Positions 1 through 38,173 of a stretch of 38,173 nt of DNA are shown piece by piece. Positions within the stretch are counted from its first letter, which is position 1; each line of letters starts with the position of its first letter. The stretch comes from a virus. Its lineage: Duplodnaviria > Caudoviricetes. The notes under the pieces are model-generated. The model did no database searches, was not told where the DNA came from, and saw only the letters and a list, made by a program, of their open reading frames with translations. The stretch is from the IMG/VR virus record IMGVR_UViG_3300037461_000613, positions 1-38,173 of that record. One strand, given 5' to 3'. The translations under genes were made by a program, and so were the position numbers.

Positions 1-26
1 GTCGTCGAAACCGCACTTCAAAGGTC
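1..26. repeat. Terminal direct repeat copy 1 (assembly overlap, circular genome)
   Basis: gtcgtcgaaaccgcacttcaaaggtc at 1-26 is identical to 38148-38173. Confidence 0.95.
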
Positions 27-39
27 CCTGGAAGGACCC
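1..39 (-). other. Putative cos site (cosQ-like GGGTCCT plus cosN-like TTTCGACGACCT spanning the junction)
   Basis: Minus strand across the junction reads GGGTCCT(39-33)-22 nt-TTTCGACGACCTCG, resembling lambda cosQ GGGTCCT and cohesive end GGGCGGCGACCTCG; lies just upstream of terS. Confidence 0.65.
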
Positions 40-161
40 GCCGAGACCGGTCGAGACCAATCAGACCTCGGAACTTTATCAGCGAGCGCAGCCGTCAGCA
101 TGGCGAAGCGCTTGCCGATCTCTTTGATGTGTCCAGGTGACCGCGGCGCATCGATCGCCAT
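18..161 (-). CDS. Small hypothetical protein (47 aa)
   Basis: ATG at 161 just after the rep stop, weak GGGTGG RBS; MAIDAPRSPGHIKEIGK...; the longer 18..263 ORF overlaps rep. Confidence 0.3.
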   Translation of the reverse strand: MAIDAPRSPGHIKEIGKRFAMLTAALADKVPRSDWSRPVSAGPSRDL

Positions 162-171
162 TGCCACCCAG

Positions 172-1167
172 TCACAGAGCTCCGATAAGGTCGGCGAGTT
201 CGGTGAGCATCTTTTTGTATTCCTTGCTTTTGGTCTGCTCGTCGCGCTCGTGGTAGTTTCCATTTTTGGTCCTCATGATCTTGTCAGCGTAGGCCCACGG
301 CTCGCCCTTGATCTGCTCCCAGTACTGGGATAGACCATCGAGTGAGTCGATCACCGCCTGGGGGTGACCAGCCTTGTTGATCCAGTGTTGGACCCACTGG
401 TAGGGATTGAAGGACCTTGACCCATTGGCCATGCCTTTCAGCGTTTCACACTTGGCCCGTATCGTCTCGGCGTACTCACCGGCCCGTTTCACAAAATGCC
501 CTTTTTGTTTCAGCCCGGCGCCGCCCTTGGCGCCGGATAGTACTTTAGTACTATCCTTTAGAGGCGGTAACGGGGACGGAAACGGAGACGGAGCAGAAAC
601 GTCAGCAGGTGCTGGTTTTTGATGCTGTTCTGCTGGCAGCATGCTGGCAGCACTGCTATTTTCTGCTGTAGCATGCTGGCTGCATGCTACAGCATGCTGT
701 AGCATGCTGGCAGCATGCTGCGGCATGCTATTAGCATGCCGCAGCAGGAAACCATATTCAGCAGGATCAAAGCCGTATTTGTCTTTTGCCATTCTCCAGG
801 CGGCATCTTCGCCGTGGTGCTTTATCAGGGCCTTCATCCTGGCCCTGTTGCTGCGGTCCTTCGACCCTGACGCCCAGCCCTGGTGCTGGGTCCAGTCGTG
901 GACGATCACCACGCCATCGGCCCGGCGCTCGATCCAGCCTGATTTTTCAAGGGCAGAAAGCAACTCTCCCGGCTCTCCCGTCCACCTGACCTCGTCGGCT
1001 ATGTCCTGGTCAGTCCACCCATTCAGTACGCCACCCGGCCGGCTGACCGCTGTCGCTATCCACAGATCGAGCAGATAGCCGACAGCGCCGGAGCCGAGCA
1101 TGCTTTCGAGCTTCCGGCGCTTTCGGTGGCCCCTCAATAGTACGGATACGCGGATGTCTGAGATCAC
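172..1167 (-). CDS. Phage replication initiator (O-like): N-terminal winged helix, repeat-rich linker, C-terminal domain
   Basis: GYLLDLW...GWIER...VHDWTQHQ N-terminal pattern; linker encoded by iterons; SPFPSP motif; GTG start overlaps the upstream TGA. Confidence 0.8.
   Translation of the reverse strand: MISDIRVSVLLRGHRKRRKLESMLGSGAVGYLLDLWIATAVSRPGGVLNGWTDQDIADEVRWTGEPGELLSALEKSGWIERRADGVVIVHDWTQHQGWASGSKDRSNRARMKALIKHHGEDAAWRMAKDKYGFDPAEYGFLLRHANSMPQHAASMLQHAVACSQHATAENSSAASMLPAEQHQKPAPADVSAPSPFPSPLPPLKDSTKVLSGAKGGAGLKQKGHFVKRAGEYAETIRAKCETLKGMANGSRSFNPYQWVQHWINKAGHPQAVIDSLDGLSQYWEQIKGEPWAYADKIMRTKNGNYHERDEQTKSKEYKKMLTELADLIGAL
639..739. repeat. Replication origin iterons (8 x GCATGC) inside the initiator gene
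   Basis: GCATGC starts at 639, 671, 682, 692, 702, 713, 723, 734; AT-rich patch near 540-560. Confidence 0.8.
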
Positions 1168-1358
1168 ACGATCCCCTTTTCTTTGGCCAGCCACTCAGGG
1201 ATCTCGAAAATAAAATCGTTCCTGTGGCTCGCCTTCACACGCCGCTCCGACTTGACCACGCTCTTCGGGATCCAGGTCTCGTGCTGGCCGTCGAAAACCA
1301 GGTAGGCCTTTTCAGTCTCGCGCCGGACTTCGCCGCAGAATTCAACAAGGCTGGCCAT
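1164..1358 (-). CDS. Small conserved-type phage protein (ETEKAYL...WIPKS...IPEWL)
   Basis: 64 aa, tight coupling with both neighbours, motif common in small phage beta proteins. Confidence 0.75.
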   Translation of the reverse strand: MASLVEFCGEVRRETEKAYLVFDGQHETWIPKSVVKSERRVKASHRNDFIFEIPEWLAKEKGIV

Positions 1359-1359
1359 A

Positions 1360-1899
1360 CTAAAACCTCATCGGCATTAAGGCGCCCTTCTGGTCAACGT
1401 CTTCGTCCGCTCTTTCGCCGAGAAAAAAGATCATGTCTTCGGGGCCTGCATAATAAACATGGCCAGAAAACCCTATGCTCAGGCTTGCAAAATAGGCACT
1501 ATTAAACACGCCCCTCGTGCCTATGATCACTTCGGCGAGAGTCTTCATCCACCCAACGTCGCCATAACCGGATACGACCACGTTGGTATGTCCCGGCGTG
1601 AGCTGGTACAGCTTCTCAAAATCAGGGCAGGGCTGACGCATGTCCTCAGGTTTTCGGGAGTGTTTCAGGATAATCGTGCTCGCCTTTTTAATTGGGAGAT
1701 AACATCCGTCCTCTATGCCTTCCACGCGCACGCTTTTCAGCATCGCCCCGTTTGTCCGGTGTATCCAGCCACCAGCTGCGACGGCAAACTGAATATGGTC
1801 GCGCTTGTCGGCCGGATCAGTTTTCACATCTATCACCCAATTCAGCAGCGGCCACAACTCGTCAGCCTTCTCGGCCTCATACGTTATTGATTTCAGCAT
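1360..1899 (-). CDS. Degenerate DNA polymerase III beta-clamp-like protein
   Basis: RTNG (cf. ATDG), PDFEKL (cf. YPDY), FNSAYF (cf. FNxxY), terminal LMPMRF; GGAGG RBS. Confidence 0.55.
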   Translation of the reverse strand: MLKSITYEAEKADELWPLLNWVIDVKTDPADKRDHIQFAVAAGGWIHRTNGAMLKSVRVEGIEDGCYLPIKKASTIILKHSRKPEDMRQPCPDFEKLYQLTPGHTNVVVSGYGDVGWMKTLAEVIIGTRGVFNSAYFASLSIGFSGHVYYAGPEDMIFFLGERADEDVDQKGALMPMRF

Positions 1900-1923
1900 C
1901 TCATCCTCCCACGGTTTACTTGG

Positions 1924-2085
1924 TTATTTAATCCGATCCCACAGCCACAACTCTATGAAAACCTTGCCCGGGAAAAACTCGCACTGATCACGCCGCAGCC
2001 GCACGATCCTACCGTCGTCGGCGAGCGTCAATTCCAAAACTTCAGGACGTTCCGTCGGCCTCACGTCGCTGATCGCGACCGCCAC
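1924..2085 (-). CDS. Small hypothetical protein
   Basis: C-terminal part of ORF 1924..2175; ends VFIELWLWDRIK; start uncertain (GTG 2085 or 2064). Confidence 0.5.
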   Translation of the reverse strand: MAVAISDVRPTERPEVLELTLADDGRIVRLRRDQCEFFPGKVFIELWLWDRIK

Positions 2086-2629
2086 TTTCTGCCTTGAGGC
2101 CCTGGTGGATAAAGAACAGGGCCTGGAGCTCGGGTGTCCTGAAGTTTTCTTGCGCTGAGCGTTTGAGGCGCTCATAGATTTCCTCGAAACCGTTGATGTT
2201 GATCATGACAAGTTCTCTGGTCGGTGTAAGCTCCGCTGGAGTTGCTGGAAGCGTATCATGACCTGTACCGTGTGCGACTGTCTTCCGCGCCTGCACGGAT
2301 TTCATCTCCGCGTGGCGCTGGCGGATCAAATCGCGGCGGTTTTTGCCAGTGATCCCCAAAGCGCAGCGCCGCGTGTACACCGATGCGGGCGAGCGTCCGA
2401 GTTGTTTGGCAATTTCAGCCGCCGGCATGTCTGGATGATCTCTCAGAAACTGGTCGTCAGCCTTGGTCTTTTCGGAGCTTTGTCTCGCCATATCCGTCAT
2501 CTCCACCGGCACGCTGCAGGACCTGCCCTCCAGCGCCGCCACGTATTCGACCCGCCGCTTGCATTTCAGGCACGAGTCGTTGTTTTTGTCGCTCATGCCT
2601 AACCCACAGCTGCGGCAGGGATTGATCAT
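2042..2629 (-). CDS. Putative DNA-binding regulator: Cys4 domain, HTH and Arc/RHH-like C-terminus
   Basis: PCRSC...CLKC; DQFLRDHPDMPAAEIAKQLGRSPASVYTR; IYERLKRSAQENFRTPELQAL. Confidence 0.65.
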   Translation of the reverse strand: MINPCRSCGLGMSDKNNDSCLKCKRRVEYVAALEGRSCSVPVEMTDMARQSSEKTKADDQFLRDHPDMPAAEIAKQLGRSPASVYTRRCALGITGKNRRDLIRQRHAEMKSVQARKTVAHGTGHDTLPATPAELTPTRELVMININGFEEIYERLKRSAQENFRTPELQALFFIHQGLKAESGGRDQRREADGTS

Positions 2630-2758
2630 GATTTGAAATCGCCCGTGTTCCTAAGCCGGAGGCGTCGTTCCTTGTTTTGCCGGCCAGTACTTATCCCGTC
2701 ACGGGCCGCCGGGCAGAGGCCCACCAGTATTCGCGCCCTGGCGGAGGCGCAACCGGTC

Positions 2759-2992
2759 TCAAATCAGCGGATCGATAGTCGTGCGGCCGGCACGACCATT
2801 GCGCGACGCTGCGCACATCCTGCTGGTGGCGTAATAGCCCCATTTGGCAGAGGCGACGCAAATCAAGAAATGCATCGCCTCAAATTTCGCGTGGTCGCTT
2901 GGATCGCGCTTGAAATCAGCCCAGGCCGTGCAAACCATATCGAGCGTTTTTCGTGGCAGCTCGCACTCGACAAAATCGTTGTCACCGCACAT
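2759..2992 (-). CDS. Hypothetical protein
   Basis: 77 aa ORF in the early operon, overlapping its upstream neighbour. Confidence 0.45.
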   Translation of the reverse strand: MCGDNDFVECELPRKTLDMVCTAWADFKRDPSDHAKFEAMHFLICVASAKWGYYATSRMCAASRNGRAGRTTIDPLI

Positions 2993-3131
2993 AGACCACC
3001 AGCCCCTTGGGTTTGTTGATCATGGAAACCAGGTCTTGCCATGCCAGACCGCGCCGCACGCCCAGGATCAGGATGATGGCGATCAGGAAATAGGCGCAGC
3101 GCTTGATCAGTTTGGACTTCGATCGATCCAT
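2982..3131 (-). CDS. Small membrane protein
   Basis: MDRSKSKLIKRCAYFLIAIILILGV..., one TM segment. Confidence 0.45.
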   Translation of the reverse strand: MDRSKSKLIKRCAYFLIAIILILGVRRGLAWQDLVSMINKPKGLVVYVR

Positions 3132-3145
3132 GCTATCCGCAATTG

Positions 3146-3376
3146 TTAGCGAGCCTCCGCTCGATAGTTCCAAAGTCCCCTTATATGATTGCCAGTGAAC
3201 CACAGAGACACTACGAACACGCCCCATTGCCCCGCCGTGAATGATGTGTAAATCCAGAAAGGTTGACCACAAAGACCAAGGATAAAGCCCATGCGCTTGT
3301 GCTTTGTTCCTGCGAATGCCCATATCGAGGCGCAGGAGAATATTAGGATCGCGGTCTGGATGATGTTTTCGAGCAC
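3146..3376 (-). CDS. Small multi-TM membrane protein (PnuC-like short phage family)
   Basis: GFILGLCGQPFWIY...GQWGVFVVSLWFT...HIRG; about 3 TM segments. Confidence 0.65.
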   Translation of the reverse strand: MLENIIQTAILIFSCASIWAFAGTKHKRMGFILGLCGQPFWIYTSFTAGQWGVFVVSLWFTGNHIRGLWNYRAEAR

Positions 3377-3385
3377 TATCGCTGC

Positions 3386-3547
3386 CTACCCCCACAATTT
3401 CGCCACAGCGTATCCGACCAGGCCGCCGGCCGCGAAGCCGAAAAACGTGAAAACCGCGTAAGCCATGACGATGCACGAACCGTTGACATCGATCCATCGG
3501 CGTCCGTCGGAACGCCTTCTCTCGGTGAATTCGCATTCGGTGATCAT
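3386..3547 (-). CDS. Small membrane protein
   Basis: GGAGG RBS, MITECEFTERRR..., C-terminal TM. Confidence 0.65.
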   Translation of the reverse strand: MITECEFTERRRSDGRRWIDVNGSCIVMAYAVFTFFGFAAGGLVGYAVAKLWG

Positions 3548-3558
3548 GGTGTCCTCCA

Positions 3559-3729
3559 TCACAAACAAAGCGCCAGCGACGCCAGCGCGGTCAAGCAGGT
3601 GCCGATCGCCACGGACGCGAGCAGCGACTGGGCGATCTCGCGCGGGCTGAATCTGTCCTCGGGCTCCTCGTCGCGGATCCAGCGGCCTCGGTGCTCGTCG
3701 TAAACGTAGGGGAAGGGTTCGGGGGTCAT
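3559..3729 (-). CDS. Small membrane protein
   Basis: AGGAGG RBS, ATGA overlap, MTPEPFPY..., C-terminal TM. Confidence 0.65.
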   Translation of the reverse strand: MTPEPFPYVYDEHRGRWIRDEEPEDRFSPREIAQSLLASVAIGTCLTALASLALCL

Positions 3730-4442
3730 GCGGTCCTCCTGAATTGGATAACCCACACCCACGGATTGCTCTCCCATGGGTGCTTTTTGCCGTTGATTGA
3801 TTCCCAGATTTTCGCGAACTGATCGCGCTCTGAAAAGACGGCCTGTCGGCAAGTTTTGGGAAGTTGATCGATTGGTATTTGGCTGCCCTCGGCGATTGCG
3901 TCTTCTTCGCTAATTTCCTGCAACCGCTCCACGCGAACGCCGGTGATCTCAAGCGTGATCCGGCTCGCCCAGCGGGGCATGTGGATGGAGGGACGCCAGC
4001 GTCCGCCATACGTTGAAAGGCTAAATGTTCTGGCTGGTTCTTTGAAGCATTTGCGATAGGCATCAGATTCGATTATGTAACCGTGATGAATCCAAAACCT
4101 GCCGCCGCCACCATCGCCAATCCACGCTCCGCATTCAGCATCAGCGGCGTATCCGACGATGTTCTTTTGTTCCGAGCACCATTTTTCCCTCACCCACAGC
4201 CGGTCTCCTGGCTGTCCGTAGGGGCAGCGCACAAAATCATCCGCGCAGCAACCACACCACAATTTTCCGCTGTGCCCGGCGGTTTGGTATCCTTCCGGCG
4301 TGGTGGCGCACATTTCTTCGGGCTGCCAATCGAAGCCGCAGTCGCACGGAATTCTTTTCACAATACGCCGCGTCTGCGTCTTACGGCCCTCAAGGATGGC
4401 GCGGACCATCGGGCCGCTAAAAATAATCGGACGATCTCTCAA
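3726..4442 (-). CDS. ASCH/PUA-like phage protein
   Basis: RPIIFSGPMVRAILEGRKTQTRR, GDRLWVRE, WRPSIHMPRWASRITLEITGVRVERLQ, NPWVWVI; TTG start with GGAGG RBS. Confidence 0.85.
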   Translation of the reverse strand: MRDRPIIFSGPMVRAILEGRKTQTRRIVKRIPCDCGFDWQPEEMCATTPEGYQTAGHSGKLWCGCCADDFVRCPYGQPGDRLWVREKWCSEQKNIVGYAADAECGAWIGDGGGGRFWIHHGYIIESDAYRKCFKEPARTFSLSTYGGRWRPSIHMPRWASRITLEITGVRVERLQEISEEDAIAEGSQIPIDQLPKTCRQAVFSERDQFAKIWESINGKKHPWESNPWVWVIQFRRTA

Positions 4443-4615
4443 GCCGCCCTCCCGCACGCGCCATCCGCCGGCAGTTCGGCGAACTGGCTCTTGATGTTCA
4501 GCATGGTCTCGTCGAAGCAGCGCTCGCAATAGCCGTGACTGTCGCGGACATCCGAGCGGCCGTCGGGCTTGGTTCCGTAGATGCGGCCACAAACGCAGCA
4601 GACGCTCCTGATCAC
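4439..4615 (-). CDS. Small zinc-binding protein
   Basis: CCVC...SHGYCERC; GTGA overlap with the upstream gene. Confidence 0.7.
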   Translation of the reverse strand: MIRSVCCVCGRIYGTKPDGRSDVRDSHGYCERCFDETMLNIKSQFAELPADGACGRAA

Positions 4616-4812
4616 AGCGCACCCCCGACGATGGCCGCCGCTGCCGAATATATTTCCGCTCTGCCGAAGATCTCCCGCAGGTTCTCGATCGCGGCGACCA
4701 GGTCCTGGGGCGGATGGTATTCGCGATGCCAGTGGCGGCACTGTGGATCTCCGCCGGTCCAGGCCGCCGTTGCGATCTCGACGGCGCCGCAGTCTTTGCA
4801 GGTCGCGCTCAT
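4612..4812 (-). CDS. Small hypothetical protein (CxxC)
   Basis: 66 aa, coupled start/stop, GC-rich third positions. Confidence 0.6.
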   Translation of the reverse strand: MSATCKDCGAVEIATAAWTGGDPQCRHWHREYHPPQDLVAAIENLREIFGRAEIYSAAAAIVGGAL

Positions 4813-4821
4813 GCAGGCCCC

Positions 4822-5616
4822 CTATGCTATCGAGAAACCGCAGCGGTCTTCGACGACTTCCGACCTGCGCTTTATGTATATACGTTGGCATTCAGATGAA
4901 GCCATCCCGTCAGCGTATTTAAGAATGTCCTGGTACATGAAATTTTGAAAAGACTCGCCATTGATCAGATCAAGGCGCAACTGCATTCTTTTAGATCCGT
5001 CCCCCACTTTTTTCCTTTTCCATCCAAGGAGCGCCTTGTACTCGACGTTCTGTGTTATCGCCCCTCGAATTTGGATCTCATATTCCGGCAGCATTTTTTT
5101 GCATTGGTCAATGAAGAGGTCCAAGCTGTCGTTGTCTGCAAACTCTATCTTTCTGCGCTCTATGAGCGAACGCTGCCCGAACCGTTCAATCAATTTTATC
5201 CCGCACTTTTGCTGGCCTGGATTTTTTTTGATGCTTCCGGGCAGCGCCATAGATCCGCAGCCAGTCGGGAAGATGTGCTCGATCTTCTTTTCGGTGTTGG
5301 TGGCGGCATAGGTTCGTTCAATGGTAATAGAAATGATTCTGTGCCCAAGATCCGACAAGATCTTCTGCGACCACCCGGAAAGGAGCAGCATTTCGGATGG
5401 TGCCGATACCGTTAAATGATTCTTTCCCCCGAATGCGAAGCAAAATTCCTGTGCGTCGCTATGGGTGTTAAAATGCACAATCTCAGTATTGTTGCCCTCC
5501 ATGAAAGCCACCGACCAGCGGCCGTTTTCTTCTTTTTTCATCGCCTTGATCGTGACTTTTCCCTTCCCACGAAACTCATCGATTAGCTTTTTTAGATCGT
5601 ACTTTTTTTCTTTCAT
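4822..5616 (-). CDS. Hypothetical protein, AT-rich
   Basis: 264 aa ORF, GGGAGG RBS, no recognised motif. Confidence 0.7.
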   Translation of the reverse strand: MKEKKYDLKKLIDEFRGKGKVTIKAMKKEENGRWSVAFMEGNNTEIVHFNTHSDAQEFCFAFGGKNHLTVSAPSEMLLLSGWSQKILSDLGHRIISITIERTYAATNTEKKIEHIFPTGCGSMALPGSIKKNPGQQKCGIKLIERFGQRSLIERRKIEFADNDSLDLFIDQCKKMLPEYEIQIRGAITQNVEYKALLGWKRKKVGDGSKRMQLRLDLINGESFQNFMYQDILKYADGMASSECQRIYIKRRSEVVEDRCGFSIA

Positions 5617-6136
5617 GGAGCGCCTCCCTTGTTTCAGAGCTAAAGTGTTCGATTAGACTGAAAGCGGTGCATACATCTGCCAACAATGAATCTGGAACAC
5701 TGTCTGATACCGGAAACTTGATTCGCTTTTTTAAAAACGATCCGAAGCGTTCAATCTCCCGGCACACCTCTCCCCACGCAGCCGTTTCATTTTCTGCCTT
5801 TTGGCCCGCCACAGGCCTTCCCGCCCCTTCACGCGCGCCGCCCCTTGCTGTCGGAGGATGCGTGACGCTGGTTATTGGTGGTTTACTCGGTGTGTTTATC
5901 GGTTCGTAAGTGGGCGATTTGGTTGCGGTGTTTGATTTTTTTGAACATCTGTTCAAATTATTTTCTTCTATTCTCTTGGCCCTCATTCTTAATGTGTGCG
6001 GACTAATCGTCACCTCAAACAGCTTCTCCACCCAGGCCGCGAGTTCCTTGCCGATGGTCCATGGCTTCTTCCCATCCTCAAGGGCGGATTTGATTTCCTG
6101 CTCGATGTAGAGCTCGCAGGCCTCGCGGTTAGCCAT
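5576..6136 (-). CDS. Hypothetical, probably DNA-binding protein
   Basis: 186 aa; helical N-terminus; RGGAREGAGRP basic motif. Confidence 0.7.
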   Translation of the reverse strand: MANREACELYIEQEIKSALEDGKKPWTIGKELAAWVEKLFEVTISPHTLRMRAKRIEENNLNRCSKKSNTATKSPTYEPINTPSKPPITSVTHPPTARGGAREGAGRPVAGQKAENETAAWGEVCREIERFGSFLKKRIKFPVSDSVPDSLLADVCTAFSLIEHFSSETREALHERKKVRSKKANR

Positions 6137-6383
6137 TCCTTGTCCTCCTCCATTCCCTTTTTCGTGGCCGCATGCCGTACATGGCGCGGTACTCGTCAGT
6201 TGTGCGTGGCTTGTAGCGCTCCGGGTCCACCGGCGGCAGGGCCGCGTCGATCTTTGCGAGCGCAGCGTCCAGGTCCATCACCACCCGATCGCGGATCGCC
6301 TTGATCTCCATGCGCAGCATCAGGAGCTCTGGCTCGGCCGCGCTTTTAACTACATTTATTGATGTGTTGACGTTGTTCGACAT
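6129..6383 (-). CDS. Hypothetical early protein
   Basis: 84 aa, overlaps the next start. Confidence 0.6.
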   Translation of the reverse strand: MSNNVNTSINVVKSAAEPELLMLRMEIKAIRDRVVMDLDAALAKIDAALPPVDPERYKPRTTDEYRAMYGMRPRKREWRRTRNG

Positions 6384-6386
6384 CGT

Positions 6387-6713
6387 TTACCTTGCGTGCC
6401 CGTTCCTGGTGTCGTAATCCTCGACCAGGTAGCGTACTGGATCGAACGATGACTCATGGAGGTAGCGAGCGATGGCGATCAGGATCTGCTCATTCATCTG
6501 TTTCTTCTGCGCCGAGGAGAGCCCGCCGATCCGCTTGAGGGTCACGTCTGGGATGCGCAGGGCGTACACCTCGGTCAGTTTGTCCATGTTGAGCTCAGGC
6601 ATGCCGCCCTCCCCCGGTTTGAAACAGTCGATAAGCTCGGCCACAGGATCGGCATCCGATTTCGCGGGCGCTGGCGTCTGGTGCTTGAGGAGTCGGAGGA
6701 AATTGAATCGCAT
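6387..6713 (-). CDS. Hypothetical regulator in the CII position (RHH-like central region)
   Basis: Directly downstream of cro; LTEVYALRIPDVTLKRI. Confidence 0.55.
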   Translation of the reverse strand: MRFNFLRLLKHQTPAPAKSDADPVAELIDCFKPGEGGMPELNMDKLTEVYALRIPDVTLKRIGGLSSAQKKQMNEQILIAIARYLHESSFDPVRYLVEDYDTRNGHAR

Positions 6714-6765
6714 GGCCGGTTAATTTGTTGACTTATGAAACCAAGTCGGTTTAAAATTGATAGGA

Positions 6766-6984
6766 TCAGTTGCAAGCCGCGCGGCGGCACTCTGACAGCT
6801 CGGGAAAAACGAACTCGATCGGCAGACCGAGGGCGTCGGCGATTCCCTGCGACACCGGCCGCGACACGGCCTTGCGGAAGATCACCCGCTGCACGAGCGA
6901 AGGGCTCACGCCGATGTCGCGGGCCACCTTGGTCTGGGTCAGGTCTTTTCGGATGAACTCGATTCTGATTTCTTTTGGCTCCAT
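6766..6984 (-). CDS. cro: Cro/Ner-like HTH regulator
   Basis: LTQTKVARDIGVSPSLVQRVI HTH; divergent from the repressor. Confidence 0.85.
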   Translation of the reverse strand: MEPKEIRIEFIRKDLTQTKVARDIGVSPSLVQRVIFRKAVSRPVSQGIADALGLPIEFVFPELSECRRAACN

Positions 6985-7024
6985 GTTGGCCTCGCGTTTA
7001 ATTTTGCTTTTGGCTTTTAACTCA

Positions 7025-7054
7025 ATTCTATTATTACATTGTGATAAATGTCAA
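7025..7054 (-). promoter_or_regulatory. Sigma70-type lytic promoter for the cro operon
   Basis: TTGACA (7054-7049), 18 nt spacer, TAGAAT (7030-7025). Confidence 0.7.
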
Positions 7055-7077
7055 GTAAAAAATATCACTTTGTGAAT
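7032..7077. promoter_or_regulatory. Two repressor operators, consensus TATCAC-N3-GTGATA
   Basis: TATTACattGTGATA 7032-7046 and TATCACtttGTGAAT 7063-7077. Confidence 0.65.
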
Positions 7078-7088
7078 TTTGTTGAATC

Positions 7089-7583
7089 GTGATGAAAATA
7101 GGGCAAAGAATAAAGCACCTTAGGACAATGCTAAAACTCGATCAACGGGAGTTCGGAAAGCCAATTCCCTTGAGTCAGGCGTTCATTTCTGAAATCGAAC
7201 GCGGTGGCAGATCACTTAGTGATACCGCAATGGAAGTGTTGTGCAGCCGTTACAAGGCAAACATCGAGTGGCTACGTACTGGCGAAGGCGAAATGTTCTC
7301 GAAGGGAGTTGCTCAGGTGGATGACGAAAAACCAGAAGAAGCCGCGGCCGTCCAGCTTCTGCGAAACATTTTCCGGTCCGGAAACGAGGTCTACGTCAAG
7401 GCGATCGTGACCAACTTGTCCGCTTTCAACGAGGCCATCATGACATCCGTGCGGCCCGCAAATTATCAGCCCCCGGAGGGAATGGTCCTGATCAAGAACA
7501 GGCGATTGAAGGACGACCCGAACTACCCTCCTGAAAAAGAGAAGCGAGCAGGTGGACAGGGCCGTGGTGGCTCCGTGGGGTAG
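7089..7583 (+). CDS. cI: CI-like XRE-family repressor without S24 peptidase domain
   Basis: IGQRIKHLR...QAFISEIERG...NIEWLRTGEGEMF; divergent from cro. Confidence 0.85.
   Translation: MMKIGQRIKHLRTMLKLDQREFGKPIPLSQAFISEIERGGRSLSDTAMEVLCSRYKANIEWLRTGEGEMFSKGVAQVDDEKPEEAAAVQLLRNIFRSGNEVYVKAIVTNLSAFNEAIMTSVRPANYQPPEGMVLIKNRRLKDDPNYPPEKEKRAGGQGRGGSVG
7210..7224. promoter_or_regulatory. Third operator-like site inside the repressor gene
   Basis: GATCACttaGTGATA, perfect ATCAC-N3-GTGAT core. Confidence 0.45.
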
Positions 7584-7606
7584 CGCCGCCGGGGGCGCGG
7601 CTCGTC

Positions 7607-7924
7607 GTGCGTTACTTGCCCGATGCGCCGGCGTTCACGCGGATCGCCGTGAACGCCGAGTATTGCCGCGTCTTCGGCGTGAAGAAAATAGATGTGATCG
7701 AAGCAAGCTCCCTCTCTCTTATTGCGCACAGAGAGATCGCGACCGTGCGCAAGAAACTGACGGCCGCCGTGGAGTCGCGCTCGCCGATGCTCTCAACCGA
7801 GACGGCTGTGCGCCCGGACGGATCAAGAGTGCGCGTGCGCTGGCTGGACTTTCCATTGACGGACTGCGAGTCTGGCGCGGTGGTCGAGATGATCGCGATC
7901 GGCGAGGTGATCGAGGAGGGTTGA
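7607..7924 (+). CDS. Stand-alone PAS/PAC domain protein
   Basis: VNAEYCRVFG...RPDGSRVRVRW...DCESGAVVEMIAIG typical PAS pattern; true start uncertain. Confidence 0.75.
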   Translation: MRYLPDAPAFTRIAVNAEYCRVFGVKKIDVIEASSLSLIAHREIATVRKKLTAAVESRSPMLSTETAVRPDGSRVRVRWLDFPLTDCESGAVVEMIAIGEVIEEG

Positions 7925-8578
7925 ATGGTCGAGGCCATTATCGTCATCCTCATCGCTTTCACTATTGCATACTATGCCTCGATTAAGAGAAGGAACGGCG
8001 CCGTGGCCGCTCGGCCACGAGCCGCACTGCCGTCAGAGCCGCCCCCGCAGCCGCGCCGCCTGGATTCCATCCCCGGCGTGTCTGCGTTCACGCTGAAACT
8101 CTCAGGGTCAAATTTGCAGACTACAATAAAAAGTCGGCGGGACAAATCGGCCGAATACGCGGTCGATCTTTCCGCGCAAACCTGCACCTGTCCTGATTTT
8201 GTCGAGACGCGCACGGAATTCGAGTTCGGAGATCCGAGACGCTTTTGCAAGCACATGGTCAAAGCGGCTATCAATGCGGACGCGCTCGAAAAGTCTCCTG
8301 CCGTTTTCCGGATGGTTTTTGAAAACGCGCTCGAAATGGGCAAGGGGCTCACGCGGGATGCGCTGTTCCTCACCGAAATAGACGGCTCGCTCGTACTGAT
8401 TTCGCAGCCCGAGACCGGCGACTGGATCAACGTCTTTTGCCGCAACCGCAACCCCAGGAAGGACGGCACCTACAGCTATAAGCGGTTTGGTTTCAGCCTG
8501 TCCGAGCAACGCTGGTCCTACGGATACGGTCCGCCCGGGGCGAAAATTCTGCGCAAGATTTTCAGCGTGCTGAGGTAG
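7925..8578 (+). CDS. Membrane-anchored SWIM zinc-finger protein
   Basis: N-terminal TM (AIIVILIAFTIAYY); YAVDL...CTCPDF...CKH SWIM motif; GGAGG RBS. Confidence 0.8.
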   Translation: MVEAIIVILIAFTIAYYASIKRRNGAVAARPRAALPSEPPPQPRRLDSIPGVSAFTLKLSGSNLQTTIKSRRDKSAEYAVDLSAQTCTCPDFVETRTEFEFGDPRRFCKHMVKAAINADALEKSPAVFRMVFENALEMGKGLTRDALFLTEIDGSLVLISQPETGDWINVFCRNRNPRKDGTYSYKRFGFSLSEQRWSYGYGPPGAKILRKIFSVLR

Positions 8579-8582
8579 CCCG

Positions 8583-9647
8583 GTGGCACTCACCAAACTC
8601 CCTGACGGCCGCTGGATGGTCTATTACCGCGACCCGTCCCGTGGTCCACGCTACATCCGCCGCGAGTATTTCGGCCGGGGGCCGGATGCTGAAAACAGGG
8701 CGCACGATAGGAACCGCGAGCTTGGATTGCGCCCACCGAAAAAGACCCCCGCCGGAACGCTCGGCCCGCCGTTCTCGGCTCTTGCCATGGAGTATTCGCT
8801 CGTGCACCGGTTCGCAAGCCCGCGGGCCCGCTGGCAGCACGAGCTCAGGATGATCAGCCGGGTGCTCCCGTTTTTCGGCGACATCCGGGCGGCCCGGATC
8901 ACCGACGCCGACATCGACCGCTACATCTCAAGCCGCCGCGCTGCCGGCGTGGCCTATTCGACCATCCGCCGCGAGCTGGTCGACTTCAAGGCCATCATGA
9001 CCTTCGCCGCCCGGCGCCGGCCGCCCATGATCCCGTTCAACCCCGTGCGCGACTACCGTCTGCCCAAGGAGGACCTGGCCGTCATCATGCCGCCGACCGC
9101 CGAGGAGCTCGCCGCGATCATCGAGGCCGCGCCCGAGCACCTGCGCCGGATCATCCTGCTCGCCTACTACCTCGGCCTGCGCCCCGGCCCGGTCGAGTGC
9201 TACCGGCTGCGCTGGGAGCACGTGGACTGGTCGACCGAGACCATCATGGTCACAAGCGCCAAAAAAGGGGGAGGCGACCGCCGGCGCGTGCCGATCCACG
9301 AGGACCTGCTGCCGCTCCTCAGGAAATGGTTCGCCGTTGACGACGACAAGGGCATCCCCTGGATCATACACTGGTGCGGGAAAACCATCGACCAGATCTG
9401 CACCGCTTGGGCGAGCGTGCTCGAAAAAGCGAAAATCAAGCGGCGCCTTCGCCCCTACGACCTGCGCCATCTTTTCGTCACCCAGGCGCTCGAACGCGGC
9501 GCCGACATCAAGAGCCTGTCGGATGTAGTCGGCAGCCGCCCCGAGACCCTCATGCGCTTCTACCAGCACGTCACCGGCGCCATGCACCGCCGCACGGTAT
9601 CCCTGATCCCATCGATTGGAGATACCGGAGATACACAAAAAAATTAA
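8583..9647 (+). CDS. int: Tyrosine integrase
   Basis: Arm-binding N-terminus (DGRWMVYYRD), LGLR, YDLRH, GADIKSL, catalytic Y in RFYQH. Confidence 0.93.
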   Translation: MALTKLPDGRWMVYYRDPSRGPRYIRREYFGRGPDAENRAHDRNRELGLRPPKKTPAGTLGPPFSALAMEYSLVHRFASPRARWQHELRMISRVLPFFGDIRAARITDADIDRYISSRRAAGVAYSTIRRELVDFKAIMTFAARRRPPMIPFNPVRDYRLPKEDLAVIMPPTAEELAAIIEAAPEHLRRIILLAYYLGLRPGPVECYRLRWEHVDWSTETIMVTSAKKGGGDRRRVPIHEDLLPLLRKWFAVDDDKGIPWIIHWCGKTIDQICTAWASVLEKAKIKRRLRPYDLRHLFVTQALERGADIKSLSDVVGSRPETLMRFYQHVTGAMHRRTVSLIPSIGDTGDTQKN

Positions 9648-9755
9648 ATATCTGTAATGTTTACAGTTACAAGCGACTATTATCGCTAACAGGGTTCACT
9701 ATTTTTAAAGATATAAAAGCCTCTTTACGGTTTTTTTGGAGCTACAGGTAGCCCC
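9618..9755. other. Putative attP region
   Basis: AT-rich intergenic segment after int, flanked by GGAGATAC x2 (9618, 9627), GGAGCTAC (9738) and inverted GGGGCTAC (9748-9755). Confidence 0.55.
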
Positions 9756-9776
9756 GCTCGCCCTGTTTTTTTCCTC

Positions 9777-9805
9777 TTGACATCTTGATTATCTTGATGT
9801 ACACT
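9777..9805 (+). promoter_or_regulatory. Strong sigma70 promoter of the two-gene moron
   Basis: TTGACA-17 nt-TACACT with TCTTGA direct repeats at 9775, 9783, 9792. Confidence 0.75.
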
Positions 9806-9840
9806 ATAATCAAATCGACCACTATAACGGAGGATGCAAG

Positions 9841-10149
9841 ATGGACACGAAAGAACTCTACAAGATGGCAATGGATCACACTGATGTTGATGTTGATGTG
9901 ACGATCAACCTCAAGTCGCTGGCCCAACTCGTGTGGTACGCTGAGGGACTGGGAGTCAAGCAGATCTGCGACCGGCATAGCGCTATCATTGCCGATTGCC
10001 ACAAAAAGGCGGCAGCGCTTAGGTATCACCACATGGCCGCCAAGATCCTCCCGGAGGCCATTATCTACGACGGGCGCTACGGCGATGCTGACGAGTTTGC
10101 GGATTGGGGCGTGCGCATGGCCGTATCCGGCAAGGAGGTGGCCCAGTGA
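9841..10149 (+). CDS. Hypothetical protein
   Basis: 102 aa, GGAGG RBS, downstream of the promoter. Confidence 0.75.
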   Translation: MDTKELYKMAMDHTDVDVDVTINLKSLAQLVWYAEGLGVKQICDRHSAIIADCHKKAAALRYHHMAAKILPEAIIYDGRYGDADEFADWGVRMAVSGKEVAQ

Positions 10150-10445
10150 AACCATGTGACGCCTGTGGTGCGCCCAAAGGATTGATCGGGATGGGCGGAG
10201 CCATCCTGTGCCGGGACTGCGACCCCGTTGTGCGCGCCGAGATGGACTCGCTGCGGGCCGAGGGGAAAACGGTGAACACGCTGCACATCGCAAAAAGGAT
10301 TTTCCGCGAAACCCATTCGGCGGGAAACTACCTGCTGCGCGACATACCGGACGACCTGTGGAAAAAAGCGCAGCACCGCGCGGTCGACGAAAAGATCTCC
10401 CTGCGGGATCTCCTGCTCAAATCGCTCCACGCATACCTCCGCTAA
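10146..10445 (+). CDS. Zinc-ribbon plus Arc/ribbon-helix-helix DNA-binding protein
   Basis: CDAC...CRDC; NYLLRDIPDDLWKKAQHRAVDEKISLRDLLL; AAGGAGG RBS, GTGA overlap. Confidence 0.8.
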   Translation: MKPCDACGAPKGLIGMGGAILCRDCDPVVRAEMDSLRAEGKTVNTLHIAKRIFRETHSAGNYLLRDIPDDLWKKAQHRAVDEKISLRDLLLKSLHAYLR

Positions 10446-10450
10446 CCGCC

Positions 10451-10478
10451 TCGGCCCCGGCGCTCAAGCCGGGGCCGA
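10451..10478. terminator. GC-rich hairpin after the moron (possible terminator, no clear U tract)
   Basis: tcggccccggc / gccggggccga, 11-bp stem, 6-nt loop. Confidence 0.5.
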
Positions 10479-10587
10479 CTCATCAAACCCCAAAAACACC
10501 GAAAACGCATTAGAGGCCCAAATTTCGACGATCTCGGAGGGGTCGGTATGGTGATATGGGTCTTGGTCGCTGGGGTGGAGGGGGAAA

Positions 10588-10733
10588 GCCCCGGGCAGGG
10601 TGGCGTCGGCGTGGGGGCCCTGCCCGGGGCGCTGGCGACGAGGTGGGAGGAGGAACTCTATCGCCAGTGATGGATCCGGCGCGGCGGGTCTGCCTCAACG
10701 AAAGCCTCCACCATCGTTGCCCCGCCGGCCGGA
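10588..10733 (-). ncRNA. Candidate structured RNA / terminator region at the end of the late operon
   Basis: Three consecutive stems: 10675-10733, 10632-10667, and 10588-10630 (13 bp, followed by TTT on the minus strand). Confidence 0.35.
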
Positions 10734-10740
10734 AAGCGTG

Positions 10741-10965
10741 TCAAAACGTCAAAATCATGTCCATCTCCGAAAACGACCGCACCGGCCCGAGCTGCCGGGC
10801 GAATGTCCTCGGCAGGCTGTAGGCCGACTGGTAGCACGGATCGGCCCGGCACTCGGGGGCCTGCTCGATCGAGGCCAGGTAGCGCTCCTTATCCGCGCAG
10901 TTGTAGCATCGGCGGGTACGTTTGGTTTTGTGGAGCCGATCACAGGTAAGGCAGGGCGATTTCAT
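10741..10965 (-). CDS. Small Cys4 zinc-binding protein
   Basis: MKSPCLTC...CYNC; ATGA overlap with the DUF1353 stop. Confidence 0.7.
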   Translation of the reverse strand: MKSPCLTCDRLHKTKRTRRCYNCADKERYLASIEQAPECRADPCYQSAYSLPRTFARQLGPVRSFSEMDMILTF

Positions 10966-11384
10966 GGGGCCTCCATCAGTTTCCTGCCGCCGTCGCTGCC
11001 GGGGCGGCACCATCCGTTTCCGCAGTACTCCACGCCGGCGAACACCCAGGCGGCGCGGATACAACTCATGCCGGCCTCGATGCAGATGTCCCGCAGCTCC
11101 CGGTTCATGGCCGTGAATTGATCCGTCCCGATGTATCCGTCGCGCATGAGCTGGGCCAGCGCGTCGTGCACCAGGCTGCCCCGCATGAAATTCGGCGTGT
11201 CAACCGTCGGGCCGCTCGGGCCGTCCCAGGCGTAGCCATGCTTGATCCAGAGCAGGCCGTCGACGGTCAGCTCGATGAACTCGGTGACGATGTCGAACTC
11301 GGGCCGGACGTGCGCGAGCTGCGCCCGGTGGTCGTTGACAAGCTGGTACTTGTAGCCGCAGCGGTAGCGGATACGGGCGGCCAT
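10962..11384 (-). CDS. DUF1353-like protein
   Basis: GYAWDGPSGP...GSLVHDAL motif; typical lysis-region location. Confidence 0.75.
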   Translation of the reverse strand: MAARIRYRCGYKYQLVNDHRAQLAHVRPEFDIVTEFIELTVDGLLWIKHGYAWDGPSGPTVDTPNFMRGSLVHDALAQLMRDGYIGTDQFTAMNRELRDICIEAGMSCIRAAWVFAGVEYCGNGWCRPGSDGGRKLMEAP

Positions 11385-11387
11385 GGC

Positions 11388-11885
11388 TTACGCCTCCTTG
11401 ACCGGCAGGCAGAGCGAGCAGTAGGCCGCGAGCGCCTCGGCCTCGGTGGCTTTGCCCAGGTGCGTGTTCCAGTATTTTTTATAGTAGGCGGCCTGGTCTC
11501 CGGGCGCCTTCGGGATCGGGCCGGGCTTCAACCAGTAGAAGCAGCGGGCGAGCGCCGTGGCATAGGCCAGGTTGTGGATGATGTCCCGGTCGGTGAGCTG
11601 GCCGTCCTGGCCGTCGACGGCGAGATTGAGCGCCATGAGCTTCGCATGCAGTGCCGGGTGGCGCAGGGCGAGCATGGCAAGCACCGAGCGCTCGCTGGCC
11701 GGCTCAACCTGGTAGATCCCGCGTGCCGGGCCCTTGATCTGCACGAGGTATTTTCCGAGCTGGGTCTCCTGGGCCGCGGTCAGCATGAGCAACTCGACGG
11801 CCGCCTCAGAATATGGGATCTCCGGCTCCAGGTGGCGCAGGGTCTCGCGGATCAGCTGCCTCAAGTGGTCCTTATGGATTGCCAT
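11388..11885 (-). CDS. Endolysin, lysozyme-like fold
   Basis: AVELLMLTAAQET...GPARGIYQVEP...YYKKYWNTHLGKAT; AGGAGG RBS before ATG 11885. Confidence 0.8.
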   Translation of the reverse strand: MAIHKDHLRQLIRETLRHLEPEIPYSEAAVELLMLTAAQETQLGKYLVQIKGPARGIYQVEPASERSVLAMLALRHPALHAKLMALNLAVDGQDGQLTDRDIIHNLAYATALARCFYWLKPGPIPKAPGDQAAYYKKYWNTHLGKATEAEALAAYCSLCLPVKEA

Positions 11886-12090
11886 GATCTCCTCCTTTGT
11901 TTCGGGCGGCATGCTGGGCGGCGTGGTTGTCGCAGTGGCCGTCCAGGTCCGTCCGGTGGTGCATGCACCCGGTATCGTGAGGGCCGGCGGGGAAATAGAA
12001 TTCGCACCCGCAGCGCTCGACGTCGTCGACGGCGCCGCAACTGGACATCCCGCAGCCAGTGATGCAGAAATTAACGCCGCCGGGAGCCAT
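11872..12090 (-). CDS. Small Cys/His-rich protein
   Basis: 72 aa, 7 Cys and 7 His, GC-rich third positions, overlaps the endolysin start. Confidence 0.6.
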   Translation of the reverse strand: MAPGGVNFCITGCGMSSCGAVDDVERCGCEFYFPAGPHDTGCMHHRTDLDGHCDNHAAQHAARNKGGDHGNP

Positions 12091-12094
12091 CTTT

Positions 12095-12358
12095 TCACCC
12101 GGCCGGCTTTTTGGCCTCGATCGCCTTGAGCGCCGAGCGCTCCTTGCCCTGCTGGTATTGCAGGACGATGGCGCCGACCATCCCGGCCAGCTGGATCAGG
12201 CCGTCGATGACCACCTGTACGACCGGCAGAATAGAGTCTGCCGCGTCGGTGATTTTCTTGCCGACCTCGGGCTGGATCGCCCCGCCGCCGACACCCAGTC
12301 CGACGATGGTGGCGATCATGCGGCCCCAGAATTCAGTCGTTTTCCATCCAGCTTTCAC
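12095..12358 (-). CDS. Putative holin
   Basis: GWKTTEFW N-terminus, two hydrophobic segments, basic C-terminus, AAGGAGG RBS, upstream of the endolysin. Confidence 0.65.
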   Translation of the reverse strand: MKAGWKTTEFWGRMIATIVGLGVGGGAIQPEVGKKITDAADSILPVVQVVIDGLIQLAGMVGAIVLQYQQGKERSALKAIEAKKPAG

Positions 12359-12454
12359 AGCGCGCCTCCTTTTTTGGTTTCCCCCGGCGGATCGGCGGGA
12401 GCCGTCGGTTCGGACGTCTGCCCCCTCATCGGGCCTCGCCGCCGGGGAAATCGG

Positions 12455-12673
12455 TTAAAGCCCCGGCCGGATCGGAATGGTCGGGGAAATGTCAACGGGC
12501 GGACTTGTGTCCTGCTTGTACTGGTCTCGGTGCTCGGCCTGGACCTCCAGGCGCACGGTGACGTCCCGTCAGTCGGACATCCAGAGGTTGTACTCCCTGG
12601 GCGTATGCACGACCGAGCAGCCGGCCAGCATCAGAACCAGCGCAAATACGAGTCGAGTTGATCGAGCTCCCAT
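12455..12673 (-). CDS. Small lipoprotein with in-frame UGA at codon 35 (candidate selenoprotein or pseudogene), o-spanin-like position
   Basis: MGARSTRLVFALVLMLAGC lipobox; TGA at 12571-12569; frame stays open for 37 more codons to TAA 12457-12455. Confidence 0.55.
12524..12562 (-). promoter_or_regulatory. Bacterial SECIS-like hairpin downstream of the in-frame UGA
   Basis: GUC-ACC-GUGC-GCCUGG-[AGGU]-CCAGGC-CGA-GCAC-CGA-GAC; apical loop begins after 22 nt following UGA. Confidence 0.4.
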
Positions 12674-13131
12674 GTCACCATCGCCTTGTCGATCGGCAGG
12701 AACGGCTTGATATTGAGCACCGGAACGGCCGCGAGATCCGGCAGCCGCCGCTGCAGCAGCAGGAGAAAGGCCGGATTTAGCTTGGCCTTATCCATCACCT
12801 CCTTGTAGAGCGACTCCATGGTGAGGATGTCTTTTTCAACGACCCACTTGCGCAGCTCGGCCGATGTCTTGCGCAGAGCCGGTCCGTCAACGATCTTGGT
12901 GCCCAGGCCGAGCAGCGTCGCGTCGATGATGATCTCGTGCATCTGCTCGGGCTGGAGCTGGAGCTTTGCGCCGATGGCGCAGATCACGGATCCGGCATAC
13001 TCCGGCTTGAGGCACACGGGGGTCTCGGGCGGCTTGTAGATCTGTCCGAACTGGGGGCATCCGGCCAGGATCATCACCATGGCTATTATCAGGGCCAATC
13101 CGCAAAGTTTTCCGTTGATGTGATTTTTCAT
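12631..13131 (-). CDS. Lipoprotein in the lysis cassette
   Basis: LALIIAMVMILAGC lipobox; two further Cys in the mature part. Confidence 0.75.
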   Translation of the reverse strand: MKNHINGKLCGLALIIAMVMILAGCPQFGQIYKPPETPVCLKPEYAGSVICAIGAKLQLQPEQMHEIIIDATLLGLGTKIVDGPALRKTSAELRKWVVEKDILTMESLYKEVMDKAKLNPAFLLLLQRRLPDLAAVPVLNIKPFLPIDKAMVTWELDQLDSYLRWF

Positions 13132-13535
13132 GGGTTCCTCCTTTGGTTTTCGGACATGACTGTCATGTCCTCGGAAAGTTGTTCGACGCGCTCGGATAGG
13201 ACGGCGAGCGCCTGTTTGACATCGGACATCTGGGCCGCGGACTGCTCCTTGGCGTGCTCGCGGCGGGAGTCAAAAAGATCCATCTTGACGGAGAGCGCCT
13301 CGATCTTTCCGCAGGTGATCTGCTGGCACCGGGCCTGCTCGCGCTCGCATCCATTTCGCGGCATGAAGTGCGTCTGGCCGTCCTCGCGGTAAAGGGCGTG
13401 GCGCAGGGTGCTTGCCAGATCGGACACCTGGGTTGCGAGCTGGCGCTTTATGCCGCGCATGTCGGCCCAGATCAGCGCGATCGCGCCTACGGCGATAGTC
13501 GTTGGCAGCCAGGCCTGGATGGTTGCGACGTCCAT
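13128..13535 (-). CDS. Membrane protein with coiled coil (holin/antiholin or i-spanin-like)
   Basis: N-terminal TM (IAVGAIALIWA), heptad-rich C-terminus. Confidence 0.65.
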   Translation of the reverse strand: MDVATIQAWLPTTIAVGAIALIWADMRGIKRQLATQVSDLASTLRHALYREDGQTHFMPRNGCEREQARCQQITCGKIEALSVKMDLFDSRREHAKEQSAAQMSDVKQALAVLSERVEQLSEDMTVMSENQRRNP

Positions 13536-13574
13536 GAGGTCAGTCCTCCGTAAGCGCAGAAATAAAACAGGGCT

Positions 13575-13970
13575 TCAGCTTCCTTCGTTGATGACCGCCA
13601 TCCCCTTCGGCTGGCTCAAGCTGGGAACTTTCAATAAAAAAGGGGCGGAGGTGCTCCACCGGTCGGCCGTGGTGGTCTGCCCGGTGGTCTGGTCGGTGAC
13701 CGAGAGCACCGCGCCCGCCTGGGCCTGGCCGCTGTAGTCGGCCGGCGGTACGCCGCCGAGATCGAATCTCATGGCATTGGACACCGCAGGCCCAACGGTC
13801 CAGGCGCCCCAGGTGGTGCCGTCGGTCGAGAGCCTGATACGGTACTTGGTTGCGTCGGTCTGCGGGTCAGCGGATAGGTACGGCTCCACAAAAGCGCTCG
13901 CCTGCGCAAAAAGCAGCAGGCATAGGCCCGCCAAGGTAAATATTTTTTCAATACGCGCGCGGTTTTTCAT
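13575..13970 (-). CDS. Secreted fibronectin-III/Ig-like protein
   Basis: Signal peptide ending AQASA; beta-rich mature domain (ATKYRIRL...WSTSAPFLL...P). Confidence 0.7.
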   Translation of the reverse strand: MKNRARIEKIFTLAGLCLLLFAQASAFVEPYLSADPQTDATKYRIRLSTDGTTWGAWTVGPAVSNAMRFDLGGVPPADYSGQAQAGAVLSVTDQTTGQTTTADRWSTSAPFLLKVPSLSQPKGMAVINEGS

Positions 13971-13991
13971 AGCTTTCCCTCCCGTTGAATA

Positions 13992-14037
13992 GAAAAGGGG
14001 CGCTGCCAGAGTGCGGGCTCCCGCAGCGCCCCTTTTC
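13992..14037. terminator. Bidirectional intrinsic terminator between tail/fibre and lysis genes
   Basis: 15-bp perfect inverted repeat gaaaaggggcgctgc / gcagcgccccttttc; the T run ending the stem on each strand supplies the U tract. Confidence 0.75.
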
Positions 14038-14090
14038 CTGTTGCTCCCGCGCCGGCCGTCGCCGGGCGGGAATCGGTTGTTAATGTCTGT

Positions 14091-14399
14091 CTACGTGTCA
14101 TGGACGAGCAGCTCGATCACATACTCCCGATGGTTGTCTCCGTTTGTGCTGACGCGCATGATCACGTAGTATCTGGTCCCGCTGGTCCCGCCCCTGACAT
14201 AGGGCTTTATCAGCGTTGTCGTGAAGGTGTTTTTGGCGGCGTCGAGCAGGGTGGCGCTCACGTCCGTTCCCGCCGCGTCCTTGGCGCTGAAGGTCACGTT
14301 CGATATGGTCTCGGACCCAAGCCAGGCGGCCGCGTCGATCTCCACGAAGAACTTCTCCCAGCTCGCCTTTACCTCCTGCAATACAAATTTCTCGCTCAT
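14091..14399 (-). CDS. Putative fibre-to-virion adaptor
   Basis: 102 aa beta protein, WLGSETIS...GGTSGTRY pattern of phage fibre adaptors. Confidence 0.6.
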   Translation of the reverse strand: MSEKFVLQEVKASWEKFFVEIDAAAWLGSETISNVTFSAKDAAGTDVSATLLDAAKNTFTTTLIKPYVRGGTSGTRYYVIMRVSTNGDNHREYVIELLVHDT

Positions 14400-14406
14400 G
14401 GCGCCC

Positions 14407-14760
14407 TCACATGTAAAGCTCGTAGTCCGGCCGGGTGACGATGACCTGCCCGCTCGAAAGCACCCAGGTGCGGTGCCGGTTGGTGACGCAGCAGTTGACG
14501 TACTCGCGCAGCTTGATGCCGTCCGGCCCCTGCTTCATGAACCCTCGGCCGAAACGCTTCTCAAACCGTTCTCCGGCCGTGATGTCGATGAAAACGTGAT
14601 GCAACGGCAGCAGCGGCACGAGCGGCTGGAAGGACACCCGCACGACCTGTTCAAGGGGGAGATCCTTCCATGTCTGCTCGCATCCGCTCTCGGCGTACTG
14701 TCGGCGCACGGATCCGTCCACGAGCTGAATCTCCCAGGCGTAGTGCTTGTTCGGTTCCAC
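14407..14760 (-). CDS. Hypothetical fibre-module protein
   Basis: 117 aa, GGAGG RBS. Confidence 0.7.
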   Translation of the reverse strand: MEPNKHYAWEIQLVDGSVRRQYAESGCEQTWKDLPLEQVVRVSFQPLVPLLPLHHVFIDITAGERFEKRFGRGFMKQGPDGIKLREYVNCCVTNRHRTWVLSSGQVIVTRPDYELYM

Positions 14761-14778
14761 GGGTGTCCCTCCTGTCGG

Positions 14779-15273
14779 TTAGGTTTCGTCGTAGGCGAAG
14801 GTCAGGGTTTCGGCGGTCAGCGTGCCCGGTGAGGCCGTGCTGGCGACCGTCATCTGCAACCGCAGCAGGTCGCCCTTGTATCCGGTTCCGGTGTGCGGTC
14901 CGGTGTTGACCGCGTCCAGGTCGATCGGGGAGCCGGAATTCTTGGTGAAAAGATCCGTGCCGCTGATGTTCGTGTTGACGTTCGGGTTGAACGTGTTTCC
15001 GGGCACGTCGTACTGCACCCCGATCCCGGTGCCAAACCCGTTGGACCCGTCGGAATAGGCCCGCAGGTTCTGGATGTCGACACTCGGCCCGGTGGAGAAG
15101 TAGAACCGCAGTTGCTTGGTGTAGCTGTAGTTCGTTCCCGCCGCCGGGACCTGCAGGCGGTTGTTGGTGTCGACACTGTTCTCGTCGGCGGTCTTGAAGC
15201 GCACGGTGCCGGAGGTCTTGTCCACCCCGGTCGCCAGGGCCGACATCTCGTGAATCTGAACGGTGGCTGCCAT
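14779..15273 (-). CDS. Putative fibre/whisker structural subunit (beta sandwich)
   Basis: Thr/Gly-rich 164 aa, terminal strand TLTFAYDET, AAGGAG RBS. Confidence 0.65.
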   Translation of the reverse strand: MAATVQIHEMSALATGVDKTSGTVRFKTADENSVDTNNRLQVPAAGTNYSYTKQLRFYFSTGPSVDIQNLRAYSDGSNGFGTGIGVQYDVPGNTFNPNVNTNISGTDLFTKNSGSPIDLDAVNTGPHTGTGYKGDLLRLQMTVASTASPGTLTAETLTFAYDET

Positions 15274-15302
15274 GGTCGTTTCTCCTTAGCGGTTGCCGGG
15301 CC

Positions 15303-17669
15303 TCATGTTGCTGCGAAGGCCGGCCGGCCAAGCCTGGAGATGAATGCGGCGCGAGGCACGCGGGCGACGTGGGACGGCCGAGGCAAAGACGCCACGAACC
15401 GCACCTTGGCGAGCGCCACCGCGAGCGCCGAGTACACGATCGCATCGAGGAGCGTCGCCGCGGCGGCGTTCGGGCGCTGGAGCAGCCCGTCCATATTCAC
15501 CGCGTGGGACAGCTCGCCGAAAACAATTGCGTCCAAGCTTGCCAGCCGGATCTCGCCCCTCACGAGCAGCGCATCCAGGCTGATGAGTTGATAATTACCA
15601 GCTCCCGACAGGATGGCATCCAGCCCAACCTGCGGACCGAAGGTCCTGGTAATAACGGCGTCCAACTGCGGCGCGATGGTGCGCAGCGCATACAGCCATG
15701 CGTCCATCTGGACGGTTGAGGTTAGGCCGCTTTTCTGCAACATGGCGTCGAGCGTCAGGCTCTGAACCATGGAGCGCGTAATCACGGCGTCCAGGGCGGC
15801 GGAAAGCGCCGCCGAGGCGTATATCATGGCGTCGAGCGACGCCGCGCGGGTGAGGCCCGTGGCGGCCAGGAGCGCATCGAGGCCTGCTCCGATCTGGCCG
15901 GACGCAATCGAGTACAGGATCGCATCGAGCGCCGTCCCTGCGGTTCGGCCGGACTGGTTAATGAGGGCGTCAAGCGAGGCGGACCGGGTGAGGCCAGCCT
16001 TGTTCAGCAGGGCATCTATGGAGGCCGCGCGGGTGAGGCCGACCTGGTTCAGTAGGGCGTCTATCGCCGTCGCGGCGCCCATGCCGGCACGGTTTAGGCA
16101 GGCGTCAAGCGAGGCGGACCGGGTGAGGCCGGACGCGGCCAGAAGCGCATCGAGCGATGCCGCGCGGGTGAGGCCCGTGGCGTTCAGGCAAGCGTCAAAC
16201 GCTGCCGTTCGGACCGCCGCGATCTGGACCATGGCATCTATACTCACGGTCTTCTGCCCGGTGGCCTGCAGGTAGGCGTCCAGCGCGGCCGTCAGCGCCT
16301 GCGCCTTCTGGGCGATCGCATCGAGCGAGAGGGCTGCGACCATGCCGGACTTGCTGACCAGCGCATCGAGGGAGGCCGTCAGGCTGTAAGTGGCCGCCTG
16401 TATCAAAAGAGCGTCGATCCCGGTGGCGGCCGAAATGCCCTCCTTGTTGATGAGTGCGTCGATGGAGTGGCTCGCGGTGACGCCGGACCGGGTCAGCAGG
16501 GCGTCGAGCGACGCCGCGCGGGTGAGCCCGGTCGCGCCCAAAAGCGCGTCGAGCGCAGCGGTGCGCGTCCCCAGGACCTGCAACAGCGAGTCGATCGAAA
16601 GGGTAACCGGGATTGATTTTTGCAAGTAGGCGTCGAGCGAGGCTGTGCGCGACAACGTTTTCTGCACCAGAGAGTCAAGCGAGACCGTGCGGGTGTAGGT
16701 CTGCGCTCCGGCAGAAACATACTCATCCGCCCCAATATCCCATGTCGCCCCGCTGCCGCCTCGGTCCTGGCCGTCGATGTCGGTCTGGAACGGGAAGCTG
16801 GCATCGTTGTAGAGATTGGTGCCGTGACCTAAAGCCCCGGCATCATTTGACGCCAGGTGGAAATCGTCGTTGGCCTCATCGACAAACGAGAAGGTTTGGG
16901 AGATACGATCTCCAACAGCGCCGCCAGTGACCGTGTACCCCATAGACGAAACATCGGTGGCGTTGTAGCCACTTCCGGCGGCGTAATTATAGCCTGGGCT
17001 GGCGGGCACCGTGCAAGATAAAAAAATATTGTTTTTCAGGAGCAAGCTGTTTGGAGCAGTGTGCATCACGCCATACAGGCAGTTATGCACGGTGCAATTG
17101 AACATGATGTTTCCAGAGCCGCCGCCTCTCAGCCAAACCGCATAGTTGCCGTGATCGTAAAATATTGAGTTGTAAATGATCCATCCTATTGCAGTATATG
17201 AAGCTCCACAATAGATTGCCTCGGAATACCCATTCGCGCCGTGAATGATGCAATAACCAAAGCGCATTCCAGTCAGCGACGACTCCACATGAATAATATC
17301 AGCGCCGCCGGTATTCGAAACTTGAAGACCCTCAAAACGAGTGTAGGACGCGTTGCAAATGATGCTGTACCAATCGTTTGTAAGAACCAGCCGATACTTA
17401 TTTCCGGTTGACCACTTGCCGGCGTGACGGTAGCCCTCCGCTGGATCAGTCCAAATCTTGACGTATTGAGTCGAAGAAGTTGTCCAACCATCAATCGTGA
17501 CAGCCGTTGTGTCCGCCGTCCCGCCGGTACAGCGGCATTTGGCAACGGCGATTTCATCCCGCCCCCCGGTCAGGTCGCCTTGCTGGGCCGCCTCCCAATC
17601 GTAGAGCGAATCGTAATCAGCCCCGGCGCCAAGATCGGGGTCGATGATTTTGATGACTTCGGTTGCCAT
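15303..17669 (-). CDS. Fibre protein: N-terminal beta-helix with choice-of-anchor-Q-like end, then ~29 tandem 14-17 aa repeats
   Basis: IYNSIFY...FNCTVHN...LKNNIF; DFHLAS...DIDGQDR...WDIGADEY; repeats like TRAASLDALL. Confidence 0.8.
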   Translation of the reverse strand: MATEVIKIIDPDLGAGADYDSLYDWEAAQQGDLTGGRDEIAVAKCRCTGGTADTTAVTIDGWTTSSTQYVKIWTDPAEGYRHAGKWSTGNKYRLVLTNDWYSIICNASYTRFEGLQVSNTGGADIIHVESSLTGMRFGYCIIHGANGYSEAIYCGASYTAIGWIIYNSIFYDHGNYAVWLRGGGSGNIMFNCTVHNCLYGVMHTAPNSLLLKNNIFLSCTVPASPGYNYAAGSGYNATDVSSMGYTVTGGAVGDRISQTFSFVDEANDDFHLASNDAGALGHGTNLYNDASFPFQTDIDGQDRGGSGATWDIGADEYVSAGAQTYTRTVSLDSLVQKTLSRTASLDAYLQKSIPVTLSIDSLLQVLGTRTAALDALLGATGLTRAASLDALLTRSGVTASHSIDALINKEGISAATGIDALLIQAATYSLTASLDALVSKSGMVAALSLDAIAQKAQALTAALDAYLQATGQKTVSIDAMVQIAAVRTAAFDACLNATGLTRAASLDALLAASGLTRSASLDACLNRAGMGAATAIDALLNQVGLTRAASIDALLNKAGLTRSASLDALINQSGRTAGTALDAILYSIASGQIGAGLDALLAATGLTRAASLDAMIYASAALSAALDAVITRSMVQSLTLDAMLQKSGLTSTVQMDAWLYALRTIAPQLDAVITRTFGPQVGLDAILSGAGNYQLISLDALLVRGEIRLASLDAIVFGELSHAVNMDGLLQRPNAAAATLLDAIVYSALAVALAKVRFVASLPRPSHVARVPRAAFISRLGRPAFAAT
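15426..16700 (-). repeat. Coding tandem repeat array (hydrophobic-D-small-hydrophobic core)
   Basis: About 29 units counted in the translation; near-identical DNA copies around 15967 and 16102. Confidence 0.85.
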
Positions 17670-17672
17670 TGC

Positions 17673-18554
17673 TTAACCCGCCATTTTGTTAATCAGCTTG
17701 CTCAGAAATTCGGCTTTCGTCATGGTAACGATCCCGCCCGCCGCCATGATCGCGTCATGGTCGGTTTGTGAAATGCCGTATTGATGGCGAATGTAGACCT
17801 GTTCCATGCAGCGCTTAACGTCCTGCCTGAATCGGGTTAGAATGTCTCTGCGCTCGATCTTAAATGTGAAATTGGGGTAAACCTGGGATATGACCGTGCC
17901 GCCGCGCTCGGTGACTTTCCGGTTGACGCGCTCACCGATCAAAGCCTCGATTTCAAGCTGCGTCATCGGCTGGCCGTCCTTCTCAAACGGCCCCCACGCC
18001 TCCTGGCTGACCGTGACCGTGATTGTGCCGACTCCGGTTGCAGGCACATAGCCGTCAAGGGCAAAGCTCAGCCCGGCAAGCTGCGTCACCGGCAAGTCCC
18101 AGAAATTTGCCGATCTGACCGCATCCCACAGGCTGAACGTGAAGCTCGCGTCGGTCGCCGTCAGGCCGAAGTTTGAGCAGCCCCAGGCCATCAGATAGCT
18201 TCTAACCTTCGTGGCCTTGACGCCCGCGATGTGGTTTTGCCCAATCGCCCCGGCGTTCTTCTCAAAAATCCTGACATCAAACCGCCCCTGTGCTGGGCGG
18301 GTGGCGACGACCTCGTAGTCGAAATCGTCCCGCCAGCTTCGGCGGTGGTCGCTCGCCTGCGCTTCGGAAAGCGTGATACCCGGCACTTTGACCACGATGA
18401 AGTCTTTGGGATAGCTCGACTGCGCCCAATTCGGATGTGCGCTCCACCCGTCCGGCTTGAAGTTGACGAGGTCGGTTCGCTTGTGGACGCCCCGGCGGTC
18501 TTTGTCGGGGTCGGGGTGGGTGTAGTCCGTGCGCTTGAAGATAAATTCGGCCAT
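17673..18554 (-). CDS. Hypothetical protein upstream of the fibre gene (possible partner or chaperone)
   Basis: MAEFIF start with GGGAG RBS; about 293 aa. Confidence 0.7.
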   Translation of the reverse strand: MAEFIFKRTDYTHPDPDKDRRGVHKRTDLVNFKPDGWSAHPNWAQSSYPKDFIVVKVPGITLSEAQASDHRRSWRDDFDYEVVATRPAQGRFDVRIFEKNAGAIGQNHIAGVKATKVRSYLMAWGCSNFGLTATDASFTFSLWDAVRSANFWDLPVTQLAGLSFALDGYVPATGVGTITVTVSQEAWGPFEKDGQPMTQLEIEALIGERVNRKVTERGGTVISQVYPNFTFKIERRDILTRFRQDVKRCMEQVYIRHQYGISQTDHDAIMAAGGIVTMTKAEFLSKLINKMAG

Positions 18555-18597
18555 TATGCGAAAAACTCCCAAAACCAATCCTGTAGGCGTTTTTTAC

Positions 18598-18885
18598 CTA
18601 TCCGATTTTCGCCAGCACGAACCCGGCCACTGCGGCCGGGAGCCCCGGCTGGTCGAAGGTTGTTTTCAAAAGCGCGACATCGTCGGCGTCCATCCTCAAA
18701 ATATCGACCGACGCCAGGATCGCCTGCCCAAGCGCATAAACCTTGATGCTCTCCGCCCCGCTCTTCGCGCGATAGCTGCCGACCTGCTCTAACAGCGCGT
18801 CCTTGACCGTCATGGGGCTGCCGTCGGCGTTGATGTAGGGCAGGCCACGGAAGCTCTTGATCTCTTCTTTCAGGTTTATTTCCAT
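18598..18885 (-). CDS. Putative tail fibre chaperone
   Basis: 95 aa helical protein just after J; AGGAGG RBS. Confidence 0.6.
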   Translation of the reverse strand: MEINLKEEIKSFRGLPYINADGSPMTVKDALLEQVGSYRAKSGAESIKVYALGQAILASVDILRMDADDVALLKTTFDQPGLPAAVAGFVLAKIG

Positions 18886-19037
18886 GACCCGTCCTCCTGT
18901 CGCTCTTCGCCGATCAGGTCAGCCTTTGTGTAGGACCGGTCGGCCGCGTCCCCGCCGGTTCCGATCAGCGTGTCGAGCCAGCACCCCGATGCGCCCATGA
19001 CCGCCACGAACAACACGACCGCCATCATCTTTTTCAT
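18876..19037 (-). CDS. Small lipoprotein (53 aa), Cor-like position
   Basis: MKKMMAVVLFVAVMGASGC signal and lipobox, GGAGGA RBS; below the ORF-track length cutoff. Confidence 0.65.
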   Translation of the reverse strand: MKKMMAVVLFVAVMGASGCWLDTLIGTGGDAADRSYTKADLIGEERQEDGSWK

Positions 19038-19062
19038 CTCTCGCTCCTCCCTTTTTGAGCTT

Positions 19063-22000
19063 CTATGCCCTGCGCGCGGCCCCCACGGCCGCGATTTTCC
19101 CGTCCAGCTGCCGGCAGGCCCCCATGAGCAGGCTCAGCAGCACCTTGAGCCTGATATAGGGCTTGCCGTCCGGGTCACGCTCGATAGCCCCCGCCCTCGT
19201 GCGCGCCAACAGCCAGTCCGGCAGCGTGTCGTCGTTGATCAGCTCGTGCCCGGTCTCAGGGTCCACCTGGCCGCTGCCCTTGATGCCGTGCAGCACGGCC
19301 AGGTCGTCCAACGTGTCCAGATGAAGGAAATCGGCCACGTTGTCGAAATCGTCGGAGTAGACGTGGTCCCAGGCGTAGGAGGACATGCCGCAATAGTAGA
19401 CCTTGTTTTCGCCCGGGTACATGGTTTCGCCCGCGAACATATAGGACCGCTCGTTGGCGCCATCATGTTTCGTTACGATCTGGCAATATCCGTTAGATGG
19501 GTTGGCGTAAGTCAAAAACTTTCCGTGCCGGGTCGGATTGTACGATGCCAATTCCGATGTGCCCTGCGAAAACACTCTGGCCTTCGTGTTCGCCCCGATA
19601 TAAATGTTCAGGAATTCCAAAATGCCGATATAGGTCGGGTCTCCGCCGATTATCAAATCCGTTGCCTCGTCGGTCACCGGCTTGATGCTCATCAGGGTCC
19701 CCGCGCCGTTGACACCCATGTACGTGGAATAGCTCGACCCCGCAAACACCACCTTACCGGGCTGGCTGTTATCCCCCTCGAGCTTGATGTTGCCGCCGGA
19801 CTTTATGACGACGGCATCCGAACGCGAGCTCGAAAACTCCGCGTTCGTCCCGTCGAATTTGATGTAATTGTTCGATCCATCACCACAATAGAAGCGAGGG
19901 TCGGCGCCGTTGTAGTCGAGCTGAATTCCATCGGCGCCGAAGGTTGCGCTCTTGATGCTGACGACCCCGCCCGAGAGCCGCACCGCGTTGGCGGCCCCGC
20001 CGCTGTTGATCTCGACCACCCCGGCCGCGTATTTGATATAGTCCTGTGAGCCGTTCCCGGCGTAGAAGCGCGGGGCGCCGCCGTTGTACTCGAACTGGAT
20101 GCCCAGGTTTCCGAACGTGGCCGAGCCGATCGCAACCGCGCTCGTCGCTTGGATCTTGGTGCCGGAAATGCTCTGAATATGGGCGTCGAGCACCCCCAGG
20201 TTTTCGATGTAGGCCGAGCCGATCACCTGGTTTGCGAGTGCGTTCCATGCAGCCTGGCCAACGCCCGCGACGTTCACCGCGATAATGAAGTCCTCGCCCG
20301 GGACCCAGCCGGCGATCGATGCCGGGTGCGTGGCGGAGGTGGCGAACGAGTTCGAGAGGTCTTTCCAATAGATATATTTTTGGTCCGTGGCCGGCGTGTC
20401 ACCGGATAGGATCGGGTAGGCGACCCCGTTGTAGTAAACCGTGCAGTCGTTCCAGGCCACGCGCCCGGCGGCCGGGCTGTTGTCGGTCAGCGATAAACCT
20501 TGGACCACCGGAATTTTATTGAAAACCTTGGAGGCCGAGACCGCGAAGTCGTCGATGTCGCTCTCCTTGACGTTGAGCGATCCGCAGATCTCGCTGTCGG
20601 CCAATGACCCGCTCTCCTGGCCGAAGACATCGACCGCCTTGACCTCGAAGTAGATCTCGGCATCAGCGCCGTGGGCGTCCTTTTCGGCCCCCGATAGCAG
20701 ACGCTCGATCCCGGTGCGATCCGTGCGCTGCCACGCTCCCCAGGTGCCGCCCGAGGCCACCTTCAGCCGCTGCAGGAAATGGGAGAAGTCCGCCTCGGAG
20801 TTGGCCGTCCAGTAGAACTCGACCCCGCCCATGAAGCTGCGGCTGCCAAGACCCTGAGGATTGCCGGGGGCCGGGTTCGTGGCGGTCAGGCTTGCCGCTG
20901 CGGCCGACAGATCCCCCCAGCGCGAGCGAGCCTTGACGCGGAACTGCAGCGAGGCCCGGGGGCCGCCGTCGGCCAGGTTGTCCGCGAAGCTGTAGGTGTA
21001 GCGGGCGTCGGCGACGTAGACGGTCCGCAGAATCGTCAGGCCGTCGGAGGTCCTCACCTCGACCTGGTAGTCCTCGATCAGCAGCCCGGCCGTTCCGCCT
21101 CCGGTGACAGGGGTCCACTCGATCGGGCAGTCGGCCGCCAGGAAAGACGTCCCGCCGCCAACGACCTGCAGACCGGAGACATCCGCAGGGGTCGTGCCGG
21201 AGAGCGCCACGGCGATCTCGGACTCGGTGTCCCAGGCAGAATAGAGCCCGGGCAGGGAAAACGACCGCACGCGCACGTCGTAGCTCGCGTCGTTTTTGAC
21301 GTCGACCGTAAACCGCCGCGCGTATCCCGGCAGCACCGGAAGGTCCTGCCACTGCGCATTTCCGGATAGCCGCCACTGGGCCTGGAATCCCTGGATCACA
21401 TCCGGGGCCGCCTGGCCGAATCCGCCGGTCGTCTGCGAAAATCCGGAGGTCGCCTCGAAGACCACGACGAGCAGGACCCCCACCGTGCCGTCGTCGGCAA
21501 GCGATCCGTCCTTGATGCTGTAAGAGGTCGATACGATGTTCGGCGCGGCCGGCAGGCGGTTGTCGACCGGGGGCACGGTGATCCCGGAGTCGTAGGCCGG
21601 GATCGCCCCGCTGTCGGCCGTGAGCACCGCAGGCGAATACGGGATCAGGCAGATCCGCGCGGTGAAGTTTTTTCCGGGCATGATCCGCTGCACGAGCGCC
21701 TGGACAGTCTCGGAGGCCGCCTCTCCGAAGCTGCAGAGGTCACCGACCGCAAGCCCGGACGCGACCGGAATGGCCGGCGAGAGCGTCACGGTGTAGTTGT
21801 CGCCCTCGACCCTGGCGACCACCGCGGAGCCGTCCGCCCCGGTTGCCGTGCGGTAGCGGAAGCCGTAGGTGCCGGAGGCGCCCATCGGGAAGACATCGTC
21901 GAAGGTGACGGTCAAAATGTTCCCGCCGCCGGTCGTCATCGAAACGACCCGGCCGGCGCCGAGTCCGACCGAAATCGCATCATGGCTCAGAAGCACCATG

Positions 22001-23850
22001 TCCCCGCGCGTGCAGCGCAGGTGCTCGAAATCGGCGTTGATCTCCCAGCGCTCGGCCCGCAGCCTGGCGCAGGCGATCATGTACCGGCCCCACTTCCACG
22101 CCTGGTCGGCATCGGTGCAGCCAAAGAGATCGAGTGTTTCGAATTTGGTGGCGGTCGCCTCGGTGTAGCCGTCGTCCGGAACGATGCGCTCCACCTGGGT
22201 GTAATTGCTGGCCGCGTCGAAAAAGCGGATTTTAAGCGCGTGCGGCCGGTCCGGGAAAGCGACCCCGCCGGAGAACCCCCAGCAGTTGCGCTGGGTGAAA
22301 TGCTGCCGGGGGGTCGACTGGACCTTGTCCTCGATCACCGTGTAAGCGCCGTTGACCATGCCGCGCGAGGCCCGTCCCACCGTGCAGATGTCCTGGCAAA
22401 GATCGCGCACGCTGGTCTTGAAGTCGATCACGGCGTCAAACGTCCGTCCGGCGGTGTCGCAGTTGGCGGCCCAGGCGCGGATCGCGGCGAGATCGAGCCG
22501 TGAGTCCGGCACCGGCCGCTCGTTCGAGGTGCCCCTCAGGACCTCGCAGAAGGCCCAGGCGGGGTTTCTGGTCTTGACGTCGGTCCAGCTGGTGCCGTCG
22601 TGGGCCGGGACGATCGCCTCGGCGATGCAGTTGAACTGGTCGATGACTCCGTTCAGCTGGCCGCTGGCCTTGATCCGCAGGCCGATCAGGGTGCAGCCCG
22701 CGAGGTTCCAGGGCGCCTCGTAGGAGATCGAGCGCAGCGCCGTCCAGTAGCTCGCGTCCACCGTGTTGGCCCGGCCGTCTGTCGTGGTGCGCCGGATGCG
22801 CAGGTCCCACGTGCCGCGCGGGACCTTGATCGTGAACCCGTAGCGGAAAAGCTCGTTGTGCTGGGCGTTGATCGATACCTGCGAGCCGAGATCGGTCAGG
22901 CTTGCGACCGCGGCGGTGACGGAGCCCGCGATCAGCACATTCTCGCCCGCGATGAAATGCCCGCTCGACTCCTCCACCCGGATCCAGTCGGTGTACTGAA
23001 CGAGGTTATAGATCTGCTGGCCGTTGTCATTGGTCTCGCCCGTGTCGACCCCGGTGCTGTTCCGGTGAGCGTAGCGCACGGTCCCGACGGCCCCCGAGCT
23101 CTGCCCGACGACGCTCTGCCCGGCCGCGATCCCGGAAGACGGCAGGCCAGAGAAAAACAGATCCTTGCTGATCCCGAAGTTTATCCAGTTGCCGGACCCG
23201 GAGACGGCGTACTGGATTTCGAAGACGACCGTCTCGGGCGAGCGGTTGCCGCCGGAGTTTATGTCGTAGAGGCCCGATGGGAAACTGATGTCAAAGGAGA
23301 TCTCGTCGGTGTCGGGCGCCGTGGTGCGGCTCTGCCAGCTGCCGGCGGCGGTCAGCGCGACCGAGAGCGCCTCCTCGTTGACGTCCGACGGGAAAAGCGC
23401 GAAGTGATTGCTGCCGCCGGAGTAATACTGCTCCATCTGCACGTCGGTGAAATTTCCGATCGGTGTCTCGCCGATCTTGTGATCGGAGAGCACGTAGCGG
23501 CCCTTGGCGATCAGAAACAGGCAGCGCAGGTACTGCTCGGACCCGACGAGCTCCGTGTAGGGCTTGGCCGCGTATTTCGGGTAGGTGATGTGCCGGCCAA
23601 AAATGCGCGTGATCGGGCCGTAGGGCTCGGAGACGTTGCGCATGCCGGTCAGGCTGTAAGTCGGCGAGCTGCTGTAGGAGTTGATCTTGGGCTGCTGCGG
23701 CGGCACGATCGCATTAAGCAAAAGCGATCCCGAAAATGCCGTGGCCGCTCCGGCGGCGGCAGCCCAGGGCCCGGTCAGTCCGATCGCGCCCGGAACGTAT
23801 ATCGACGCGGCGACGATCGCGATCATGCCTATGATGCGCAGCATGTCCAT
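19063..23850 (-). CDS. Central tail tip / host specificity protein (TipJ family) with FN3 domains and a C-terminal chaperone-like domain
   Basis: PITRIFGRHITYP, IKASGQLNGVIDQFNC, TRNPAWAF, RGDMVLL motifs; 1595 aa. Confidence 0.9.
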   Translation of the reverse strand: MDMLRIIGMIAIVAASIYVPGAIGLTGPWAAAAGAATAFSGSLLLNAIVPPQQPKINSYSSSPTYSLTGMRNVSEPYGPITRIFGRHITYPKYAAKPYTELVGSEQYLRCLFLIAKGRYVLSDHKIGETPIGNFTDVQMEQYYSGGSNHFALFPSDVNEEALSVALTAAGSWQSRTTAPDTDEISFDISFPSGLYDINSGGNRSPETVVFEIQYAVSGSGNWINFGISKDLFFSGLPSSGIAAGQSVVGQSSGAVGTVRYAHRNSTGVDTGETNDNGQQIYNLVQYTDWIRVEESSGHFIAGENVLIAGSVTAAVASLTDLGSQVSINAQHNELFRYGFTIKVPRGTWDLRIRRTTTDGRANTVDASYWTALRSISYEAPWNLAGCTLIGLRIKASGQLNGVIDQFNCIAEAIVPAHDGTSWTDVKTRNPAWAFCEVLRGTSNERPVPDSRLDLAAIRAWAANCDTAGRTFDAVIDFKTSVRDLCQDICTVGRASRGMVNGAYTVIEDKVQSTPRQHFTQRNCWGFSGGVAFPDRPHALKIRFFDAASNYTQVERIVPDDGYTEATATKFETLDLFGCTDADQAWKWGRYMIACARLRAERWEINADFEHLRCTRGDMVLLSHDAISVGLGAGRVVSMTTGGGNILTVTFDDVFPMGASGTYGFRYRTATGADGSAVVARVEGDNYTVTLSPAIPVASGLAVGDLCSFGEAASETVQALVQRIMPGKNFTARICLIPYSPAVLTADSGAIPAYDSGITVPPVDNRLPAAPNIVSTSYSIKDGSLADDGTVGVLLVVVFEATSGFSQTTGGFGQAAPDVIQGFQAQWRLSGNAQWQDLPVLPGYARRFTVDVKNDASYDVRVRSFSLPGLYSAWDTESEIAVALSGTTPADVSGLQVVGGGTSFLAADCPIEWTPVTGGGTAGLLIEDYQVEVRTSDGLTILRTVYVADARYTYSFADNLADGGPRASLQFRVKARSRWGDLSAAAASLTATNPAPGNPQGLGSRSFMGGVEFYWTANSEADFSHFLQRLKVASGGTWGAWQRTDRTGIERLLSGAEKDAHGADAEIYFEVKAVDVFGQESGSLADSEICGSLNVKESDIDDFAVSASKVFNKIPVVQGLSLTDNSPAAGRVAWNDCTVYYNGVAYPILSGDTPATDQKYIYWKDLSNSFATSATHPASIAGWVPGEDFIIAVNVAGVGQAAWNALANQVIGSAYIENLGVLDAHIQSISGTKIQATSAVAIGSATFGNLGIQFEYNGGAPRFYAGNGSQDYIKYAAGVVEINSGGAANAVRLSGGVVSIKSATFGADGIQLDYNGADPRFYCGDGSNNYIKFDGTNAEFSSSRSDAVVIKSGGNIKLEGDNSQPGKVVFAGSSYSTYMGVNGAGTLMSIKPVTDEATDLIIGGDPTYIGILEFLNIYIGANTKARVFSQGTSELASYNPTRHGKFLTYANPSNGYCQIVTKHDGANERSYMFAGETMYPGENKVYYCGMSSYAWDHVYSDDFDNVADFLHLDTLDDLAVLHGIKGSGQVDPETGHELINDDTLPDWLLARTRAGAIERDPDGKPYIRLKVLLSLLMGACRQLDGKIAAVGAARRA

Positions 23851-24333
23851 TTAAAACAGCCCCGGGGCGTTGGCCGGCGTGAACGCGTCGCACGGGTATG
23901 GCTCGCTGTCGGTGTCCTCGACCGATAGCACGCAGGATACCACCGTGCCGTCGTAGGTGGCGTCTCTCATGTAAAGGGTCACGGCGGATCCCTGCACGGT
24001 GTCAGGTGAATCCGCCAGGACCAACTTAAACGTGACCGTCATGGACTCTGCCGACCCCGCAAGCGAGCGCACGGCCTGGGTGATCGCAAGATCCGGGTCG
24101 CCGATCGTCATCCGGGCAGAGGGCAGGTTGTCCTCGACGTCGTCCGGCAACTGCAGCTCGAGGTAGACCCCTGTGTAGGTGTCTCCGCCGCTCACCACGT
24201 CGGCGTAGTTCCCGGCCCGCAGGATCGGCCCGCCGAGGTCGGAATGGTCGATCGAGACGAGCGCGACCAGCGCCTCGCCCGTTCTCTGGGCGTGGGCGGC
24301 GGCGACGAACGTGCTGGAGAGTCCGGTCCTCAC
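23851..24333 (-). CDS. Tail tip protein (DUF1833 / gpL-like)
   Basis: LVSIDHSDL...LELQLP...FTPANAPGLF. Confidence 0.75.
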   Translation of the reverse strand: MRTGLSSTFVAAAHAQRTGEALVALVSIDHSDLGGPILRAGNYADVVSGGDTYTGVYLELQLPDDVEDNLPSARMTIGDPDLAITQAVRSLAGSAESMTVTFKLVLADSPDTVQGSAVTLYMRDATYDGTVVSCVLSVEDTDSEPYPCDAFTPANAPGLF

Positions 24334-24689
24334 GAAAGCACCTCGACCTGGTGCGCCACGATCCAGCGCCCGGGGGTGTTGGGGGCCGGGGCGATGGCCG
24401 GCGGGGCGGCATAGAGCATGGTGACATCGGATCCGGTGCGCGGGTGCTTGCGGGTGAATTCAAGCGCGCCGTACTTGAGCGTCGTGCGGTAGAACGTGAT
24501 CAGGTAGCCGATCTCGGCCGTGGAGAGGTTTTGCCGGAATGATACCGGGGCCGGGGCTGCCGTGCCGCGGCGTCGCACCTTGGGCGGCCCGGAGTCCGTC
24601 GGCTGGCGCACCAGGTTGTTGGGTTCCTGCTCGGAGTATCCGTCCTCGAGGGCGTCCTCGGCAACCGTCGCCGGCCAGTCGATAGCCAT
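24330..24689 (-). CDS. Distal tail protein (gpM/Dit-like)
   Basis: GYSE...DSGPPKVRRR...FYRTTLKYGALEF; directly after the tape measure. Confidence 0.8.
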   Translation of the reverse strand: MAIDWPATVAEDALEDGYSEQEPNNLVRQPTDSGPPKVRRRGTAAPAPVSFRQNLSTAEIGYLITFYRTTLKYGALEFTRKHPRTGSDVTMLYAAPPAIAPAPNTPGRWIVAHQVEVLS

Positions 24690-26776
24690 CAGTACCTCCC
24701 GCGCCGCCGGACGCCGGTTGCGTGCTGGTGCGCCCGGAGCACGTCGCCGCCGCCCGCGATGTCGGCGGCCACGACATCGACGATCAGCCTCCGCAGCCCG
24801 GAGGGGTCGATCTCCTCCCGGGGGGCGACCTGGACGCCCGGGGCGTTGTTGTTGATGACCACTTGCAGACCGCCGTCGGAGGCTGACTCGACCCCGAGCC
24901 GGCCGCTTGGAAGGCGCTTAAGCGGCATGATGGCCTCCGGGCCGGCCTCGCCCATCAGTCCCGTACCGCCGGCGAACGGAAATATCGTCGGCCGATTGAC
25001 GACCCCGCCGCGTGCGAACGGCACCGCTCCGGACTGGCCGAAAACAAGTCCCTTTGCCCCGGCCAGAAGCTCCGGGCCGCCGCCACCGAAAAGATCCTTG
25101 AGCCAGCCGCCGAGAGATCCCATCAGCCCGCCCCCGCCCGAGGTGGCGCCGACCGATTTGCTGCCGAAAATGGCCTCGGTGGCCATCTGCCCGGCCATGT
25201 CGGCCGCGGCTCGCTGAATGGACTCGAAGATGGCGTTGGCGTAGTCATCCAGCGACTTCAACTCGCCCTTGAACGCATCGAAGAAAAGGTTGGAGAAGTT
25301 GTCCTGCATGCGCTCGGCGGTCCGCTCGGAGAGCTGCACCATGTAGTCGAAGCCCGTCTCCATGGACTTGGCGATCTCGTTGATCTGCTCGTCGAGCCCC
25401 TCTTTCTGCAAAAACGGAATCTCTTTTTCCAGGCGGCGCGTGTCGCCCTCGGAGGCCTTCTTGTAAAGTTCCATGTTGAACTCGGAGGCCGCCTGCGTGG
25501 TCTTGATCAGCTCCTGGCGAAGCAGCTCGAGCTTCTCGTAGTCGTCCTCCCAGGCCCCGTAGGAGGTCAGCCCCGATGAGGAGCTCATGTATTCCTTCCA
25601 GGCTTTTTCGGATTCCTTTTTGGCCGCCTCGATCTGCTCCAGGTAGGACTTCCAGCGGGCGTCGGCGTCGTAGGCGATTTCGTTGTCGGATACGCGCCGC
25701 CCGCCGTAAAATTCAGGCTCAAGCGACCCAAAGCGGCCCCGCACGTTGCCGCGGCCGAAGTCGGTCATCCCCTCCATCGGGATGGCCTTGCGGCGGGCCA
25801 TCAAGCGGCGATATTCGACGTCCTGCGGCTCGTTGTACCCCCAGGACTTGCGGCTCTCCATGTCGCCGTACTTCTTGTTCAGCTCGGCGATCCGGGCGTC
25901 GATGCTCGCGATCGAGCTGCCGTACTCCCTGGCGGCGTCAGAGCCGGCTTTAAGCTCCATGTTTATCCGCCGCAGCACTCCGGCCACCGCCTCAAAAAGC
26001 GGGTTGCTTTCCTCGGCTATTTTCTTGCTCAACGCGGCCATGGCGTCGGTCCACTCGGATGTGGCCTTGGCCACGCCGTCGAGCGACCCCTGGGACGATC
26101 CGATGCGCCGGATCATGTCCTCGCCGGACTTCAAAACCGAATTCATGAACGCCTGGCGCTTTTCGGTATCGCTCAAAGCGTCGGCCGTCTTCCCAAGCGA
26201 GCGCGCGTAGTCCTGGTTTGCCTTGTCGACGTCGACGATGATCCCGAGGTTATCGAGGATCATCCGCGACTGCCTGGCGACGCCGAGCGTAATGTCGTTG
26301 AAGGCCTCGGTCATGGTCTGGCCGGTGGCGCGGCTGGTGGCCGCGGCGATCTTCATCAGCTCGGAGATCTTCTCGGCCGGGATGTTCATCAGCATGGCCT
26401 TGCCGGCTGCGGCCATGAGATCGGCCTCGGCGATCATGCCGCCCGAGGCCTGCTTGAGGGATTCGACCATCCGTCCGGCGCTCGTGCCGGCCGAGGCCGC
26501 CAGGTTGTCAAAAGCCTTGGCCTGCTTGTCGAGCAGGACGCCGGCCTGAGACATTTCAACGACCTGGCCGATGGTGCGAAAAGCGGCGTAGATCGCCGCA
26601 GCTCCGGCCACGGCGCCGGCCTTCATCTTGTCCCAGTTGAAGGAGCTCTCGGCCGCCTTGGCGGTCTTGGCCATGTCCTGCTGCAGGCCGGTGAGCTGGC
26701 CCTTCAGCTCGCGGAAAGCCGCCTCGCTCTGATTCTTCGCCTGGAGTAGAACTTCAAGTTTTACGTCGTCGGCCAT
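24689..26776 (-). CDS. Tail tape measure protein (lambda-type C-terminus)
   Basis: Helical, Ala-rich; GVARQSRMILDNLGI; FARGGVVNRPT...GEAGPEAIMPL. Confidence 0.92.
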   Translation of the reverse strand: MADDVKLEVLLQAKNQSEAAFRELKGQLTGLQQDMAKTAKAAESSFNWDKMKAGAVAGAAAIYAAFRTIGQVVEMSQAGVLLDKQAKAFDNLAASAGTSAGRMVESLKQASGGMIAEADLMAAAGKAMLMNIPAEKISELMKIAAATSRATGQTMTEAFNDITLGVARQSRMILDNLGIIVDVDKANQDYARSLGKTADALSDTEKRQAFMNSVLKSGEDMIRRIGSSQGSLDGVAKATSEWTDAMAALSKKIAEESNPLFEAVAGVLRRINMELKAGSDAAREYGSSIASIDARIAELNKKYGDMESRKSWGYNEPQDVEYRRLMARRKAIPMEGMTDFGRGNVRGRFGSLEPEFYGGRRVSDNEIAYDADARWKSYLEQIEAAKKESEKAWKEYMSSSSGLTSYGAWEDDYEKLELLRQELIKTTQAASEFNMELYKKASEGDTRRLEKEIPFLQKEGLDEQINEIAKSMETGFDYMVQLSERTAERMQDNFSNLFFDAFKGELKSLDDYANAIFESIQRAAADMAGQMATEAIFGSKSVGATSGGGGLMGSLGGWLKDLFGGGGPELLAGAKGLVFGQSGAVPFARGGVVNRPTIFPFAGGTGLMGEAGPEAIMPLKRLPSGRLGVESASDGGLQVVINNNAPGVQVAPREEIDPSGLRRLIVDVVAADIAGGGDVLRAHQHATGVRRRGRY

Positions 26777-26780
26777 TTCA

Positions 26781-27428
26781 TCACCACATCGCAAATTCCT
26801 GGGGCGTGTAGAGCACGCCGCCTGGGGCTCCGGCGCCGCGCGCGATCAGGCGGAAGTTGCGCCGGATCCGCACGGCCGACTTGTCTTTTTCAGCCGCCCA
26901 GAAGGGGGCGATGATCGGCCGGGGCGGGGTCACCAGCCGCTTGGTGGAAAGGCGCAAAAAGAGCGGGTTGCCCAGCCGCCGTCCGCGCCGGGAGCGCGAG
27001 AAGCTCCGCTGCGCCCCGCGGCGGCGCATGTACATGCGCAGCTCCGGCGTCACCGGCCGCGAGAACCCCTTCTGCTGCATCTCGGCCGCGCGGCGCACCC
27101 AAAAGGGCGAGCGGGAGGTGAACCCCAGGCGCATCTCGCCCGACGACTCGTTGACGACGTAGGTCAGGCCGGCGGCGAGCCTCTGAAGCGCCCGGGGCTG
27201 GCGCAGGCCGGTTTTGCGGTTGATCGTCCGCGCAATGATCGAAAGCTCCGCGAAGGCATTGCCAGGGGCCGGCTTCCCCATGCGGATGGCGTTGGCGATG
27301 GTCTCCTTGAGCGAAAAGCCCTCGACCTTGATCGCGTTCAACTGCGCCTTGCGGATGTTCGCATCGGCCGTGTCCACGGTTCTTACGAGCTTTTTAATGT
27401 CAGAGGATTTGACGTTTAGCTGGATCAT
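26781..27428 (-). CDS. Basic tail completion / neck protein (gpZ-like)
   Basis: MIQLNVK start overlaps the previous TGA; Arg-rich; PRPIIAP motif. Confidence 0.65.
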   Translation of the reverse strand: MIQLNVKSSDIKKLVRTVDTADANIRKAQLNAIKVEGFSLKETIANAIRMGKPAPGNAFAELSIIARTINRKTGLRQPRALQRLAAGLTYVVNESSGEMRLGFTSRSPFWVRRAAEMQQKGFSRPVTPELRMYMRRRGAQRSFSRSRRGRRLGNPLFLRLSTKRLVTPPRPIIAPFWAAEKDKSAVRIRRNFRLIARGAGAPGGVLYTPQEFAMW

Positions 27429-27760
27429 GATTCGGGCACCTTGTTCATCTTTTTGAGCGCCGCGGCCTCGATGGCCTGGATCTTGCCCAGGAGGGCCGGG
27501 GTGATTTCGATCCGCATGAGCCGGGAGAGCTTGAGCACCAGGCCGTAGTCCAGCCCGATCACCCCCATGCCGGCCGCCCGCCACTGTGTCCTGCACGCCT
27601 GCCAGAGCTCCCAGGCGTCGATGTTCCCCGGCATCAGCCCGGGGGCGGCTCCGTACTCGCAAGTGCTGCAGGGTGGCTCCCGCTTGACGCTGCGGCAGGT
27701 TCCGCAGTATTCGGCCCGCCGGGAGTCGTTGACCCACTCCCAGCGCTCGAGGAGTTTTTT
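27425..27760 (-). CDS. Tail assembly chaperone T-segment (DUF1799-like), reached by -1 frameshift
   Basis: -1 frame open from slippery A AAA AAC to TGA 27425; TQWR...IGLDY motif. Confidence 0.75.
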   Translation of the reverse strand, partial: KKLLERWEWVNDSRRAEYCGTCRSVKREPPCSTCEYGAAPGLMPGNIDAWELWQACRTQWRAAGMGVIGLDYGLVLKLSRLMRIEITPALLGKIQAIEAAALKKMNKVPES

Positions 27761-28068
27761 TCCTCTCCCGGGGTGCCGTAGGTCTCGGCGATGATCGCCC
27801 GGAACGCATCGTGCAGGCCCTTGACGCCGCCCGCCCGGTCGATCCGCTCGATTCCCTCTTTTCCAAACACGGCCGAAAGCGCCGCGTCCATGATCTCGCC
27901 CATGCGCTCCTGCTGGTCGTCCGCGCCCGGCGTGATCTCCGGCACGAAAAGAAAGCGGCCGTAGCCGAGCTTGCGCATCTTCGCCGCGCTCACCTCGGAC
28001 AGCCGCAGGCCCCGCGCCGTGAACTTCTCCCCCCCTATTTCGATCTCCCGCACGATTTCCTCCCCCAC
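27634..28068 (-). CDS. Tail assembly chaperone G
   Basis: Directly after the tail tube gene; EEKN encoded by GAA AAA AAC. Confidence 0.8.
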   Translation of the reverse strand: MGEEIVREIEIGGEKFTARGLRLSEVSAAKMRKLGYGRFLFVPEITPGADDQQERMGEIMDAALSAVFGKEGIERIDRAGGVKGLHDAFRAIIAETYGTPGEEKNSSSAGSGSTTPGGPNTAEPAAASSGSHPAALASTEPPPG

Positions 28069-28081
28069 TGCGTTTTTTCGG

Positions 28082-29023
28082 TTATGCGTAGCTCGCCACG
28101 CCGTTCGTCACCCGCGCCACGATCGCAGAGGCCTCGGAGCCGTCGTTGTAAAAGGCCCGGAAGGGCATGTCGACATCGAGCCCCTGGGGGCCGGTGATCT
28201 CGGGCGTGGTCCACTCGTAGTAGAGCTCCTGGGCCTCCAGCTCGAAGATACTCGACGCCGAACCGGTCCAGGTGGCCTTGACCCCGCTCTCGGTCAGCGC
28301 AGCGCCCTTGGCGAGCAGCGTCGTGTCCTCGAAGAGCGTCCGCACCCGGCCGGATATCCCCACGATGCCCTCGGGGATGGAGCCCAGCACCCCGCCCGCG
28401 CCGATCGTGTACTGCGAGAGATCGAGGCCGAAATCGACGTTGAAGCCCACGAGCTTCGCGTTCGTGAGCGAGGAGCCGCCCTCGGTGACCGCCGCCTGGA
28501 AGTTCTGCAGCCGGGCGAGCGCCACCGCGGTCGGCGTGCAGAAGGCTGCGTTTTCGAAGCTGTGGTTCGCGCCGGCGACGTCGAGCGAAAGCACGAGCTC
28601 GCCGTCGCCCCCGGTTTCGATCGCAAACGATGCGATCTTGCAGCCCACGAACCGGCTGTACTTGTCCGTGGCGAGATCCGTGAACGGCACCTCGAGCGTG
28701 ATCGATGGCATGGTGGCGCCGATCTTGAACTCGTGCACGTAAGGGCCCGCGCCGGTCGTCACGGGCGCCCCGAACATGGCCTTCAGCCAATAGGGCAGCG
28801 CCAGCGAGTCCACCGGGATTACGATCGGCCCGCGCACGCTCTTGTTGCCGGCGAAGGGCTGGGTGGGGCTGCGGTTCGCCGTGAGGGTCGCCGCCGCATT
28901 GATCGCCCGCTGCGCCTTCAGCCCGAAGCTGTTGACCTGGACCTGGAAGCCGGCGGCCGGGGCCGTGCCGAAAACAGATTCAAAGCCGATGTTGACGGCG
29001 ATGGTGCCTTTTTGCTGAGCCAT
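28082..29023 (-). CDS. Major tail tube protein
   Basis: IGFESVFGTAP, YVHEF, RFVGCKI patterns; position before the chaperones. Confidence 0.85.
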   Translation of the reverse strand: MAQQKGTIAVNIGFESVFGTAPAAGFQVQVNSFGLKAQRAINAAATLTANRSPTQPFAGNKSVRGPIVIPVDSLALPYWLKAMFGAPVTTGAGPYVHEFKIGATMPSITLEVPFTDLATDKYSRFVGCKIASFAIETGGDGELVLSLDVAGANHSFENAAFCTPTAVALARLQNFQAAVTEGGSSLTNAKLVGFNVDFGLDLSQYTIGAGGVLGSIPEGIVGISGRVRTLFEDTTLLAKGAALTESGVKATWTGSASSIFELEAQELYYEWTTPEITGPQGLDVDMPFRAFYNDGSEASAIVARVTNGVASYA

Positions 29024-29041
29024 GGCTCAAGTCCTCCTATT

Positions 29042-29518
29042 TTAGCCCAGCGGATCCATGCCGAGCGTAAGTTCTGTTTTGAAATCAAGGTCAATATATG
29101 CGTAAACCTCCGGCAGCGCCCCGAGGGTGTCTGCCGATAGGCTGTAGCCCATGACGGTATTCGCCGGCAGGGACGCCTTGACGGCATCTATGACGAGCTG
29201 GGCCAGATCGAGCACCAGCTCCACGCCGGCCGGCTGGTCGAGGTTGCCGTAAGCCGTGCTTGCGAGCGCGTCCTTGTTGATGGCCAGGTCCACCGCTATC
29301 GAGTAGTTCTGCTCCCTGCGCTCCTGGTGTTTTTGGACGCCCGGGGTGTGCATGATCGCATACGGCATATCGGACGCCGACGGCAGCCCCGCTGATGTGA
29401 CATCCGCGAATACGTTCAGCTTCGTTCCGGCCCCGAACTGCGTGACGCACCAGGACTCGATCGCCGCGTTGCCGGCGATGGCGGTGACAAAGGTGTTGAA
29501 AAAGTCGTAGTTGTCCAT
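29042..29518 (-). CDS. Tail terminator (gpU-like)
   Basis: Acidic 158 aa directly upstream of the tube; DMPYAIM motif. Confidence 0.6.
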   Translation of the reverse strand: MDNYDFFNTFVTAIAGNAAIESWCVTQFGAGTKLNVFADVTSAGLPSASDMPYAIMHTPGVQKHQERREQNYSIAVDLAINKDALASTAYGNLDQPAGVELVLDLAQLVIDAVKASLPANTVMGYSLSADTLGALPEVYAYIDLDFKTELTLGMDPLG

Positions 29519-29914
29519 CTACGCCTTCGGCTTCCTGGATAGCCGTCCCTTGACTTTTTTTACCAGGCTGCCGGCCGTTTCGGTCGTCAGCCCGGCCGCC
29601 TCGATGGCGGTTTCGGCGGCCCAGGCAAGCGGAGTAGGCCGGGGGTTATCCCCGGCCTGGCCCGGGTCCGCGGCGGCGGCCTCATCGTCGGCCGTCTCCA
29701 GCCCCGCCGCCTGGATCTCCACGGCCTCGCCCGCGCCATTTACAGGCGCAGTGTCGGCGTCCTTTACCGTGACCTCGACCGCCTTGCCGAGCCGGATCAG
29801 CTCGATGGCATCTTTTTCGGACAGGCCCACGGACTCGTCCAAGACCTCTCCCGCCATCACGATCCGGTTCAGCACGACGGTGTGCCGCGCGATCCTGATG
29901 CGCATCATGGCCAC
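29519..29914 (-). CDS. Head assembly accessory protein (gpFI-like position)
   Basis: AGEVL...AIELIRLGKAVE N-terminal domain plus low-complexity tail. Confidence 0.55.
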   Translation of the reverse strand: MAMMRIRIARHTVVLNRIVMAGEVLDESVGLSEKDAIELIRLGKAVEVTVKDADTAPVNGAGEAVEIQAAGLETADDEAAAADPGQAGDNPRPTPLAWAAETAIEAAGLTTETAGSLVKKVKGRLSRKPKA

Positions 29915-30373
29915 CTAGTAGGCCCCGCCGATCGCCGGGAGGTACTGCGGACCGCGGCGCAGCGCCCAGGCGGCGACCGGGATGCCCGATGTGTGCGTGC
30001 CGGTGAAGTTGAGCACCACGCGCGTGTAGCGCTTGCTGCCGCGGTACTCCGTCCAGTAAAACTGGCTATCCTCCGTCGGTGCGTCGATCAAGCCGAAGCA
30101 TCCGGTGTTCGCCCCGGAAACCGCGTTGGTCAGCTTGGCGGCCGGGACCGCGGTGAAGCTCGAGTTGTCGTCCGACTCCTCGAGCTCGCACTCGACCTTG
30201 ACGGATCCCGAAAGCGTGTCTCCCGAGTCCCCCAGGTGCACGACGTGCACGACCTCCTTGAAGCCGCGGCCGTCGACGCTCGTGCAGTTGGTGTCCGGAG
30301 CGGCGCCGGACTTCACCACCGGAAGCAGGGTCGAGGAGAGGATGTCGTCCGATGCGTTGAAATCCTTGATCAT
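29915..30373 (-). CDS. Capsid decoration/cement protein
   Basis: VDGRGF...LEESDDNSSFT...YRGSKRYTRV; directly after the capsid gene. Confidence 0.7.
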   Translation of the reverse strand: MIKDFNASDDILSSTLLPVVKSGAAPDTNCTSVDGRGFKEVVHVVHLGDSGDTLSGSVKVECELEESDDNSSFTAVPAAKLTNAVSGANTGCFGLIDAPTEDSQFYWTEYRGSKRYTRVVLNFTGTHTSGIPVAAWALRRGPQYLPAIGGAY

Positions 30374-30394
30374 GGCTTTTTCTCCTTGTGTGGC

Positions 30395-30423
30395 GGGCCG
30401 GGGCCCGTATGCTGCCCCGGCCC
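30395..30423. other. Intergenic hairpin after the capsid gene (mRNA stability or partial terminator)
   Basis: gggccggggc / gccccggccc, 10-bp stem, no U tract. Confidence 0.5.
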
Positions 30424-30455
30424 TATCGATTTGGACTTCGGCGTCCTATCGTTCG

Positions 30456-32327
30456 TTAGGTGGTCAGCGCGTCCTTCATGGCGGAGAAGGAGACCGCGTT
30501 CTTGACGGCGATGTCGACATCCTGCAGCGCGATCACACGCACCGTGCCCTGCAGGCCGCCGGTAATCGGGTCGACCATAATGTCGAGGGCACCCCACTGG
30601 CCGATGACCAGGTCGGCGAAGTTGCCGAAGATGATCGCCGAGCAGACGTTGGAGGAGCCCTTGGTGAGCGTGCTCGGGACCTGGTTGCTGACGGCCGCCC
30701 GGTAGCCGATGACCCGGCCCATTCCGTCCGCACCGTCCGTCCAGACCGGGATCTCGCCGTAGGTGGCGTTGGTGAATACCGTGCGCAGCTTGCCGCGCAC
30801 CTTGGCGTTGGTCAGGAATGCGAGCGCCCCGACGTCCGCGTTGTCGATGGCGACCTCGGACTCCAGGCCCACGATGTTCGCGTAGGTGGGGGCCTTGCCG
30901 TTGGTGCCGCCGACGACCGCCCCGATCCCGACCACGTTCAGGATCCCGCGCGGCTCGGGCGAGCTGCCGGAGCCGTTGATGGCCGCCCGGTCGATCTCGA
31001 GCGCCACGGTGGTGGCGAGCTCGTTTCGGACGTACATCTCGACGTCGAGGGAGCTCTGCAGCAGGAGCTTGCGGCTGATGTCGCTGTAGGCCCCGACCGT
31101 TTTCGGCGTGAGCGCCACCTGACGGAAGGTCTGGGTGGACTCGGTCGTAATGTCGGTGGACTCGCCGACCCAGTAGGCCGTGGACCCCGCGAGCGCTCCG
31201 GGGATGGCGACGTCGCCCACCAGGCCGGTCAGCATGCGGGTGCCGAGCTGGGCGATCACCATCTTGTTGCGCAGCAGCGTGATGAAGTCGGCCGCCAGCA
31301 GGTTGGTGTCCACCAGGTGCCCGCCCTGGGCGTCCGTGGTGACGTTCAGGTCGCGCCGGAGCACGTCCATCGGGACGAACCCGCCGCGGGCGCTCTTGCC
31401 GAGCTGCTTGGCGACAGCGTCCGAGCACTCGAACTCGAACGCGGCGTGCTCGCGCCGGCCGGTGGAAAGCGCGTGCAGCAGGCGCACGAAGGAGAACTGC
31501 CGCGCCTGGCGGTCCGAGAGCCCGATGTCCGGGGTGGTCTCGACCGGCTTGACCTTGCCGATCTTCTCCAGCACCTGCATGCGGAACTCGTCCACGGAGG
31601 CGCCGCGGTTGATCGCCTCGCCGGCGAAGTCGCGCAGGTTGAACTTCTCCCCGTAGGCCGTGATCTCGCGGATGCGGGTCTGCTCGGCCTGGCGGGCTTT
31701 CTCGGTGATGTCCTTGATCTTCGCGGCCTCGGCGGCCGGGTCGGGTTGAACGGTCTCTTTTTCCATGGGAATCTCCTTTTGATCGTATTTGATGACAAGT
31801 GAGTGGTTGCGCTGCTGGTCGGAGGCCTCGCGGCCCACCCCCACCGTCACGTCGGCCGGAACGGAAACGAGGCTCACCTCGAACGGTTCCCAGTCCATGA
31901 TTCGGTAGGTCTCGACCCCTTCCTTTTCCTCGACCAGCACCGCGCGGTGCACGATGTAGCCCACCGAGACACTCTTGCGGATCCCGTCGATGACGTCCTG
32001 CCAGATCTCCTCGGCGCGCGCGCTCTTACCGAAACGCGCGATGGCCCGCCCCTTGCGGTCATCGCCGATCCAGACCTTTTCGAGGACACCGACCTGGTCG
32101 CGGGAATTGTGATCCATGAGAAGCGCGCCGCTCGCCTTCAGGCGCTTGACGCGCATGCTTCCGGGCTCGTGATCCAGTATCTCTACACCCCACCATCGCT
32201 CGTAGGGCTCATCCGATGAAAACGACAGCTCCACCGTGCGGCCCTTCTCGTCTACCGCGGACCGGTCGATCTCCATCTGGCGGAACTGGTTTTTCTCAAT
32301 CTGCTTGGTTTTGGTTTTTTGTGCCAT
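30456..32327 (-). CDS. Fused HK97-type prohead protease and major capsid protein
   Basis: N-terminal LLMDHN, SVSVGY, EPFEVSLVSVPAD; C-terminal GGHLV, AYWVGE, SRKLLLQS, IFGNF. Confidence 0.92.
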   Translation of the reverse strand: MAQKTKTKQIEKNQFRQMEIDRSAVDEKGRTVELSFSSDEPYERWWGVEILDHEPGSMRVKRLKASGALLMDHNSRDQVGVLEKVWIGDDRKGRAIARFGKSARAEEIWQDVIDGIRKSVSVGYIVHRAVLVEEKEGVETYRIMDWEPFEVSLVSVPADVTVGVGREASDQQRNHSLVIKYDQKEIPMEKETVQPDPAAEAAKIKDITEKARQAEQTRIREITAYGEKFNLRDFAGEAINRGASVDEFRMQVLEKIGKVKPVETTPDIGLSDRQARQFSFVRLLHALSTGRREHAAFEFECSDAVAKQLGKSARGGFVPMDVLRRDLNVTTDAQGGHLVDTNLLAADFITLLRNKMVIAQLGTRMLTGLVGDVAIPGALAGSTAYWVGESTDITTESTQTFRQVALTPKTVGAYSDISRKLLLQSSLDVEMYVRNELATTVALEIDRAAINGSGSSPEPRGILNVVGIGAVVGGTNGKAPTYANIVGLESEVAIDNADVGALAFLTNAKVRGKLRTVFTNATYGEIPVWTDGADGMGRVIGYRAAVSNQVPSTLTKGSSNVCSAIIFGNFADLVIGQWGALDIMVDPITGGLQGTVRVIALQDVDIAVKNAVSFSAMKDALTT

Positions 32328-33756
32328 CTTCACATCCCTTTCCTTTGCCTATCGAGCCGGACACGTCGATTTCGAGTCGCTCGGCGGCTTCTTTTTCGGC
32401 GTGCAGCTCGGTATAGACGTCGTCTATGTCAAGCCCGAGGTCGCCCGCGATCCGCGTGCGGGAGTTGACCCCCAAGCGCACCTCGCGCTCGCGCGCATCG
32501 ATGTCCTTTGACGGGTCGATCCAGCTCCAGCGCTTGGACTGCCAAACCGGCGCGTTCCAGCGCTCCAGATCGCGCATGGGCAGCGCGAGCTTTCCGGATG
32601 CGATCGCGTGCGGCAGCCAGGCCTCGAAAATCGGCTGCACGAGATGCTCGACCAGAAAGCCCTGCAGCATCATGTAAAACGTGCGCTCCTCGAGCAGCCC
32701 CTGCCGCCCGGAGCTGTAGCTCGTCTCGGTCAGGTCGTTTGCGAGCGAGATGTAGGAAATGTTCAGCCCAGAGGCGATCCCTTTCAGCGCGGACTTGCAG
32801 AAATCACCGAACGCCTGGTTGGGATGCGTAGGGTCGAAGGTCTTGAACTCGTAGCCGCTCGGAAGCTCCTGGAACTTGCCAGGCGATACCTCGTCGATCA
32901 GGTTACCGGACGAATCCTTGTCGTCGTATGGATAGGCGCCCTCGGAGTTGCGCGTGAAAAAACCCATTTTCGCGGCGGAGACCCTGGCGGCCACGGCCTC
33001 GCTGTAGCGGTACTGGCCGAGCTGGTGCAGGTCCTTCAGCGCCGCGACCGTCCACGGGTAGCCGCGGGTCTGCTCCGCGCGCTCGGTGACGAAAACGTGC
33101 AGGACCTCCGCGGCCGATACCCGCTGGCGCTTCTGCGCCGGCTGCAGCGGGTACTCGCTTCGGCCGGGGTGGTTCGTCAGGATGTGGTAGGCCACCGGCC
33201 CCTTCCACTCGTCAAGCTCGACCCCCATGACGATCCCGTTGGCGATGTCGTTGTAGTCGTGGTCGAGGTATTCTGGGTCGAGCAGCTGCACGGCAAAGGC
33301 GAAGTCGTTGCGGGCGAAGCCGGAGACCGTGCGGGCGATCATCTCGCCGTCCCGGGCGAGCCCTTTTATTCCCAGTGCGAGCAGGTCGGTAAAGGACAGC
33401 TTTCGGGTCACGGTGCAGTTGGCCGGGCGGCACCAGGCGCTCCAGGCCGCCTCGATCTTCTGATTGGCGTTGTCGTCCGGCTTTCCGTCCGGGCGCTTGA
33501 CCTTGCTCTGCAACCGTATTCCCTGGGGTCCGACAACGTTGCCGGCGAGCAGCTCAAGGAATCGGCGTCCGTAGCCGTTGTTTGCGCAAAGGTCGCGGCT
33601 GCGGGAGCGCAAAACCGTCAGCCCGGCGCGGATGTCGGCGTCGATGGCGTATGAAGATGTCACCCAATCCGCCAGCAGGCGCGACATGCGGGCGGCATCG
33701 AACGCCCGCGCGGCGATCGGTTTGCGGCTGAACAAGCGCTTGATGGCGCTAATCAT
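32296..33756 (-). CDS. Portal protein, lambda family
   Basis: LRSRSRDL, VVGPQGI, MGVELD, RAEQTRGYP, SYSSGR, WIDPSKD. Confidence 0.95.
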   Translation of the reverse strand: MISAIKRLFSRKPIAARAFDAARMSRLLADWVTSSYAIDADIRAGLTVLRSRSRDLCANNGYGRRFLELLAGNVVGPQGIRLQSKVKRPDGKPDDNANQKIEAAWSAWCRPANCTVTRKLSFTDLLALGIKGLARDGEMIARTVSGFARNDFAFAVQLLDPEYLDHDYNDIANGIVMGVELDEWKGPVAYHILTNHPGRSEYPLQPAQKRQRVSAAEVLHVFVTERAEQTRGYPWTVAALKDLHQLGQYRYSEAVAARVSAAKMGFFTRNSEGAYPYDDKDSSGNLIDEVSPGKFQELPSGYEFKTFDPTHPNQAFGDFCKSALKGIASGLNISYISLANDLTETSYSSGRQGLLEERTFYMMLQGFLVEHLVQPIFEAWLPHAIASGKLALPMRDLERWNAPVWQSKRWSWIDPSKDIDAREREVRLGVNSRTRIAGDLGLDIDDVYTELHAEKEAAERLEIDVSGSIGKGKGCEDGTKNQNQAD

Positions 33757-34336
33757 TGCCGAACCTCACGAAGATGTTTTTGCCGGTCCCGAGCCCTTTC
33801 GCCACATTCTCTGCGGCCTGCTCCTGCTCGTATGCCTGCTTGTAGCGGCTGTACCACTCGAGCAGCCGCGCGATCGGCATCATGCCGACCACCTGGCCGC
33901 CGACGACCATCTGCTCCTGGTCTTTCGAGGCCCGCCCTTCGAGCTTGGCCTCCAGGGCGTCGAGCACTTTCTTGACGTGACTGCGGGCGTCGTAGCCCGA
34001 CGAGGCGGCGGCGAAGTTGGCCAGGATCTCGATCGTGCCCGAGCCCACCATGTAGCGCTCAGTGGTCTTGGTGACGTAGGCTTGCCACCGGTAGACGCCG
34101 GGGGAGTATCCGGCGGTTGTGGCGGCCGCGAGTGACACGAGGAAATCGTCGCCGGAGGGGGTTGACGTCAGCGCTATGCGCACGCCGGACTTGACCAGGC
34201 TGTAGGTGAGCGCCCACCCGGCCGAGGCCTTGGGGACTTCGCCGGTCGGGATGGAAAGGCCTGCGGCCTCGCGCTTCCACTGGATGAGGTCGCCGGCGGT
34301 GAATTTTTCGGGCTCGGTGGTGGCGTATTCAGTCAC
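33749..34336 (-). CDS. Head-tail adaptor, gpW-like C-terminus with N-terminal beta extension
   Basis: KVLDALEAKLEG...MVVGGQVV...RYKQ...VRF directly before a lambda-type portal. Confidence 0.7.
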   Translation of the reverse strand: MTEYATTEPEKFTAGDLIQWKREAAGLSIPTGEVPKASAGWALTYSLVKSGVRIALTSTPSGDDFLVSLAAATTAGYSPGVYRWQAYVTKTTERYMVGSGTIEILANFAAASSGYDARSHVKKVLDALEAKLEGRASKDQEQMVVGGQVVGMMPIARLLEWYSRYKQAYEQEQAAENVAKGLGTGKNIFVRFGND

Positions 34337-34357
34337 ATTTCCGCCCTCGGTAAAAAT

Positions 34358-34474
34358 AAAAACCGGGTTTTCTGCTGAGCACCTTCAGCATAAACCCGGT
34401 TTTTTAAGAAAAACGGAAATGGGGTGGAAAACGACCGTTAAACGACACTTTCAGGACGAAAAACGGCCGTTAAA
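34358..34474 (-). promoter_or_regulatory. Putative activator-dependent late promoter
   Basis: -10 TATGCT (34392-34387) without a canonical -35; repeats AAAACG(A/G)CCGTTAAA at 34428 and 34460; inverted repeat 34358-34404. Confidence 0.5.
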
Positions 34475-34486
34475 ATGCTTGACGGT

Positions 34487-34720
34487 CTATTCGGCGTCAG
34501 GGTCAACTCCCATTTTGCGGTTGTCGCAGGCCGTGAAGCGCCGTAGGAAATCGTCTATGTTGTCGGTGTGCGCCATCCAGCGCTTGTTGAAGGCGCGGGC
34601 GAGCATTCCGGCGTTGATCAACTCATAAAACAGGCTGTCTCCGACCCCCAGATAGTCGGTGATGGCCTTCTTGCCGACCAGAAGCCGCCCACGGTGGTTT
34701 CCGTTTTTGTGGTCTCCCAT
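34487..34720 (-). CDS. Excisionase/MerR-like winged HTH protein (candidate late activator)
   Basis: LLVGKKAITDYLGV...FYELI...RWMA...IDDF. Confidence 0.75.
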   Translation of the reverse strand: MGDHKNGNHRGRLLVGKKAITDYLGVGDSLFYELINAGMLARAFNKRWMAHTDNIDDFLRRFTACDNRKMGVDPDAE

Positions 34721-34729
34721 GGCTGCGCC

Positions 34730-34798
34730 TCAGTCGGTTATGATGCACATCAGAATCGTCACCGCCAGGAATATCCCGATGAAAAGCGCGTCGCTCAT
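34730..34798 (-). CDS. 22-aa hydrophobic peptide
   Basis: MSDALFIGIFLAVTILMCIITD; GGGAGG RBS, ATGA overlap. Confidence 0.45.
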   Translation of the reverse strand: MSDALFIGIFLAVTILMCIITD

Positions 34799-35397
34799 GG
34801 CAACCACCTCCCAAAAACCTCGACAAGCGGGCCGGACACCGCGCGGATCCGCGCCGCGTTCGGGCAATTTTCGAGCGCCGGCCGCCAGGCCCGCAGGTTG
34901 TCCTCAACGCTCGATTCGAGGCACGAGTGTGAATAGCCCGGCCGTTCGTACCAGTATTTTCGGCCGCCCTGGTAGCAGTCCATGCCGGCCAGGAGCACCT
35001 GCTCGAACCCGGCCGCGCAGGCGAACCATACGGCCAGCGCCGACGAGAACCCACCGTTCCACCATGGCTCGTCGATCCGCACGTTTGTCCAGCGGTCGAA
35101 CGGGCTGACCGTCCAGGTCGTCGGGCTCATCAGAAGCGCCGTCATAAGGCCCTCCTGCCCGGGGGTTGACGGGTCCTCGAGAAAACAGCAGACATCGGCC
35201 CGCATGTCCTCTGCGCCGGCGAGGTAGATCATGGCGTGCTGTTTGACGGAGATCAGGGCCGGGTCGCAGGCGTCCATGACGAGCTGAAAATCACGCTCGA
35301 TCGAGGGACCCCCTCCCATGACGAGCGCCACCTGCGGCCCCCGCCGCTCGGCCCATCGCCTGACATCGTACATCCCCACTATGCGGTCGTCTATCAC
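34795..35397 (-). CDS. DUF115/MptE/Maf-like nucleotide-sugar transferase fold protein
   Basis: ALVMGGGPSI, ISVK, GGFSSALAVWFACAAGFEQVLLAGMDCY. Confidence 0.7.
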   Translation of the reverse strand: MIDDRIVGMYDVRRWAERRGPQVALVMGGGPSIERDFQLVMDACDPALISVKQHAMIYLAGAEDMRADVCCFLEDPSTPGQEGLMTALLMSPTTWTVSPFDRWTNVRIDEPWWNGGFSSALAVWFACAAGFEQVLLAGMDCYQGGRKYWYERPGYSHSCLESSVEDNLRAWRPALENCPNAARIRAVSGPLVEVFGRWLP

Positions 35398-35482
35398 GCT
35401 GACATCCTCCCACTGTTTTTTTAGGGCCTACGCGCCGCCACTCCACCGACCGGCGCACGCCGGACCACCCGACTCGGCCCAT

Positions 35483-37468
35483 TCATATTCCGCCCATCCA
35501 AGTCCCGGCCACCCGCCGCCTGGTCACCACCCGTTTCTCCACCAGCTGCTGGGCGGGTGTCTTTGGTTTTTCATTTTCATTCGCCACCGACTTGGCCGAC
35601 TGCCGCTGCAAATCGCCCTCCTTGGCCTTGACGTAGCGGGCGAGCCCTGAGAGGTTCGGGTGCCACCCATTGTCGGCGCAGGCCGCGGCGTAGATCTCGC
35701 AGTCGAGCAGGTGGTTGTCGCTTCTGGTCTTAACCCACTCGATCCTCCCCTTGCGCGTGCGCCGCAACTCCTCCGCCAAAAACTGCTTGGTGTAGTCGAC
35801 CCCGGTCTCGGCGTGCAGAAAAAAGCGCTGGCTTTCGGCAGCGATAACGTTTCCGTTTTCGTCTACCTTCTGGTCGCGTCGCGTCAGGCGCCAGTGCAGG
35901 AGCTTCTTCAACTCTCCTGTGTCGAGCATCCTCAGCTCGATCCCGCCCGGTATCGGCTTGTTGCTGCGCGGCATGCGGTCTATCGCCTGGGGGTAATTGA
36001 CACGGATCAGTTGTGGGCGGCTGGATCCCTTCACGGCAAAGATCACCTGCCGCGCGTCCCGGCGTCCATGGGCGCGGATGAATTCATAGATCTCCTCGGT
36101 GCGGCTGATGGCCTCGTCGTCGGCGCCCTTGCCGCCGCCGGTGTCCATGGCGGCTCGCCAGATTTGCAGGCGCTCGCCCGTGCCGTCCTTATGGAAATAC
36201 GTGTCGAACACCAGCGCCCGAACATCATCGAAGGTCGACAGATAGCCGTACTGTACCAGGTGGCTCGTCAAATCCTCCCCCCAGGCCCGCACCACGAACC
36301 AGAACCCGCGCTTCTGCACGTCGATGCCGGCCGTTAGCGCAACCGTCCACGACGGGCATATCCCCGGCGGAAGGTCCGTCTTGCGCTTGAACAGATCCCC
36401 CTCGGCCTTGGACTCTACAACCTCCTTCCACGGCCGCGCCTGGTGCTGCGTGACAAAGGCCTGGAGCTTCTTCGGATCGTCCTTGCCCTTAAGAAAATCG
36501 GCCGCGGCCTTGGAAAGCGACACGAACGGAGAATACCAGGACTCCAACGGGCCGAAGGCGATCGCCGTCGGACGCTCGACCGGCGTTTCGGCTTTCCACC
36601 TTCCGCCACGCACGGCCACGTTGCGGGCGTGGTCGTCCCAGTCCATGCCGCAGTGAGCGCAGGAGTAGCGGGCGAGCTTGCCGCGAAGCACTTCGCGGTG
36701 GTCACGCTTTCCGTGCCAGTGGATACGCTCGAAGCCCATGATCTGCAGGTGGCCACAGATCGGGCACTTCGCGTGGTAGCGACGGGTCTCCTCCGCCTCT
36801 GATCGTATCAGGCGGTCGAAGGCGTCTCCGTCGAGCTTTGGCGTGCTGTAGAAAATCTGCTTGCTCGTGTACTGGTACGAGTTGGTGCGGACATCGCCAA
36901 GGCTAAACGGGTCCGCCTCGTCGCCGACAAAATCAGGATATTTACCGGGCTCGTCCCAAAGTATGTAGCGCACGGACTCGGACGCCATCGCCGCGGCCGA
37001 TGTCGCCCAGACCATCATCAGGTCCATGCCGTTTACAAAGTTGACGTGCATGGTGGTGACGTCGTCGATCCTGGAGGAGAGCAGCGCGGCCGTTTTCGGC
37101 GTCGAGCGGATTGTGGGGATTAACTGCCGCTTCGCGATCCGCTTGCTGACCTTCTCGTCCGGCATTACGTACATGGCGGGCCCTGGGTCGACGTCGATCG
37201 CATAAAGCATGAAATTTAGCCCCACGGAGGTCTTTCCGGTCTGTGGGGCCCAGCACAGGAAAACCTTGCGCACCCACGGCAGCGCGATCGTGTCCATGGG
37301 CTCGATGCAGTACGGCGTGACCTCGTTCCGCCACTTGCCTTGTGCGGGGCCCCTGACCACCATGCGATATTTCTCAGCCCACTGGCTGACACTGATCCGC
37401 TCGCGCGGGCGGAATACGCGACGCTCCGGATCCGTGAAGTGGTCGATGGCGTATGCGACGGATGTCAT
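35483..37468 (-). CDS. terL: Terminase large subunit, lambda GpA family
   Basis: VSQWAEKYR, APQTGKT Walker A, ILWDE Walker B, STPK, AGIDVQ, NHLLDC. Confidence 0.96.
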   Translation of the reverse strand: MTSVAYAIDHFTDPERRVFRPRERISVSQWAEKYRMVVRGPAQGKWRNEVTPYCIEPMDTIALPWVRKVFLCWAPQTGKTSVGLNFMLYAIDVDPGPAMYVMPDEKVSKRIAKRQLIPTIRSTPKTAALLSSRIDDVTTMHVNFVNGMDLMMVWATSAAAMASESVRYILWDEPGKYPDFVGDEADPFSLGDVRTNSYQYTSKQIFYSTPKLDGDAFDRLIRSEAEETRRYHAKCPICGHLQIMGFERIHWHGKRDHREVLRGKLARYSCAHCGMDWDDHARNVAVRGGRWKAETPVERPTAIAFGPLESWYSPFVSLSKAAADFLKGKDDPKKLQAFVTQHQARPWKEVVESKAEGDLFKRKTDLPPGICPSWTVALTAGIDVQKRGFWFVVRAWGEDLTSHLVQYGYLSTFDDVRALVFDTYFHKDGTGERLQIWRAAMDTGGGKGADDEAISRTEEIYEFIRAHGRRDARQVIFAVKGSSRPQLIRVNYPQAIDRMPRSNKPIPGGIELRMLDTGELKKLLHWRLTRRDQKVDENGNVIAAESQRFFLHAETGVDYTKQFLAEELRRTRKGRIEWVKTRSDNHLLDCEIYAAACADNGWHPNLSGLARYVKAKEGDLQRQSAKSVANENEKPKTPAQQLVEKRVVTRRRVAGTWMGGI

Positions 37469-38088
37469 GCTTCGATCTTCTCCAGTCTGCCGGCATCGAT
37501 ACTTTCCGGAAGCTCGTGGTGCGCGTCCTCGGAGTACCTGGCCAGCCAGCGCTCGGAGGCCTCGAGCATGTACTCAATCACGTCCGGGGCCTTCAGGTCG
37601 TCTCCGGACACCAGCTTGATCATCTCGGCCGAGCTGCTGCGTATAAAGTTTTCAATGTCGCTTTTAAATACCGCTGCGCGCCGCGCCAGGGCCGCCTCGA
37701 AGGCAGAGCGCTCGACGTATTCACCTTTCAGGATCCTGGTCTTGATCTCCCAGTGCTCGGCCTGGGCGCTGACCTTGCGGGCCTCGGCCGCGGCCTTGTC
37801 GTCTGCGACCGCAGGAGAGGCCGGTCGCATCTTTAGGCCGCCGCTGCCGTCCTTCAGCTTCAAAAAAGTGCCGGCATACCGCTCGACGTCTTTGACAAGG
37901 AATGTCCCGTCAGACTGGGGCCTGAGCTTCCCTTGGTCGCGGTGACGGTAGACGGTCGCCTGCTTAACGCGGTACTTGTCGAGCCCCTCAAGGTATCGCA
38001 CCACCTCGAGGATACTCTTCAACGCCTCCGGTTTTTCGCTGGGCGCCTGGCTGATCGAGAGCTGCTCTGTCACTTGATTATTTCTCAT
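37465..38088 (-). CDS. terS: Terminase small subunit
   Basis: N-terminal wHTH (ATVYRHRDQGKL), coiled coil and KGEYV; ATGA overlap with terL; next to cos. Confidence 0.8.
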   Translation of the reverse strand: MRNNQVTEQLSISQAPSEKPEALKSILEVVRYLEGLDKYRVKQATVYRHRDQGKLRPQSDGTFLVKDVERYAGTFLKLKDGSGGLKMRPASPAVADDKAAAEARKVSAQAEHWEIKTRILKGEYVERSAFEAALARRAAVFKSDIENFIRSSSAEMIKLVSGDDLKAPDVIEYMLEASERWLARYSEDAHHELPESIDAGRLEKIEA

Positions 38089-38147
38089 TTACAGGTGGTT
38101 ATACTTTTCCCACCCGGTTTTTTCTCAACAAGTAGAGATGAATCGAG

Positions 38148-38173
38148 GTCGTCGAAACCGCACTTCAAAGGTC
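38148..38173. repeat. Terminal direct repeat copy 2
   Basis: Identical to 1-26. Confidence 0.95.

Follow-up and report, generated by a model that had tools for sequence, protein, structure and literature searches.

A 72-codon lipoprotein gene on the minus strand of a tailed-phage genome probably encodes a selenoprotein of a new family, and we infer with similar confidence that the SelB of the host inserts selenocysteine (Sec) at its single in-frame UGA. The initial annotation had proposed that Sec is supplied by host machinery, and this proposal is supported by the conservation of the TGA, by relatives with Cys in its place, by conservation of the hairpin that follows it and by the Sec genes that the likely host group carries. 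The conditions that it gave for its refutation, as far as they concern sequence, all came out in its favour. Our best guess as to the role of the product is tentative: it may be a late outer-membrane lipoprotein of the lysis module, resembling an outer spanin (o-spanin) with a diselenide-linked dimer.

A conserved UGA codon and hairpin

The DNA analysed here, hereafter the window, is the entire virus record IMGVR_UViG_3300037461_000613 (38,173 nt), which is bounded by direct terminal repeats. Its sequence is that of a temperate tailed phage, with PHROG matches for terminase, portal, major head protein, tail fibre J, integrase and repressor. The candidate gene (12455..12673, minus strand) sits in a minus-strand block of small genes for membrane or exported proteins, with tail genes to one side and the integrase to the other. 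A promoter scan yielded no candidate.

The peptide with its in-frame UGA was confirmed exactly as first translated, and it can be placed on the minus strand, reading from 12673 to 12455 (no strand had been given earlier). Translated through one UGA, the ORF runs to a TAA after residue 72. It opens with a predicted lipoprotein signal peptide and the lipobox L-A-G-C19, with Ser at +2 (12617..12673, minus strand). C19 and S20 are invariant in 20/20 aligned UGA-containing members, and the LPAM_1 model is weakly matched in 2/16 members. The mature chain would have 54 residues, six of them Pro. The UGA is codon 35 (12569..12571, minus strand), 16 residues past the lipidated Cys, and is predicted to specify Sec; two alternating-hydrophobic segments flank this residue, and a Pro-containing tail ends the chain. 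The conserved coding region 3' of the UGA (12458..12568, minus strand) has the pattern xDVTVRLEVQAEHxDQxKQDTSP...IP. The earlier claim was of normal codon bias past the UGA; this frame has the best codon score, with a GC3 of 0.81. No protein family was identified in PHROGs, NCBIfam, Pfam or PDB, and AlphaFold2 monomer models from two alignments show only the signal helix (mean pLDDT of 62 and 65, pTM of 0.24 and 0.31). No second Cys/TGA pair was found in the window or at the 21 homologous loci; two matches look off-frame.

Locus scans returned 5 viral (IMG/VR), 18 metagenome and 2 genome loci. Removed from this set were L029 and L032 (duplicates of L010 and L005), L033, which is the copy in the window, and L034, a false match in Rhizobium. 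Retained were 21 distinct homologues (5 from IMG/VR and 16 from metagenomes, with several near-copies among them), making 22 loci with the window. TGA occurs at the equivalent codon in 21/21 homologues, 22/22 counting the window. In the homologues it lies 16-17 codons past the lipobox Cys, and the reading frame beyond it is open for 34-37 conserved codons in all 21. An internal TGA was not selected for by the search, because the anchors lay downstream of the site and the confirming query had Cys there. The 19 aligned homologues are 45-61% identical to the window. Over codons +12 to +23, the amino-acid identity is 0.89 whereas the third-position identity is 0.46, and thus the part past the UGA is under protein-level selection. 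A tree of the mature peptide, from which six duplicate or near-duplicate loci were left out, gave no resolution and no signal on Cys- versus Sec-ancestry.

A profile search of 1.84 billion protein representatives gave 18 matches, among them six long repeat-like proteins that were left out of the analysis. The remainder comprise four full-length proteins, five N-terminal fragments that break off immediately ahead of the site and three C-terminal ones; a second search added another full-length protein (P0025) and three more truncated N-terminal pieces. In all, eight database proteins stop exactly before the UGA site. The family is thus stored as split fragments of 30-35 aa, which constitutes a database blind spot. 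Cys occupies the UGA column in two of the five full-length relatives (P0003, E 2.6e-16; P0005, E 7.7e-11). It is absent from the other three: P0004 and P0025 have Ser, and P0011, for which the alignment register is ambiguous, has no Cys at the site. The suggestion that homologues would carry Cys or TGA at codon 35 held for all 21 loci and for two proteins but failed for these three, and we conclude that the chalcogen is dispensable family-wide. The search profile had C at this column, which is worth a few bits and cannot account for matches over the whole length. Queried with P0003, cultured phages gave nothing beyond chance (3 matches, E 0.8-0.9), and no DNA context for P0003 was found in viral contigs.

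The hairpin GUGC-GCCUGG-AGGU-CCAGGC-CGA-GCAC (12556-12530, minus strand) had been reported with exactly the pairing that we recover as the minimum free energy (MFE) fold. It was said to lie right after the UGA, but its lower stem begins 13 nt downstream of that codon and its loop 22 nt past it. The conserved part of this SECIS-like element is the upper stem-loop (12552-12537, with the AGGU loop at 12546-12543); conservation falls off in the lower stem. The hairpin of the window taken alone is not beyond chance (z = -0.85 against shuffles, in a genome of 62% GC), and loose hairpin rules also fire at 50/1047 or 228/1048 TGA triplets of the window.

Comparison of the loci indicates that the hairpin is selected as RNA: it is the conservation, and not the fold in the window alone, that exceeds chance. 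Codons +8 and +9 are invariant (GAG in 20/20, GTC in 22/22), and two-fold sites at +12, +13, +15 and +16 split 11:11. Synonymous diversity is 0-0.26 at codons +6 to +10, compared with about 0.5 at +11 to +13, +15 and +16. In two homologues of 36-37% GC (L010 and L005), GC3 is 1.0 in the hairpin as against 0.30 in the remaining gene; the L010 hairpin has z = -3.2, and that of L015 is weak (z = +0.85). The conservation anticipated in the initial annotation is borne out, with one compensatory change in L023, where a C-G pair has become U-A via two synonymous changes. A U-G wobble occurs in the stem of L007, and L028 retains a 7-bp stem and GGU loop although its peptide is altered (TLRVEA). Two-sided change is found at only 2 pairs (11/500 shuffles are as high), and many of the loci are near-copies. 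[quoted passage not shown] The model was passed by 22/22 loci versus 228/1048 (22%) control TGAs, and by 5/8 UGA sites of known selenoprotein families in the Desulfobacterales genome considered below.

Likely host and its selenocysteine machinery

An identical circular contig is binned in a metagenome-assembled genome (MAG) of Desulfobacterales (G001). The closest terminases (56-61%, 753-779 bits) were identified in 3/250 other genomes of the GTDB order, and two of the four closest matches lie inside contigs of 300 and 677 kb. Terminase matches in control-phylum genomes (n = 251) reach at most 193 bits. Given the co-binning and the terminase kinship, Desulfobacterales are the likely host group. 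No attB or CRISPR spacer match between the phage and the MAG was found, and the binning taken by itself is a weak link.

The MAG encodes selA and selB over the cut-off, as well as a UGA-containing selD. TGA is present in 5/8 of its MvhD/FlpD matches and in 1/13 of its molybdopterin oxidoreductase matches (FdhA-like). One MvhD/FlpD match (L058, G001:C381:7873-8223) contains two in-frame TGAs, and other copies have TGA at either of two positions. A tRNA-Sec was not found in the MAG among the 150 of 815 candidates that were scored. tRNA-Sec (UCA) is present in all three genomes of the order with the closest terminases, and selA is over the cut-off in 145/151 genomes of the order. The initial annotation called for selA, selB and selC in the host; selA, selB, selD and tRNA-Sec occur in the likely host group.

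Under the proposed mechanism, host SelB and tRNA-Sec would decode the UGA as Sec, guided by the hairpin 22 bases downstream: SelB would bind the AGGU loop and Sec would be inserted. Failed decoding would free a 16-residue lipopeptide, and since the chain then ends at 16 residues, the yield of full-length protein would be selenium-dependent. Sec recoding in E. coli is described as selenium-dependent and only 30-40% efficient (PMC4513850). Thus, if Sec is inserted, the UGA would endow a late gene with a nutrient sensor of its own.

Lysis context and possible role

Homologues of the gene are located in lysis modules, as judged from Pfam peptidoglycan hydrolases at four loci: the gene that follows in both L007 and L015 encodes a GH108 lysozyme, while in L009 and L026 a muramidase or SLT domain is found no more than about 1 kb downstream. 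In the window itself, neither the putative holin nor the putative lysin matches a lysis family. The neighbour that had been called a holin (12095..12358, minus strand) is predicted to be a membrane protein of 87 aa and may be holin-like; it matches no family. A candidate lysin by position (11388..11897, minus strand) matches PHROG 3108 (E 5.8e-33), which is of unknown function. Upstream, a lipoprotein of 166 aa (12631..13131, minus strand) overlaps the start of the UGA ORF by 43 nt. It is preceded by a gene for a protein with an N-terminal hydrophobic segment, a coiled-coil-like region and three Cys (13128..13535, minus strand), which could be holin- or i-spanin-like. Neither matches a family.

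In L015, a gene for an i-spanin-like protein with a transmembrane segment and coiled coil lies directly upstream, with its stop overlapping the lipoprotein start. At the other loci the upstream gene is mostly a second, unrelated lipoprotein, and there is no constant i-spanin. Among the genes that flank the homologue in L007-L031, the upstream neighbour belongs to one or another of several lipoprotein families that are unrelated to each other (L009 has three lipoprotein genes in succession). The membrane genes downstream are variable too, and the lysis block reads as a modular array of lipoproteins. In the phage-like lysis block of L023, the second gene downstream from the homologue encodes a caspase-domain (PF00656) protein (L023:1050-1838).

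By the Lol rule, the residue at +2 directs the outer-membrane sorting of lipoproteins. With Ser and no Asp at this position, the product is likely sorted to the outer membrane, where, lipidated at Cys19, it would serve as a late lysis-module protein. If Sec is inserted, position 35 is the sole free chalcogen. It lies in no CxxU or UxxC redox motif, which suggests pairing between molecules, and the role of Sec would probably be structural and non-catalytic. Diselenides withstand reduction by thiols and sulfide better than disulfides do. In a sulfide-rich periplasm, a diselenide-linked homodimer could substitute for the disulfide made by Cys29 of lambda Rz1.

The single Cys29 of lambda Rz1 is reported to make a homotypic disulfide, and periplasmic Cys to occur in 507/528 two-component spanins (PMC6139136). 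Given this precedent and the lysis context, an o-spanin-like diselenide dimer is tentatively preferred. Like lambda Rz1 and other o-spanins as described there, the phage product is a small lysis-module lipoprotein that has a Pro-rich stretch and a single free chalcogen, which could bridge homotypically. Unlike them, it has no significant sequence match: Rz1 and LysC family matches are below the cut-off (best NF038368, E 0.0011, with P0005) and may be signal-peptide matches, and the Atlas leads of P0003, Rz1 and RzoQ, are at lead level only (score of 0.87). The spanin role suggested in the initial annotation therefore agrees with the lysis-module setting but not with the want of a constant i-spanin partner, the sub-threshold family matches or the missing Sec/Cys in three relatives.

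The main functional alternative, though somewhat unlikely, is that the selenoprotein is not a spanin and acts instead as an accessory outer-membrane lipoprotein, in superinfection exclusion or receptor blocking. Phage lipoproteins of the exclusion or receptor-blocking type include Cor, Llp and Bor. The variable strings of unrelated small lipoproteins in which the gene is embedded are consistent with such a role, as is the inconstancy of any i-spanin partner. In addition, the gene was found in 0/400 other sampled genomes of the phylum and was not detected in the retrieved stretches around related Desulfobacterales prophage terminases, and thus looks accessory. However, a GH108 endolysin is directly downstream in two loci, an i-spanin-like gene precedes it in L015, and the Pro-rich tail and single free chalcogen are as in Rz1 (PMC6139136). 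The o-spanin-like dimer is the reading that we tentatively retain. In its broadest and speculative form, which we consider doubtful, phages that infect sulfate-reducing Desulfobacterota would own a lysis-module selenoprotein family in which a sulfide-resistant diselenide replaces the spanin disulfide, tying both outer-membrane rupture and host range to selenium supply and to Sec-competent hosts.

Other readings of the UGA and comparison with known systems

It is improbable that the UGA is instead read as Cys by a host selC* tRNA-Cys(UCA) and a second SelB, with the hairpin still acting as the signal. Cys relatives exist, and selC* with a second selB has been described in Desulfobacterales and Syntrophobacterales (PMC5389517), the former being exactly the host group considered here. 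However, one selB is over the cut-off in the MAG (an incomplete bin) and selA is near-universal in the order. Moreover, TGC would meet a permanent need for Cys, yet 0/22 close loci use it.

Ordinary readthrough, or a phage-wide reassignment of TGA to Trp or another residue, has a very low probability. In some phages, recoded stops are reported to be over-represented among lysis genes (bioRxiv 2021.08.26.457843), and the Ser-bearing relatives indicate that the residue can vary. Against this, UGA is an ordinary stop elsewhere in the window, as had been stated earlier: the 7084 codons of 20 core and lysis-block genes include 0 internal TGA as against 114 TGG, and TGA terminates 11/20 of these genes, several as ATGA overlaps. 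No tRNA genes, and thus no suppressor tRNA, or Rfam elements were found in the window, so a genome-wide signature of TGA recoding is absent, and two related phage records gave no match to tRNA-Sec. With neither internal TGA nor a phage tRNA, any recoding would be local and host-supplied. None of the relatives has Trp at the site, and the hairpin has SECIS spacing and a SECIS loop.

Equally improbable is that the UGA is a true stop that releases a 16-residue lipopeptide, the downstream part being a separate mini-ORF or reached by frameshifting. Gene callers do report the N- and C-terminal parts as distinct proteins (P0001, P0002, P0007 and others), and GTG follows the UGA in most loci. A true stop would be expected to drift to TAA or TAG, as is seen for the terminal stops of the 22 loci (TGA 11, TAG 8, TAA 3). 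Frame and spacing are fixed, and a single ORF joins both halves in five relatives. A separate mini-gene is also disfavoured because L010 and L005 have no ATG, GTG or TTG between the UGA and the conserved block.

The last reading, an error in sequencing or a nonsense mutation of recent date (a pseudogene), has in its favour only that TGC and TGA differ by one base. It is refuted by the occurrence of the identical TGA in 21 diverged loci, where purifying selection acts both before and after it, and by 0 differences in four DNA assemblies. The surrounding 3 kb is present in these four DNA runs at a depth of 12-30 (the runs may be source samples), which argues against an assembly slip and supports the TGA, doubted earlier. 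In three RNA runs, one 163-nt contig spans 12485-12647 with 0 differences; it may be DNA and so is not taken as evidence.

Sec insertion by host SelB, the preferred reading, uses a decoding mechanism that is already known, and it is the phage setting that is new as far as the literature was searched. No phage-encoded selenoprotein was found in that literature, which includes few subscription journals and leaves supplements aside. The main text of a review from 2026 on the selenoproteome of prokaryotes (PMC13188914) does not contain "phage", "virus" or "viral", and the viral selenoproteins described in PMC8310308 are poxvirus glutathione peroxidases. Should Sec be inserted, phages would be using the host machinery for the 21st amino acid for a family seen only in phage-like DNA.

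Selenoprotein genes of the E. coli fdhF type have a SECIS within the ORF that is read by SelB (consensus as given in PMC13188914). The present gene differs from these in being phage-encoded, with no Sec genes found in the phage, and in its tiny non-enzymatic lipoprotein product, which has no redox motif and belongs to no known family. The glutathione peroxidases of molluscum contagiosum and fowlpox viruses (PMC8310308) are likewise virus genes reliant on host Sec machinery, but they are described as host-captured enzymes with a eukaryotic SECIS, whereas the SECIS here is bacterial and the family was detected in no DNA other than phage-like DNA. As in stop-codon-recoding phages (bioRxiv 2021.08.26.457843), a stop inside a late or lysis-module gene could gate expression. 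Recoding in those phages is presented as genome-wide and dependent on suppressor tRNAs; here it concerns one site, with an mRNA hairpin and no phage tRNA. SaoX and SaoC (bioRxiv 2022.07.06.499078), exported Sec lipoproteins of anaerobes, provide a predicted precedent for the export and lipidation of Sec proteins. By that account they belong to a chromosomal, non-mobile ABC-transport operon and have CC/CU motifs, and no NCBIfam match links them to the phage protein.

Several other features of the window were identified. In the gap between the UGA ORF and the holin-like gene (12355-12456, minus strand) is a single long stem of -43 kcal/mol, with a z of only -0.5. An inverted repeat of 20 bp with a 6-nt loop (13992-14037) just upstream of the exported-protein block is a possible terminator or regulatory site. 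A protein of 788 aa (15303-17669, minus strand), with no clear family, has 45-nt (15-aa) repeats of the type "xxLDAxLxxxGxTRxA" in its C-terminal half. Also present, within the replication-initiator gene (172-1194), are three tandem self-complementary repeats of 31 nt (664-746) that resemble iterons or an origin.
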